Source: Anaerolineae bacterium
Lineage (GTDB): Bacteria > Chloroflexota > Anaerolineae > B4-G1 > DUEL01
Assembly (NCBI GenBank): GCA_041082215.1
Contig: JBDOIF010000171.1
Span: forward strand, 1 to 64,000
Direction: 5' to 3'
DNA: 64,000 nt
Shown here: positions 1-64,000 of the stretch, in pieces
How positions within the stretch are numbered: the stretch's first letter is position 1
How the letters are laid out: each line of letters begins with the position of its first letter
Notes under the pieces: generated by a model
What the model saw: the letters and a program-made list of their open reading frames with translations, nothing else
Database searches by the model: none
What the model was told of the DNA's origin: nothing
Made by a program: the position numbers and the translations under genes

Positions 1-86
1 CCTCCCCCCCCCCCCGGCCCGTCGGGCCACCCCCTCCCCTCCCCCCCGCGGCGGGTGTGGGGCGGGGGCAGGGGGTGGGGTGAGGG
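1..86. repeat. C-rich/G-rich long imperfect palindrome (possibly cut by window edge), same family as 59545-59623
   Basis: C-tracts, then a CGCGGCGG loop, then G-tracts ending GGGGTGAGGG; same loop and end as the 59.5 kb copy. Confidence 0.55.
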
Positions 87-153
87 AGTAAAGCCTGTCC
101 TGTCCGAACCCCAGGGGCGGATATCCGTGCGCCTACCACGAACCGCCCAGGTG

Positions 154-162
154 TGTTATAAT
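154..162 (+). promoter_or_regulatory. Extended -10 promoter element for the histidine kinase
   Basis: TGT-TATAAT about 30 nt upstream of the TTG start; GAAGGAGA RBS. Confidence 0.5.
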
Positions 163-191
163 CCTCCCCGTCGCAGAGAAGGAGACGCCAC

Positions 192-1781
192 TTGTTGACC
201 AGCTACTGGGTGCGCCAGCGGGATTACCTGCTGGAGATCGGCCGGGCGCTGACCGCCCAACTGGACCTGGACGTGGTGCTGACCAAGGTCCTTCAGGCCG
301 CGACGGAGATCCTCGCCGGTCAGGCCGCCCTGATCGCCCTCCGTCAACCCGAGGGCGGCTTTGCCATCCATGCTTCTTACGGACTCCCAACCCGCCTGCT
401 CAGCTACTTCTCCTCCCTGCTGACGGGCATTCCTGAACAGACGGGCCAGGCCGACTTCCATATCCCCGAGCTGGCGGCCAGGCTCCGCCAGGTCGCCCTG
501 GACACCGGCCTCCCGCTGCGCCAGGTCGTCGCCCTGCCAATGCTCATCGGGCGGGAGCTGATCGGGGTCCTCTACGTCTTCCGGGCTCACGGCGCCAGCT
601 TCACCCCCAGCGACCGCCAGATCCTCTCCAGCTTCGCCGACCAGGCCGCCATCGCCGTCCACAACGCCCAGCTCTACCAGCGGCTGGCCCAGGAGAAACG
701 GCGGCTGGACGCTATCCTGGAATACAGCGCCGATGGGGTGATGATCCTGGACCCCGGCCAGCGGATCACCGTCTTCAACCGGGCCCTCTCGGAGATGACT
801 GGCTGGTCCGCAGCCGAGGCCATTGGCCGCCATCACGACGAGGTCATCGTCTGGACCCGGCTGGAGACAGGGATGGACCTGAACCAGGCGGTGGCAGGGG
901 GATGGCCCCTGGGCGGGGGCCGAAGCGGTAAATCCCCCCTCTATGTCGAAGGGGACCTCCGGCGCCGGTCGGGGGGGACGATCAGCGTTGGCATCACCTA
1001 TGCCCCCCTGATGGACCGGGAGGGACGGCTGGTCAATATCATCGCCAACGTGCGCGACATCACCCGGTTCCGCGAGGCAGACCGATTGAAATCCACATTT
1101 GTCTCCATCGTCTCTCACGAGCTGAAGACCCCCGTGGCGACCATTCTGGGGTACGCCGAGACCCTGGCCCGCCCGGATGCGCGGTGGGACCCGGAGACGG
1201 CGCGGGAGCTGGCGGAGACCATTAAGGACGAGGCCCGGCGGCTCGACCGGCTGATCACCGACCTCCTGGACGTCTCCCGGCTTCAGGCTGGAGCGCTGCC
1301 GCTGCGGATGGAGGAGGTGGACCTGGAACTGATGGCCCACCGGGTTGCCCGACGGTTTCAGCCCCGAAGCGACCGCCACCAGATCTCCGTCCGCTTTCCG
1401 GGTAACTTCCCCCTGGTTAAAGGGGATGGCATGCGTCTGGAACAGGTGCTGGACAACCTGGTCTCCAACGCCATCAAGTATTCCCCGGAGGGGGGGCAGG
1501 TCCGTATCCGCGGCCGGGTCTTTCCAGACGAGGTGGTGGTCACGGTGAGCGATGAGGGGATCGGCATCCCGGCCACCGAGCAGGGGCGCATCTTCGAAGC
1601 CTTCTACCGGGTGGACGACCACTCGACACGGCGGACGGGAGGAGCCGGCCTGGGGCTTTACCTGGCCCGCGCGATTGTGGAGGCCCACGGCGGGCGGATC
1701 TGGGTAGAAAGCGAGCCGGGGAAAGGCTCCTCGTTCTCTTTCGCACTTCCACGCGCCGACAAGAAGACGACCGAAAACTGA
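192..1781 (+). CDS. Cytoplasmic GAF-PAS sensor histidine kinase
   Basis: GAF ([15 protein letters not shown]), PAS ([13 protein letters not shown]), H-box VSHELKTP, N-box [10 protein letters not shown]-boxes DEGIGI and GAGLGL. Confidence 0.92.
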
Positions 1782-1797
1782 AACGAAAGGACGTTCG

Positions 1798-3168
1798 ATG
1801 GCCCAAGCACTGGCAAGAATCACCTGTCCCAACTGCAAGCAGCCTTTCGCCGCACCGGTGGACCAGATACTGGACGTGGACCTGGACCCATCGGCCAGGA
1901 CCCGGCTCCTGTCGGGCCAGGTCAACGTGGTGGTCTGCCCGCACTGCGGCGCGGCCGGCACGCTCAATATACCCTTCCTGTACCACGACGCTTCCAAAGA
2001 GCTGGCCCTGGTCTTTATGCCGATGGAGGCTGGCCGCACCGACCTGGAGCGTCAGCAGTTCATCGGCTCCCTTTCGCAGGCCGTGATGAGACAGCTCCCC
2101 CCCGAACAGCGAAAAGGCTACCTCCTTAACCCACAGGTCTTCTTCACCTACGAGAGCCTGGTCAACCGCGTGCTGGAAGCGGAGGGGATCACGCAGGAGA
2201 TGATCGAGGCCCAGAAGGCCAGGGTGGAATTGCTGCGACGGCTCGTGGAGGCCCCTTCACCGGAGGAGCGGACGAAGCTGATCCGTGAGAACGCGCTGAT
2301 GCTGGACGATGAGTTCTTCGGCCTCCTCTACGCCAACCTGGCCCAGGCAGAGGCGGTCGGCCGGGAAGACCTGGCGCAGCGGTTTCTCGAAGTGCGCGCT
2401 CTGCTCTTTGAGCAGACCCCCCTGGGCCGTCGCCTGGCCAGACGGACAGAGGCGCTCAAGGCGCTTCAGGCAGAGCCAACCCGGGAAAAGCTCCTGGCAC
2501 TGCTGATCGAGAGCGAGGACCCGGACACACGGGCCGCCCTGATCACCTTCGGGCAGCCGCTGGTGGATTACCTGTTCTTCCAGGGGCTCACGCAGCGGAT
2601 CGAGGCGACCGGGGACGAGCAGGAACGGAAACGGCTGGAAGACCTGCGGGCAGAGGTGCTCCAGATCCGCAAGGAGATACAGGAACAGGCCCGCCAGGTG
2701 GTGGATTCGCGGGCGCAGCTTGTAGAGGAGTTGCTGAAAACGGAAAAGCCTGAACTGCTGGCCCGCCGTCGCCTGGCAGAGCTGGATGAACTCTTCTTCA
2801 GCGTCCTGGCGACGGAGATCGAACAGGCGCAGCGGCTCGGCGATACAGAGACTGTTTCCCGCCTTCAGGAAATCTGGCGGCTGACCATGGAGCTGCTCGA
2901 GGGCCAGGTCCCTCCGGAGCTGAGGCTGCTGACGCGGGTGATGGAGGCCAGGGACACCGATGAGATCCGGGAGGTGCTGGAAGCCAACCGGAGGATTGTG
3001 GGAGAACCGTTCGTCCGGCTGCTCGAAGAGGTCAAACAGCAGTTAACGGAGCAGGGAGAGGAAAAGGCCGCCCGGCGGGCCGAAGCCGCCCTTTCGATCG
3101 CCCGCTCTATGGCAGGAGAAGGTTCAGGCAGAACGGCGACGCCCAAACTGGAGATCGCTAAAAAGTAG
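1798..3168 (+). CDS. CpXC domain protein with helical C-terminus
   Basis: N-terminal CPNC...CPHC followed by PFLYHD; AAAGGA RBS. Confidence 0.8.
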   Translation: MAQALARITCPNCKQPFAAPVDQILDVDLDPSARTRLLSGQVNVVVCPHCGAAGTLNIPFLYHDASKELALVFMPMEAGRTDLERQQFIGSLSQAVMRQLPPEQRKGYLLNPQVFFTYESLVNRVLEAEGITQEMIEAQKARVELLRRLVEAPSPEERTKLIRENALMLDDEFFGLLYANLAQAEAVGREDLAQRFLEVRALLFEQTPLGRRLARRTEALKALQAEPTREKLLALLIESEDPDTRAALITFGQPLVDYLFFQGLTQRIEATGDEQERKRLEDLRAEVLQIRKEIQEQARQVVDSRAQLVEELLKTEKPELLARRRLAELDELFFSVLATEIEQAQRLGDTETVSRLQEIWRLTMELLEGQVPPELRLLTRVMEARDTDEIREVLEANRRIVGEPFVRLLEEVKQQLTEQGEEKAARRAEAALSIARSMAGEGSGRTATPKLEIAKK

Positions 3169-3182
3169 GAAACGGCCTCCCC

Positions 3183-3830
3183 TCACCGGTTCTCCAGCCG
3201 AAAACCATGCCCCCGGACGGTCACAATATACTGATGGTCGGGGTCCGCTGAGACCAGCCGCTCCCGCAGCCGGCGGACGAGGGCATCTATGGCCTGTTCG
3301 GAGATCCCCTCTGCCGCCTCTTCGGGCCACACTGCGGAGACGACCTCCTCCCGCGACACCACCTGCCCCTCAGCATCCAGCAGGGCGACGAGGAGCCGGT
3401 ACTGGGCCGGGGAGAGAGGCGGGATAAGCTCCTGCCCCCCCACGAAGACGCGGCGTGCGGCCCGATCAACCCGCAGCCCCCGGGCAGGACCCTCCACCTC
3501 CAGCGGCAACGTGGCATCCGCACCCACGAAGCCCAGCTTCACGCACAGCGCGATCTGAATCTCATCCCCGTCCTCCAGAATCCGCGGCCGGTCCCGTACC
3601 TCCTCCCCGTTGACGAACGTGCCGTTCTTGCTGCCCAGGTCGTACAGCGCGTACACCCCCGCGGCAACCCGCTCAATGCGGGCATGGTGGCGGGAGACCT
3701 GCCGTTCGGGCAGGATCACGTCACAGTCGGACCCCCGGCCGATGAGGAGCTCATCCCCTTCGACCAGCCACCGCTGCCCGGCGAGCGCCCCCTCATAGGC
3801 GACCAGCATAGGGACTTCAGGCCTCTCCAT
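3183..3830 (-). CDS. FHA domain + OmpR-type winged-helix transcription regulator
   Basis: FHA motifs [22 protein letters not shown]-terminal [12 protein letters not shown]...[12 protein letters not shown]; start re-assigned to ATG 3830 behind AAGGAGG. Confidence 0.88.
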
Positions 3831-3840
3831 AAGCACCTCC

Positions 3841-3868
3841 TTGACAGAAGCCCCGTCTCGTCTATCAT
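3841..3868 (+). promoter_or_regulatory. Sigma70-type promoter for the Ser/Thr kinase
   Basis: TTGACA-N16-TATCAT. Confidence 0.55.
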
Positions 3869-3891
3869 GTCCCTTGGAGGAGAAGAAACCC

Positions 3892-4878
3892 GTGACCCGC
3901 TTGCTCAGTCCCGGGACCGTTCTGCGCGAACGGTACATGATCGTTGACTGCGTGGGACAGGGCGGGATGGGGGCCGTCTACCGGGCCACCGACCTGCGGC
4001 TGAAAGGCCGCGTCTGTGCGATTAAGGAGATCCGCTACGATCCCGACCTGCCCCCCGAAGCCCTGGTCCAGGCGCAGCAACAGTTCCACCGGGAGGCCAG
4101 CGTCCTGGCCTGTCTCGACCACCCCAACCTCCCCAAAGTCTCCGACTACTTCAGCGAAGAGGGACGGGAGTACCTGGTGATGGATTTCGTCGCCGGACGG
4201 GACCTGCGGCAGGTCCTGGAAGAGGAGCAACGGGCCGGACGGATGCTGGACGAGCGGAGGGTGTTGCAGTGGGCCGAACAGCTATGCGATGCCCTTTCTT
4301 ACCTTCATAACCAGGACCCACCGGTCCTCCACCGGGATATCAAGCCGGCCAACATCAAAGAGACCCCCACCGGGCTGCTCAAGCTGGTAGACTTTGGGCT
4401 GGTGAAGCTGCTGATCGCCGACGACGCCCGCACCATCACCGTGCTCCAGGGTCGGGGGACAGCAGCCTATACCCCGCTGGAGCAGTACGGGGGGGACACC
4501 GGCCACACCGATGCCCGCTCCGACATCTATGCGCTGGGGGCCACCCTCTATCATCTGCTCACCGGCCAGCCTCCAGCCGACGCCAAGCAACGCTTCCTCC
4601 ACCCGGATAGCCTCATTCCCCCCCGGCAACTCAACCCCCGCATCTCCCCCACCGTCGAGCGGGCGATCCTGGCCGCCATCGCCATGCACCCCGACAGTCG
4701 CCCCCCGACGGTGGAGGCCTTCCGTCAGATGCTCCACGGCATCTCCCTCTCCGACGCGCTGACGGTCTTCGTCTCCCCCCGGCAGGAATGGCAGCAGGCC
4801 CTGCGCGCAAACAGGGATCTGCTGATCCTGGTGGGGATTCTTTCGGCCGCGGCCTTCCTCCTCACCCTCCTCCTGTAG
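3892..4878 (+). CDS. Hanks-type Ser/Thr protein kinase with C-terminal membrane anchor
   Basis: [31 protein letters not shown]; hydrophobic C-terminus; GTG start after GGAGGAG. Confidence 0.92.
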
Positions 4879-7699
4879 CCCCGGGCCCCGACCGACCGGC
4901 CCCCAGCCGCCCCTCTCTGATCGCATCGGCAAGAAAGACGGCCAGCAGCGGGATTGCTGCGCCGGCCAGGGCGACGATGCCAGCAGCCCAGAGCCCCGTC
5001 TTCTGGCGCACCCATTCCAGGCCGGGCAGGCCCAGCGCCAGGCCGATGTAGGCCAGCATCCCTCCGGCCACACACCAGAGCGCCCCCTGAAGCGCCTGCG
5101 TCAGGTCCCGCCTCCGCCGCCACCGCTCCATATACCCCGCCAGCGCCACCACCCCGGCGACGACGATCCCCTCCCCCAGATCGGGCCACCCCACCCTGCC
5201 CCACGCCCGTTCCCTCTCGCCCTCGCGAGGGTACACAGGAGTCGGGGTCAGCTCGGGGGTAGGCTGAGGGGTAGAGACGGGGGTCGGCAGCGACGTGGGG
5301 CTGGGCGTGGGCGTGATGGCGACGATCTCCGCAGGCGCCCCCTCAGGGATGTTCATCTCCAGCCGAACGGCGCGGGGCACCGGTTCCGCCCGGACGGAGA
5401 CCTGCAACTGTCCCACCCGGTCCAGCGTCACCACCGTCTCCGCCACACCACCCTGAGTCGTCACCTGTGTCGAGTGCTCCAGCCCCTCCTGTGGATAGGT
5501 GAAGATGAACTCCACCGGCGTCCCATCGGGCACCGGGTGGCCGTTCCGATCCCGAATCACACTGGTCCAGAGCCGGAGCGTATCCCCCTGGCGGACCTCG
5601 ATGGGTTGTACTGTCGGCGAGGGCGTGATCGTCCCCTCCCCCGCCCCCTCACCGCCGATCACCTCCCAGAAAAGCTCGACCACCTGCCCTGGATCGGGCT
5701 GGGTCTGAAGGATCAGGCTGTAGTTGATCCCGGCCACGCTGACAGGGGAGTCACCGGTGAACGGGAACTCGTCGAAGAGGGCCCGTGCGGCCGCTTCGAT
5801 GAACGGCCGGGTGTAACCGTACAGGCCGAAGTAAGCGGAGAGCTTGGAAATTTCCGTTGTATCCAGGTAATAAGGGGCATCGAAAGCAAAGACCACCACT
5901 TTCTTGTCGCGCAGCAGATCGGCCCGCTCCGCCAGGAAACGGCGCAGCGCCCCGGAATGACCCACCTGATCGGTGGCATCGAGCATCGCAAAGAGGACCC
6001 AGTTCGCCTGCTGAAGCGCCGCCTCGACCGGATGGGGCGTCGGGGTTCCCTCCGCAGCCGGAGCGGAGAGGTAATCCATCAGGTCCTGGAAAGAAAAGCT
6101 GTTCACAAACTCAGGCTGGACCTGACGGGTAGCCGTCGGGCCATAGAGGCGAAGCAGGGTTTCCTCCAGAAGCGTGGGGGGGATGAGGGGAACGGGCGGG
6201 CAGCCAGCGCAGGGTGCGACCTGGCGGTCATCGGTGAAAATAACGATGCGGTCGCCGGCCACGGGCGGGGCTGGCCGCAGGTCGGGGGACGGGGGTGAGA
6301 GCAGGGTTGTGGCCTCCTGAGCGATGGGCACCACCCGATCCCGGTACTGCCCTACCCGCCCAGCCGCTCCCTCCACATCCACCTGCGTGAGGTTGTAGTT
6401 GAAGGAGCCGCCATAAAGGCGCAGCTTCAGCCGCAGAATCCGCAACACCGCGTCGTCCACCCACTTCTGGAAGGTGGGGTCCGTCTCATATTTCTCACGG
6501 AAGAAGGCGATGGTGGCCCGGATGTTGGCGATATGATTGTCCCAGTCGTCGGTCAGCGCAAAGTGGGAGAGGATGAGGAGGTCGTTTCCGGCCACAAAGG
6601 CCTCGCGGGCGATCCTCCGGCCATTGAACTCCTGCTCGGTGGGGTCATAGAAACGGCGGACCGCCCGTACCCCCAGTTCGTCGGCCACCATCACACCGCC
6701 GGCCGCCCGCCAGGAGGCCAGTTCGGGCAGCGCCATCAATTGCTGCAACGCCTGGGGGTCGAAGCTCACCGGCTTGGTGGAGGCGTAGATGTTCCCCTGG
6801 AATCCCCGATAACGGATATGGGAGACCAGCAGGCCGTCCGCCTGGGCCGCAGGGTCATCCCCGCTGACCACGTCGAAGAAGGGGGCCAGCTCGATCTGCT
6901 TGAGCTGCTCCAGCGACTTCTGCACCGTGGAGACCTCGTCGGAGAGGGGGCGATCGGCTGCGCCCAGGCCGGGGAAGTGGCCCGGCACCACGGCGATCCG
7001 CCCTCCGCTTCCCGTGTGAACCCCCCGGATGTAAGCCTGCCCCATCCGGCCCACCCAGTAGGGGTCGCCGCCGAAGGAACGGGCCCCCAGGTCGGCCGGG
7101 CTGCCCGGTCGGGGGGTGTCCAGCACGTCCAGCGAGGGCCCCAGCAGCAGATTGAACCCCAGTGCGCTCAGCTCCTCACCGACGATCGCCCCCACCGTTT
7201 CGGCGTTGAGGGGGTTCCAGGTCGCTCCAAGCGCCATCGGAGAGGGAAGTGGGGTCGTCCCGCTGATGGCCGGGCCATAACGGAGGCCCATCCCCCCCTG
7301 CTCCACTCCGATCAGCAGAGGTACAAAGGGATCGGACACCTCCAGCCCCTCTTCCTCTAACGGCAGCCGGGAGGCCTCCCAGGCCAGTTGTTGCAGGCCG
7401 TTGGTCAGCGCAACGACCTGCGCAGGCGTGTCCCCTTCGTTCACGATGTTGCCGTTCTCCGGCCGCAGGAGGACCCCCCCCACCCGATCTTCCAGGATCA
7501 GGTCCCGGATCGCCGAGCCTTCGCCGACATCCGTCCCCGGGAAGGTGACAATGAAGAGCTGCCCCACCCGCGCCGCTGGCGACATACGGGCGAGGAGCGC
7601 CACAGCCGGGTCTTCCTGCCCCTGAACCGCCACAGGATGAAAGAGGGTCAGAAGCAGGCCGAGTACGGCCACCGCTGACAGCAATCTGCTAAACATCAC
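4862..7699 (-). CDS. Secreted, membrane-anchored glycoside hydrolase family 3 (beta-N-acetylhexosaminidase-like)
   Basis: Signal peptide; [43 protein letters not shown]-rich linker; C-terminal TM helices. Confidence 0.82.
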
Positions 7700-7782
7700 A
7701 CCCAGTTCCGGATTCCGCTTATCGCTTTATTGTAACCTAATTGGTGCGGGTGCGCAACAAGACCTTCAAGGCACAAGCCGCC

Positions 7783-7811
7783 TTGCCAGACCCCGTCCGC
7801 CGGGGTATAAT
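7783..7811 (+). promoter_or_regulatory. Sigma70-type promoter for dodecin (possibly also uvrB)
   Basis: TTGCCA-N17-TATAAT; a divergent TTGCGC-N17-TACAAT (7729-7757, minus strand) faces the GH3 gene. Confidence 0.6.
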
Positions 7812-7896
7812 GACATTTAATCTCACCCCTTCCCTTCCCTATCCCCCACAGCTCCCGACGAGAGGTCGTTTCTATTCTGGCGAAAGGAGGGACAAA

Positions 7897-8115
7897 ATGT
7901 CGGAAAGCGTCTATAAGATCATCGAGCTGGTCGGAACCAGCACCGAGTCGTGGGAAAAGGCTGCCGCGGCCGCTGTGGAGACCGCCGCTCAGAGCCTGCG
8001 GGACCTCCGCATCGCGGAGGTGGTCGAACTGGATATGCAGATCGAGGACGGAAAGGTCCGCGCCTATCGCGCCAAAGTGAAACTCTCGTTCAAGTACCAC
8101 GCAGAAGAAGACTGA
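7897..8115 (+). CDS. Dodecin family flavin-binding protein
   Basis: 72 aa, [19 protein letters not shown]...[22 protein letters not shown]. Confidence 0.9.
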
Positions 8116-8133
8116 CTCCGGTCTTCCGCCCCA

Positions 8134-8186
8134 CCACAGAGGCGCAGAGGAGATCGTCCCCTCCCGCGCCCTCCGCGCCTCTGTGG
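8134..8186. repeat. Palindromic repeat built from 9-nt units (CACAGAG/CACGGAG family)
   Basis: CCACAGAGGCGCAGAGG ... CCTCCGCGCCTCTGTGG inverted arms. Confidence 0.65.
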
Positions 8187-8206
8187 CTCCCTGTGTACAG
8201 GTAAAG

Positions 8207-10249
8207 ATGCCCAGATTCCAGCTCGTCTCCGACTTTCGGCCCACCGGCGACCAGCCAGAGGCCATCGCCGCACTGGTGGAGGGGCTTCGCAAGGGGTACA
8301 AACACCAGACGCTCCTCGGCGCCACCGGCACGGGAAAGACCTTCACCCTGGCCTGTGTTATCGAACAGGTCCAGAAGCCCACGCTGGTGATCGCCCACAA
8401 CAAGACCCTGGCTGCCCAGCTCTACGCCGAGTTCCGCGAGTTCTTCCCCCACAACGCCGTCGAGTACTTTGTCAGCTACTACGACTACTACCAGCCAGAG
8501 GCCTACCTGCCCCAATACGACCTCTACATTGAAAAAGACGCCGACATCAACGAGGAAATTGACCGGCTCCGGCTGGCCGCCACCACCGCCCTCTTCTCCC
8601 GACGGGATGTCATCATCGTCGCCTCCGTCTCCTGCATCTACGCCATCGGCGACCCCGAAGAGTGGGGCCGGGTGATGGTCCGGCTGGCCCGGGGGGAGCG
8701 CCACCGCCGCCAGACCCTGCTCCGCCATCTGGTGAGTATCTACTACGAGCGGAACGACCTGGAGCTTTCCCGGGGCCGTTTCCGCGTCCGTGGCGACACG
8801 CTGGAGGTGATGCCCGCCTACGGGGAAACGGCCTACCGCATCGGCTTCTGGGGAGACGAGATCGAACGGATCACGGAGGTGGACCCCCTCACCGGCGAGG
8901 TGCTGACAGAGCTGGAGGAGATCCAGATTTTCCCCGCCAAGCACTTCATCACACCGGAGGAAAAACGGGAAAAGGCCCTGGCGGATATCGAAGCGGAGCT
9001 GGAAGAGCGGCTGAAGGAGCTCAAGGCCCAGGGGAAGCTCCTGGAAGCCCAGCGGCTGGAACAGCGCACCCGGTATGACATTGAGATGATCCGCGAGGTG
9101 GGGTACTGTGCTGGCATCGAAAACTACTCGCGCCACCTCCAGCAGCGCCCCCCCGGCTCCCCTCCCTGGACTTTGATGGACTACTTCCCGGCCGACTACC
9201 TCCTGGTGGTGGACGAGTCCCATATGACCATCCCCCAGATCCGGGGGATGTACCACGGCGACCGGAGCCGGAAGGAGACGCTGGTGGAGTACGGCTTCCG
9301 CCTTCCCTCGGCGCTGGACAACCGCCCGCTGACGTTCGAGGAGTTCGAGACGCGGGTCAACCAGGTTGTCTACACCTCTGCCACTCCCGGCCCCTACGAG
9401 CTGGAAAAGAGCGCACGGGTAGTGGAACAGATCATCCGCCCCACCGGCATCGTGGACCCCCAGATCGTCGTCCGCCCGGCAAAGGGGCAGGTGGATGACC
9501 TGGTGGCTCGCATCCGGGAGCGGGTGGCCCGGGGCGAGCGGGTGCTGGTCACCACCCTCACCAAGCGGATGGCTGAAGACCTGGCCGATTACCTGCGGGA
9601 GCTGGGCACCAGGGTCCATTACCTCCACAGCGAGATTCAGACCATCGAACGGGTGGAGATCCTGCGGGACCTGCGGCTGGGGGCGTACGATGTGGTGGTG
9701 GGGATCAACCTGCTGCGGGAAGGGCTGGACCTGCCGGAGGTGAGCCTGGTGGCGGTGCTGGACGCCGATAAAGAAGGGTTCCTGCGATCCGACACCGCCC
9801 TTATCCAGACCATCGGGCGTGCCGCCCGGCACGTCAACGGCACGGCGGTCCTCTACGCCGATCAGATCACCGACTCGATGCGGCGGGCGATCGAGGAGAC
9901 GGAGCGGCGGCGGGCGATCCAGATCCGGTATAACGAGGAGCACGGGATCGTGCCGACCACCGTCGTCAAGGAGATCCGGGACCTGACCGACCGGGTGCGC
10001 CGTCAGGCCGCCCCTGCCAGGGAAGCGGAGCTGCCTCCGGCGGAGCTATCCAGGGATGAACTGGCCCGTCTGATCCGGGAGCTGGAAAAGCAAATGAAAC
10101 AGGCCGCCCAGGAGCTGGAGTTCGAAAAGGCGGCTCTGTTGCGGGATCAAATCTTCGAACTGCGGGCGGTGCTGGCGGAGAAAGAAGAACTACCCCCCTG
10201 GGAGCGGGAACGGCGGCTGGCGCCGCGAACGAAAGAAGGGCGTCTGTAA
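8207..10249 (+). CDS. uvrB: Excinuclease ABC subunit B
   Basis: [55 protein letters not shown]-terminal UVR domain. Confidence 0.98.
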
Positions 10250-10255
10250 AGCTCC

Positions 10256-10516
10256 CTACGGCTCCCCCCGGCCTCCGTCCGGCTCCTGCCCGAGAATCCC
10301 CGCCTCTGCCATCAACTGCAGGGTCTCCCGGGCCTCCTCCTCATCCAGCCTGCTGATGGCAAACCCCACGTGGACGATGACGTAGTCCCCCACGTCCGCC
10401 TCCGGCACGTAGGCCAGGCAGACGTCGCGGACGATCCCGCCGAAGTCCACCCTGCCCATCCGCATCAGTGGGCTATCCTGAACCTCGACGATCTTTCCGG
10501 GGATCCCCAGGCACAT
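10256..10516 (-). CDS. hypC: Hydrogenase maturation chaperone HypC/HybG/HupF
   Basis: MCLGIPG start; GDYVIVHVGFA. Confidence 0.95.
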   Translation of the reverse strand: MCLGIPGKIVEVQDSPLMRMGRVDFGGIVRDVCLAYVPEADVGDYVIVHVGFAISRLDEEEARETLQLMAEAGILGQEPDGGRGEP

Positions 10517-10517
10517 C

Positions 10518-11186
10518 TCAACCCCGCTCCCTGTAGGCTATAATCTCCCGCCGCAGCCAGTCCAGCCAGGCTTCCAACCCCTCGCCGGTCTTGCAGGAGA
10601 GGGGGAAGAAAGCCAGGCCGGGGTTGAGGGCTTCCACACCCCGGCGGAAGTAGTCCACGTTGAAATCGAAGGCTTCCAGGACATCCACCTTGTTCAGCAC
10701 CAGCGCGTCCACTCCCCGGTACATCGGCGGGTACTTATAGGGCTTATCGTCCCCCTCCGGCACGCTGGCGATCAGCACATCCCGATGAACCCCCAGTTTA
10801 AAGGCGGCGGGGCAGACCAAATTGCCCACGTTCTCCACGATCAGCAGGTCGAGGGAGTCCAGCGGCAGTTGGGGAAGGGCGGCCTGGAACATCGCCGCAT
10901 CCAGGTGACACTCGCCACCGGTGTTGATCTGGACTGTGGGGACGCCAAGAGCGGCCACCCGGTCAGCGTCCAGTGTGGAGGCCAGGTCGCCGTCCACCAC
11001 GCCGATGCGGAACTGCTGTCGAAGCGCCTCGACGGTGCGGACGATCAGGCTGGTCTTTCCGGCGCCGGGGGATGCCATCAGGTTGACGGCGAAGACCCCC
11101 GTTGCGTCCAGCCGGACGCGGTTGGAGGCAGCGAGCTGGTCGTTGGCGCTCAGAATCCGTTCGACGACGGGCACGCGGGTCGTCAT
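10518..11186 (-). CDS. hypB: Hydrogenase nickel incorporation GTPase
   Basis: SPGAGKT, GECHLDA, ENVGNLVCPA, EGDDKPYKYP, NKVD; start re-assigned to ATG 11186. Confidence 0.93.
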   Translation of the reverse strand: MTTRVPVVERILSANDQLAASNRVRLDATGVFAVNLMASPGAGKTSLIVRTVEALRQQFRIGVVDGDLASTLDADRVAALGVPTVQINTGGECHLDAAMFQAALPQLPLDSLDLLIVENVGNLVCPAAFKLGVHRDVLIASVPEGDDKPYKYPPMYRGVDALVLNKVDVLEAFDFNVDYFRRGVEALNPGLAFFPLSCKTGEGLEAWLDWLRREIIAYRERG

Positions 11187-11200
11187 AGGGCTATCGCACC

Positions 11201-12610
11201 TCACACCGGCTGGGCGGCGCGGAGCAGGCCGAGCCTGCGCAGCACCTTGCGCGGAGTGGCCCGCCGGGCCCGGCCCCACTGGCGGCGAAGCCAGCGCCTG
11301 AAGGCGTTGATGGGCTTCCGTCGCTGGCTTTCGGCCATCGCCCACTGGAGGAACTCATAGTCCTGCCCCCGGATCTTCGGCTCGGTGGGGTTGCGCCGGT
11401 AGGAGTCGTAGTCGGTGATCCGGCTCAGATCATGCTCCACCACAAAGTCGTAGAGATCGGTGCCGGGGTGCGGCGTGAAGAAGGCCGGGCTGTAGTAATC
11501 CGGGTCTATCTCTTTCATCATCCGCACCGTCTCCAGGACCTCTTCCTTCGTTTCCGTGGGCAGGCCCATCATGTAGTTGGCCCAGATAGCGACACCGTGC
11601 TTCCGGCAGATCCGGGCCGCCTCCAGGTTCTGGGCCACCGTCGTCCCTTTGCGGATGAACTTGAGCACCCGGTCGCTGCCGCTCTCAAAGCCGATAAAAT
11701 AACCACGCAGTCCGGCCTCGACCATCCGCTCCACCATATCCTCGTGCCTGACGATAATATCGGCCCGGCTCTGGCAGAAGAAGGGCATGGTGAAGCCCTC
11801 GGCGATGTATCTATCCGTGAACTCCATCACCCATTCCCGGTCCTCGGTGAGACAATCGTCGTGGAACATAAAGGAGGCGATGTGGTACCGGTCAACCAGC
11901 ATGCGGATCTCTTCGATCACATTGTCCACACTGCGGCGACGGGTCCGTTTGCCAAAAAGATAATCCTCCCCCGGCTTGCAGAAAGTGCAGTTATAGATGC
12001 AGCCCCGCCCGGCAATGATGGTGACGAAGGGGGGCGGCAGTTCGGGGACGAAGGGGACTTCAGGGGAGTCCAGGTCGTACCCCCACTTTTTCCACTCCTC
12101 AAGGAAAAGGTCCCGATCGGCGAAGGGGATGGCATCGAGATCAGGCGGCTCTCCCCGGATCACCCGCTCCCGGGGTGGGTTCCCCTCCGCGATAGCCCGG
12201 AGCAGCCGGGGGAAGGTGATCTCCCCTTCGTGGAGGACCAGGTAGTCCACGCGGGGGATGCGGAGGCTATCCTGGACAGCGATGGTCACATGCGGGCCGC
12301 CGATGACGGTGATGACGTCCGGCCTGACCTCTTTGGCGATAGCAATGGCCTGCCGGGCAGGATTGTAATCCACGCTCATCATCGTCACACCGACCACATC
12401 CGGCTCCCGCTCCGCCAGCACCTCCCGGAACTGATCCCAGCCGGAGAGGGCCCGCAGGTCAATCAGGTCCACCTCGAACCCCTGGGCCTTCGCCGCGGCG
12501 CTGAGGTGGGCCAGGCCGTGGGAGATCCAGCCGGCATCCATTCCCTGTTTGAGGGAGTTCCAGCCCCTTCCGGCGATGCCGGGGTAGATCAGGGTCGTCT
12601 TCAAGCCCAT
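11201..12610 (-). CDS. B12-binding-domain radical SAM protein
   Basis: B12-binding region (PDVVGVT, IGGPHVT), GRGCIYNCTFC, GFESGS, MMGLPTET. Confidence 0.88.
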   Translation of the reverse strand: MGLKTTLIYPGIAGRGWNSLKQGMDAGWISHGLAHLSAAAKAQGFEVDLIDLRALSGWDQFREVLAEREPDVVGVTMMSVDYNPARQAIAIAKEVRPDVITVIGGPHVTIAVQDSLRIPRVDYLVLHEGEITFPRLLRAIAEGNPPRERVIRGEPPDLDAIPFADRDLFLEEWKKWGYDLDSPEVPFVPELPPPFVTIIAGRGCIYNCTFCKPGEDYLFGKRTRRRSVDNVIEEIRMLVDRYHIASFMFHDDCLTEDREWVMEFTDRYIAEGFTMPFFCQSRADIIVRHEDMVERMVEAGLRGYFIGFESGSDRVLKFIRKGTTVAQNLEAARICRKHGVAIWANYMMGLPTETKEEVLETVRMMKEIDPDYYSPAFFTPHPGTDLYDFVVEHDLSRITDYDSYRRNPTEPKIRGQDYEFLQWAMAESQRRKPINAFRRWLRRQWGRARRATPRKVLRRLGLLRAAQPV

Positions 12611-12687
12611 ACCACCTCCACAAGCGTGGGCCTGCATGGCAGGAAAATCAGAAAGGGGGCACCACGAGGAGATGCGGCACAGGAGGG

Positions 12688-13311
12688 TTAGGACTCGTCG
12701 GCTGAGAAGACGTAGGTGCAGCGGTCGTCTCCGTCAACGATCTTCTCCAGCCGCTCTGGAGCCACACCCAGCAGGCGGGCGATCAGCCGCTCGTCTATCC
12801 GACAGGGTTGGGTATGACGGCGAGCGACCAGCTCGTAGGGGCAGTTTGCAACCCGGAGCTGATACGACCCTTCCTCCCCTCGCTCCACCGACGCCAGATA
12901 GCCCAGGCCGTTGAGGAACTCCAGGGCAGCATCCACGCGGGCCGAAAGGTCCCCCGTTTCGGCGACCTGCGCGAGGGCGGCCATGCGCTTCGCCACCCCT
13001 TCCACGACCTCTTCCATCTCCTCTGGGGAGAGCTGGGCCTCCAGCTCGGAAAGCACCGCTTCGGCCAGCCGGTCGTAGCTCTTGGGGAACAGCTCATGGG
13101 AAGTCTCGGCCAACCGGTAGATGTGCTGAGGCCTGCCAGGCCCCTTCTTGCGGCGGGCCTGGGGCGGAGAGACGAGGCCCTGGCTGCGGAGGACCTCGAG
13201 GTGGTGGCGGATGGTGACAGCCGTCAATCCCAGTTCCCTGCTCAGTTCATCCACCGTCGCCTGGCCCCGGGTCTTGAGGATTTCCAGAATTCGCTGTCGA
13301 GTTTCCTGCAT
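12688..13311 (-). CDS. SufR-like HTH transcription regulator
   Basis: HTH (TVDELSRELGLTAVTIRHHL, GRPQHIY); C-terminal NCPY...C...C; start ATG 13311. Confidence 0.75.
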   Translation of the reverse strand: MQETRQRILEILKTRGQATVDELSRELGLTAVTIRHHLEVLRSQGLVSPPQARRKKGPGRPQHIYRLAETSHELFPKSYDRLAEAVLSELEAQLSPEEMEEVVEGVAKRMAALAQVAETGDLSARVDAALEFLNGLGYLASVERGEEGSYQLRVANCPYELVARRHTQPCRIDERLIARLLGVAPERLEKIVDGDDRCTYVFSADES

Positions 13312-13330
13312 CCCTTCCCTCCTGCTTTTC

Positions 13331-13359
13331 ATTTTAGCATATAATCGGACATTTGTCAA
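13331..13359 (-). promoter_or_regulatory. Sigma70-type promoter of the SufR-like gene
   Basis: Minus strand TTGACA-N17-TAAAAT with TG extension; GACA-N2-TGTC dyad overlaps the -35. Confidence 0.65.
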
Positions 13360-13401
13360 AATTCGGTCGTTATTATCATCCTGATTATCGCTGCCGCTGA
13401 C

Positions 13402-14445
13402 TCAACCCTTCCGGCGGGAGAGAAGGGTCAACACCGCGATCACAATCGCCGACAGCAGGGCCAGAGCAATCAGCTTATAAAGACGGGAGGAAAGGGTCAA
13501 AGCCAGCAGGCCGAAAAGGGCGGAAAAGGCCCAGTAGACCAGCACAATGGTCCGCTGGGAGAGGCCCATATCGAGAAGGCGGAAGTGGAGGTGGCCCCGG
13601 TCCGCCTGAGTGGGGGGGCGGCGATGGCGCAACCGGTCGAAGATCTGCCAGGCCACATCCACAACTGGCACCCCCATCACCATCAACACCGTCGCCACCC
13701 GGCCGCCGGCGATCAACCCCAGCCCCCCCAGGGCGTAGCCCAGAAAGAAGGCCCCCCCGCTCCCCAGGAAGATCCGTGCCGGAGCGAGGTTGTAGGGGAG
13801 GAACCCGGCCAGCGCGCCCAGAAGTGCCAGCGGCAGCAGGGCGACGCTGGCCTGACCAACCCGATACATATGGATCGCCAGCACAAGACACAGAATCCCC
13901 CCCACCCCTGCCGCCAGCCCATCCAGTCCGTCCAGGAAATTGACCGTGTTCATCAGCCCCATCATCCAGAGGATGGTCAACGGGACGTAGGCCCACGGTC
14001 CCCAGGGGTAGGATTCCAGCTCAACATAGCCGATAAAGGGAAGGGTGAACCGCTCCAGCCAGAGGAGGGTGGGAAGGGCAATGAGGGACAGGAGAAACTG
14101 GACGAGGAACTGTACCCCTGGGGGGAGGTCCAGCCGGTCATCCGCCAGTCCGAAAAGGAAGGCGCCCAGCCCGCCGACGAGAAGGCCGGTCAGCCTCCTG
14201 AAGTCCTCCGGGCTGTAGCCGACGGTGAGGGACCCTGACCATGCCGCGACGCCGATGGCGAGAAGGAAGGCCCCGAAGATCGCCACTCCACCCAGTCGGG
14301 GCACTTCCCCTCTGTGCTTTCGCCGCCCCCCCGGCCGGTCCACAATCCCCAGCCGCCGGCCCAGCCGGGCGGCGAGAGGGGTCAGCGCCGCCGCTGCTGC
14401 CGCTGCTACGGCGAAGACAGCCAGGGAGAAAGATGGGGATTTCAA
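13402..14445 (-). CDS. MraY/WecA-family polyprenyl-phosphate sugar-1-phosphate transferase
   Basis: PRLGG, GLADD, NTVNFLDGLDGL, IFLGSGG, DRGHLH; polytopic membrane protein. Confidence 0.9.
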   Translation of the reverse strand: MKSPSFSLAVFAVAAAAAAALTPLAARLGRRLGIVDRPGGRRKHRGEVPRLGGVAIFGAFLLAIGVAAWSGSLTVGYSPEDFRRLTGLLVGGLGAFLFGLADDRLDLPPGVQFLVQFLLSLIALPTLLWLERFTLPFIGYVELESYPWGPWAYVPLTILWMMGLMNTVNFLDGLDGLAAGVGGILCLVLAIHMYRVGQASVALLPLALLGALAGFLPYNLAPARIFLGSGGAFFLGYALGGLGLIAGGRVATVLMVMGVPVVDVAWQIFDRLRHRRPPTQADRGHLHFRLLDMGLSQRTIVLVYWAFSALFGLLALTLSSRLYKLIALALLSAIVIAVLTLLSRRKG

Positions 14446-14454
14446 ATTCGCACC

Positions 14455-15081
14455 CTACCCTGTCCCGAACATCCGGTCGCCTGCATCGCCCAGGCCAGGC
14501 ACGATGAACCCTGCCTCGTTGAGCTGCTCGTCCACCGCTGCCAGGTAGACCGGCACGTCCGGGTGAGCCTGGACGAACCGCTCCACTCCCGGCCGGGCGC
14601 CGATCACGCCGACGAACTTGATCCGCCGCGCCCCCCACCGCTTCAGGATGTCCACCGTCGCCACCGCCGAGCCGCCGGTCGCCAGCATCGGGTCCAGCAC
14701 CAGACAGACATCCACTGTGGGACTGACGGGCAGGCGGGAGTAGTACTCCACCGGCCGGAGGGTCCGCTCATCCCTGGAGAGGCCGATGTGCCACACCTCC
14801 GCTCCGGGGAGCATCTGCCAGGCTCCCTCCACCATCCCCAGCCCGGCCCGGAGCACCGGCACCAGTCCCACCCGCTCCAGGAGCTTCCGTCCCTCCGCCC
14901 GTCCCAGGGGGGTTTGCACCATCACCGACTCTGTCGCCAGGTCCGCCGTGGCCTCATAGACCAGCAGGATGGCGATCTCCCGCACCAGCTCCCGGAACTT
15001 CTTCGGATCGGTCCGTTCATCCCGCAACAGCGCCAGTTTGTGCTGGACCAGTGGATGGGTGGAGATAAACAGTTGAGCCAT
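14455..15081 (-). CDS. upp: Uracil phosphoribosyltransferase
   Basis: [35 protein letters not shown]; start ATG 15081. Confidence 0.97.
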
Positions 15082-15100
15082 AATCACGTCCCCATTTGAC

Positions 15101-18100
15101 TCACGGCACATCGAACGCCATGACCCGATGGCCGGCCGCGTCGGTGACGTAGAGGAGGCCGTCCGGCCCCAGTGCCACTCCCATCGGCAGGGCGAAGGAG
15201 CTGGCGTCGAAGCCGAACTGGCCGAAGCTATAGAGGTAGGTTCCTTCACTATTGAAGACCAGCACCCGGTAATGGCCGGGATCGGTCACATAGACCCGCC
15301 CCTCGGCATCCACCGCCAGGTAGGGCTTTTCCTCCACCAGCGGGTTGTTCCACCCGGCGACGGGCCATTCCCGCACCGGCCCTCCGTCCGGCTGGAGCAC
15401 CTGGACCCGGTAGTTCCAGGTATCGGCCACGTAGGCCTCCCCCTGCGGCCCGAAGGCCAGCCCCACCGGCTCGTTGAGCTGGCCCGGCAGGGAGCCGCCG
15501 CCGCCCCACTCCCGCAGGTACACGCCGTTCGGATCGAACACCTGCACCCGCTTGCCGCCTGTATCCACCACATAGACCAGGCCATCCGGCCCTACCGCCA
15601 CCCCTCTTGGGCCGAAGAAGCCGGAATGGCCCGTCAGGTCATACGGTCCGGGCTGGCCAAAGGCCCCCCACTCGGCCAGGAAGGCCCCGTCCGGTGTGAA
15701 CTTCTGCACCCGGTCTGCCCAGGTATCCGCCACATAGACCGATCCGTCTGGCCCCACCGCCACACCCCATGGCTCACAGAACGTGCCAGGGGGAGGCTGT
15801 GCAGGGCAGCCGCCGAAGGAGCCCCAGGAGGCCACAAGGGTGCCGTCGGCGGTGAATTTCTGGATGCGGTGGTTCTGAGAGTCGGCCACGTAGACAAAGC
15901 CGTCGGGGGAGACGGCGATCCCGCGGGGCCAGCGGAACTGGCCGGGGCCGTTCCCCTCCACCCCCCAGCTCCGCACCGCACTCATCACCCGCCACCCCGC
16001 AGCGTAGGGATCGGTCGGCGCGGCTTCCTCCCCCTCCTGCGCGGCGTGGATTCTCCCAAAGTCCCACAGCCGGTCCGCCACGTCCTTGCGGATATAGAGG
16101 CGGAAGTCGCCGCGCAACGGCCACTGGTCCGGCGTGTGGTGGCCGCCGGTGATCTCGTCGTAGAGGGTGTAGTCCATATTGTAGAAAATCCGCCACAGCG
16201 CCGCCCGCTTGCGGGGAGTGGTGAGCCAATCCCACAACTTCCCCCAGGTCAATCCCCGGTAGTCCTCCATCGGCCACCAGAGGAAGAAGTAATCGAACCG
16301 GTAATAGTCATCCCCCACATACGGTTCGACCACCCCCCACTGTTCCCGTCCGGCGATGATCGCCGTCGCCAGGACCTGTTCCCGGCTGGGGCGGTCGCCG
16401 TAGTAGCGGGCGTTGGGATACTGGGTGGAGCGCAGATACCAGGTGAAAGGCCAGGAGCCATCGGAGCCGTAGGTCACATCAATGAGGCCCGGCCCACCCG
16501 CGACCCGCAGCGACAGCTCCTCCAGCGTCTCCATCGTCGTCCGCACGTCCGGCCCCTCGTGGGCGTAGACCAGGAACTCGGCGGGGGTGTCAAAATTGAT
16601 GAAGGAGAGGCGGTAGGCCACGCGGACCGTCAGCAGGCCCAGGGCCAGGAAACCGGTCAGGCCCGTCAGCAGGAGCCCGTTGCGCCCGCCGACCCGGAAC
16701 CACAACAGCCCGACCAGCGTCCCCACCAGCCCCACGCCGGCCAGCCCGCCCAGGAAGGTGCCGGTCACCAGCAACTGGTCCAGCTCCACCCCCTGAAACG
16801 GCCCCTGGGCGGCGCTCTTCATCAGGGCAGCGATGGCCGCCACCAGCGAGGGGAGGAGCAGCGGAAGCAGCCACCCTCGACGCTCCCACACCTTCGACCA
16901 GTCCACCCCTTCCACCAGACGGCCCAGCAGCCAGCCGGTGAGAAGGATCATCGGCGTGGTGATGTGGGTCGTCAGCCAGGGCATCTTCTCTCCGGCATAG
17001 GAGTAGGCAAACCAGGAAAGGGGCGACCAGACCAGGAGGAACGGCAGGTACAATGTGCGCATCCCTGGCAGGTCGGCAAGCCCTTCTTTCCCCCGGATCC
17101 GCCAGGCCAGGCCCACCACCGCCAGGTAAAGCGGCACGGCCAGCGCGCCAAGGAGGGGCAGGAAGTCGTAGATGGGGAGGATGACCAGGTAGTAGAACAT
17201 CGGCTGGTTCCCTCGCTCCACCTCCTGCTGCTCCAGCCAGTAGCCCACCGAGCCGACCCATCCGCTGGCAATGCCGGCCCCGTTGGTGAAGACGGTGGTA
17301 AAGAGAACCAGGAAGATGAAAGTATGGATCACCGCTGCAATGGGCCAGCGGCGTCGGTCCCAGGCCAGGCCGATGGCGACGGCGGCGATCAGGACCAGCG
17401 CCAGGATCGCCCCAGAATAGTAGATGTCCGGCGCGTTGTAATGGGTCGGTTTGACGTTGGCCAGATTCGCCCAGAAGGGGGGCACGGACATCCCCACCGG
17501 ATACCGGGCCACCACCACGGAGGCCACGCGGGAGGCGGCCAGGATGGCGAGGGGGGAGGCGAAGGGGAGGCAGAGGGTGCCGATGAGGACGATCAGGTCG
17601 AAGCTGCGGTGGGTGCGGAGCTGCCCTCCCAGGCCGTAGAAGAGGGCGATCCCGGCGACGATCAGCCCGACCAGGGCGAAAAGGCCGCCAGCCAGCCCCC
17701 AGAACGGCAGCGATACCCCCTCCCCCGGCCCACCGACGATCGCGCCGACCGCCAGCACCGCCAGTCCCAGGGCTATCCCCGCCAGCGCGGCCAGGAACAC
17801 CCGCTCTGCCCCATGCCTTTGCCAGGGCCGCATCAGCGCCTGCACGGCCAGCAGCCCCACCAGGAAGACAGCGATGATCAGGGTATAAATGGCGGCGACC
17901 TCTTTGGTGGCATACATCAGGGAGAGCGCCGCCGCCAGAATGTAGAGATGCCGGTCCCGCCCCTCCTCCAGGTAACGGAAGATCGCCCAGATGACGACTA
18001 TCGCCCAGAAGATCACCGGGATGTCTTCCCGGATGTAGCGGGAATAGTACGCAATGGAAGGGGAGATGAGGAAAAGGAGCGATGCGAACAGCGCCCCCGT

Positions 18101-18460
18101 TCGCCCCAGATACCGCCGCAACAGGTAGGGAAAGGCCACCATCGCTGTCCCCACCAGTGCGACAGGCAGCCGGGCGGTGAAGTCGCTGTCTCCGAAGAGG
18201 AAATAAGAGAGGGCAGTCGTATGAAAGATGTAGGGACCGTGCATCATCGGGTTGTGCTGGAAGCCGTACCCCATGTAGAGGTCCCAGGAGAACTTGCAGT
18301 GGAGGCTCTCGTCGTGGCTCTGCACCCGGTACCCCAGCATCGCCAGCCGGGAGATAAGGCAGAGAGCGACGATCAGGATATACAGCCCCTGCTCCCAATT
18401 CAACCCGATGCCCTTGACGATCGGACGGTCCAGCCAGGAGTTCGTCTGTTTATCGTTCAT
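15101..18460 (-). CDS. TIGR03663/Agl23-like GT-C membrane protein with C-terminal NHL beta-propeller
   Basis: [35 protein letters not shown]; several NHL repeats (PRGIAV..DG.VYVAD..NHRIQKF). Confidence 0.8.
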
Positions 18461-18466
18461 CGGCCA

Positions 18467-20239
18467 TCATTGCTCGTATTGCGTATTTCGTACCTCCAGG
18501 TCCTCCCGCGCCCAGAGCACGACCTGCGCGGTGACGGTCGGTGGGGTGGTGACCTCCCGATAGAGCCACCAGCGGACCGGGAGGCCCTCTTCCTCCCCTG
18601 GGACCCACGCCCGCCGCAGGGGGAAGTTCTCCCCGAGGTAGCCGGAGGGCAGAGGTTCTCGCAGAGGGGCCAGGACCAGCGGCGGCCGCTCTTCCGGCCC
18701 AAGCTGGTCCACCACCTGCCCCTCGAAGCGGCGAAGCGCCCATCGGAGGGCCGGGTCCGGCTCGCCGATGAAGGTGACCGACAGCCCTTCCTCCAGGCGG
18801 GGGTTCAGCTCGCCCAGCCGCTCGATCACCCCGGCCAGGGTGCGCACCTCCACGGCCGTCGTCTCCCGCACCGGCAACTCCAGGGGGTTGGCCATGCCCC
18901 GATGGGAGAGCCGCCAGCCGATGGAGAAGGCCAGCCCCAGCAGGACCAGTCCCAGCGAAAGCCCGCCTGCCCGCAGCGCGACCGCCAGCCCCCGCCGCAT
19001 CGTCTGAGCTGGCTCCTCCTCAGGCTCGGGGACCGTCATCGCAAGGCCGAAGATGACGGTGAGCAGGAGCTGAAAGAGGAATACCAGCCCGGCCATGAGC
19101 TGGTCGGTCGGGCTGCTGGTTCGGGCGTATCGGGCCAGAGTGAGGCCGAGGTGAATCCAGAGGAGGAGGGAAACAGGGAGGTAAAGCCCCTCGTTCTGCC
19201 AGCGGCCGTGGGCCTGGAGGGAGCGGACCAGCGTTTCCACCGCCAGCCCTCCCAGCCCTGCCAGCGGCAGAAGGACCCACATCAGGTCGGAGGGCTGACG
19301 GGCCGGCATGAGGGCCAGTTGCGCTACCCCCACCGCCGTCCAGAAGACCCACAACAGCCCCATCCCATGCCGCCGCCCGACCGCCACGGCCAGGCCGACA
19401 AGGCCCGCCACAAGCGTCAGCGGCTCGTAGGCCACGAGGAGGAGAAACGGGGAGAGGATAGCAGGGCCGGCCGGCGGGCCAAAGCGGGCCAGCCACCCCA
19501 GAAACTGCTGACCGACGGCAGCCAGCCCCCCCGGATTCAGCCCCAGCCCCGTCCCCAGGGCCAGCACTCCTAACCCGGCCGCCGCCAGCCCCCGGCCCAG
19601 AGAGGGGCGGACCATCGGCCAGACCCAGGGGACCTGTCCCCGCCAGACCCAGAGCCCCCCCGCCAGGGCGATGAGCAGGCCCAGGAGCAGCCCCCAGGCC
19701 GCGGGTCCGGCCGTCAGCGCCACCGCCAGTCCCAGCCCGCCCCACACCACGTAGGAGCGATGCCAGGAGTCCAGGAAGCGGGCAGCACAGCCCACCAGAA
19801 GCATCACCCCCAGCGCGGCGGGCATCGTGCCGTCCAGCAGGCGCGACCCGTAAAGGGCGATGGGGGAAAGGGCCAGAAGCAGGCCCGTCCCCAGCGCCCC
19901 CCACCCGCCCAGGTAGCGACGGAGGAGAAGGGGGGTCAGCACCAGCCCCACGCCCGAGAGGGCAGGCACCAGCCTCGCCAGTCCGTCTCCACCACCGAAG
20001 AGCGCAAAGAGGAGGACGTTGAGGTGGAAAAGGAGAGGGGCAGCCTGGTATATCCCGGAGGCCACTCCACCGTGCGCCACCTGGTAGGCCGCCAGCGCCT
20101 GGAACGCTTCAGCGGTGTTCAGGGGGGCCGACGCCAGGTCAGTCAGCCGCAACAGCGCCGCCACGAGAAAGAGGACCGTCCAGAGGAGCCTCTCCAGGTT
20201 ACGGGATCGGTTCACCGGGTTCTGGTCGTTTTGGCGCAC
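18467..20239 (-). CDS. Polytopic PMT/GT-C-like membrane protein
   Basis: N-terminus parallels the TIGR03663 protein (LRLTDL...EA, ARLVPAL, LALSP..LYGSR); many TM segments. Confidence 0.6.
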   Translation of the reverse strand: MRQNDQNPVNRSRNLERLLWTVLFLVAALLRLTDLASAPLNTAEAFQALAAYQVAHGGVASGIYQAAPLLFHLNVLLFALFGGGDGLARLVPALSGVGLVLTPLLLRRYLGGWGALGTGLLLALSPIALYGSRLLDGTMPAALGVMLLVGCAARFLDSWHRSYVVWGGLGLAVALTAGPAAWGLLLGLLIALAGGLWVWRGQVPWVWPMVRPSLGRGLAAAGLGVLALGTGLGLNPGGLAAVGQQFLGWLARFGPPAGPAILSPFLLLVAYEPLTLVAGLVGLAVAVGRRHGMGLLWVFWTAVGVAQLALMPARQPSDLMWVLLPLAGLGGLAVETLVRSLQAHGRWQNEGLYLPVSLLLWIHLGLTLARYARTSSPTDQLMAGLVFLFQLLLTVIFGLAMTVPEPEEEPAQTMRRGLAVALRAGGLSLGLVLLGLAFSIGWRLSHRGMANPLELPVRETTAVEVRTLAGVIERLGELNPRLEEGLSVTFIGEPDPALRWALRRFEGQVVDQLGPEERPPLVLAPLREPLPSGYLGENFPLRRAWVPGEEEGLPVRWWLYREVTTPPTVTAQVVLWAREDLEVRNTQYEQ

Positions 20240-22679
20240 GGACGGGCACCTCCGTCGGGGCAGGAATATGGTATATCTTCACGCCATTGGCGTCGTAGAC
20301 CAGCTCCATCAGTTGAGCGAACTTCGCCAGGCCAGCGGCGGGATAGCGGCTCTGCTCCACCGGGCCGATGTAGACGTACCTTATACCATACCGTTCGAGG
20401 AGCGTCAAGGCCTCTGTTGGACTGGTCGTCGCATAGAGCTGCTCGATGTCCGGCTCCCGTCGGGCTGGCTCGTCGTAGTTCCCCCGCCACTGGTGCTCGT
20501 GCCCCCCCCACCCCAGCACCGTCGGCAGGCCGGTGAAGGCAGAGACCCGGCCTTCATAGGCGTAGGCCCGGTAGTGGTCGGCCGGGGCCTCCAGGATGAC
20601 CGGCGTTCCCTCCACGTTTTCGTTCAGCCAGGCGATGGCGGCGAAATCAGGGGCCTGGGTCTGGTAGAGGTATGCCGCACCGTCCAATGTGGGGGGGCTG
20701 TCGTACTCCCGGGCACGGGCCGGGATCGCCAGCGCCGGATAGACCAGGCCACCGCCGACCAGCAGCAGCGCCGTCGCTACCGCCCATAACCGTCCCTCCT
20801 TCAGCAGCCGCGCCAGCCCATACGCCCCTCCGATCCCCCAGAGCACCCAGGCCTGGAAGTAGAACTTGAAGACGGTGTTCATCCGCGTGCCGAACACGTC
20901 CCGCAGGTAGACAAACTCCACCGCCAGAGTGAGCAGGGCGCCGGTGATGACCAGCAGCAGAGCACAGGTGGCTTCGGGCTGCAGGGCTTCGGATTTCGTG
21001 CCTTCCGAACCGGAAACCTGAAACCTCATAAGGATCAGGAGCGCCGTGGTGAGCAGTGCGGCCAGCGCCAGGGGGGTCCAGGGAGAAAGCAGCCGCTCCC
21101 ACAGCCGGGCGACGATCAACCCGGGCGCGTCGGGGATATGTTCCAGGCCGGGGATCGGCCCCCCGGTCTTCCAGGCCGCCAGGTACTGGCGCCCCTGGGG
21201 GGAAAGCAGCCCGGCCAGCAGGAGGAAGAGGAGCAACCCGCCCAGCACCACCACCACCCAGTAGGCCACATCCCCTGCCCGTACCCGCAGCCGTCGGGCC
21301 TCCCCCACCACCAGCGCGGCCACCGGAAAGAGCAGCGGCCCGAACATCACCAGGAAATGGGGCAGCCGGGTGGAGTTGAAGAGGTTGGGAGCGATGCCGG
21401 AAGCCTGGGAGCGGAGGCCCAGCCAGAAGGGAAGGTAGAGCAAGATGGCAAGAAGCAAGACTGCAAGAGGCAAGATGGCAGGAGACGGGCTGGCTTTGCG
21501 CCACTCCAGGCCGACCGCGAGGAGGAGGGCGGCGACGAAAACGGCGAAATAGACCGGCAGGTCCCAGGTGTTCAGAAAGCCCAGCCCGCCCAGGCAGAGG
21601 GCGCAGAGGAGAAGCTCCCACCAGGGAAGGGGGATGGAAAGCGTCAGACGGGAGGCGTCAGACGTCAGGCGGCGCGTGTTGAGAAGAAGATTGAGGGCCA
21701 GGGCCAGGGCCAGCAGGACGAAGGGAAGGCTCAGGAGATGGGGATGCATGTCGCCCAGGATGAAGGAGAAGGCCGGGAATTCGTCAATGACCTCCCACTC
21801 GGCCGGGTTGGCAGGGGTATGCCATGGGGCGTAATCGTGGAGGACACGGGAGGCCTGCCACCACCAGACGAAGCGGGTGGGCACCCACGAGCCTTCGGTA
21901 AAGGACGGCGGAGGGACGTTGATGGAGCGGATGTCCAGCCACCGCCAGAAGGAAGCCGGAAACAGCCCCCGGGCATGAAAGACCTCCAGCAGCCCCTCCA
22001 GATTGCCCGTCAGCGCCACCAGGAGCGGCCCCAGCAGCCCCCCCCAGGTCGCCGACCGCTCCCCCTGCCGGGCCAGGAGGGCGTAGAGAAGACCGTAGGC
22101 TCCGGTACAGGTGAGGGCGAAAAGGGTGGCGATCCCCATGTTGAAGCCTGTGGTGGAGGGGACCGCCGAGAGCCGGATGAGCATCCCCATCATCACGTAG
22201 CCGAAGTAGTAGTAAGAGATGGCAAAGCCGGAGAGCCAGGGATCGTGGGGTGGAAAGCGGGGGGCGCGGAGGACAGCGTTGAGAAACGCGATCTCCATCC
22301 ACTTTTCCCCCCCGGCGGTCTCGATGCGGGGCATATGGGCACGGACCAGACACCAGACCCCGAAGGCCAGGGCAAAGAGAAGCTCCACAGCAAGGACATG
22401 CTGCCAGGGGAGAGGGGAGGGGTCATCGGAGGGGCGAAGCCAGAGAAAAGCCCCGCAGACGGCCATCAGTCCCAGCACCGCCATGACTGCCCCCGGCGTG
22501 TTGGGCAGCCAGCCGAAGGTGAGAAAGAGCCAGAAAGCCCATCCGCCCACCAGCAGCCCCAGCGGACGGGCGAAACCGTATCCCCGGCCGGGCAGGTGGC
22601 GGAAGAGGCGAAGCGTCAATGGCAGCGCCGCCAGGCCGAAGAGCTGGATTGCCAGGTACCAATGAAAGACGGGAAGCAT
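20199..22679 (-). CDS. DUF2298 (Chlor_Arch_YYY) membrane protein
   Basis: EKWME, PPHDPWL, ISYYYFGY, EFPAFSFILGDMHPH, NTWD, RMNTVFKFY, TGLPTVLGW. Confidence 0.9.
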   Translation of the reverse strand: MLPVFHWYLAIQLFGLAALPLTLRLFRHLPGRGYGFARPLGLLVGGWAFWLFLTFGWLPNTPGAVMAVLGLMAVCGAFLWLRPSDDPSPLPWQHVLAVELLFALAFGVWCLVRAHMPRIETAGGEKWMEIAFLNAVLRAPRFPPHDPWLSGFAISYYYFGYVMMGMLIRLSAVPSTTGFNMGIATLFALTCTGAYGLLYALLARQGERSATWGGLLGPLLVALTGNLEGLLEVFHARGLFPASFWRWLDIRSINVPPPSFTEGSWVPTRFVWWWQASRVLHDYAPWHTPANPAEWEVIDEFPAFSFILGDMHPHLLSLPFVLLALALALNLLLNTRRLTSDASRLTLSIPLPWWELLLCALCLGGLGFLNTWDLPVYFAVFVAALLLAVGLEWRKASPSPAILPLAVLLLAILLYLPFWLGLRSQASGIAPNLFNSTRLPHFLVMFGPLLFPVAALVVGEARRLRVRAGDVAYWVVVVLGGLLLFLLLAGLLSPQGRQYLAAWKTGGPIPGLEHIPDAPGLIVARLWERLLSPWTPLALAALLTTALLILMRFQVSGSEGTKSEALQPEATCALLLVITGALLTLAVEFVYLRDVFGTRMNTVFKFYFQAWVLWGIGGAYGLARLLKEGRLWAVATALLLVGGGLVYPALAIPARAREYDSPPTLDGAAYLYQTQAPDFAAIAWLNENVEGTPVILEAPADHYRAYAYEGRVSAFTGLPTVLGWGGHEHQWRGNYDEPARREPDIEQLYATTSPTEALTLLERYGIRYVYIGPVEQSRYPAAGLAKFAQLMELVYDANGVKIYHIPAPTEVPVRAPKRPEPGEPIP

Positions 22680-22691
22680 TCTCTGGCAGCT

Positions 22692-22768
22692 CGTCAGTGG
22701 TTACTGGTCACTGGTGACGGATGACGTATGACGAATGACCCGTTACAGTCGCTCGTTGCCCGTCACCG
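22692..22768. repeat. Degenerate 7-nt tandem array with internal inversion
   Basis: CGTCAGT GGTTACT GGTCACT | GGTGACG GATGACG TATGACG AATGACC | CGTTACA ... Confidence 0.6.
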
Positions 22769-22771
22769 GTA

Positions 22772-24286
22772 TCAGGTAGCTGAGGATAGGAGGGAGGACT
22801 CCGCAGCCTCCAGCCGGGCCAGCACTTCCTCCTTTCCCAGGATGCTCAACGTTCCGAAGAGAGGCGGGGAGACGTCCTTGCCGGTAGTTGCCCAGCGGAT
22901 GAGGCCAAAGACCTGCCGGTTCTTCAGCCCCAGCTCCTCTACCAGCCCCCGCAGGGCCTGCTCCACGGCCTCCTCACCGAAATCCATAAGCGGGGCCAGG
23001 ACCTCCCGTGCCCGCCGCAGGATCTCCAGCGTCCTTTCCCGCCCCAGCTCCTTCACCACCAGCACCTCCGCAGGCGGAGGCGCGATCTCGACGAAGAAGA
23101 AGTCGGTCCATTCCACCACGTCGCTCAGATGCCTCAGCCGCTCCTGGATCAACGGCACAATCCGCGCCAGCTTCGCCCGCACGTCCTCCAGACAGGGAGC
23201 CGGCACCAGCCCTGCCCGCTGCCAGAAGGGAAGCAGCCGCTCCAGCAGCTCCTCCGGAGGGAGGCTGCGGATATAGACCCCGTTCATCCAGTCCAGCTTA
23301 TCATAGGAGAAAGCGGCCGGCGCCCGGTTGACCCGGAAGAGGTCGAACCGCTCGATCAGCTCCTCCCGGCTGAAGATTTCCCGATCCTCTCCCTCCCCCG
23401 GCGCCCATCCCAGGAGGGCCAGGAAGTTGAAGAGAGCCTCCGGCAGGTAGCCCTGAGCGCGGAACTCGGTGATAGAAGTGGCCCCTGCCCGCTTGGCCAG
23501 CTTCTTCCCCCCGGGCATCGTCACCAGCGGCACGTGGCAATAGATGGGCGGCTCCCATCCCATCGCCTGATAGATGAGAAGCCGTTTGGGGGTACTGGGG
23601 ATCCAGTCGTCCCCCCGGATGATGTGGGTGATCTTCATATAATGGTCGTCCACCACCACCGCCAGGTGGTAGGTCGGGTAGCCGTCCGACTTCAGGAGGA
23701 TCTGGTCGTCTAGGCTGGCGTTGTCGAAGACCACATCCCCTCGCAGGGCGTCGTGGACCACGGTCTGGCCCGTCAGGGGGACCCTGAGCCGGATGACGTG
23801 GGGCTCGTCGGGGGAGACGGCCCCCGGCGGGAGGTCGCGGCAGTGGCGGTCGTACATCACCGGGAGCTTCTGCGCCCGCTGCATCCGGCGCACCTCCTCC
23901 AGCCGCTCCGGCGTGCAGTTGCAGCGATAGGCCCATCCCCGCTCGATCAGCTCCTCCGCCACCTGCCGGTACAACGCCAGCCGTTCGGACTGGATGTACG
24001 GCCCATACGGCCCACCGACGGCATATTTCTCCGCTTCCGCCACGCCGGAACGCTTCAGCTCCTCCAGCCCCGGCCCCTCATCCCAATCCAGCCCCAGCCA
24101 GCGCATCCCCTCCATAATCACGGCGATCGAACCGGGTTTGTACCGGGTCCGGTCGGTATCCTCGATACGCAGGATAAACTGCCCCCCCATCCTGCGGGCA
24201 AACAGCCAGTTAAAGACCACCGTCCGCACGTTGCCGATGTGCGGATCGCCGGTGGGACTGGGGGCAAAACGGACACGGACCGTCAT
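22772..24286 (-). CDS. gltX: Glutamate--tRNA ligase
   Basis: RFAPSPTG, HIGN, LRIEDTD, IRGDDW, KLAKR. Confidence 0.97.
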   Translation of the reverse strand: MTVRVRFAPSPTGDPHIGNVRTVVFNWLFARRMGGQFILRIEDTDRTRYKPGSIAVIMEGMRWLGLDWDEGPGLEELKRSGVAEAEKYAVGGPYGPYIQSERLALYRQVAEELIERGWAYRCNCTPERLEEVRRMQRAQKLPVMYDRHCRDLPPGAVSPDEPHVIRLRVPLTGQTVVHDALRGDVVFDNASLDDQILLKSDGYPTYHLAVVVDDHYMKITHIIRGDDWIPSTPKRLLIYQAMGWEPPIYCHVPLVTMPGGKKLAKRAGATSITEFRAQGYLPEALFNFLALLGWAPGEGEDREIFSREELIERFDLFRVNRAPAAFSYDKLDWMNGVYIRSLPPEELLERLLPFWQRAGLVPAPCLEDVRAKLARIVPLIQERLRHLSDVVEWTDFFFVEIAPPPAEVLVVKELGRERTLEILRRAREVLAPLMDFGEEAVEQALRGLVEELGLKNRQVFGLIRWATTGKDVSPPLFGTLSILGKEEVLARLEAAESSLLSSAT

Positions 24287-25992
<1,706 letters not shown>

Positions 25993-25996
<4 letters not shown>

Positions 25997-27063
25997 ATTC
26001 GCAACCCTCCCAGATCATCAGGGCAACCGGCAGGTCGCCCCTGCTCTGCCTCTTCCAGCTCCCACCGCCGCTGCTGATCGAACGTCGGGTGGGGGCGGAA
26101 GGGACGGGCCACCTCTTCGGGCCGGACGTTCCCCACCACCTGGATGCGATCCGCGTCCATCACCCCCAGCCCCATCCGATGGCAATAGTGGAGATAGCCC
26201 ACCGTCTCCGGATCGAACCCCATCAGCCGGGCCGTCGTCCCGTCCACCGCCAGGGGATCGGTCCCGGCCAGCGCGATCTGCCAGGGGACGGGGGTGCCCT
26301 GTCCTGGCCCCTCTCCCTCCATCCCCACCCAGCCGTCCACCACTGCCAGGTGGGGCCAGACGCGGGGGGCCACCAGCGCCAGGTTGAGGTTGATGACCGG
26401 TATCCCCTGGTGCATCGCCATCTTCTGCGAGCCATCCGGCCCGCCCAGCAGCCCCCCTTTCACCCGCTCTGCCAGGGCGGAGCGGCGGACTCCCTCCGGC
26501 GCGAGGCGGCCCAGCCGCCGCAGCGCCTGCTGCATCGGCCCGCCGGAGCCGCCCCGGGCGACAGGGGGGTTCACCAGCGCCCCCATCACGATGTTCTTGA
26601 TGGAAAGGGTCACAATCACCGTATCGTGGGTCTTGGGCGGGCAGACGGAAACGCGGAAATCCGCCTCCGCCACCGTGCGGGCCAGCCGGAGCCGCATCGG
26701 CCGCAGCCGCCGGTCGCGGACCACCACCTCTACCGTCTCGTCCCCGTTCAGGTCGCGCAGCTCAACCCCATACTCATCCACCAGCGGCTCGTAGCCGTAG
26801 TTGCGGAATCCCTCCCAGGTCGGCTCCATAGCCGACCCCTCCGCCACCACCACCGGGCCGCCGTACCGCGCCCGCAGGAAGTCGAGCACTGCCCGCACGG
26901 CGTCCACGTGGGTGGCGGCCAGGGGCCGCCGGGTGGAGACGAAGTTGGGCTTGACCAGCACCTGCCGGACCCCCGAAAGGTCCACCTGGTCGGCGACCGC
27001 CTCCAGCGCCGCTGCCACCGTCTCCCGACGGCTCGCCCCCCGCATCAGCCCCACTTTCACCAT
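25993..27063 (-). CDS. DUF362 domain protein
   Basis: VLVKPN, VAEGS, PKTH, TLSIKN, VVDG..GMEGEGP, DPLAVD. Confidence 0.85.
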
Positions 27064-27073
27064 ATCCGTAGTT

Positions 27074-28204
27074 TCACTTCTCCTTGCTCCGCATCGCCAC
27101 CCCTTCCACCAGCCCCAGGGCGGTCATTGAGGTGATAAGGGCAGTGCCGCCGTAGCTGATGAAGGGGAGCGGCAGGCCGGTGACCGGCAGCAGGCCGATG
27201 TTCATCCCTACATTGATGACCAGCGGGAAGAAAATGACCGCCCCTGCCCCGACCGCCAGAAGCCGCCCGAACCGGTCCGGTGCCAGCACCGCCGCCCGCA
27301 ACACCCGCCAGCCCAGAAGGACGAAGAGGAAAAGGACCAGAGCCGCGCCGATGAACCCCAGCTCCTCTCCCACCACGGAGAAGATGAAGTCGGTGTGACG
27401 GACGCGGAGGAAGTGGAGCTGACTCTGGCTCCCCACCCCGTACCCCTGCCCCCACAGCCCGCCGGAGCCGATGGAGATCAGCGCCTGATGGATATTATAG
27501 AGCGCCCCCGGATCGCGGGAGGGGTTCAGGAAGGTAAGCACCCGCTCCCGCTGGTAGGGCTTCATCACCTCCCACAGAGGAATGAGGGCGGCCAGGCCGA
27601 TCAGCCCGGTGCCCAGAAGATAGGCCAGCCTTACCCCGGAGACGAAGGCGACGACCGCCCAGATCACCAGATAGATCATCGCCGTGCTCAGGTCCGGCTC
27701 CCGGAAGACCAGAGCTGCCAGGATCAGGGAAAGCAGGCCCGAGAGCAGGTATCGCACCAATCCGGGCCGCTCGGGAACCGGCTCCCCTTCCATCCTGAGC
27801 CGTCGTTCCCTCCGCGGTCGGGCGTCCAGGATGGCAGCCACCGCCACCACGTGCAGGAGCATCGCCGGGAAGGAGGGCTGGAAGCGGAAGTTGCCGATGT
27901 AAAACCAGCGGCGCACGTCGCCGATCTCGCTTTGCCCCAGAAGGAGGACGAGCACCAGAAGTCCAACCGCCAGCAGGTAGCCCAACCACCAGACGGAGCG
28001 GAACCAAGTGTAGGGGACGAAGGCGGCCAGCAGGAAAAGGACCAGCCCGAGGACGGCATAATTGGCCTGCCGTCGCCACAGGTCGGCCAGGTCCTCCGTG
28101 CCCAGGTTGGCGCTGCGGATCATCGCCACCCCCAGGGCAACCAGAAGCACCAAGACGGCCAGCAGGATGAAATCAAACCTTCTCCAGACCTGGGTCCTGT
28201 ACAC
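27074..28204 (-). CDS. rodA: SEDS family peptidoglycan polymerase (RodA/FtsW)
   Basis: RRWF, FQPS, EPDLST, IGSGG, HTDFIFS, TGLPLPFISYGG; follows minE. Confidence 0.85.
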   Translation of the reverse strand: MYRTQVWRRFDFILLAVLVLLVALGVAMIRSANLGTEDLADLWRRQANYAVLGLVLFLLAAFVPYTWFRSVWWLGYLLAVGLLVLVLLLGQSEIGDVRRWFYIGNFRFQPSFPAMLLHVVAVAAILDARPRRERRLRMEGEPVPERPGLVRYLLSGLLSLILAALVFREPDLSTAMIYLVIWAVVAFVSGVRLAYLLGTGLIGLAALIPLWEVMKPYQRERVLTFLNPSRDPGALYNIHQALISIGSGGLWGQGYGVGSQSQLHFLRVRHTDFIFSVVGEELGFIGAALVLFLFVLLGWRVLRAAVLAPDRFGRLLAVGAGAVIFFPLVINVGMNIGLLPVTGLPLPFISYGGTALITSMTALGLVEGVAMRSKEK

Positions 28205-28235
28205 CAGCCTACCCCATCACAATCACAAGATTCTC

Positions 28236-28295
28236 ACCATGGAGACACGGGAGGTGCAGAGAATTCTCTCTCCGCGTTCTCCGTGTCTCCCTGGT
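28236..28295. repeat. Palindromic 9-nt-unit repeat (CACGGAG family)
   Basis: ACCATGGAGACACGGGAGGTGCAGAGA ... CTCTCCGCGTTCTCCGTGTCTCCCTGGT. Confidence 0.65.
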
Positions 28296-28300
28296 TTCTT

Positions 28301-28552
28301 TCACCGGCGCCGCTGCTGGGTCCGCAGGGGAATATCGGCCACCAGCCGGCTCACCCGGGGCCCCTCGGTGAAAGTGACCTCCACCCCATCGGGGTCTATG
28401 GGCACGTGGCGGGAGATGACGGCGATGATCTCGTCTTTGAGTGTATCCAGCAGCCCGGGGGAGATATTCGCCCGGTCGTGGGCCAGTACGAGTCGAAGCC
28501 GCTCACGAGCGACCTCACCGGTAGAAGGTTGACGACGACGGAAGAACCTCAT
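28301..28552 (-). CDS. minE: Cell division topological specificity factor
   Basis: ARERLRLVLAHDR...LKDEIIAVISRHV...ADIP. Confidence 0.95.
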   Translation of the reverse strand: MRFFRRRQPSTGEVARERLRLVLAHDRANISPGLLDTLKDEIIAVISRHVPIDPDGVEVTFTEGPRVSRLVADIPLRTQQRRR

Positions 28553-29355
28553 TGTCCCTCTCCCTCCGAACGAACGAATCGCACAAGCCGCTCGAAAAAG
28601 CCGGGTTCTTTCAGCGGCATAAAGGGCACATCCTCACCCATCAACCGACGGGCGATGTTGTGAAAGGCGCGGGCAGCCAGGTTGTTATCGGAGAAGGCCA
28701 CCGGCCGTCCGGTGTTGGCCGCTGTGATCACCGCCTCATCCTCCGGCACGATCCCGATGAGGTCCACAGCCAGAAGCTCCACCACCGCCGCCGTGTCCAT
28801 CATATCCCCTCGACGGACCATATCCGGTTTGATGCGGTTGATGATCAGGCGGGCTGGCCCCTTTTCCTCCGCCTCGATCAGCCCGATCACCCGGTCGGCA
28901 TCCCGTACCGCCGCCACCTCGGGGTTGGTGACGATGAGCACCTCATCGGCAGGGGCGACAGCGTTGCGGAACCCCTGCTCGATCCCGGCCGGGGAGTCCA
29001 CCAGCAGAAAGTCGAAGGACGGCCGCATCTCATCGCAGATGCGGACCATATCCTCCGCGCTGACGGCGGTCTTATCCCGGCTCTGGGCAGCAGGGAGAAG
29101 GTAAAGCTCCGAGAGCCGCTTATCCCGGACCAGGGCCTGTCGGAGCCGGCAGCGGCCCTCCACCACATCCACCAGGTCGTAGACGATCCGGTTTTCCAGC
29201 CCCAGCATCACGTCCAGGTTGCGCAGGCCGATGTCGGCGTCTATCACCACAACCCGCTGGCCGCGGGTGGCCAGGGCCACTCCCAGATTAGCGGTCACCG
29301 TGGTCTTTCCGACGCCTCCCTTGCCTGAAGTAACGGTCAACACCCTCCCTGCCAT
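28549..29355 (-). CDS. minD: Septum site-determining ATPase
   Basis: SGKGGVGKTT, DADIGLRNLD, DSPAGIEQG, VRDADR. Confidence 0.97.
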   Translation of the reverse strand: MAGRVLTVTSGKGGVGKTTVTANLGVALATRGQRVVVIDADIGLRNLDVMLGLENRIVYDLVDVVEGRCRLRQALVRDKRLSELYLLPAAQSRDKTAVSAEDMVRICDEMRPSFDFLLVDSPAGIEQGFRNAVAPADEVLIVTNPEVAAVRDADRVIGLIEAEEKGPARLIINRIKPDMVRRGDMMDTAAVVELLAVDLIGIVPEDEAVITAANTGRPVAFSDNNLAARAFHNIARRLMGEDVPFMPLKEPGFFERLVRFVRSEGEGQ

Positions 29356-29365
29356 AGGACCTCCC

Positions 29366-30043
29366 TCACCTGCTGCGCCAGGGCACTGCCTCGATCTGCC
29401 CGTCCCTGAGACGGGCCATCTCCGGCACAGGCCGATGCCGCTTCCCCTCGGGGGAACGGGCGACGTACCCGGCGATGCGAAGCTGCGTAGGGGTCAGGTC
29501 CAGCGCACAGACCACTGCCTCCTCGTCCCCCATCGCGCCGGCGTGGACCATTCCCTCCAGCCGGCCCCAGATGAGCACATTCCCTCCTGCCACAACCTCC
29601 GCCCCGGCGTGCACGTCGCCGATGATGACAACATCGCCGGGGTGTTCGACCCGCTGGCCGGAGCGGAGCGTCCGCCTGAGCACCAGCCCCCCTGCCGGCA
29701 GCAGCTCTCCGGCCTCCTCCCCGGCAGCAGGTTGCCTCTCTCCCAGTTCCAGGCCTGGCGCCAGGCCCGAACGGACAGCAGCCAGAATGGTGGCATCGCA
29801 GGTGCTCGTAATGGCCCACAGTTCCACCCCGTAGCGGGCCAGCAGGTCCCGAACTTCCTGGATCTCTCCTTCATCCAGCTCCCGCCCGCCCACGTCCAGG
29901 GCCGCACGCCCACCGTGGAAGAAGGATGCCCCTGCTTCCAGCCGTCGGGCAAGCCGGGCCATCCACTCCTCCCAGGGTCCCTCCCCCAGCACAATCAACA
30001 GACCCTGGCGGATCCCCTTGACGACGAGCCCATTCGTCACCAT
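29366..30043 (-). CDS. minC: Septum site-determining protein
   Basis: LRSGQ, GDVHAGAEVVAGG, VHAG, PTQLRIA. Confidence 0.95.
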   Translation of the reverse strand: MVTNGLVVKGIRQGLLIVLGEGPWEEWMARLARRLEAGASFFHGGRAALDVGGRELDEGEIQEVRDLLARYGVELWAITSTCDATILAAVRSGLAPGLELGERQPAAGEEAGELLPAGGLVLRRTLRSGQRVEHPGDVVIIGDVHAGAEVVAGGNVLIWGRLEGMVHAGAMGDEEAVVCALDLTPTQLRIAGYVARSPEGKRHRPVPEMARLRDGQIEAVPWRSR

Positions 30044-30252
30044 TCCGCCCTATCGGCGTTGATTATAGCATATATCCCTTATCTTTGCACTCTGTCCAAT
30101 CCGGTTTCGTAGCTACCTGCCCTCCCGGCAACTGCTCTTCCGCCTGCGCTACAGATGAGGTCCTTTAGGTAATTACCCAGTTTCGCATTATAATGGGTAA
30201 CCTCTCTTAACCCTGCGCGAACCACAGGCTTTTATCAAGGAGAGAAGAAACC

Positions 30253-31614
30253 ATGAACCAGCACGGCGAGAAGCTTTCCCTCTGGACCAAGGTCGCTTAT
30301 GCGATCGGGGACCTTTCTAACTCGGTGGGACCGGGCACGGTCGTGCCGTTCTGGTATCTGTTCTTCCTCACCGATGTGGCCCACCTCAACCCGGCCCTGG
30401 CCGGACTGACGGTGCTGGTGGGGGGCATCTGGGACGCCGTCAACGACCCGCTGTTCGGGTTGCTATCCGACCGCACCCGCAGCCGTTGGGGCCGACGCAG
30501 GCCCTACCTCCTCTTCGGCGCCCTGCCCTACGGCCTCACCTTCTTCCTGCTGTGGATCGTCCCCCCGATCCAGAACCAGGCGCTCCTGTGTCTCTACTTC
30601 GCACTGGTCTACATCCTGTACGACACCGCCGTCACCCTTGTGGGCTGTCCCTACGCAGCGCTGACCCCCGAGCTGACCCTCGATCACGACGAGCGCACCT
30701 CCCTCACCACCTACCGGATGTTCGTTTCCATCGTCACCGGCCTGATGGCAGCGGTCGGGTTTGCGCTGATCCTCGACGCGGCGCCAGACCAGAGGGCCGC
30801 CTTTCAGATGATGGGCCTGGCCTGCGCCGCCGTCTTCGTCCCCACCATCCTGATCGCCTTCGTCGGCACCCGCGAACGGGCCGAGTTTCAGGCCCAACCG
30901 GCCCCCCCGCCCCTGGAGGGGCTACGTTTTGTGGTCCGCAACAGAGCCTGGTGGTACACCCTCTGGATGAGCCTCCTGAGCTGGATGCCGGTGGATATCG
31001 CCTCGGCGGTATTCGCTTACTTCCTGCTCTACTGGCTCAGAATGGAGGTTATGGAGGCCTCGCTGGTGCAGGCCGTCATCCTGACCAGTGCCACCCTCTG
31101 CCTGCCACTTGTTTCCTGGATGTCGCGCCGCTGGGAAAAGAAGACCGCCTTCATCGTCTCGATGGCTTCATGGGCGGCGGTCATGCTGGGGCTGTTCTTC
31201 CTGCCTCAGGGGGCCAGGAGCCTGGGCTATCTGGCCGCAGTCCTGGTAGGTCTGGGGGTCTCCGCTGCCCATGTCCTGCCAACGGCGATGAGCGCCGATG
31301 TGGTTGACGTGGACGAACTGGTCAGCGGGAAGAGACAGGAAGGCATCTACGCCGGGTTCTCTGTCTTTGTGCGCAAGCTCTCAACCAAACTGGTCCTGGC
31401 CGCGATCGGACCGGTGCTGGCCTGGTCGGGCTACGTGGAAAATGCCCCCCAGCAAACGCCGCAGGCGCTGACCGCGATCCGCCTGCTCATCGCCGTCGTA
31501 CCGGCGGTCATCCTGATCGCCGCTATCTTCGTTGCCTGGGCCTATCCCCTCACCCGTGCCCAGCACCAGGAGGTCCAGGCGATGCTGGCCCAGCGCCGGG
31601 CCGCCGGAAGGTGA
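30253..31614 (+). CDS. MFS transporter, glycoside-pentoside-hexuronide (MelB-like) family
   Basis: WDAVNDPLFG..SDRTRSRWGRRRPY, ERTSL..YR, GKRQEGIY; multiple TM helices. Confidence 0.9.
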   Translation: MNQHGEKLSLWTKVAYAIGDLSNSVGPGTVVPFWYLFFLTDVAHLNPALAGLTVLVGGIWDAVNDPLFGLLSDRTRSRWGRRRPYLLFGALPYGLTFFLLWIVPPIQNQALLCLYFALVYILYDTAVTLVGCPYAALTPELTLDHDERTSLTTYRMFVSIVTGLMAAVGFALILDAAPDQRAAFQMMGLACAAVFVPTILIAFVGTRERAEFQAQPAPPPLEGLRFVVRNRAWWYTLWMSLLSWMPVDIASAVFAYFLLYWLRMEVMEASLVQAVILTSATLCLPLVSWMSRRWEKKTAFIVSMASWAAVMLGLFFLPQGARSLGYLAAVLVGLGVSAAHVLPTAMSADVVDVDELVSGKRQEGIYAGFSVFVRKLSTKLVLAAIGPVLAWSGYVENAPQQTPQALTAIRLLIAVVPAVILIAAIFVAWAYPLTRAQHQEVQAMLAQRRAAGR

Positions 31615-31679
31615 TCCCTCCGGCTCCAGGCATCGCCAGGCCGGGCATATTTCAATTTCGGGGCAAGTGGTCCTCTCGC

Positions 31680-31779
31680 CCGCCAGTGGATCGCGAATCC
31701 CACGAATGGCCCGAACACCGCGAGCAGGAGGGATCCCTGCCCCATTCGCGGTATTCGTTTCCACTCGCTCCATTGGTGG
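31680..31779. repeat. Palindromic 9-nt-unit repeat (CGAAT/ATTCG family) between convergent genes
   Basis: ATCGCGAAT CCCACGAAT GGCCCGAAC ... CCATTCGCG GTATTCGTT TCCACTCGC; outer arms CCGCCAGTGGA / TCCATTGGTGG. Confidence 0.6.
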
Positions 31780-34700
31780 TCAGGGTTTCAACATCTGCAA
31801 CCGGGCGAAGTCGTCCGGCCCCAGCTCCTCCGGCGGCTGCTGAGAGGGCGGATAAGCGGAGAGCATCTCCTCCTGGGTCGGCGCCCCGTCGGCAGGCCAG
31901 GCCAGGTCGAAGATGCGCGGGTAGTTGGTCCCTTGCGGCCGGCCGCCCGCCTGCCACTGGGAAGCCTCCGGCTCGATCTCCCGCAGGCTGTACGGGCCGT
32001 ATCCGTCGTGGCTCAAAAGCAGCGCCAGGTACTGCCAGGCCGCCGGATCATCCCCCACCACCGACCGGGGGACCTTCACCGTCACCTTCCGCTGGCCGGG
32101 GTCGGGCAGAACCAGAATCTGGGTCGAGACCTCCTCCGGCTCCCCGTCCGCACCCGCACGGTACAGTTTGGGGGTCCAGCCGTTGATCCACACCGCCCAA
32201 TCCCAGCCGTACCCGGCGGCGAGGGCGGCATTGCGGCCCGGCAGGAGCAGCCGCGCGCCGTTCTCAGGCCCGTCCTGGTCAATGTAGACATCGAAGGCCT
32301 GGAGGGAGAGGCCGGTAGGGGAGCCCCAGGAATTATCCACCGGCCCGCGCACGGTGAACTTGAAGACGATGCTCTGCTCGTCATAGCCCACACTGAAGCC
32401 GGTCAGGTCGAAGACGCCGGCGCGGAAGACGGAATCAGTGGGATAGGAATAGGGGCCGGGGCCGTGGTCGTCCCCCTCCGGGTCGGCCACTTCCAGGACG
32501 ATAGTCGTCCGGCCCAGGTCGGGCACCACCAACTGCGCAGGCCCCCCTTCGGGCAGGAGCACCACGTCGCTGGCCGCCCCGGCCGCGCCCTGGCTGAAGA
32601 CCAGGCGCAGGCTCAGCCGGTCGCCGGTGTCCAGCCGGGTGCCCGTGCCGGCCGCCTGTGGGGCGAGGATCGCCTGCGGCAGGGCGACCTCCAGCGTCGT
32701 GCCGGAGATCGCGGCCTCCCCTGCTTCCTGCGGCTCCACCCAGCCGCCCGCGCCGTCAGCCCGGTAGAGCGCCATACCCTCCAGGGTAGCGCCGGCGGAA
32801 TAGACCAGCTCCAGCAGGTGGGTGGCGCCGAAACCCAGCACCGTCTGCGCACCGCCCCAGCGGGAGAACGGGTTGCTCTCCTGCGCTCCCGGAACGGCCA
32901 GATAGAAGCCGACGGTCGTGCGGGCGTCGGGGGCGCTGGCGGTGGTCAGCGCAGCCCAGTCGTAACGCGCGTCCAGGCGCAGGTAGAGATTCTGCGCGTC
33001 GAAGCCGTAGGCCATGCCGGTGAAGACCTCGTTCTCCTCCGCCGCCTGGTAGAGGCCGCCGGCATCCCATTCCCCAGCGGCGACCACGCCGTCTATCGCT
33101 GGGGAGATCAGGCCGGTGGCTGGCTGGGTGGGCGGCTGAGCCCGCTGGGGGATGACCGGCACGTCCAGGAAGGCGGGCACCTCCTCCCCCAGCAGCCGAC
33201 AGACCGCTTTGAGCGTCTCGCGGAACTGAAGGTCGAAGGTCTCGTCCTGCCCCGAATCCTGGTCCGCCCCGTACCACCAGAACCAGTCCGACCCCTCGGC
33301 AATGTACATCATCTCCCGGGCCGCCTGTAGCCGCTCGGGGTCGGCCTCCTTGTAGCCGGCCTCGTACTTGAAGAGAATATCCCGCACCTGATAGAGGTAC
33401 TCCCAGGCCCGGTTCTCCTCCTCCTCGCCGATCCAGGTAGAGAAGGTGCCATCCACCCAGGAGCCAGCCCACAGCTCCTCGATGACGGCCTCCGGCGGGA
33501 ACCGGTCCAGGTACTCGGAGGGGGTCACGGTGACGATGGTGGGGTCCTCCGAGAGGAGCCGATAGAGCGTGTGGAGGAACTCTTTGCCGTCGTTCTCGTA
33601 GTACTCCCAGGCGTTCTCCCCGTCCAGGATGACGGTAATCAGGTGGGGGCCTCCGGCCCCCTGCTCCCGGATCCGGTCGTGGGCCGCGTGGACCCGATCC
33701 ACGAAGTCCTGTGCTGCCTCCTCGCCGTCCATCCCGGAGTAGGTGAAGGAGACCTTATCGGAGAGGGTATGATCGCGGAAGATGATGGCGACGGGGGGAG
33801 CTTCCATCCCGCCGGTCTCCTGGACCCGATAGGGGCGATACAGCAGGTCGGCCTCCTGCACCACATCGCGGCTGTCGCGGGTGAAGGAATCCATCCCCAG
33901 GGAGCGGGCAAGGACCAGCTCGTCGGAGGCCATCCAGCGGAGGCCGGCCCGCCCCACCAGACCGACCATCAACTGGGCCACCGACCCCTCGGCGGGCCAC
34001 ATCCCACGGGGATCGGCGCCGAAGTGGTCCCGGTAGTACCGAACCCCCAGTTCCACCTGGGCGAGGGCGTCTTTGCCGAAGCGGAAGGCAGGGGCGGGGA
34101 GTTCCACGTCGGGCATCGCCTGGGTTGCCAGGGAGGAGTCAATCAGCAGGGGAAGGATGGGGTGGGCGAAGGGGGTCATCGTCACCTCGATCTGGCCGCT
34201 CTCCTGCATTCGCCGGTGGAGGGGGATGACCTCTTTGAGGATGCGAAGGTGCTCGTTGAGGACCGTAAGTTTATCCTCCTCGGTGAAATCCCGTCCTTTA
34301 GCGACCAGCGAGGCCAGCGGCTCCTGAGCCAGGAAGTCCGGGTCGGTCCAGCCCAGGTTGAACAGCACCTGCAGGTCGCGGTAGTCCTGGGGGGTCCAGA
34401 CCTCCATCGCCTGCCGGATGTCGGCATCGCTGGCGCCGGGCCGCATCGCCCGCAGTTCCACGTAGCGGGGGAATCGCTCGATGATCCTGGAATTGATGTC
34501 GAAGAAATAGCGGAGGATAAACCACTTCTGGTCGTCGGTCAGTTGGTCCGCCGGGACCATAGTCATCTCCCAGTACCGGTCGGTCGCCCCGGCAGCGAAG
34601 TCGTCCAACTGGCGGATGAGGCTGGGGGTGAGGTTGAAGGTAACGTGGACGTTGGGGTATTCCTGGAGGATAGCGGCCATGTCGTAGTAGTCCTTGGCCG

Positions 34701-34953
34701 CATGGACCCGCACCCACGGCTTGGCGTAGACCCCCGTCTCAGGGTCCCTGTAGTAGACCGGCTGGTGCTGGTGCCAGATGATGGCGAGGTAAACGACGTC
34801 CTCGGGGGAGGGGACAGGTGTGGAGGGGGGCGCGGTGGTAGGGGTAGGCGGCGCTACCGTGGGAGTAGGGGTGGGTCGGCAGGCAGCCAGAACCACCAGG
34901 ATCAGCAAAAACGATCCCAACCATTTCACCCCTGCACGGTATGTTCTTTTCAT
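31780..34953 (-). CDS. GH57 amylopullulanase lipoprotein with C-terminal glucodextranase/DOMON-like domain
   Basis: Lipobox LAAC, PT linker, WHQHQP, HPILPLL, WPAEGS (nucleophile), LDGENAWE (acid/base), AEGSDWFWW; DPEGDDHGPG...FDL. Confidence 0.9.
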   Translation of the reverse strand: MKRTYRAGVKWLGSFLLILVVLAACRPTPTPTVAPPTPTTAPPSTPVPSPEDVVYLAIIWHQHQPVYYRDPETGVYAKPWVRVHAAKDYYDMAAILQEYPNVHVTFNLTPSLIRQLDDFAAGATDRYWEMTMVPADQLTDDQKWFILRYFFDINSRIIERFPRYVELRAMRPGASDADIRQAMEVWTPQDYRDLQVLFNLGWTDPDFLAQEPLASLVAKGRDFTEEDKLTVLNEHLRILKEVIPLHRRMQESGQIEVTMTPFAHPILPLLIDSSLATQAMPDVELPAPAFRFGKDALAQVELGVRYYRDHFGADPRGMWPAEGSVAQLMVGLVGRAGLRWMASDELVLARSLGMDSFTRDSRDVVQEADLLYRPYRVQETGGMEAPPVAIIFRDHTLSDKVSFTYSGMDGEEAAQDFVDRVHAAHDRIREQGAGGPHLITVILDGENAWEYYENDGKEFLHTLYRLLSEDPTIVTVTPSEYLDRFPPEAVIEELWAGSWVDGTFSTWIGEEEENRAWEYLYQVRDILFKYEAGYKEADPERLQAAREMMYIAEGSDWFWWYGADQDSGQDETFDLQFRETLKAVCRLLGEEVPAFLDVPVIPQRAQPPTQPATGLISPAIDGVVAAGEWDAGGLYQAAEENEVFTGMAYGFDAQNLYLRLDARYDWAALTTASAPDARTTVGFYLAVPGAQESNPFSRWGGAQTVLGFGATHLLELVYSAGATLEGMALYRADGAGGWVEPQEAGEAAISGTTLEVALPQAILAPQAAGTGTRLDTGDRLSLRLVFSQGAAGAASDVVLLPEGGPAQLVVPDLGRTTIVLEVADPEGDDHGPGPYSYPTDSVFRAGVFDLTGFSVGYDEQSIVFKFTVRGPVDNSWGSPTGLSLQAFDVYIDQDGPENGARLLLPGRNAALAAGYGWDWAVWINGWTPKLYRAGADGEPEEVSTQILVLPDPGQRKVTVKVPRSVVGDDPAAWQYLALLLSHDGYGPYSLREIEPEASQWQAGGRPQGTNYPRIFDLAWPADGAPTQEEMLSAYPPSQQPPEELGPDDFARLQMLKP

Positions 34954-34988
34954 CCTCATCCTCCAATCGTTGCGGCTTAACGGATCCG

Positions 34989-35618
34989 TCACTTCGCCCA
35001 CAGCCCACCTGTTTCGGCCAGCCAATCCGCGATTCGGTCCGCTGCGCCAGCGACGTCGTTGTCGGATATATCCAGCTCCAGCGTCGGCAGTATGGACCGG
35101 GCGACCAGACCGCGCATCCGTTCCTGCTCGTCAATGAATACCTGCAGGTCGTCGTACTGGGCCGGGTTACCGGAGACCCTGATCCGCTCCGCGCGGGCCG
35201 CCGCAAACGATTCGGGCCTGCGCGTGCAGAACACCAGGTGGAAGCCCAGAACGGCCAGCCTCTCTTCCAGCCAGCGGAAATCGTAGTCCTTGCCGTAGGT
35301 CTGGAGCTGATAGGTCTGGGTGGAGATGTGGAAGCGGTCAACGATCCACGAGTAATAGCGCAGGAGCTCGAACAGCCGGACCCAGGTCCGGTAGGTCTCC
35401 ATGGCGAGGGCTTCTTCCTGCGGCTCGAAGTTGATCAGGCCCCGTCCCCATGGAAAGTTGGTAAAACCGCACCATTCCGCGGAGATGAGGGGGGAATGGT
35501 AGCGGTACTTCCGCGGACCGACGATGCGGGGATGCTCGTTCAGCGCGAAGGCGATCTCCGTCTTCAGCGTCAGCCGTGTACCCTCCAGGATGATCTTGGG
35601 ACAGAGCTTAGAGGACAT
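34989..35618 (-). CDS. Hypothetical protein with NMP-kinase-like fold and degenerate P-loop
   Basis: IILEGTRLTLKT and WIVDRFHIS resemble the thymidylate-kinase P-loop and DR motifs. Confidence 0.6.
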   Translation of the reverse strand: MSSKLCPKIILEGTRLTLKTEIAFALNEHPRIVGPRKYRYHSPLISAEWCGFTNFPWGRGLINFEPQEEALAMETYRTWVRLFELLRYYSWIVDRFHISTQTYQLQTYGKDYDFRWLEERLAVLGFHLVFCTRRPESFAAARAERIRVSGNPAQYDDLQVFIDEQERMRGLVARSILPTLELDISDNDVAGAADRIADWLAETGGLWAK

Positions 35619-35628
35619 CGCGGCCCGA

Positions 35629-36591
35629 TCACCCCTTCACCGCCCCCATCGCCAGCCCCGAGACGATGTACCGCTGGAGCAGGTAGAAGAGGATCAGGAT
35701 GGGAATGGACATCACGATGGAGAAGGCGGAGAAAATGGACCACGGGGTGGCATACTGGCCACGCATGGACTGGAGGGCCATCGCCAGGGTGAAGCGGTTG
35801 GGGTCGCTGAGGAAGAGCCAGGCCATCAGGAACTCGGTCCATCCGCTCATGAAGGCAAACAGGATGGTGATCGCCAGGGCCGGGGCGGAGAGGGGGATCA
35901 TGATGCGGATGAAAGCCTGCAGGGGGCCGGCGCCGTCAATCAGGGCCGCCTCCTCCAGGTCCTTGGGCACGGTGTCGAAATACCCTTTCAGGTTCCAGAT
36001 AGCGAAGGGGAGGGTGCCGGAGGCGTAGGCGATGGCCAGGCCCAGGAGGGTCGCGCGGAGGCTCTCCTGGCCGATCTTGACCGCGCTGAGGATCACGTAG
36101 AGGGGGGTGATCGTCGCCACGCCGGGGAGCATCAGGAGGACGATGAAGCCCAGCATCCCCACCTGCCGGCCGATAAACCGGAAGCGGGAGAAGGCATAAG
36201 CCGCCGACGACCCCATTACCACCGAGAAGACCGCCGTGCCCAGCGAGACCTTGATACTGTTCCACATCAGCCGGGCAAAGGTCATGCAGGTGGAAACGTC
36301 GCTGGGGTCCTTACAGAGCAGCCGGTACGGCTCGAAGAGGACCGTCCTGAAGGACCGGAAGGAGGCCCCCGGCGGGAAGAGGGTCAGCTCCAGCGGCTTG
36401 TCAATGTTGCGGGGATCGAGGGCCATCGAGAAAATCCACAGGACCGGGAAGAGGACGGTCACCAGAACGGTGAAGAGGAATAGCTGGATGAGCAGTTGCT
36501 TCAGGACCTCCCGTACCTTCCGCCTGGGTCCCCAGGTCTCCCAGTCGTACACCATCTCGCCGAAGAACCAGCGCAGCACTTTACGCCACAT
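35629..36591 (-). CDS. Carbohydrate ABC transporter permease (MalG-like)
   Basis: EAA motif VPKDLEEAALIDGA; AAYAFSRFRF. Confidence 0.93.
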   Translation of the reverse strand: MWRKVLRWFFGEMVYDWETWGPRRKVREVLKQLLIQLFLFTVLVTVLFPVLWIFSMALDPRNIDKPLELTLFPPGASFRSFRTVLFEPYRLLCKDPSDVSTCMTFARLMWNSIKVSLGTAVFSVVMGSSAAYAFSRFRFIGRQVGMLGFIVLLMLPGVATITPLYVILSAVKIGQESLRATLLGLAIAYASGTLPFAIWNLKGYFDTVPKDLEEAALIDGAGPLQAFIRIMIPLSAPALAITILFAFMSGWTEFLMAWLFLSDPNRFTLAMALQSMRGQYATPWSIFSAFSIVMSIPILILFYLLQRYIVSGLAMGAVKG

Positions 36592-37621
36592 CGTACGCCT
36601 CCGTAGCGCGGGTGACCCGGTTGTTGATCAGGGTGAAGATGAGCAGGATGAAGAAGACCACGATACTGAAGGCCGAGGCGATCCCGTACAACCGGTGCTG
36701 AAGGACCAGTTTATATGCCTGGGTCACCAGAATCTCCGTCCGTCCCAGCGGCCCGCCCTCGGTAATGAAGTAGATGACGTTGAACTGGTTGAAGGTCCAG
36801 ATCGAGCCCAGCATAATGGCCGGGACCATTGCCGGGCGCAGGAGGGGGACGGTGATGCGCCAGAATTTCTGCCAGGCCGACGCGCCGTCCACCTCCGCCG
36901 CCTCGTACAGCTCGGCGGGGATGGCCTGGAGCGCGCCGGTGGCGACGACGCTCATAAATGGCCACCCCAGCCAGATGTTGGCCACCAGAGCACAGTAAAA
37001 GGCCAGCGGGAGGAAACTGAGCAGCCCGCCGATGGGAGGGATGGCCTGAATCAGCCACTTGATGCCAGTGGGAAGGTTCAGTCCCAGAAGTTCGTTGAGC
37101 TTTGCCAGGAGCAAATTAATGGCGCCAAAGCGGTCGTCATACATGTTGCGCCAGGTAACGGCGGTGATCAGGCTGGGCATCGCCCAGGGGATGACATAGA
37201 AAGCCCGGTAAACCCGGCGGCCGATGACATATCGGCTGTTCAACGCCAGGGCGATGGCAACGCCAAGAATGACATGGAAAGCAACGTTGGAGATCGTCCA
37301 CACCACATTGAACAGGAGGAGACGACCGAAGTTGTAGTTCTGAATGGGCAGGTCGCTCCTGATGATGCGCAGGAAATTGTCAAACCACACCCAGCTTGGC
37401 GCGTACTGGGACCAGGTCGAGGGGTCGAAGATGTTGAAGCGCAGGTTCTGGATCCGGAAATTGGTGAAGGCCATCCAGATCTGGTAGGCCTGGGGGATGA
37501 GGGTGATGAAGAACATAATCAACGCAGCCGGGGCAATGTACGTCCAGGCCCGGAGGCTTTCCCGCAGCCGGCGTCCCCAATCCGTCCTGGACCGTGGCGG
37601 AGAAGATACCGTCGCGGCCAT
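36581..37621 (-). CDS. Carbohydrate ABC transporter permease (MalF-like)
   Basis: IPAELYEAAEVDGA, FNQFNVIY, GGP; start ATG 37621. Confidence 0.93.
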   Translation of the reverse strand: MAATVSSPPRSRTDWGRRLRESLRAWTYIAPAALIMFFITLIPQAYQIWMAFTNFRIQNLRFNIFDPSTWSQYAPSWVWFDNFLRIIRSDLPIQNYNFGRLLLFNVVWTISNVAFHVILGVAIALALNSRYVIGRRVYRAFYVIPWAMPSLITAVTWRNMYDDRFGAINLLLAKLNELLGLNLPTGIKWLIQAIPPIGGLLSFLPLAFYCALVANIWLGWPFMSVVATGALQAIPAELYEAAEVDGASAWQKFWRITVPLLRPAMVPAIMLGSIWTFNQFNVIYFITEGGPLGRTEILVTQAYKLVLQHRLYGIASAFSIVVFFILLIFTLINNRVTRATEAYDVA

Positions 37622-37644
37622 AAGACACCCCCTGGTATTGTAGG

Positions 37645-37715
37645 GACACGGGGACACGGAGAAGGGAACCGACTGCCGGTACGCCTTCTCCGCGTCCTCC
37701 GTGTCTCCCCGTGTC
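37645..37715. repeat. Palindromic 9-nt-unit repeat (CACGGAG family)
   Basis: GACACGGGGACACGGAGAAGG ... CCTTCTCCGCGTCCTCCGTGTCTCCCCGTGTC. Confidence 0.65.
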
Positions 37716-37733
37716 TGATCCGGCTAATCCGGG

Positions 37734-39023
37734 TTACTGGCCCCGGATCTCGGCAATGCCCTGAACGATGCTGTCGTAAGCGCTCTGGAGCGCGGCGGCC
37801 GGGTCAGCCCCCTCGTCGAAGACCGACCTGAGGGCGGTGTCCATCGGCCCCCAGTAGGCCCCCATCTCGGCGATGACCGGGAAGGGCGTGCCCTGAGCGG
37901 CGAAGACGTCCAGAGTGGCCTGCATCAGCGGGTCGGTGACCTGGACGGTGGGGACCACCGGCAGGTGGGCCGCCTTGGTCGGGTCAGAGAGGAGGGCCTG
38001 GGCTTCCTCGGAGACGAAGAACTGCATGAACGCCCAGGCGATGTCCTTATCCGTACCCGTGGCGTTGGCGGAGAGATAGATGTTCTCGGTCTGAACGAAG
38101 CCGGAGAGATGGCTCTCGCCGTAGGTGGGCCAGAAGTCAATCGCCAGGTTGTCCGCACCGATCGCATCGGCCAGCGCGGAGGTGTTCCAGGTGCCGTCAA
38201 TGATGTAGCCGGCCTTCCCGGCCTTGAAGAGGTTGACGTCGTTGTCCGTGTAGTACTCGGTGGGGCCGACATCCTTGAAGGAGTTGAGCAGGTTAACCCA
38301 GCAGACCCCCGCCTCGTTGTTGAAGGCCGGGTCGCCGTTGAGCTCCATCAGCTTGCCACCGCAGGCGGTGATGTGGGCAGCGGAGAAGAAGAAGCCGTAC
38401 TCCAGATCCGCCCCCACGACATCCCCCTGGGTCGCCGCCTGGGCCGCCGCGACGAAGTCCTCCCAGGTCTCGGCCGGCTCGGGGATGATCTGCTTGTTGC
38501 GGAAGAGGACCACACCCTTCAGCGTCTGGGGCAGGCCGATGATCTTGCCGTCGCTGGTGGTGACGCCACCCCAGGCCGCCTCGACGATGCTCCCCTGCAG
38601 TTCGGGGGTGATCATGTCGGTCAGGTCGGCGATCAGGCCGGCCCGGTACATGGGCTCACCCCAGTCCGCCGCGCCGATGAGGACCGTTGGCCCACCACCG
38701 GTCGCCGCTTCGGTCTCGAACTTGTTCCGCAGGTCGTCGAAGGGGGTGTAGAGCACCTCCACCTGCACGCCGGGGTTCTGGGCCTGGAACGCGGCGATCA
38801 CATCGTTGAGGCTCGCGATCTCGGATTCCTTCCAGGCATGCCAGAGGACCAGCTTACCCTGGAGGCCAGGCACTTCGGTAGCTTCCTCGGTGGGAGCCTC
38901 GGTGGGGACCTCCGTAGGGGCCTCGGTGGGAACAGCCGTCGGGGTCGGCGACGGCTTGCACGCCGTCAGCGCCAGGGCCAGCACAGTCACGCCGGCCAGC
39001 AGAATGAGCATATACCGTTTCAT
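37734..39023 (-). CDS. Sugar (maltodextrin-type) ABC substrate-binding lipoprotein
   Basis: Lipobox LTAC, PTE repeats, LWHAW, IDGTW, EMGAYWGP; start ATG 39023 behind GAGGAGG. Confidence 0.9.
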   Translation of the reverse strand: MKRYMLILLAGVTVLALALTACKPSPTPTAVPTEAPTEVPTEAPTEEATEVPGLQGKLVLWHAWKESEIASLNDVIAAFQAQNPGVQVEVLYTPFDDLRNKFETEAATGGGPTVLIGAADWGEPMYRAGLIADLTDMITPELQGSIVEAAWGGVTTSDGKIIGLPQTLKGVVLFRNKQIIPEPAETWEDFVAAAQAATQGDVVGADLEYGFFFSAAHITACGGKLMELNGDPAFNNEAGVCWVNLLNSFKDVGPTEYYTDNDVNLFKAGKAGYIIDGTWNTSALADAIGADNLAIDFWPTYGESHLSGFVQTENIYLSANATGTDKDIAWAFMQFFVSEEAQALLSDPTKAAHLPVVPTVQVTDPLMQATLDVFAAQGTPFPVIAEMGAYWGPMDTALRSVFDEGADPAAALQSAYDSIVQGIAEIRGQ

Positions 39024-39046
39024 TGTTTTTCTCCTCCTCAAAGTAA

Positions 39047-39095
39047 ACTTGTTACTTGTTACTTGCTGCTTGCTGCTTGCTGCTTGCTGCTTACT
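39047..39095. repeat. 7-nt tandem array, 7 units
   Basis: ACTTGTT ACTTGTT ACTTGCT GCTTGCT GCTTGCT GCTTGCT GCTTACT, just upstream of the SBP RBS. Confidence 0.85.
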
Positions 39096-39133
39096 CCCTG
39101 TTTCATCCCCCCTTTCCCTGAGATAATTCGATC

Positions 39134-40618
39134 TCAACCGGTCAAACGACAGGGCCGTTCGCTGATGGCGCCGATGAATTCGGCCGTGCGTCGGGCGATT
39201 TCTTCAACAGGAATGTCGGTGGAGATGACCGCCTCAAACATCCCCTGCAACTGGCGGGAGACCTTGAAGTATTCCGGGATGGCTGGACGGGCGCGGCCCG
39301 AGGCGATCATCCGGGAGACCTGGGCCAGAAGCGGCTCAGTGTCCGCCGCAATGACGGCATTGAAGGAGGGGTTCGGCAGGCTCTGGAGCATCGTGCGATA
39401 CAGCTCGCCGATCGCGCCGGGGTCAACGGCCATCCTGAGGACATCCATCACCAGGGCAGGGCGCTGGCTCTGCCGGAGGATGACGTAGCTGGTCCCCCCA
39501 ACCGTGGAGACAGGCTGCCCGCCCGGCGCGGCCGGTGGCGCAACACAGCCGACGCTCTCCGTGAAAGAAGCTCCCCCCCAGCCGCCGATCTCCCGAAGGG
39601 TCTGCCCCTCATAACTTCCACCCAGCGCCATCGCCACCTTCCCGCTGGCGAAAAGCCGGAGGGCGGTATCCTCCCGATAGCTCACCACCTCCGGCGGAGC
39701 GGCGCGATGGACGACGACCAGCTCCCGCAGGAACCGGAGGGCGCGCCGTGTCGCCGGGCTGTCCAGCACCACACAGCCATCATCGAAGACCGTCCCGCCA
39801 GCGGACCAGATGAAGGGCATCAGGGTATAGACCGTCGCCTCGCCGCCAGCCACGCCGCCGGGAAAAGCGAGGGGGTAGGCCAGCCCGTACCGCCTCTGGA
39901 CCTCTGGCCGTGTGAAGTGACGGGCCGCCTCCGCCAGCCGATCCCAGTCGCCCGGCGGCTCCAGCCCCTCCCGGACAAACCAGTCCCTGCGGTACCACAA
40001 CAACGAGGCGTCCGCTTTGACCGGCAGGCCGTAGAGCCGCCCGTTGAAAGAGTTGGCGGCGACGAAGGCCGGATACAGGTCCCTTCCAAACGAGGCGTGA
40101 TTCCATGGAGAGCCCAGGTCCTCCAGCGGATAGAGGAATCCGGCCTGGGCCAGTCCAGGAACCCATACGCAGTCCACCATCGCCACATCGGGGGCAGTGC
40201 CGCTTCCCACCGCCGCGCTCAGCAGGTCGTAGAACCGGGCGTGGCTGACGACCTCCACTTCAAAGCCGATCGTCCGTTCCGGATGCTCTTCGTTCCATAA
40301 CCGCCCCGCGTAGTTCAGCACCTCCGACCAGTGGGCATCCGAACACATCATCCGGATGGGGGCAACGCCAGAGGGGGAAAGCTGAGGAGCGCGGACAAAG
40401 GTCCCTGCACCAGGGCGGCGGACCAGAAGCCCCTCGTGGACCAGCTCCTTCAGCGCCTGCCGCACAGGGGAACGGCTGATGCCATACGTGTGGCACAGCT
40501 CCTGCTCCGTGGGGATCCGGTCCCCCGGACGCCAGAGGCCGCTTTCGATCTGTTCCCGGATGAACGTCTTGAGCTGGTGATAGATGGGAACCGGTGAGGT
40601 ACGATCAATATGGACCAC
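39134..40618 (-). CDS. GntR-family regulator fused to a solute-binding-protein domain
   Basis: PIYHQL...PGDRIPTEQEL...SRSPVRQAL...GAGTFV, then SBP-like domain (APDV, LYGLP, FASGKVAM); no signal peptide. Confidence 0.88.
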   Translation of the reverse strand: MVHIDRTSPVPIYHQLKTFIREQIESGLWRPGDRIPTEQELCHTYGISRSPVRQALKELVHEGLLVRRPGAGTFVRAPQLSPSGVAPIRMMCSDAHWSEVLNYAGRLWNEEHPERTIGFEVEVVSHARFYDLLSAAVGSGTAPDVAMVDCVWVPGLAQAGFLYPLEDLGSPWNHASFGRDLYPAFVAANSFNGRLYGLPVKADASLLWYRRDWFVREGLEPPGDWDRLAEAARHFTRPEVQRRYGLAYPLAFPGGVAGGEATVYTLMPFIWSAGGTVFDDGCVVLDSPATRRALRFLRELVVVHRAAPPEVVSYREDTALRLFASGKVAMALGGSYEGQTLREIGGWGGASFTESVGCVAPPAAPGGQPVSTVGGTSYVILRQSQRPALVMDVLRMAVDPGAIGELYRTMLQSLPNPSFNAVIAADTEPLLAQVSRMIASGRARPAIPEYFKVSRQLQGMFEAVISTDIPVEEIARRTAEFIGAISERPCRLTG

Positions 40619-40648
40619 CGTCTTCCCCCGCCGACAGGCCGATGAGTT

Positions 40649-40694
40649 TGTTATGACATAATAATATTATACCAGAAAAATAGCCGTTTGTCAA
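40649..40694 (-). promoter_or_regulatory. Consensus promoter with candidate GntR operator
   Basis: TTGACA(40694-40689)-N17-TATAAT(40671-40666) with TG; near-palindrome TGTTATGACA at 40649-40658 at the predicted start site. Confidence 0.7.
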
Positions 40695-40807
40695 CTCCCA
40701 TCCCGGTAGAAAGTTCTACCGCTCTGTGATACAGCACCGACGCAGGACGCGAGGCGCCCACCAGCGTATAGATGATGTAAAACGCCGGGATGGGGGAGAG
40801 TTGTCAC

Positions 40808-40836
40808 TTGCATCGAAGCGGGGAGTGTGCTAACCT
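40808..40836 (+). promoter_or_regulatory. Promoter for the Ldh2-LarA operon
   Basis: TTGCAT-N17-TAACCT with TG extension. Confidence 0.45.
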
Positions 40837-40902
40837 TGCCGATAGCCGGTACTGGCCGCACGGCACAGATTGTGAGACCATCACTGATGAGGAGGTAGAG
40901 GA

Positions 40903-42012
40903 ATGCCTGACAAGGAACCGGTACGGGTTTGGGCGGAGCCCTTGAGGGATTTCTGTGCACGGGTGTTCGTCAAGATGGGCGTCCCGGAAGAGGACGCCCG
41001 CATCACGGCGGATGTCCTGGTCGTGGCCGACCTGCGCGGGATTGACTCCCACGGCGTCGCCCGTCTGCGGCGGTATGTGGACGGCCTGCGGAGCGGCATG
41101 ATGGCCGCCCGGCCCGAGGTGAGGGTGGTGACGGAGACCCCCGCCACGGCCCTCGTGGATGCCGGAGCCGGCCTGGGCCAGCCGGTCTCCTACCGGGCGA
41201 TGCAGAAGGCGATCCAGAAAGCCCTGGACGTGGGCGCCGGCTTTGTGACGGTCCGCAACTCCAACCATTACGGGATCGCCGGCTACTACGCGATGATGGC
41301 CCTCGAGCACGAATGCATCGGGATTTCGATGACCAACGCCGATATTCTGGTCGTGCCCACTTTTGGTCGAAATGCGATGCTGGGGACCAACCCCATTGCG
41401 GTGGCCGCCCCGGCAGGGGAGGAGCGGCCCTTTGTGCTGGATATGGCCACCAGTACTGTGCCGCGGGGCAAACTGGAGGTGTACCACCGGCTGGGAAAGC
41501 CCATGCCGCTGGGCTGGGCCACCGACGAACGCGGCATTGCTACGGAGGATGCAGGCCGGGTGCTGGAGAACTTCAAGAAGCGGGCCGGCGGCGGGCTGTT
41601 GCCCCTCGGCGGGGCGGGTGAGGAGTCGGGCGGCCACAAGGGATACGGCCTGGCGCTGTGGGTGGATATCTTCTGCGCCGTCCTCTCCGGCGCCGCCTAT
41701 GCCGACCTGGTCTACCCCAGCGCCCCCGACGGCAGGCCCCTGCCCTCCAACATTGGCCACTTCTTCGGCGCCTGGCGGGTGGATGCGTTCCGACCAGTGG
41801 GAGAATTCAAGGCGGCAATGGACGACCTCCAGCGCCGGCTGAAGAACGCGCCCAAGGCGGAGGGCCAGACGCGCATCTATATCCACGGCGAGAAGGAGTT
41901 CGAGGAGACGGAGCGGCGTACCCGCGAGGGAATTCCCCTCAACCCTAAAGTCGCGGCCGACCTGCGAGCGATCGCCGGGGAGCTGGGAGTGGAGTACGGG
42001 CTGGAGGGGTAA
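40903..42012 (+). CDS. Ldh_2 family (type 2 malate/L-lactate dehydrogenase-like) oxidoreductase
   Basis: ADLRGIDSHG, RNSNHYG, GTNPIA, LDMATS, GHKGYGL. Confidence 0.92.
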   Translation: MPDKEPVRVWAEPLRDFCARVFVKMGVPEEDARITADVLVVADLRGIDSHGVARLRRYVDGLRSGMMAARPEVRVVTETPATALVDAGAGLGQPVSYRAMQKAIQKALDVGAGFVTVRNSNHYGIAGYYAMMALEHECIGISMTNADILVVPTFGRNAMLGTNPIAVAAPAGEERPFVLDMATSTVPRGKLEVYHRLGKPMPLGWATDERGIATEDAGRVLENFKKRAGGGLLPLGGAGEESGGHKGYGLALWVDIFCAVLSGAAYADLVYPSAPDGRPLPSNIGHFFGAWRVDAFRPVGEFKAAMDDLQRRLKNAPKAEGQTRIYIHGEKEFEETERRTREGIPLNPKVAADLRAIAGELGVEYGLEG

Positions 42013-42018
42013 GCGCCT

Positions 42019-42047
42019 GGTTGCCGGTTGCTCGTTGCTGGTTTGCT
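42019..42047. repeat. 7-nt tandem array abutting the larA RBS
   Basis: GGTTGCC GGTTGCT CGTTGCT GGTTTGCT then GGAGG. Confidence 0.7.
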
Positions 42048-42058
42048 GGAGGATGTAA

Positions 42059-43348
42059 ATGTATCGGGTTCCTTACGGCAAGACTTACCTGGAGTTCGAG
42101 CTGCGAGCCGGTATGCGGGGGACGGTGGTCGAGTCGAAAAAGATCCCCCCCCTGACCGACGTACAGGGAGCTATTGCCGAGGCGTTGAATCGCCCCGTCG
42201 GCTCGCCGCCCCTGCGGGAACTGGCTCACCCCGGCGACCGGGTCTGTATCGTCTTCACCGACATCACCCGCGCCAGCCCGGACCACCTGCTGGTGCCGGC
42301 GATTCTGGCCGAACTGACGGCGGCTGGCGTGCAAGAGGAAGATATCACCCTCCTCTGCGGCATCGGCATGCACCGCCCCTCCACCCCCGAGGAGAAGGCG
42401 GCCAAACTGGGAGCCGATGTGGTCGCCCGCTACCGGGTCATAGACAACGAGCCCCGCAACCCCCAGGCGCTGGTGGACCTGGGGATCACGCCCGGCGGGG
42501 TGCCGGTGTGGGTACATCGGGCAGCGGTGGAAGCGGACCTCCTGATCGCCACCGGGCTGGTGGAGCCTCATCAGTATGCCGGCTACTCCGGCGGGCGAAA
42601 GACGGTGGCAGTGGGGGCAGCGGGGGAGCCGCTGATCGCCCACACCCACGGCCCGGCTTTTGTGGACCACCCTGGCACCCGCCTGGGCCGTATCGAGGGC
42701 AATCCCTTCCACGAGGCGGTCACCGAGGCGGCTCGCCGCGCAGGCCTGCGCTTCATCCTCAACGTGGTCCTGGACGACGAGAAGCGGATCCTCAAGGTGG
42801 CTGCCGGTGAGCCGGAAGCGGCCTTCCAGGAGCTGGTCGGGTTTGCCCGCACCGTCTACGAGGTGGAGATCCCCCATCAATACGATGTCGTCATCGGTGG
42901 AGCAGGATACCCCAAGGACAGCAACCTCTACCAGGCCAGCCGCGCCGCCTCCTATCTGTTCTTCGCCCCAACCCCCGTCGTCAGGCCCGGGGGGTTTCTC
43001 ATCATCCCCGCCCGGTGCGAGGAAGGAGCCGGCGAAGGCGTGGGGGAACAGCGGTTCTTCGCCGCGCTGCGAGATGCACCCGACGTGCAGTTCATCCTGG
43101 ACGATGCCCGCGCCCACGGCTATCCGCCAGGCCAGCAGCGGGCCTTTGTGATGGCAAAGGTGCTGGAGCAGGCCCGGGTGGTCATCGTCGGTAGCCAGCA
43201 CCCGGAGGTGGTGAAGGCCTGTAAAATGATCCCCGCTGCCACAATGGACGAAGCCCTGGCCCTGGCGGCGCAGGAGCTGGGGAAGGAACTGGACGTGCTG
43301 ATCGTGCCGCACGCGCTGCTAACATTGCCAGTAGTGACTGGTTGCTAG
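42059..43348 (+). CDS. larA: Nickel-pincer-dependent racemase, LarA family
   Basis: DITR, GMHR, EPH..AGYSGGRK, GYPKD.NLYQ, C.EG.G; substrate not determined. Confidence 0.88.
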   Translation: MYRVPYGKTYLEFELRAGMRGTVVESKKIPPLTDVQGAIAEALNRPVGSPPLRELAHPGDRVCIVFTDITRASPDHLLVPAILAELTAAGVQEEDITLLCGIGMHRPSTPEEKAAKLGADVVARYRVIDNEPRNPQALVDLGITPGGVPVWVHRAAVEADLLIATGLVEPHQYAGYSGGRKTVAVGAAGEPLIAHTHGPAFVDHPGTRLGRIEGNPFHEAVTEAARRAGLRFILNVVLDDEKRILKVAAGEPEAAFQELVGFARTVYEVEIPHQYDVVIGGAGYPKDSNLYQASRAASYLFFAPTPVVRPGGFLIIPARCEEGAGEGVGEQRFFAALRDAPDVQFILDDARAHGYPPGQQRAFVMAKVLEQARVVIVGSQHPEVVKACKMIPAATMDEALALAAQELGKELDVLIVPHALLTLPVVTGC

Positions 43349-43374
43349 CGACTGGTTGCTGGTTGCTGGTAGCA
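43333..43374. repeat. 7-nt array, left arm of the four-helix-bundle gene
   Basis: AGTGACT GGTTGCT AGCGACT GGTTGCT GGTTGCT GGTAGCA; contains the larA stop codon. Confidence 0.75.
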
Positions 43375-43389
43375 CAGGTGAGGACAAAG

Positions 43390-43695
43390 ATGACGATACG
43401 CAGTTACCGCGATTTGCAGGTATATCAGCTTTCTTTCCGGTTGGCGGTAGAGGTGGATTGTGCATCGAAGCGGTTGCCGCCGCACGAGATGTATGAGGAA
43501 GGGAGACAGTTACGTCGCTCAGCAAAGTCCATCCCGGCCAACATCGCGGAGGGATTTGGGCGACGTCGCTATAAGCAAGAGCCTTATCGAGCATCGTCAA
43601 TCCTTCGGGAGCTATCCGCTGCTTACGATTGCGATCCCGTTGATCTCCACGAGCTGCACAACATCAACGAGCAACAAGCAACGAGCAACGAGTAA
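43390..43695 (+). pseudogene. Four helix bundle (TIGR02436 / 23S-IVS / Avd-like) gene, apparently internally deleted
   Basis: SYRDLQVYQ...LP..E.Y....QLRRSAKSIPANIAEGFGRR is typical of the family; the expected F.RFL..A.GS..E helix is missing after YKQE. Confidence 0.7.
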
Positions 43696-43697
43696 TT
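43663..43697. repeat. 7-nt array, right arm (inverted relative to the left arm)
   Basis: ATCAACG AGCAACA AGCAACG AGCAACG AGTAATT, directly before the next ATG. Confidence 0.75.
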
Positions 43698-44840
43698 ATG
43701 AGAGACGAGTACCTTCACTGCATCCGCTGTGGCCTCTGCCTGGCCACCTGTCCAACCTATCGGCTGACCCTCAACGAGACCGATTCCCCCCGTGCCCGGG
43801 TGGCGTTGTTGCGGGCGATGAGGGAGGGGCTGCTGGAGCGGCCAACCGACCACACCGCCGCCCAGTATTTCCGATGCCTCCTCTGTGGAGCCTGCACCTT
43901 CACCTGCCCCAGCGGCGTCACGGTGGATCGGCTCCTGGAGTTGACCCGGGGGGAGATGGCCGACCTGGGCCTGCTGCCCCAGCCGCTGGTAGCTTTGGGG
44001 CAGCGGGTGCTTGAGGCACACAATATCTCCGGCGAGCCCAACGAAAGCCGGCTGATGTGGGCCGAAAACCTCCCCACCCCTCCCACCGGCATCGGCAAAA
44101 CCCGGACCGAAGTGGTCTACTTCGTCGGCTGCGTCGGCGCGCTCTTCCCTCGCAGTTACGGCATTCCCCAGTCCTTCGTCCAGATTCTGGAGGGGGCCGG
44201 GGTAGATTACGGCCTGCTGGGGGGAGAGGAATGGTGCTGCGGTTACCCAATGACGATCAGCGGGGAGCCGGAAAAAGCGCGGGGGACAATCCACCACAAC
44301 GTGGAGGCGGTCCGTGCGTTGGGGGCAAAGACCATCGTCACCACCTGCCCATCCTGCTTCCACTTCTGGAAGCACGCCTACCCGGCGGCGCTGGGGGAAG
44401 AGCTGGGGTTTGAGGTGCGCCACGCCACCGAGTTCCTGGCGGACCTGCTGGAAAGCGGAAAGGTGCCGCTGCGGGACGACCTGCCCCCGCAGACCGTCAC
44501 CTACCACGACCCCTGCGACCTGGGCCGCAAGGGCGGCGTCTTCGACGCCCCTCGCCGGATCCTCCGGGCCATCCCGGGAGTGACCCTGGTGGAAATGGCG
44601 GAAAATCAGGGCGGGTCCCATTGTTGCGGCGGCGGAGGCAACCTGGAGAGTTTCGATCCGGAGCTCAGCCGGGCTATCGCTGCGCGGCGTATCCTTCAGG
44701 CGGCGGAGACCGGCGCGCAGGCCGTCGTCTCCGCCTGCCAGCAGTGTGAACGGACCCTGTTCAACGCCGCCCGCGCGGAACGGCTCCGCCTGCGGGTCAA
44801 AGACGTCGCCGAAATCGTCCTGGAGGCGATGAGGAGGTAA
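43698..44840 (+). CDS. Fe-S oxidoreductase subunit (GlcF/HdrD-like, two CCG domains)
   Basis: CIRCGLCLATCP, CLLCGACTFTCP, YFVGC, WCCG, TCPSC, YHDPCDLGR, CCGGGG, ACQQC. Confidence 0.9.
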   Translation: MRDEYLHCIRCGLCLATCPTYRLTLNETDSPRARVALLRAMREGLLERPTDHTAAQYFRCLLCGACTFTCPSGVTVDRLLELTRGEMADLGLLPQPLVALGQRVLEAHNISGEPNESRLMWAENLPTPPTGIGKTRTEVVYFVGCVGALFPRSYGIPQSFVQILEGAGVDYGLLGGEEWCCGYPMTISGEPEKARGTIHHNVEAVRALGAKTIVTTCPSCFHFWKHAYPAALGEELGFEVRHATEFLADLLESGKVPLRDDLPPQTVTYHDPCDLGRKGGVFDAPRRILRAIPGVTLVEMAENQGGSHCCGGGGNLESFDPELSRAIAARRILQAAETGAQAVVSACQQCERTLFNAARAERLRLRVKDVAEIVLEAMRR

Positions 44841-44846
44841 AAACCA

Positions 44847-46226
44847 TTGAGCGAGTATCCCTGGATTGACCGTCTGCAAGAAGTGTTGGGTTCTTCCAAA
44901 GTCCTCACCAGCGTGGAGGACCGCATCGCGTATTCCTACGACGGGACATTCGCCCAGCAGTTGCCCGACGTCGCCGTCCTGCCGGAATCCACGGAGGAGG
45001 TGGCGGCTGCGGTCCGCATTGCCGCCGAGTACCGGGTGCCCGTCGTGCCCCGGGGGATGGCCTCCGGCCTGGCGGCCGCCTCCGTCCCCTTCTCCGGCGG
45101 CATCGCCCTCTCCCTCACCCGCATGAACCGCATCCTGGAACTGGACGAGGTGAACCGGACGGTTCGGGTGGAGGCGGGCATCATCACCGCCGACCTCCAG
45201 GCCTGGGTGGAGGCGCGGGGTCTCTTCTACCCGCCCGACCCCTCCAGCAACAAGCACTCCACCATCGGCGGCAACATCGCCTGCAACGCCGGGGGCCCCC
45301 GCTGCCTCAAGTACGGCGTCACCGGCGACTACGTGATGGGCCTCACCGTCGTCCTCCCCGACGGCCGCATCCTCCAGACCGGCGGCAAGGCCATCAAGAA
45401 CGTCGTCGGCTACGACCTGACCTCCCTCTTCGTCGGCTCCGAGGGGACGCTGGGGGTCATCACCGAGGCGCTGCTGAAACTGGTCGCCAAACCCACGTCC
45501 GTCCGCACCGCGCTGGCGGAGTTCTCCTCGCTGGACGACGCCTCCCGCACCGTCAACGCCATTCTGGCCGCGGGCGTCGTCCCGGCGACGCTGGAACTGA
45601 TGGATGAGACGGCCATCGCCTGCATTGAGGAGGCCATGCACCTGGGCCTGCCGCTGGACGTGGAGGCCATGCTCATCATAGAGACCGACGGCTCCGACGA
45701 GGAGGCGGTCCGGCGGGAGATGGAGGTGGTGGAGCGGGTCTGTCGGGAGAACGGCGCCCGCCAGGTGATGGTGGCGCGGGACGAGAAGGAGCGGGCCCAG
45801 TTGTGGCGCGCGCGGCGGTCGGTCTCTCCCTCGCTGGCCCGCAAGGCCCCCAACAAACTGGGGGAGGACATCACCGTTCCCCGCTCCGCCATCCCGGAGG
45901 CGGTCCGCCGCATCAAGGAAATCAGCGCCCGGCACGGCCTGCCGATTGTCGTCTTCGGCCACGCCGGGGACGGCAACCTCCACCCCAACATCCTCTTTGA
46001 TAAGCGCGACCCGGAGCAGTGGGCGAAGGTGGAGGTGATGGCGGGGGAGATTTTCGGCGTGGCGCTGGACCTGGGCGGGACCCTCTCCGGCGAGCACGGC
46101 GTGGGCGTCCTCAAGCGCCCGTACATGGAGCGGGCCCTGGGGCCGGTCTCCATAGACGTCCAGCGCCGCATCAAGGAGGCCATGGACCCGCTGAACATCA
46201 TGAATCCAGGGAAGGTGCTGCCGTAG
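44847..46226 (+). CDS. glcD: FAD-linked 2-hydroxyacid oxidase/dehydrogenase (GlcD-like)
   Basis: PPDPSS, TIGGNIACNAGG, KYGVT, GSEGTLG, GHAGDGNLHP, SGEHGVG, DP..IMNPGK. Confidence 0.88.
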   Translation: MSEYPWIDRLQEVLGSSKVLTSVEDRIAYSYDGTFAQQLPDVAVLPESTEEVAAAVRIAAEYRVPVVPRGMASGLAAASVPFSGGIALSLTRMNRILELDEVNRTVRVEAGIITADLQAWVEARGLFYPPDPSSNKHSTIGGNIACNAGGPRCLKYGVTGDYVMGLTVVLPDGRILQTGGKAIKNVVGYDLTSLFVGSEGTLGVITEALLKLVAKPTSVRTALAEFSSLDDASRTVNAILAAGVVPATLELMDETAIACIEEAMHLGLPLDVEAMLIIETDGSDEEAVRREMEVVERVCRENGARQVMVARDEKERAQLWRARRSVSPSLARKAPNKLGEDITVPRSAIPEAVRRIKEISARHGLPIVVFGHAGDGNLHPNILFDKRDPEQWAKVEVMAGEIFGVALDLGGTLSGEHGVGVLKRPYMERALGPVSIDVQRRIKEAMDPLNIMNPGKVLP

Positions 46227-46251
46227 GGCAACTCTGAAGGAGTCGCCCAAC
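46223..46251. repeat. GTAG-type REP, left of the RAYT gene
   Basis: GTAGGGCAACTCTGAAGGAGTCGCCCAAC. Confidence 0.85.
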
Positions 46252-46263
46252 AGGAGTCCAAAC

Positions 46264-46908
46264 ATGACTGTCTTTTTCCAGCGTCATCTTCCCCATTACC
46301 ACCTGCCCAACGCCACCTACTTTATTACCTTCCGGCTGGCGGGCAGTCTGCCCCTTGAGGCCGCGGCACGCCTGCAGGCGGAGTACGAAGAAGAGCAACG
46401 CCGCTTAGAGCATCAGTTCAGCGGCAAAGCGCTATACGAAGCCCGCTACCAGGCGCAAAAGCGGCACTTTGCCCGCATTGACGGTTTGCTGGATCAAGCC
46501 CTTCACGGCCCACGCTGGCTCGCCCGGCCGGAGTGTGCCCGGATTGTTATGGAAACCATCCATGCCTTCATGCCAGAAGAGTATCACCTGCACGCCTTCT
46601 GCCTGATGAACAACCATGTCCACCTGCTGATTGACCAGCAGGACATCCCGGAGCCACCTCCCCGCCGGGATGGAAAGCATTACACTGCCCTCAGCCGCGC
46701 CATGCGCCTGCTTAAGGGAAAGAGCGGCGCATTGTGCAATCAAGTGCTCGGGCGCAGCGGCCCCTTCTGGCAGCATGAAAGTTACGATCACATCGTGCGG
46801 GACGAACAGGAATTTGAGCGCATCCTGGCTTATATCGCCAACAACCCGGTCAAAGCCGGACTGGTAGAAAACTGGGAGGATTGGCCGTATACCTATGTGC
46901 AACTGTAG
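46264..46908 (+). mobile_element. REP-associated tyrosine transposase (RAYT, IS200-like HUH Y1)
   Basis: LPHY....TYFITF, MNNHVHLL (HUH), FWQ.ESYDH..R, YIANNPVKAGLV..WEDWPY; flanked by REPs. Confidence 0.9.
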
Positions 46909-46933
46909 GGCAACTCCGAAGGAGTTGCCCTAC
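46905..46933. repeat. GTAG-type REP, right of the RAYT gene (perfect hairpin)
   Basis: GTAGGGCAACTCC-GAA-GGAGTTGCCCTAC. Confidence 0.9.
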
Positions 46934-46951
46934 TAAATACCGGAGGTTCTC

Positions 46952-48730
46952 ATGCAATCTAACGACCGACTGACCCGCTGGGTCCAGGAAGTGGCCCGGC
47001 ACTGTCAACCCGACCGTATCCACTGGTGCGATGGCACGAAGGAAGAGTACGACCGGCTGATGGTGGAAATGGTCGCCCGGGGGAGCGCCATCCCCCTCAG
47101 GAAACGGCCCAACAGTTTCCTCTTCCGCTCCCATCCCAGCGACGTCGCCCGGGTGGAGGACCGGACGTTCATCAGCACCCCCTCCAAAGACGACGCCGGC
47201 CCCACCAACAACTGGATCGCCCCGGACGAACTAAAGGCCACCATGTGGGCCCTCTACGAGGGCTGTATGCGCGGCCGGACGATGTACGTCATCCCCTTCT
47301 CCATGGGCCCGCTGGAGTCGCCAATGGCCAAAATCGGCGTCCAGATTACGGATAGCCCTTACGTCGTCTGCAACATGCACATCATGACCCGCGTGGGGAC
47401 CCGGGTGCGGCAGGCCATTGAGGAAGGGGCAGACTTCATCCCGTGCCTGCACTCCGTCGGCGCGCCGCTGGAGCCGGGCCAGCCGGACGTCCCCTGGCCC
47501 TGCGCGCCGATGGAGCAGAAGTACATCAGCCACTTCCCGGAAGAGAACCTCATCTGGTCCTACGGCTCCGGCTACGGCGGCAACGCGCTTCTGGGCAAAA
47601 AGTGTCTGGCCCTGCGCATCGCTTCCGCCATGGCCCGACGGGAGGGCTGGATGGCGGAGCACATGCTCATCCTGCGTCTCATCAGCCCCGAGGGGCGCCA
47701 GTACCACATTGCCGGGGCCTTCCCCTCCGCCTGCGGCAAGACCAACCTGGCCATGATTCAGCCGACGGTCCCCGGCTGGCGGGCGGAGTGCCTGGGGGAC
47801 GACATCGCCTGGATGAAAATTGGTCCCGACGGCCGTCTCTACGCCATCAACCCCGAAAGCGGCTTCTTCGGCGTCGCCCCGGGTACGTCCTACAAGACCA
47901 ACCCGGCGGCGATGGATACCCTCTGGGGCAACGTTATCTTCACCAACTGCGCGCTGGCCGACGACGGCGACATCTGGTGGGAGCGGATGACCGATGAGCC
48001 GCCCGCGCATCTGGTTGACTGGCGGGGGCAGGACTGGACGCCCGATTCCCCCAATCCGGCGGCCCATCCCAACGCCCGCTTTACCGCCCCCACGCGCCAG
48101 TGTCCGGTCATCTCGCCGGACTGGGAGAAGCCGGAAGGGGTGCCGATAGACATCTTCATCTTCGGCGGCCGCCGGGCGACGACCGTCCCGCTGGTCTATG
48201 AGGCCTATAACTGGGATCACGGCGTCTTCCTGGGCGCGACCCAGTCCTCGGAGACGACGGCGGCGGTCATTGGTGAGGTGGGCCGGGTGCGCCGGGATCC
48301 CTTTGCTATGCTCCCCTTCTGCGGGTATAATATGGGGGATTACTTTGCCCACTGGCTCCGCATGGGCGACCGCCTCGGGGATAAGGCCCCGCGCATCTTC
48401 TACGTCAACTGGTTCCGCAAGACCCCCGACGGCCGCTGGCTCTGGCCGGGCTACGGCGAGAACAGCCGGGTGCTGGTCTGGATGTGCGGGCGGGTGGACG
48501 GGAAGGCCGGAGCAGTGGAAACGCCCATCGGGCTCCTGCCGCGCCCGGAGGACCTGGATCTGCGGGGGCTGGATGTGCCGCCGCAGGACCTGCAGGAACT
48601 GCTGCGGGTGGACGTGGACGCCTGGCGGGCCGAGGTGCCGGATATAGAACGACACTTTGCTCAGTTCGGCGACCGGCTTCCCCAGCGGCTGTGGGAGCAA
48701 CTGCGCGGGCTTCAGGCCCGCCTGGGGTAG
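46952..48730 (+). CDS. pckG: Phosphoenolpyruvate carboxykinase (GTP)
   Basis: [56 protein letters not shown]. Confidence 0.97.
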
Positions 48731-48747
48731 AGGGTATGCGGGTTTTG

Positions 48748-48772
48748 CGGCGGCGGCCCTTCGGGCCGCCGC
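48748..48772. other. Strong GC hairpin between pckG and the malic enzyme gene
   Basis: GCGGCGGCCC / GGGCCGCCGC arms; no U-tract on the + strand. Confidence 0.45.
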
Positions 48773-48810
48773 TGTATAACCCCTCGCCATTGATTCAGGA
48801 GAGATGCCCA

Positions 48811-50178
48811 ATGAGTACACAGGTCACCAAAGAGGAACTGCTTGCTAAAGCGAAGAAGCCTGCAGAGGACGCGATGGCGCTACACCCCTTCTATCAGGGC
48901 AAAGTGCAGACCGCGCCCAAATGCCCTGTCCGGGGGCTGGACGACTTCGCCATCTGGTACACCCCCGGCGTGGCCGCTCCCTGCCGGGCCATCCAGGAGA
49001 ACCCCGACCTGGCCTACGAGTACACCAACAAGGGGAACACCGTCGCCATCGTCTCCGATGGCACGCGGGTGCTGGGCCTGGGGGACATTGGGCCGCTGGC
49101 CGGCCTGCCTGTCATGGAGGGCAAAGCCCTGCTCTTTAAGTACCTGGGCGGCGTGGACGCGGTCCCTATCTGCCTGGATACCGACGACCCCTACCGGATC
49201 ATCCTCGCCGTTAAGTGGCTCCAGCCGTCCTTCGGCGGGATCAACCTGGAAGACATCGAGCAGCCCAAATGCTTCCGGATACTGGATATGCTTCGCAGCG
49301 ACCCCGAGGTGCAGATTCCCGTCTGGCATGACGACCAGCAGGGAACGGCGACGGTCATCCTGGCCGGGCTGATCAACGCCCTGAAGGTGGTGGGCAAGCG
49401 GATGGATGAGATCAAGGTCACGGTCATCGGCACCGGCGCGGCCAATATCGCCACCATCCGCCTGCTGGTGGCCTCGGGCGTCCCCTTCGGCCATATCATC
49501 GCCTGCGATAGCAAGGGAATCCTTCACCCGGGGCGGGAGGACGTCGCTCAGCGGAAGATCGAGTTTGTGGACAAGTGGCGCATCTGCCAGAACTCCAACG
49601 CTGAGGGACGACAGGGCGGAATCGCTGAGGCCCTGCGCGGCGTGGATGTCTGCATCGCGGCCAGCAAGCCGGGCCCGGGGACCATCCTCCCCGAGTGGGT
49701 GAAGGGGATGGCGGAGGATGCCATCGTGTTCGCCTGTGCCAACCCCATCCCGGAAATCTGGCCCTGGGAGGCCAGAGAAGCTGGAGCGCGCGTCGTGGGG
49801 ACGGGCCGGAGCGACTTCCCCAACCAGATCAACAACTCGCTGGGATTCCCGGCCATTTTCCGGGGGGTCCTGGACGTGCGGGCCACCACCATCACCGACG
49901 AGATGGCCATCGCAGCGGCCGAGGAACTGGCCCGCTGTGCGGAGGAGAAGGGCCTCAACGAGGAGTACATCATTCCCACCATGGAGGAATGGGAGGTGTT
50001 TCCCCGGGAGGCAGCCACCGTCGGTGTGAAGGCCCAGGAGCAGGGAGTGGCCCGTCTGCACCTTGCCTACGACGAGTTGCTCCGTAAGGCCGAGGATACC
50101 ATCCGCCACGCGCGGGAGATGACCCGGTTCCTTATGGAGAAGGGCCTCATCCCGCCGGTGCCGGAACATAATACATAA
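48811..50178 (+). CDS. NAD(P)-dependent malic enzyme
   Basis: [52 protein letters not shown]; start ATG 48811. Confidence 0.95.
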
Positions 50179-50225
50179 CACGGAATACGGAATACGCAAT
50201 ACGTACTCCGTACTCCGTATTCCGT
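50166..50225. repeat. Inverted 7-nt array (ACGGAAT family) abutting an RBS
   Basis: ACATAAT ACATAAC ACGGAAT ACGGAAT ACGCAAT | ACGTACT CCGTACT CCGTATT CCGTT then GAGGAGG. Confidence 0.85.
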
Positions 50226-50239
50226 TGAGGAGGAACGCC

Positions 50240-51136
50240 ATGTACGACCTGATTGTGATCGGTGGAGGGCCGGCCGGGATTACGGCGGCGGCGATCGCTA
50301 TCAACCAGCGGCTGGAGACGCTCATCATCGCCGAGCGGTGGGGCGGGCAGACCACCTACGAGATGCGCCTGGAGGATATGGAGGGACAGGAGGTCATCAC
50401 GGGTGAAGCTCTGCTGGATGCTTTCCGCCGCCAGCTCGAGTACCTGGAATTTGCCCGCCACTTTGACCGGGTGACGAAGGTAACGCCGGAGGAGGGCTCT
50501 TTTCTCGTGGAGACAGCGGACGGGGACCAATTCCAGGCGCAGGCCCTGATCGTCGCCACGGGTGCCAAGCCGCAACGGCTCAACGTGCCGGGCGAAGAGC
50601 GACTGGCCGGGCATGGCCTGAGTTACTCGGCCGCGACCCACGCCGGACTCTTCCTGGGCAAAGATGTGGCTGTGGTGGGAAACGGCCGGCGCGCCCAGTG
50701 GGCCGCCGCCAGCCTGGCCCGCAAGGCTCACTGCGTCTACCTTCTGGCTCCTGACCCCCTGGTGACCACCCCGCTGGCTTCCAGACTCCGCCGGATGGAC
50801 AATATAACCCTCGTCGAGGGAGCCACCGTTCAGGAGGTCCTGGGCGACCAGTTCGTTGAGGGCCTGCGCGTCCGGATGCCCGATGGGGAAGAGCGGGAAA
50901 TCCCTGTAAAGGGGGTCTTCGTCAAGCTAGCCCGCATTCCCAACTCGCAACTGGTCCGCGGATGGGTGGATTGCGACGAGCAGGGGCATATCATTGTAGA
51001 TGTCCACTGCGCCACCAGTTGGCCAGGGGTGTTCGCGGCGGGCGATGTCACCCTGGTCTCGGAGCAGGTACTGGTCCACATCGGCGAAGGGGCTAAAGCG
51101 GCGCTATCGGCCTACCACTACCTGCTAATGCAGTAG
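50240..51136 (+). CDS. Thioredoxin-reductase-like FAD/NAD(P) oxidoreductase lacking CxxC
   Basis: IGGGPAG, IVATGA, TS.PGVFAAGD; GLSYSAATH where TrxR has GVSYCATCD. Confidence 0.85.
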   Translation: MYDLIVIGGGPAGITAAAIAINQRLETLIIAERWGGQTTYEMRLEDMEGQEVITGEALLDAFRRQLEYLEFARHFDRVTKVTPEEGSFLVETADGDQFQAQALIVATGAKPQRLNVPGEERLAGHGLSYSAATHAGLFLGKDVAVVGNGRRAQWAAASLARKAHCVYLLAPDPLVTTPLASRLRRMDNITLVEGATVQEVLGDQFVEGLRVRMPDGEEREIPVKGVFVKLARIPNSQLVRGWVDCDEQGHIIVDVHCATSWPGVFAAGDVTLVSEQVLVHIGEGAKAALSAYHYLLMQ

Positions 51137-51163
51137 CGGGGCAGGTGATCGGCCTGCCCCGCT
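51133..51163. terminator. Hairpin between convergent genes (terminator or REP-like)
   Basis: GTAGCGGGGCAGG-N7-CCTGCCCCGCT. Confidence 0.45.
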
Positions 51164-51180
51164 CGCTCCAGCCGCCCGGG

Positions 51181-51966
51181 TCAGGGAATTTCGTAGACCA
51201 CCTGTATGCTCACCGAGACGGAGAACGCGCCGGGTGAGATGGGCACCGGAGCTATCGCTGCTTCCATCGCCCCGCCTCCCATCGCTGCCCGCACCGTCTC
51301 GACATAGCCGCCGCTGATTTCCTGGACCAGCACAGGCTTGCCCAGGGTGAACCCCAGCACACCAGCTATCTGTTCTGCCCTGGATTGGGCGTCCCTCAGC
51401 GCTGCCTGACGGGCCTCGGTGATCAGGCCCTGCGGGTCCTCGACGGAGAAGGAGACCTCCGAGATGGAGTTGGCCCCTGCTTCCACCACGCTGCTCAACA
51501 GATTGCTCAACCTTTCCAGGTCGCGCACCTTTGCCCGCACAAAGTGGGAGAGATGGTAGACCACCTCGCCGGTCGGTATGCCCTTCTCGGGATCGTAGAC
51601 CGTCTCCACCCACAGGTTATAACCGACGGTCTGCAGGTCCTCATCACTGATCCCAGCCTCGCGCGCGGCGGCGAGGGCGGCATCCATCTTCCGTGCGGCC
51701 TCATCCATCACGGACGCAGGGTTATCCCCCCGTATCTCCACCCCGAAGGTCACGTAGGCCACCTCCGGCTCCGCGCTCACCGTCGCCGTGCCGACGACCA
51801 CCACCCCTTCGGTCGGTGTGCCCGTGCTGACGATGGGGCCTCCTCCCAATGCCAGCGAAGTCTCCCCCCTGCTCCCCGTCGGGCTGGCTGCCACCTGCTT
51901 ACACCCGGCCAGCAGGGCCAGAAAGAGAACGACGGAACCAACCTGTAGAAGTCTGCTCTTTGTCAT
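51181..51966 (-). CDS. SIMPL (DUF541) domain lipoprotein
   Basis: Lipobox LAGC; V.GTATVSAEP, GAN.I..V.F, ARQAAL.DA..RA. Confidence 0.85.
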   Translation of the reverse strand: MTKSRLLQVGSVVLFLALLAGCKQVAASPTGSRGETSLALGGGPIVSTGTPTEGVVVVGTATVSAEPEVAYVTFGVEIRGDNPASVMDEAARKMDAALAAAREAGISDEDLQTVGYNLWVETVYDPEKGIPTGEVVYHLSHFVRAKVRDLERLSNLLSSVVEAGANSISEVSFSVEDPQGLITEARQAALRDAQSRAEQIAGVLGFTLGKPVLVQEISGGYVETVRAAMGGGAMEAAIAPVPISPGAFSVSVSIQVVYEIP

Positions 51967-52057
51967 CTTCCCTCCTCAGATCAGGAAATGTGCCTTCACG
52001 ACTTAAGACGTCTTTTCGACCTCAAAGGTTCCACCTGAAACTGGTATGGGACTCGTG

Positions 52058-52090
52058 AAAAGAGAAACCGCCGGTTGTGCCGGCGGCTTC
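52058..52090 (-). terminator. Intrinsic terminator downstream of the tRNA
   Basis: Hairpin CCGCCGG-N5-CCGGCGG followed by TTTCTCTTTT on the minus strand. Confidence 0.7.
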
Positions 52091-52102
52091 ACCATCATTC
52101 AG

Positions 52103-52174
52103 AGCGGGTGAGGGGATTCGAACCCCTGGCATTCAGCTTGGGAAGCTGACGTTCTGCCGCTGAACTACACCCGC
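52103..52174 (-). tRNA. tRNA-Gly (anticodon CCC), CCA not encoded
   Basis: GCGGGTG acceptor stem, anticodon arm TCAGC-TTCCCAA-GCTGA, GGTTCGAATCC T-arm. Confidence 0.95.
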
Positions 52175-52183
52175 TTGCCTGTT

Positions 52184-52211
52184 ATTATAATCACCCCTGC
52201 GGAAAAGTCAA
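52184..52211 (-). promoter_or_regulatory. tRNA promoter
   Basis: TTGACT-N16-TATAAT on the minus strand. Confidence 0.7.
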
Positions 52212-52243
52212 GCAGTTGTAATACACCTCCCCGTTGCCCCTAC

Positions 52244-52272
52244 TTGACACAACCCCCCCTTTGTGTTATCCT
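52244..52272 (+). promoter_or_regulatory. Promoter for the MBL hydrolase / RNase H genes
   Basis: TTGACA-N17-TATCCT with TG extension. Confidence 0.6.
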
Positions 52273-52317
52273 CGGAAACCACCTGTACATCCCCCCAGAC
52301 CTTTCTTGGAGGTAGGT

Positions 52318-53151
52318 ATGCTCCGGGAGCGCGTCTCCACAGATATTTACGTCTTCACCAGTGACCTCTACGCTCAGGTTACAGCCGGAGTGATCGCAAC
52401 ACCGGCTGGGGTTATCATGGTGGACACCCTTCCCTTTCCCATCGAGACCCGGGAGATCGCCTCGTTCATCGCCAACCGGTTCCCCGTGGGAGTTCGATAC
52501 ATCGTCCTCACCCACTACCATGCCGATCACGTCTACGGAGCCTATCTCTTCCCCGAGGCGCAGGTTGTGGCCCATGCCCGCTGCCGCCACCTCCTCTCGA
52601 CGCTCGGAGAACAGGGGCTGGCGGCCGCCCGTGCCGAGGCACCGGAGCTTGAGGAAGTGGAACTGCGACTGCCCGACCTCACTCTGGAAGACGAAAAGAT
52701 GGGCCTCCATGTGGGGGATAAGACGCTGTGGCTGCTCTGGATGCCAGGCCATAGCGAAGATATGGTGTCCGTCTTCGTGGAAGAGGAGCGGATCCTCCTG
52801 GCCAGCGACCTGGTGATGCCGGTGCCCACCATCATTGACGGGGACATCGGTGCGATGAGACGCTCACTCCAGAAGGTCCTGGAGCTGGAGCCAGAGGGTA
52901 TCGTCCAGGGACACGGGGAGGTCATCCTCCGGGGCGAGGTGAGGGAGGTGATCCAGCGGAATCTCAACTACCTGGATACGATCTACGAACTGGTCGCCGA
53001 AGCGGTGGCAGAAGGAAGACGGCGGGAGACGCTTCTGGGTGTAGACATCGAGAAGTGCGGCCTTTCGCGCGTCGCCCTCCACGGTGAGGCCCCCCGTCTC
53101 CACGCCGCTAACCTCTTCTCTCTCTACGAGCGGATGAAGCGAAATGGATGA
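52318..53151 (+). CDS. MBL-fold metallo-hydrolase
   Basis: THYHADH, PGHS, ASD, QGHG; ATG after GGAGGT. Confidence 0.9.
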   Translation: MLRERVSTDIYVFTSDLYAQVTAGVIATPAGVIMVDTLPFPIETREIASFIANRFPVGVRYIVLTHYHADHVYGAYLFPEAQVVAHARCRHLLSTLGEQGLAAARAEAPELEEVELRLPDLTLEDEKMGLHVGDKTLWLLWMPGHSEDMVSVFVEEERILLASDLVMPVPTIIDGDIGAMRRSLQKVLELEPEGIVQGHGEVILRGEVREVIQRNLNYLDTIYELVAEAVAEGRRRETLLGVDIEKCGLSRVALHGEAPRLHAANLFSLYERMKRNG

Positions 53152-53698
53152 GGAGCTGGTCGAGCGGATCCTGGATGCCGTGCGGGCGCTCTCAGACGAA
53201 CAGCGCCGCCGCCTGCTCCTGCGGCTGGCGGAAGAATACGACACGACGCAGGAGCCGCTCCCCATCCCCTTTGAAGCACCCCGGCTGGAAGGGCCCGCCG
53301 ACTATATGATCCTCTTCGACGGCGGAAGCCAGGGCAACCCCGGCCCGGCCTACGGAAGCTACCGGCTCACCCGCCTGGTTGACGGCCGCAGCACGGTGGT
53401 GCGGCTCGATTTCGAAGAGGAGATGACCAGCAATGAGGCGGAGTACCAGACACTGATCGCCGCGCTGGAGGGGTTGATCGGCCGCATCGAGGCAGCAGGG
53501 CGGGACCCGGCCGATTTCTCCGTGGAGGTGCGGGGGGATAGCGCGCTGGTCCTCCACCAGGTCGAAGGGACCTGGAAGGCAAAGGACGTCCGGATGCGCA
53601 TGCTGCGCAACCGGGCGAGGGAGCTTCTATCTCGCTTCAAGGGTTACCGGCTGGTGCTCCAGGGCCGGGAGGAGAGCGTGCAGGCGCTGGGCCATTGA
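53144..53698 (+). CDS. Ribonuclease HI-like protein
   Basis: FDGGSQGNPG, TSNEAEY, GDSALV. Confidence 0.85.
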   Translation: MDEELVERILDAVRALSDEQRRRLLLRLAEEYDTTQEPLPIPFEAPRLEGPADYMILFDGGSQGNPGPAYGSYRLTRLVDGRSTVVRLDFEEEMTSNEAEYQTLIAALEGLIGRIEAAGRDPADFSVEVRGDSALVLHQVEGTWKAKDVRMRMLRNRARELLSRFKGYRLVLQGREESVQALGH

Positions 53699-53700
53699 AC

Positions 53701-53729
53701 TTGACAGCCACCCCGTCCTGTGGCATAAT
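53701..53729 (+). promoter_or_regulatory. Promoter of the T-box leader
   Basis: TTGACA-N17-CATAAT with TG extension. Confidence 0.75.
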
Positions 53730-53746
53730 GAAAACAACTTTTCAGA

Positions 53747-54031
53747 GGCTGTGATGGAGACGAGTAAGCCCGGTGTACCGGCCCAGAGAGCCCGGGGCAG
53801 GTGAGAGCCGGGTACGGGAACCGGGCCGAAAATCCCTCCGGAGCCGCCGACCGAACAGTGTAGCGCAGGCCTTCGCCTGTGCCACATCCAGTAGACTCGG
53901 CCGGGTTCGTCCCCCGTTATCAGGACGCGGCGATGGTCCGTCGCCGACAGAGAGGCCCTGCCCGGACGCAGGGCAAGAAGGGTGGTACCGCGGGAGCGTG
54001 AGGCTCTCGTCCCTTCGGGGGCGAGGGCCTC
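53747..54031 (+). ncRNA. T-box riboswitch, Ile specifier (AUC)
   Basis: GA motif GCTGTGA/GGAGC, AGTA, AGAGA bulge, GGTGAGA loop, GAA-A-ATC (53832-53834), CCGTTA, T-box AAGGGTGGTACCGCG (53978-53992), alternative hairpin 54000-54031. Confidence 0.92.
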
Positions 54032-54033
54032 TT

Positions 54034-54091
54034 CATATGATGACGCTTGACGAATGAGGCCAAGCTTCAGGCGTCAAGCGTCAGGCATATG
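54034..54091. repeat. Inverted 7-nt array forming a hairpin
   Basis: CATATGA TGACGCT TGACGAA TGAGGC ... GCTTCA GGCGTCA AGCGTCA GGCATATG. Confidence 0.75.
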
Positions 54092-54096
54092 CACTT

Positions 54097-55152
54097 TCAC
54101 AATTCCACTTCCATCACCCATCCCCAGAGGTCGGGGCGTTCCTGGAGCTGGACCGCCTCCAGCGCCTGCCGGAGCTGCCGGGCCCGGGGGCCGGGCTGCC
54201 CGTCGCCAACAGGATAATCCACTCCCTTGTAGTTGATGACAGTGATGGGGGAAAGAACGGCGGCAGTGCCGGTGTAGAAGGCCTCTACAGCGTCGCTCAG
54301 CACCTCCTCGATGGGAAGCTTCCGCTCGACAGCGATCCAGCCGAAGAGGTCGCGGGCGATGGTGAGGACCGAGTCCCGTGTGATGCCAGGAAGGATGGAA
54401 CCCAGTGCCGGGGTGACCAGCGTGCCGTCCCGCAGGACGGCAAAGAAATTGGCGCCGCTGAATTCCTCGATGTACCGATCCTCCCGGGCGTCCAGATAAA
54501 GGGCATCCACGTAGCCCATCTTCCTGGCAACCTGCTCGGGCAGGAGGGAGGCAGCGTAGTTGCCCCCCGTCTTCGCTGCGCCGGTGCCCCAGGGGGCGGC
54601 CCTGTGGACCGAGGAGAGGACGATGGCCCGATCCCCACCCATGTACTGGCCCACCGGGCAGACAAAGACGCAGAACAGGTACTCCCGGGAGGGCTGAACG
54701 CCGAGGACTGGCCCGGAGCCGATGAGGAGCGGCCGGATGTAGAGGCTCCCCTTCTCAGGGGCAGGCACCCAGCGGGCGTTGGCCCGCACGACCGCCAGCA
54801 TCGCTTCCATAAAGCTCTCCACCGACGGGGCCTCCATCACCAGCCGGGCGGCGGAGGCGCGGAGGCGGCGGGCGTTGTCCAGAGGGCGGAAGAGGACGAC
54901 CTTCCCCCCCCGCGTGCGGCGAGCCTTCAACCCCTCGAAGACCGCCTGACCGTAATGGAGGACGCTGGCACCGAGGGGGAGCTCCAGGGTAGCCCCCGGA
55001 TGCTCGTAGAGCCTCCCAGGCTCCCAGCCAGCTCCTTCGCTCCAGCGACAGAGCCAGAAGGCGTCTGTCTCACGGTACTGGAAGCCCAGCTCGTCATCCC
55101 AGCCCGGTTCCTGTGGAAGGCGAGGGGATTGATCGGTGAACGGTTTCAGCAT
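54097..55152 (-). CDS. ilvE: Branched-chain amino acid aminotransferase
   Basis: LHYGQAVFEGLKA, LFRP, SLYIRP, AKTGGNY (PLP Lys), EEFSGANFF, ILPGITR, EAFYTGTAA. Confidence 0.95.
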   Translation of the reverse strand: MLKPFTDQSPRLPQEPGWDDELGFQYRETDAFWLCRWSEGAGWEPGRLYEHPGATLELPLGASVLHYGQAVFEGLKARRTRGGKVVLFRPLDNARRLRASAARLVMEAPSVESFMEAMLAVVRANARWVPAPEKGSLYIRPLLIGSGPVLGVQPSREYLFCVFVCPVGQYMGGDRAIVLSSVHRAAPWGTGAAKTGGNYAASLLPEQVARKMGYVDALYLDAREDRYIEEFSGANFFAVLRDGTLVTPALGSILPGITRDSVLTIARDLFGWIAVERKLPIEEVLSDAVEAFYTGTAAVLSPITVINYKGVDYPVGDGQPGPRARQLRQALEAVQLQERPDLWGWVMEVEL

Positions 55153-55190
55153 TGCACTTCCCTCCTTTGTTGGGATGCGGCGGCATGTTC

Positions 55191-55218
55191 ATTGTAGGGG
55201 AAATGGGAAAGGTGTCAA
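55191..55218 (-). promoter_or_regulatory. ilvE promoter
   Basis: TTGACA-N16-TACAAT on the minus strand; AAAGGAGG RBS downstream. Confidence 0.7.
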
Positions 55219-55249
55219 CTCCTGATAGGAGTGGGAAAGGAGAAAGAAG

Positions 55250-58200
55250 ATGCTGTTTCAGAAAGTTCACACACCCACCGACTTTGTGAGTCTGGAGCAC
55301 CGTATCCTTGAGTTCTGGAAAGCGTCGAACGCGTTTGGGAAGCTGGTCGAGCTGCGGGAAGGCAGCCCCCGCTGGTCCTTCATAGACGGCCCGATCACCG
55401 CCAACAACCCGATGGGCGTTCATCACGGGTGGGGGCGCACTTATAAAGACCTGTTCCACCGTTATAAGGCGATGCGCGGCTTCCATACGCGCTACCAGAA
55501 CGGCTTCGACTGCCAGGGGCTCTGGGTCGAGGTCGAGGTCGAAAAAGAGCTGGGCTTCCGCTCCAAGCGGGATATCGAAAACTACGGCATAGACCGCTTC
55601 GTCCGTAAATGCAAAGAGCGGGTGCTCCGCTACGCCGCCGTCCAGACGGAGCAGTCCATCCGGCTGGGCTACTGGATGGACTGGAACGATCCCGATTTCC
55701 TGCGAGAGCTGGGAAACCGGCTGATGGAAAACCCCAACGAGGTCATCACCGTCCATGGCCCCCAGGGACCGGTGACCGACACGGTGGAACAGATCGTGGG
55801 CCGGCTGGGGCTGCCGGAGCTGGGCGGCTCCTACTTTACCTTCTCCAACGAGAATAACTACATGATCTGGACCTTCCTCAAGCGTTGCTGGGAACGGGGA
55901 TGGCTCTACAAAGGTACGGATGTGATGCCCTGGTGCCCCCGCTGCGCCACCGGCATCAGCCAGCACGAGATCGCCACCGAGGGGTACCAGGAACGCACCC
56001 ACCCCAGCGTCATCCTCCGCTTCCCGCTGCGAGGGCGGCCCAGCGAGAGCCTCCTGGTCTGGACCACCACCCCCTGGACCCTGACAAGCAACGTGGCGGC
56101 GGCAGCAGGGCCCAAGCTGACCTATGTCCGGGTCCGCCAGGGAGACGAGGTATTCTACCTCTCCAAAGGCACTCTCCATCAGTTGTCGGGTCCCTACGAG
56201 GTGCTGGAGGAGATGATGGGAACGGCGCTGGAGGGCTGGACCTACGACGGCCCCTTCGACGAGCTGGAGGCCCAGCGGGAAGCTGGCGGCCCCCAGGCCC
56301 ACCGGGTGGTCCTCTGGGACGAGGTGGGGGAGGCGGAAGGCACCGGCATTGTCCACATCGCGCCAGGGTGCGGTGCAGAGGACTTCGCCCTCAGCAGGGA
56401 GTACAACCTCCCCGCCATCGCCCCGCTGGACGAGGAGGGGTACTTTATCCCGGGCTTCGGCCCTTTCAGCGCCACCCACGTCTCCGAAAGCGCCGGGCGG
56501 GTCTTCGCCAGCCTGCGGGAGAAGGGACTGCTCTACAGGGTAGAGGACTACACTCACCGCTACCCCGTCTGCTGGCGGTGCGGCACCGACCTGGTCTTCC
56601 GTCTGGTGGACGAGTGGTTCATCTCGATGGACGAGCTGCGCCACGATATGATGGAGGTGACCCGACAGATCCGCTGGCTTCCCTCCTTCGGCCTGGAACG
56701 GGAGCTGGACTGGCTGCGGAATATGCACGACTGGATGATCAGCAAAAAGCGGTACTGGGGACTGGCGCTGCCCATCTGGGAGTGCAAGGAGTGTGGACAC
56801 TTCCACGTCATCGGCAACGAACGTGAACTGAAAGAACGGGCCATCGCTGGCTGGGAGGAGTTCGAGGGCCACACCCCCCACCGCCCCTGGGTGGACGCGG
56901 TCCGTATCGCCTGTCCCAACTGCGGCGCGGAGGTGAGCCGCATCCCCGACGTGGGCAACCCCTGGCTGGACGCGGGGATCGTCAGCTTCAGCACCCTCCA
57001 GTACCGGACCAACCGGGAGTACTGGCGGCAATGGTACCCGGCCGACTTCATCACCGAGTCCTTCCCCGGCCAGTTCCGCAACTGGTTCTACTCCCTTCTG
57101 GCGATGGCAACCGTCCTGGAGAACTCGCCCCCCTTCAGGACCTGCTTCGGCTATGCCACATTGCTGGCGGAGGACGGGCGGGAGATGCACAAGTCCTGGG
57201 GCAACGCCATCGAGTTCAACGAGGCCGCCGACCGGATGGGGGTGGACGTGATGCGGTGGCTCTACTGCCGCCAGAAGCCGGAGAAGGACCTGCTCTTCGG
57301 CTACAACAAGGCAGACGAGGTCCGCCGTCAGTTCCTCCTCCCCCTCTGGAACGCCTACGTCTTCTTCGTCACCTACGCGCGGCTGGACCAGTGGACGCCT
57401 TGTAGCGCAAGTTTAAACTTGCGCTACAATCTGCTGGACCGCTGGATCCTGGCCCGCCTCAACCAGGTCGTTGCTCAGGTGACGGAGCGGCTGGAGGATT
57501 ACGACGCCTATGGCGCGACGCTCGTCGTCGAGCCCTTTATTGACGATCTGACCAACTGGTACCTCCGCCGCAGCCGACGCCGCTTCTGGAAGAGCGAGCA
57601 GGACGCGGATAAGAACGCGGCCTACGCCACCCTCTACCGGGTCCTCACCACCCTCTGCCGGCTTCTGGCCCCCTTTGTCCCCTTCGTCACCGAGGCCATG
57701 TATCAGAACCTGGTCCGCTCGGTGGACGCGGACGCGCCGGAGAGCGTCCACCACACCAACTGGCCGGAACCGGACCTATCGCTGGTGGATGAGGAGCTGC
57801 TGGCACAAATGGAGCTGGCCCGTGAAGTGGTCGCGGTGGGCCATTCGGCCCGCAACAGCGCCGGCATCAAACTGCGCCAGCCCCTGGCGCGCGCGCTGAT
57901 CTACCTTGAGCCGGATGTGGGCGGGCTGGACGGGGAGCTGGTGACGCTGGTGCAGGAGGAGATGAACGTCAAGGAGGTCTCCTTCGTGAAGGAACTCGGC
58001 GACCTGGTGACCTACCGGCTGCTGCCGGACAACCGGGTGCTCGGCCCCCGCTTCGGCGGGCGGTTCCCGGCCTTGCGGGCGGCGCTGACGGGGCTGGAAC
58101 CCGCGGCCGCGGTGCGGCGGCTGCGCGCGGGGGTTCCCCTCCATCTGGAGGTGGAAGGGGAAGAGGTGGAGCTGGCACCGGAAGAGGTGCTGATCCAGGA

Positions 58201-58543
58201 AGAGCCCCAGGAGGGACTGGCGGTGGCCTCGGAGAAGGGGGTGACCGTCGCCGTGGAGACGGCCCTCACACCGGACCTGCGCGCCGAGGGGCTGGCCCGT
58301 GAGGTGATCCGACGGGTGCAGAACCTGCGCAAGGAGGCAGGCCTGGAGCTGGATGACCGCATCGTGGTCCGCTATCAGGCGGAAGGGGAGCTGGCAGAAG
58401 CAGTGGAGGCGTGGCGGGAGTACATCGCTGCCGAGACGCTCGCGGTGGAGTGGGCGGCTGGCGAGCCGGAGCCAGGCATGCAGGTTGAGGAGTTCCGGGT
58501 AGAGGGACACCGGCTACAGGTCGGCCTGCGGCGGGCCGGCTGA
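55250..58543 (+). CDS. ileS: Isoleucine--tRNA ligase, type 2
   Basis: DGPITAN, GVHH, GFDCQGL, WTTTPWTL, GTGIVH, DWMISKKRYWG, EMHKS; long IleRS2-type C-terminus. Confidence 0.96.
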   Translation: MLFQKVHTPTDFVSLEHRILEFWKASNAFGKLVELREGSPRWSFIDGPITANNPMGVHHGWGRTYKDLFHRYKAMRGFHTRYQNGFDCQGLWVEVEVEKELGFRSKRDIENYGIDRFVRKCKERVLRYAAVQTEQSIRLGYWMDWNDPDFLRELGNRLMENPNEVITVHGPQGPVTDTVEQIVGRLGLPELGGSYFTFSNENNYMIWTFLKRCWERGWLYKGTDVMPWCPRCATGISQHEIATEGYQERTHPSVILRFPLRGRPSESLLVWTTTPWTLTSNVAAAAGPKLTYVRVRQGDEVFYLSKGTLHQLSGPYEVLEEMMGTALEGWTYDGPFDELEAQREAGGPQAHRVVLWDEVGEAEGTGIVHIAPGCGAEDFALSREYNLPAIAPLDEEGYFIPGFGPFSATHVSESAGRVFASLREKGLLYRVEDYTHRYPVCWRCGTDLVFRLVDEWFISMDELRHDMMEVTRQIRWLPSFGLERELDWLRNMHDWMISKKRYWGLALPIWECKECGHFHVIGNERELKERAIAGWEEFEGHTPHRPWVDAVRIACPNCGAEVSRIPDVGNPWLDAGIVSFSTLQYRTNREYWRQWYPADFITESFPGQFRNWFYSLLAMATVLENSPPFRTCFGYATLLAEDGREMHKSWGNAIEFNEAADRMGVDVMRWLYCRQKPEKDLLFGYNKADEVRRQFLLPLWNAYVFFVTYARLDQWTPCSASLNLRYNLLDRWILARLNQVVAQVTERLEDYDAYGATLVVEPFIDDLTNWYLRRSRRRFWKSEQDADKNAAYATLYRVLTTLCRLLAPFVPFVTEAMYQNLVRSVDADAPESVHHTNWPEPDLSLVDEELLAQMELAREVVAVGHSARNSAGIKLRQPLARALIYLEPDVGGLDGELVTLVQEEMNVKEVSFVKELGDLVTYRLLPDNRVLGPRFGGRFPALRAALTGLEPAAAVRRLRAGVPLHLEVEGEEVELAPEEVLIQEEPQEGLAVASEKGVTVAVETALTPDLRAEGLAREVIRRVQNLRKEAGLELDDRIVVRYQAEGELAEAVEAWREYIAAETLAVEWAAGEPEPGMQVEEFRVEGHRLQVGLRRAG

Positions 58544-58563
58544 CCGTCGGGTGACAATAGGGA

Positions 58564-59529
58564 ATGAGAGAAAAAGCCCACTCTGGAACCGGGAAAGACC
58601 TCAGACCCGGCTCCAGGCTTGCCTTCAAAGGGATCCAGAGACTTCTCAGCTCCCGCCCCGTCACCGGTTTGGGGATGCTCTGCAGCAGGTACCTGCCGCC
58701 GCCCGTGGGGCTTGCCGTTGCGGACCTCATCGCCGGGCTGCTTGTCCGCTTCAGGCCACACGTCTACCGGGTTGTGTGGGCCAACCTGCGGCAGGTCCTC
58801 GGCCCGGAGGTAGGGGAGGAACAGCTCCACCTGACCGTGCGGCGCGTGTTTCGGGACACAGCCCGCACCTACTACGAATTATGGCATCTGGTCGCCCGCG
58901 GGGAGAAGGCGATCTCCGCCGCCGTCCATTTCCCGGCCGGGAGCCTGGCCCGTGTGGAGGAGGCTCTGCAACAGGGTCGGGGGGTGATCGTCGTCGGGAG
59001 CCACGTCGGCAATTTCGACCTGGGGATCCTGGCGCTGGCCGCCTCAGAGCCGATGCGAGGCCGGGTAGTGCAGGTGCTGGGGCTGGGGGAGGAGCCGGCC
59101 GGAGGGTTTGCCCTGATGGACCGGATGAGGACGCAGGCTGGCATCGAGATGACGCCGGTCACCGTCCCGGCCCTCCGGCAGGCTATCCGACACCTGCGAG
59201 CCGGCGGAGTGGTGCTGACGGGCGTGGACCGGCCGGTGAGGGAGACGCTTCCTGAGGTTGAGTTCTTCGGCCGGCTGGCCCCGTTGCCCACGGGTCACAT
59301 CCGGCTGGCTCTCAGGACCGATGTGCCTGTCCTTGTCGCCAACATGTACCGCACGCCCGAAGGGAGAAATGTCGCTTCCATCTGCGCGCCGCTGGAGATG
59401 ATCCGCACCGGCGATCCCGGAGAGGAATTGCAGATCAACCTGCGACGGGTGACGGAGCTTCTGGAAGCCCACATCCGCGCCTATCCGGATCAGTGGAAGA
59501 TGTTCGTCCCCGTGTGGCCGGAGCTGTAG
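58564..59529 (+). CDS. Lysophospholipid acyltransferase (LpxL/PatA-like family)
   Basis: GRGVIVVGSHVGNFD, VDRP, VEFFG..APLP.G, YPDQW.MF.PVW. Confidence 0.8.
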   Translation: MREKAHSGTGKDLRPGSRLAFKGIQRLLSSRPVTGLGMLCSRYLPPPVGLAVADLIAGLLVRFRPHVYRVVWANLRQVLGPEVGEEQLHLTVRRVFRDTARTYYELWHLVARGEKAISAAVHFPAGSLARVEEALQQGRGVIVVGSHVGNFDLGILALAASEPMRGRVVQVLGLGEEPAGGFALMDRMRTQAGIEMTPVTVPALRQAIRHLRAGGVVLTGVDRPVRETLPEVEFFGRLAPLPTGHIRLALRTDVPVLVANMYRTPEGRNVASICAPLEMIRTGDPGEELQINLRRVTELLEAHIRAYPDQWKMFVPVWPEL

Positions 59530-59544
59530 GTGTGCAAAGCTTTG

Positions 59545-59623
59545 TGCCCTCACCCCTTCCCCTGCCCCCTCCCCTCTCCCACGCGGCGGAAGAGAGGAGG
59601 GGGCTGGGGATAGGGTGAGGGCA
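59545..59623. repeat. Long C-rich/G-rich palindromic repeat between convergent genes
   Basis: TGCCCTCACCCC...CCCTCTCCC ACGCGGCG GAAGAGAGG...GGGTGAGGGCA. Confidence 0.7.
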
Positions 59624-59648
59624 TCCGCCAGTCTGCGGTCGGGCGCTC

Positions 59649-60692
59649 CTACTCCCCCTTCAGCTCCTTCAGCCGCGCCTCCCACTTGGCGTACAGCTTG
59701 TTGTAGACCGCCTCGGTGATCTCCCCCGACGCCAGCCGCAGGTCCAGATTATCCAGCATAGCCTGGACCTCCTCCACTGTCTGTGGGGTCCTGGGAGCGG
59801 CGGCCTCCTGCGGCTCGGCGGGCTGCTGAGGCTGTTTGGGCTGCATCGCCTGAGCCATCATCTGAGCCATCGTCATCCCCATCGCCGCGCCGGCCCCCAG
59901 GCCGACCCCTGCTCCGGCCAGCCCGCCGCCTCCAGGCTGCTGGGCCGCGTCTCCCATCGCGATGGCGGCCTTGTATTTGAGGTAGGCGTCCATATCGCCG
60001 ATGGCGCCCATCGCTGCCGCCTGGTCAATCGCCTTGGCCGTCTCTTCGGTGGGGCTGATGGATTCGATGTAGACGTTGGTCAGATTGATGCCGCGGGCGG
60101 CGAAGTCGTCGGCCGCCTTGGCCCGCACCCCGGCCGCCAGCTCTTCCATCATCGCCGGGATATCCAGGATGGACCGGCTCATCTCCCCCAGAAGGTCGGT
60201 CAGCTTGGTGATGATGATGCTGCGGAGGAACTTCTCGATGTCCGAAGTGCGATAGAGGCGCTGCGTGCCGACGATCTTGTTGACGAAGAGCTGAGGATCG
60301 GTGACCGCCATTCCATAGGTGCCGAAGGCCCGCAGCCGGGCCATCCGCAGGACCGGGTCGCGGATGGTGATCGGCTCCGGCGTCCCCCACTTCATATCCA
60401 GAAGCTCCCGCAGGGTGACGAAGTAGACCTCCGCCTTGAAGGGGGTCTGGCCGGAAAAAGCCTTACCGATCAGGTCCACCAGCAGGGGGATGTTGGCGGT
60501 GGTGATGGTGTGTCGGCCAGGCCCGAAGACATCCAGGGCCTTGCCGTCCCGGAAGAAGACCGCCGCCTGGCTTTCGCGGACGATCACCTGGGAACCGATG
60601 CGGAAGTCACCCGATCCCTGTTCGGGGAACCGGTAGACGATCTCCCGCCCGCTCTCGTCCATAAACTCAACAATGTCGAATACTCTTGCCAT
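59649..60692 (-). CDS. SPFH/Band 7 domain protein (YdjI-like) with SHOCT-like tail
   Basis: GSQVIVRESQ.AVF...G, FGPGRHT..T.NIP, KWGT, LRAFG, Gly-rich linker, LASGEITE..Y. Confidence 0.85.
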   Translation of the reverse strand: MARVFDIVEFMDESGREIVYRFPEQGSGDFRIGSQVIVRESQAAVFFRDGKALDVFGPGRHTITTANIPLLVDLIGKAFSGQTPFKAEVYFVTLRELLDMKWGTPEPITIRDPVLRMARLRAFGTYGMAVTDPQLFVNKIVGTQRLYRTSDIEKFLRSIIITKLTDLLGEMSRSILDIPAMMEELAAGVRAKAADDFAARGINLTNVYIESISPTEETAKAIDQAAAMGAIGDMDAYLKYKAAIAMGDAAQQPGGGGLAGAGVGLGAGAAMGMTMAQMMAQAMQPKQPQQPAEPQEAAAPRTPQTVEEVQAMLDNLDLRLASGEITEAVYNKLYAKWEARLKELKGE

Positions 60693-60707
60693 TTCGCTCC
60701 TCTCCTT

Positions 60708-60786
60708 TACGGAATACGCAATACGAAATAGTGCAAGCTGCGTATTGCGTATTCCGTATTCCGTACTCCGTATTCCTTATTCCGTG
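60708..60786. repeat. Inverted 7-nt array (TACGGAA/TCCGTAT family) abutting the SPFH gene RBS
   Basis: TACGGAA TACGCAA TACGAAA ... TGCGTAT TGCGTAT TCCGTAT TCCGTAC TCCGTAT TCCTTAT. Confidence 0.85.
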
Positions 60787-60791
60787 CCGTA

Positions 60792-61313
60792 TCATGCAGC
60801 GCCCAGGATCACCTGCTCCCGCCCATCGAAGGTGAGGTTGGCCTCGGCGCAGATGCTCAGCACCTGTCGGACCGCCTCTGCCAGTCCTTCGCCAGCGGGG
60901 ATCGAGGTCTCCAGATTGTCCAGCGCGGTCGAAAGCCGCTCAGCATACTCCAGGAGCTTGGTGTCGAAGTCGTACAGTCGGTCCAGCTCCTCCTCCCGCA
61001 CGCGCACGGCGTCGAAGAGGCCGGCATAGCCGTAGGCGGCCTTCCGCACCCGGTCAATGAAGGTCTGAAGCTTCGTCGCCGCATTCCCCATCTCATCCAG
61101 GTACTCGAACCGGCCGGCGGTGATCAACTGCCTCTGCAGGTCATCCATCCGCTGGCGCTGGGCCTCCATCTGCGTCGCCACCGTCTCGCGCAGGAGTTTG
61201 TCCGACTCCCGCCGCATTTCCTTGTCCTTGTAGCCCTTGTAGCCGGGGATCTTTCCCAGCAACTTTTCCAGCTCGGTTCGGGCCTCGCTCACGCGCTCAT
61301 ACAGGTCGCCCAT
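60792..61313 (-). CDS. Hypothetical all-helical protein
   Basis: IPGYKGY..KE.RRESDKLLR, GYAGLFD; ATG 61313 after AAAGGAG. Confidence 0.75.
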   Translation of the reverse strand: MGDLYERVSEARTELEKLLGKIPGYKGYKDKEMRRESDKLLRETVATQMEAQRQRMDDLQRQLITAGRFEYLDEMGNAATKLQTFIDRVRKAAYGYAGLFDAVRVREEELDRLYDFDTKLLEYAERLSTALDNLETSIPAGEGLAEAVRQVLSICAEANLTFDGREQVILGAA

Positions 61314-61332
61314 CACTCTTCTCCTTTCCACG

Positions 61333-61367
61333 TGACGTTTGACGTTTCACGTTTGACATTTCACGTT
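61333..61367. repeat. 7-nt tandem array upstream of an RBS
   Basis: TGACGTT TGACGTT TCACGTT TGACATT TCACGTT. Confidence 0.85.
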
Positions 61368-61384
61368 CTTGGTTCCACCCCCTA

Positions 61385-61888
61385 TCAGGCCAGGAAGATC
61401 TCAGTTTGACAGTACGGGCATCTCACAACCCCCTTCCCCGCCAGTTCCAGCGCCCCGCCACAGTGGGGGCACTTGGTGGTATCCATCCTGGCTGCATCCA
61501 CCGAGATCAGGTCGCCTTCGTCCCAGTTGATGTAGCCGGTGAAGAGGCCCTTGTTGACCAGGTCGTACACCCACGTTTTGATCTGATCCCGGCTGACGTT
61601 CAGCTCCAGCGCGGCATCGGCGACGTTGACCCGGCCCTGGGCGCGGACCATTCCCAGGAGCCGTTTCTGCTGCTGGGCGACGGCCATCTCCTTCGCCTCC
61701 TGCTGGCCACGGATGAGGAGGAAGACGCCCACAGCGACCAGAGGAACGCCGAGGATTGCGCCAAGGGCCAACCCCATGATCCTTCCCCCCATCGTCTCGG
61801 CGGAGGTGAAACTGGCCATAGCGGCCAGCACACATGCCAGCAATCCTGCAGCGATGAGAATAAGCCCAAGAATCCGTCCGGTGTTCAT
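61385..61888 (-). CDS. Two-TM protein with winged-helix-like region and C-terminal zinc ribbon
   Basis: Two hydrophobic helices, ADAALELNVSRDQI, CPHC...CPYC. Confidence 0.7.
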   Translation of the reverse strand: MNTGRILGLILIAAGLLACVLAAMASFTSAETMGGRIMGLALGAILGVPLVAVGVFLLIRGQQEAKEMAVAQQQKRLLGMVRAQGRVNVADAALELNVSRDQIKTWVYDLVNKGLFTGYINWDEGDLISVDAARMDTTKCPHCGGALELAGKGVVRCPYCQTEIFLA

Positions 61889-61913
61889 TTGCGGTTGCTC
61901 CTATTTGTTTGTT

Positions 61914-62312
61914 TCAGGAAGCCTCACCCCTCATCCTGTCGCGGACAAACTCACGAACCTGTTGTGCCAGCGCCAGCGCTTCCCGAGTTTCCTGAAGAGA
62001 TGGAAGATAGAATTCTTCTCCGTACCGAACATTCACAGCGTAATCGGTCAGCCGTTCAACCCCGGCATCAACCAGGCTTTGGAAATCCGGGTCATGCCTT
62101 CGGCAGCGGGAGAGCAGAAGCGCCAGGTTATGAGTTCTGGGGATTTCTTCGCCCCTGAAAAGCAGATAGGCTTTCAGGTATTTCTCTACACATTGCTGAA
62201 GATGGAAGCAAACAGCATCGGTAGCTGGCTCCTCCGTCGCCATCTCGTCACGGGCGATCTTGAGGTCGCTTTCTGCCTTCCGAATCCAGCTTCGAACGCC
62301 CTCCTCGCTCAT
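61914..62312 (-). CDS. HEPN domain protein
   Basis: W..KAESDL, CFHLQQCVEKYLKAYL, PRTHNL, VRY. Confidence 0.9.
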   Translation of the reverse strand: MSEEGVRSWIRKAESDLKIARDEMATEEPATDAVCFHLQQCVEKYLKAYLLFRGEEIPRTHNLALLLSRCRRHDPDFQSLVDAGVERLTDYAVNVRYGEEFYLPSLQETREALALAQQVREFVRDRMRGEAS

Positions 62313-62641
62313 ACTTCTATCCCTTCTTTCAACACATAGTAGGTCAGATAGGCAGGATTGTCTTCCCTCTCGCGCACCATCCTTTCACTTTGAATCACTA
62401 TATCGCAATCCATATCCTCTTGGGCGAGGGCCCACCGAATGCGCGAAGCTATCTTTTGCCGCTCGGGGAAGGAAAGGTCCCTATCAACGACTACATAAAA
62501 ATCCCAATCGCTATCTTGGCGGAAGTCACCCCGCGCCCGACTGCCGAAGAGCAAAACTTTCAGAACCCGAAAGCCGCTTCTCCGCCCTTCAGCATCTATG
62601 ATTTGCCTGATTCGTTTCAGCTCCTGCATCCTGCTGACCAT
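62309..62641 (-). CDS. Minimal nucleotidyltransferase (MNT)
   Basis: LLFGSRARGD...DSDWD; overlaps the HEPN start by 4 nt. Confidence 0.9.
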   Translation of the reverse strand: MVSRMQELKRIRQIIDAEGRRSGFRVLKVLLFGSRARGDFRQDSDWDFYVVVDRDLSFPERQKIASRIRWALAQEDMDCDIVIQSERMVREREDNPAYLTYYVLKEGIEV

Positions 62642-62674
62642 CAGCTGAGAATCTGTTGTGCGGCTCCCGGCAGG

Positions 62675-64000
<1,326 letters not shown>

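Follow-up and report, generated by a model that had tools for sequence, protein, structure and literature searches.

The window, by which we mean the whole 64,000-nt stretch analysed here, contains a complete isoleucine T-box behind a near-consensus promoter, followed by ilvE on the opposite strand and then, 1.2 kb from the leader, by ileS on the strand of the T-box (Table 1). The same order of T-box, antisense ilvE and ileS was found in related genomes. We consider it fairly probable, judging from sequence and its conservation, that uncharged tRNA-Ile permits a long read-through transcript which crosses ilvE in antisense before coding for isoleucyl-tRNA synthetase (IleRS). One switch would then probably raise the synthetase while interfering with the aminotransferase.

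Table 1. Features of the T-box/ilvE/ileS region, with positions in the window.
Feature	Position	Strand	Evidence or description
Metallo-beta-lactamase-fold gene	52234-53151	+	Pfam Lactamase_B, E 4.9e-23
RNase H-like gene	53144-53698	+	Pfam RVT_3; weak NCBIfam RNase HI matches below cut-off
T-box leader promoter	53701-53729	+	TTGACA-17-(TG)CATAAT, 11/12 matches, extended -10
Ile T-box leader	53742-54017	+	RF00230 92.8 bits, E 1.5e-20, all 219 model positions
Specifier codon AUC (Ile)	53832-53834	+	Aligned to the Rfam specifier position
UGGU of the T-box bulge	53983-53986	+	Partner is the A73-C-C-A end of the tRNA
Riboswitch terminator hairpin	54000-54031	+	14 pairs, UUCG loop, weak U tail, -28.6 kcal/mol
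58-nt palindrome of GCGTCAA-like heptamer repeats	54034-54091		Between riboswitch terminator and ilvE stop; -36.1 kcal/mol
ilvE, type II branched-chain amino acid aminotransferase	54097-55152	-	NF009897 367.3 bits (equivalog cut-off 307), TIGR01123 325.2 bits (equivalog cut-off 250.05); above both
ilvE-ileS gap, 97 nt	55153-55249		ilvE promoter and 5' UTR, ileS ribosome-binding site
ilvE promoter	55191-55218	-	TTGACA-16-TACAAT, 11/12 matches
ileS, DUF5915 C-terminal domain type	55250-58543	+	TIGR00392 714.8 bits (cut-off 621.4); Pfam tRNA-synt_1, Anticodon_1, DUF5915

The leader score lies 0.2 bits under the RF00230 gathering score of 93.0 bits, and the T-box is therefore absent from the output of a default Rfam scan. 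Its stem I carries a specifier loop in which a codon is displayed, a UGGN bulge lies in the antiterminator, which competes with the terminator, and the cognate tRNA has a fitting anticodon and discriminator. The specifier, in the context GAAA-AUC-C (53828-53835 in the Rfam alignment), was invariant in all 26 aligned leaders, namely that of the window and 25 orthologues. The base 3' of the specifier codon is C or A, compared with the usual purine. The T-box sequence reads AGGGUGGUACCGCG (53979-53992), and GGGUGGUACCGCG was kept in 25 of the 26 aligned leaders, with one change in G025. The genome has a single tRNA-Ile(GAU) (contig C87), and its discriminator A73 is followed by an encoded CCA. 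The leader promoter is one of only two promoter-like sites in 53400-55400, where 0.2 were expected from shuffled sequences. In the consensus scan it matched at least 10 of 12 positions in 18/26 orthologous leaders, and in five g5 genomes it was visible by eye as TTGACA..TGGTATAAG/A. Stem I, stem III and the antiterminator have been kept through compensatory changes.

The antiterminator (-17.5 kcal/mol) and the terminator share 54004-54013 and are thus mutually exclusive. The window's terminator has a weak U tail (UUCAUAUG), and neither of two terminator scans called the hairpin; switching at this locus may therefore be leaky. The orthologous hairpin with its U tract was called as a terminator in 19 of the 22 ilvE-containing relatives scanned, and compensatory changes were also found in the terminator stem among the orthologous leaders. 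The palindrome beyond it had been suggested as a possible end point of plus-strand transcripts. The hairpin itself is real (folding 53960-54110 gives a z-score of -8.1), but it is lineage-specific, with related heptamer repeats found only in G001 and G011, and neither strand has a U tract after it.

ilvE encodes a conserved enzyme of 351 amino acids and is the single match to Aminotran_4 (class IV aminotransferases) in the genome. The T-box converges on its 3' end, as in an antisense riboswitch, with 79 nt between the end of the T-box model and the ilvE stop codon (18-183 nt in 11 relatives). About 20 nt separate the -35 box of the ilvE promoter from the Shine-Dalgarno sequence of ileS. From the T-box up to the ATG of ileS, the consensus scan found no plus-strand promoter-like site with at least 8 of 12 matches. 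An earlier sequence-only reading had proposed the strong promoter and complete T-box with AUC and UGGU, the fit of the bulge U to A73 of tRNA-Ile, an opposite-strand ilvE with its own promoter, and a 97-nt gap with no convincing plus-strand promoter; all of these were borne out by the scans. No other isoleucyl-tRNA synthetase gene was found in the genome, the remaining matches being partial paralogues with 28-33% identity. Upstream, the RNase H-like gene ends 3 nt before the T-box promoter and is kept in this position in G003, G007, G029, G033 and G039. A Lactamase_B-type gene upstream of the T-box also occurs in relatives with and without ilvE, making this a conserved flank.

Among 145 genomes of the order (Anaerolineae), 31 carry a type II ilvE (E <= 1e-80): in family f1 the window genome and 21 of 25 others, in f2 nine of 48, and in f3 none of 71. 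T-box, antisense ilvE and ileS follow in that order on one contig in 23/31. Five more (G012, G020, G021, G023, G024) have T-box and ilvE tail to tail, and the contig or stretch stops before ileS; in G002 and G017 a contig end interrupts the ilvE neighbourhood. ilvE and ileS are apart only in G004. The sequence-only reading had named a layout unique to this assembly as evidence against its proposal; instead, the layout is conserved across two families and is not an assembly artefact. The group with this distant arrangement consists of hot-spring Chloroflexota. The T-box lies directly before ileS in G029 and in all seven f3 genomes examined (65-135 nt 5' of ileS in f3), and a GNAT gene lies between the two in G033 and G035. 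The T-box directly before ileS is the ancestral state.

ilvE sits within an operon, and little room is left at some of its borders. The GNAT and ilvE stop codons of G007 overlap as CTAG, and the AlaX-like ORF (1569-2288, plus strand) and the ilvE ORF (2285-3430, minus strand) of G039 share 4 nt with the same CTAG junction. In five g5 genomes only 18 nt separate the ilvE stop from where the T-box model ends. There is no space for a terminator at the junctions of G007, G039 and these five g5 genomes. The distance from leader to ileS grows to 3.7-4.7 kb in the g5 relatives, where the route includes an unrelated PMT_2 gene. In the 12 genomes without a sense gene after the T-box, 20 of 76 predicted pairs are kept by double changes, four of them in the terminator, which indicates selection on the T-box in this setting; related genomes are not independent, and such covariation and conservation counts overstate the support.

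Signals that might interrupt or replace read-through were scarce. No plus-strand site with at least 9 of 12 matches was found by the consensus scan in ilvE or the gap of eight genomes in which ilvE adjoins ileS. Canonical promoters are detectable in this clade, since the same scan recovers the T-box promoters. The ilvE-ileS gaps of five genomes (62-97 nt) are filled by a minus-strand promoter, and a TTGAC/TTGCGC-N17-TAyAAT promoter on that strand was visible in 13 of 15 ilvE-proximal gaps, with a GTCAA box only in G025 and G019. ileS may still have a promoter that is non-canonical or internal to ilvE, beyond the reach of a consensus scan. Other plus-strand terminator-like calls with a stem of at least 8 pairs occurred in two of 22 ilvE-containing genomes (54,980 nt scanned). 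In G025, a 13-pair hairpin with a U tract lies on the plus strand on both sides of ilvE, and these hairpins could stop read-through there.

In G004, PMT2, ilvE and the T-box are followed on contig C63 by cmk, rpiB and other genes. Its ileS lies on C51 after a gene for a pseudouridine synthase and has its own extended -10 box; TGTATAAT stands 40 nt upstream of ileS, and no T-box was found in the 6.5 kb before it. Where ileS left, the T-box has decayed: it scores 48.0 bits, compared with 84.2-121.3 bits for the other 27 leaders of full length next to ilvE. Its UGGUACC is replaced by U-AUAUC and GGAGC has been lost; the promoter and terminator hairpin are intact. ilvE is also intact (349 aligned residues, 77% identity). 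This natural experiment consists of one metagenome-assembled genome.

We propose that transcription starts at the leader promoter and, with charged tRNA-Ile, would stop at the riboswitch hairpin. Uncharged tRNA-Ile(GAU) would pair through its anticodon with AUC and through A73-CCA with UGGU, so that the antiterminator forms and RNA polymerase continues. The read-through RNA would cross all of ilvE in antisense, pass the ilvE promoter and become the ileS mRNA. Because the two units face each other and the promoter of ilvE directly adjoins the ribosome-binding site of ileS, read-through would be expected to lower ilvE expression, be it by polymerase collision, promoter occlusion or formation of a sense/antisense duplex. 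Conversely, strong ilvE transcription would damp basal transcription of ileS, as in an excludon. The maintained T-box, the overlapping stops, the few intervening signals and the decay in G004 lend indirect support to read-through control of ileS, and the interpretation offered by the sequence-only reading is partly supported.

Four metatranscriptome runs were searched. Three gave zero reads and the fourth gave six contig pieces, which are unstranded. Most of the length of four of these RNA contigs is matched (53641-53929, 54252-54463, 56166-56266 and 56237-56400), whereas two touch only 18-31 bases; they are short, and none bridges T-box, ilvE and ileS. The first starts 60 nt upstream of the predicted promoter and may therefore stem from carried-over DNA or from transcription that runs on out of the upstream gene.

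The arrangement could also mean that ilvE is a tolerated passenger. The T-box would then drive ileS by long read-through, possibly atop an unrecognised basal promoter, with no adaptive coupling, and the ilvE insertion would have survived since minus-strand cassettes leave the operon unbroken. Unrelated minus-strand cassettes do occupy the same slot, each with a minus-strand promoter abutting the ileS ribosome-binding site (a PIN-toxin pair in G027; small genes in the PMT2-ileS gaps of G016, G021, G022, G023 and G024), and sense-strand GNAT, AlaX-like and PMT_2 genes come and go. In 28/28 readable genomes, however, the type II ilvE lies tail to tail either with the Ile T-box or with the gene that closes the T-box operon, and these genomes span two families with IleRS only 73-85% identical to that of the window. 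Moreover, head-on transcription from two near-consensus promoters is not expected to be neutral for either gene, and we regard the absence of coupling as unlikely. We give a distinctly low probability to the T-box being an antisense riboswitch for ilvE only, with an RNA that ends within or just past ilvE and an ileS promoter outside the sigma-70 consensus. It would explain why T-box and ilvE stay paired in g5 although 2.5 kb of PMT_2 parts ilvE from ileS, and why the pair is still linked in G004 after ileS left; 107 antisense-oriented T-boxes are given in Table 1 of a computational survey of predicted antisense-acting riboswitches (Serrano-Gutierrez and Merino 2023, PMC9943018). Yet G004 is the sole case with ilvE as the only target, and there the tRNA-binding elements decayed and ilvE remained intact. 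Nor is a plus-strand promoter recognisable in the short gaps already filled by the minus-strand one.

The T-box might also be a relic stranded by the ilvE insertion and kept as the terminator hairpin of ilvE, with no sensing of tRNA. The riboswitch hairpin was indeed also called as a minus-strand terminator, a few nucleotides past the ilvE stop, in five of eight scanned g5 genomes; the hairpin is what survives in G004, and the U tail in the window is weak. Against this, the 27 full-length leaders next to ilvE still score 84-121 bits with specifier and T-box sequence invariant, and stem I, stem III and antiterminator show the compensatory changes described above. G004 illustrates how a relic looks, and the other leaders are unlike it, which makes this explanation highly improbable.

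Canonical ileS T-box leaders act by transcription attenuation, as in Bacillus. The leader in the window shares with them the RNA family, the Ile specifier, the UGGU/A73 match, the terminator/antiterminator pair and an aminoacyl-tRNA synthetase target; it differs in having a complete opposite-strand gene with its own promoter between leader and ileS. The Listeria excludons were reportedly described by Sesto and colleagues in 2013. As in our proposal, an excludon has a long transcript that lies antisense to one gene and serves as mRNA for those beyond it, giving mutually exclusive expression (review PMC7154746; ExcludonFinder PMC12288877). In the literature searched, we found no described excludon gated by a riboswitch or T-box. 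The B12 riboswitch of AspocR in Listeria monocytogenes likewise lets its ligand state decide whether a neighbouring gene meets a long antisense RNA, but this RNA is non-coding and the sensor reads a metabolite (PMC7154746), whereas the sensor in the window would read tRNA charging and the antisense segment is the proposed 5' UTR of an essential gene. The S-box of ubiG-mccBA in Clostridium acetobutylicum is also an attenuating riboswitch that converges on a metabolic gene from its 3' side and whose read-through product is an antisense RNA (PMC2566862, PMC7154746), and transcriptional interference in cis has been proposed for it (PMC7154746). There, the T-box is a sense leader and the S-box drives a non-coding antisense RNA (PMC7154746); in the window, the T-box itself would drive the antisense RNA, which is proposed to double as ileS mRNA. 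The survey cited above also describes riboswitches parted from their true sense target by an opposite-strand ORF, but those ORFs are short, lack orthologues and were judged annotation errors (PMC9943018), in contrast to the conserved enzyme gene found here. Its text and supplementary files, as far as available, hold no match for ilvE or Anaerolinea, and 'branched-chain' is mentioned in them for other riboswitches or sense arrangements.

In the genome (96% complete), ilvD had no match and ilvC a match of 21.6 bits only. Without these genes, the aminotransferase does not serve as the final step of a de novo pathway, and the organism appears unable to make isoleucine de novo; this fits the catabolic role that the sequence-only reading had guessed for the enzyme. 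The genome also encodes nine binding proteins of the Leu/Ile/Val type and one 2-oxoacid dehydrogenase E1. RNase III and Rho (635 bits) are present. An antisense leader of 1.1 kb that goes untranslated offers Rho a natural target; here, the strand is not C-rich (GC skew -0.16 to +0.12), which leaves the Rho argument neutral. If read-through operates as we propose, scarcity of isoleucine would lead to more IleRS and to less isoleucine being deaminated.

The promoter, Ile T-box, antisense ilvE and downstream ileS described by the sequence-only reading were confirmed by scans and profile matches (see table). Between 53400 and 55400, just the leader and ilvE promoters were found as promoter-like sites by the promoter scan (0.2 expected). 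The window's genome is a 96% complete assembly of 174 contigs and contains six T-boxes. A tRNA-Gly(CCC) gene [52102-52174 (-); Rfam 72.5 bits] adjoins the metallo-beta-lactamase-fold gene upstream. In two genomes of f2, another family of the order, a 6S RNA gene (79-80 bits) lies directly ahead of the metallo-beta-lactamase gene that stands upstream of the T-box, at the loci L077 [2974-3148 (-)] and L169 [452-627 (+)].

Features of the T-box, ilvE and ileS locus, in window positions
Feature	Position	Strand	Remark
Metallo-beta-lactamase-fold gene	52234-53151	+	
RNase H-like gene	53144-53698	+	
Leader promoter	53701-53729	+	TTGACA-17-CATAAT, TG upstream
T-box leader	53742-54017	+	RF00230 match
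Palindrome of heptamer repeats	54034-54091		58 nt; -36.1 kcal/mol; between terminator hairpin and ilvE stop
ilvE	54097-55152	-	
ilvE promoter	55218-55191	-	TTGACA-16-TACAAT
ilvE-ileS gap	between ilvE and ileS		97 nt
ileS	55250-58543	+	

No T-box was reported by a default Rfam scan of the window, because the match (92.8 bits) lies 0.2 bits under the gathering score of 93; a permissive scan recovered it over the whole model with an E-value of 1.5e-20. The specifier codon is AUC (53832-53834) and the bulge is UGGU (53983-53986), and the only tRNA-Ile(GAU) of the genome combines A73 with an encoded CCA. Positions 54004-54013 belong both to the terminator hairpin (54000-54031; -28.6 kcal/mol) and to the antiterminator (-17.5 kcal/mol). 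The U tail of the window's terminator is weak (UUCAUAUG), and the hairpin was not called as a terminator by the scans. Relatives have a terminator hairpin with a U tract after it, which the scan called in 19 of 22 ilvE-containing and 10 of 11 ilvE-less genomes. Because of this composition, the T-box is predicted to be transcription-attenuating. A translational T-box with a sequestered ribosome-binding site, as is found at actinobacterial ileS, is ruled out by the same hairpin plus U-tract terminators.

The leader is conserved in sequence and in predicted structure. The GAAA-AUC specifier context is invariant in all 26 aligned leaders, GGGUGGUACCGCG occurs in 25 of them, and a leader promoter with at least 10 of 12 matches is present in 18; in five genomes of g5, a genus of the window's own family (f1), this promoter reads TTGACA..TGGTATAAG/A by eye. 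The covariation count was limited to 12 genomes with no sense gene after the leader. Of 76 predicted pairs, 20 are conserved by double-sided changes; they lie in stem I, stem III and the terminator. These genomes are related, however, and the independence of the changes is overstated. Judged by its predicted pairs, the T-box in these 12 genomes is unlike a relic.

The palindrome at 54034-54091 was rejected as a second terminator that is conserved: its repeat DNA is specific to the lineage, and neither strand carries a U tract. Tandem and palindromic heptamer repeats, which resemble the short tandem heptamer repeats of cyanobacteria, lie in intergenic gaps across the order, often at contig ends. 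They are GCGTCAA-like in the window and in the relatives G001 and G011 (L039, L053), GCGTGAA-like in g5 gaps (L069-L074), and CTGGTTG- or GACTACC-like in gaps of a third family, f3 (L061-L063). In the f2 genome G025 (L050), an ~80-nt two-hairpin element forms a direct repeat flanking ilvE (~1955-1985 and 3118-3148). One of its hairpins has 13 pairs and is followed by GGTTTTTCGG, and the whole may be mobile and small, or REP-like, in nature.

We surveyed 145 species genomes of the order. Type II ilvE is present in 31, namely the window's genome, 21 of the 25 others of f1 and 9 of 48 of f2, and in none of 71 of f3. T-box, antisense ilvE and ileS share a single contig in 23 of the 31, and in five more the T-box/ilvE pair is followed by a break before ileS (G012, G020, G021, G023, G024). 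Two are cut by contig ends (G002, G017), and in one ilvE lies apart from ileS (G004). In G053, one of the 23, the T-box is cut by the edge of the compared stretch. All seven genomes that the survey newly added to the comparison have this order of parts, and so does contig L077. The tally over the 31 genomes therefore shows that the arrangement is conserved in relatives and not unique to this assembly. Among the 80 loci kept from a search of genome contigs for ilvE, two (L076, L077) are from close relatives, the rest being BCATs (branched-chain aminotransferases) of other phyla with 35-46% identity. In G012 (contig C4; L160 1-620), which was counted as indeterminate, the gene of the glycosyltransferase PMT_2 that adjoins ilvE seems truncated after ~60 codons by opposite-strand sequence at the contig end, which by eye from the DNA looks like an IS transposase.

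We then mapped genes by tblastn in the stretch that separates the Ile T-box from ileS. T-boxes and IleRS matches are present in 40 of 40 sampled relatives, with a close orthologue of IleRS in 38; the matches in G002 and G037 are at paralogue level only (E 7.5e-32 and 5.6e-25). The leader stands directly before ileS in seven of seven f3 genomes and, likewise, in G029 of f2. Other f2 genomes have T-box-GNAT-ileS (G033, G035), T-box-GNAT-AlaX-like followed by a PIN-toxin pair (-) and then ileS (G027), T-box-GNAT-AlaX-like-ilvE(-)-ileS (G039) or T-box-ilvE(-)-ileS (G025). In f1, the window arrangement recurs in G003, G008, G010 and G011; G007 has the same order with GNAT retained, in G001 and g5 a PMT_2 gene (+) lies between ilvE and ileS, and G019 also retains the AlaX-like gene. 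Ahead of ileS, the T-box operon of relatives encodes one or both of a GNAT acetyltransferase and a free-standing editing-domain protein that is AlaX-like (tRNA_SAD) [L047 1427-2634, L054 1084-2288, L049 1608-2147(-), L071 4019-4837(-)]. A functional link between GNAT and IleRS may exist, since NCBIfam NF040702 models an IleRS fused to a GNAT domain.

The junctions of ilvE with its neighbours bear on whether the T-box serves ileS. In G007 the stops of the sense gene and ilvE overlap in CTAG, and in G039 the ORF ends and the printed CTAG likewise give overlapping stops of the sense ORF and ilvE. In five g5 genomes only 18 nt separate the ilvE stop from where the T-box model ends, and in five of eight scanned g5 genomes the riboswitch hairpin was also called as a - strand terminator. 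In this layout ilvE is seated within a unit that forms an operon elsewhere. In five genomes the ilvE-ileS gaps measure 62-97 nt and are filled by the - strand promoter, the -35 box of which is ~10-25 nt from the ileS ribosome-binding site.

In the eight genomes with ilvE abutting ileS, consensus promoter scans, which are limited as a method, found no + strand site with at least 9 of 12 matches in ilvE or the gap. No conserved ileS promoter was seen in the PMT2-ileS gaps of g5, which are 62-85 nt long or contain more - strand cassettes. Such cassettes just upstream of ileS are always antisense [L047 2640-3388 (-); PMT2-ileS gaps of G016, G021, G022, G023 and G024], and the - strand promoter of each abuts the ileS ribosome-binding site; one encodes a PIN toxin and a 111-aa partner, and the others are toxin-antitoxin-like by eye. 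Over 54,980 nt from riboswitch to ileS, other + strand terminator-like calls with stems of at least 8 pairs occurred in 2 of 22 genomes, inside PMT_2 in G014 and at the 13-pair hairpin element on both sides of ilvE in G025, which is a possible exception to the read-through model. Rho, a possible argument against read-through, is present, but the strand is without C-richness, so that Rho weighs neither way. In metatranscriptomes, three raw-read runs gave zero reads and one assembled-contig run gave six unstranded pieces, four of which match over most of their length; none bridges T-box, ilvE and ileS, and the data speak neither for nor against read-through. A 289-nt contig matches 53641-53929 with no mismatch and begins 60 nt ahead of the predicted leader promoter, which suggests that some transcription comes in from the RNase H-like gene or that DNA was carried over into the library.

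The f1 genome G004 provides a natural experiment (n=1). One contig of this genome holds PMT_2, ilvE and the T-box and continues with cmk and rpiB; ileS is on a second contig, after a pseudouridine synthase gene, and has TGTATAAT and no T-box upstream. The T-box next to ilvE scores 48.0 bits, compared with 84.2-121.3 bits in 27 other full-length leaders. Relative to five congeners, G004 has U-AUAUC in place of UGGUACC, a deletion of GGAGC and an alteration at the base of stem I, with leader promoter and hairpin intact. The decay of the T-box after ileS had left therefore argues that the switch is kept for ileS and not for ilvE alone. G004 offers a rare view of riboswitch decay after target loss, in which the tRNA-binding elements go first and the hairpin held in common with the neighbouring gene is kept. 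The sequence-only reading had proposed a T-box-gated excludon; of this, the T-box-ileS link gained good comparative support from the overlapping stops, the promoter and terminator scans and G004. Taken together, comparative sequence data make it somewhat more probable than not that the T-box controls ileS by read-through across antisense ilvE.

ilvE encodes the sole class IV aminotransferase in the genome. No match to ilvD was found in the genome, and ilvC reached 21.6 bits against a cut-off of 226. Acetolactate-synthase-like sequence amounts to one incomplete match of 312 bits, truncated by a contig end, and a fragment of 109 bits, both under the cut-off. Given the ilvD and ilvC gaps, the sole BCAT, nine binding proteins of Leu/Ile/Val type and a single 2-oxoacid dehydrogenase E1, the organism probably imports branched-chain amino acids, and the BCAT would deaminate these or salvage keto acids. 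The earlier guess that the BCAT would work catabolically in vivo fits the missing ilvD and weak ilvC. Relatives with ilvD also possess another BCAT, of type I, which stands behind a separate, sense-oriented T-box. In g5, this second T-box lies directly upstream of the type I BCAT (G014:C27 151587-152817, G015:C140 4064-5305, G016:C12 1020-2437 and G020:C32 5820-7053), so that one BCAT stands behind a T-box and another faces one.

The analysis shows the components, how far they are conserved and how G004 differs; a spanning transcript, interference with ilvE and a benefit are inferred. With charged tRNA-Ile, the leader would end at 54031 and ilvE would be freely transcribed from its strong promoter. 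With uncharged tRNA-Ile, polymerase would read through the leader, traverse ilvE head-on together with the ilvE promoter, and then continue into ileS. The resulting RNA would be complementary to the entire ilvE mRNA; RNase III is present in the genome. We tentatively propose a tRNA-gated excludon, to which we give somewhat less than even credence: one Ile T-box RNA would be the mRNA of IleRS and, in its first kilobase, an antisense silencer of the only BCAT, with the riboswitch terminator doubling as the ilvE terminator in some lineages. Selection for reciprocal control, sparing Ile and charging more tRNA, would have kept it in two Anaerolineae families. If true, the T-box would be the first class of riboswitch for which a single decision is shown to switch two genes that are opposed.

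In an excludon, one long antisense RNA is at the same time the coding RNA for the genes that follow. The window's locus has excludon anatomy and would be gated by a T-box; we found no riboswitch-gated excludon in the open-access literature text. To our knowledge, T-boxes are treated as leaders directly on the controlled gene, and annotation pipelines assign their targets in this way. Experimental work exists on two riboswitch-controlled antisense RNAs, S-box/ubiG of Clostridium acetobutylicum and B12/pocR of Listeria (PMC7154746, PMC9943018). A computational survey (PMC9943018) counts 107 antisense-oriented and 15,851 sense-oriented T-boxes and treats a short orphan ORF between riboswitch and sense gene as an annotation error; ilvE and Anaerolinea are absent from its text and eight supplementary files.

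Our comparative data indicate a T-box that stays functional over distances of 1.2 to 4.7 kb, across an entire gene on the opposite strand. If this is confirmed, tRNA-sensing would join the short list of riboswitch-controlled antisense RNAs, and this would be the first riboswitch-gated excludon. 'Orphan' or 'antisense' riboswitches in surveys may then serve a distant sense target, and the locus would show how an essential synthetase gene can live with antisense insertions in its leader and perhaps make use of them.
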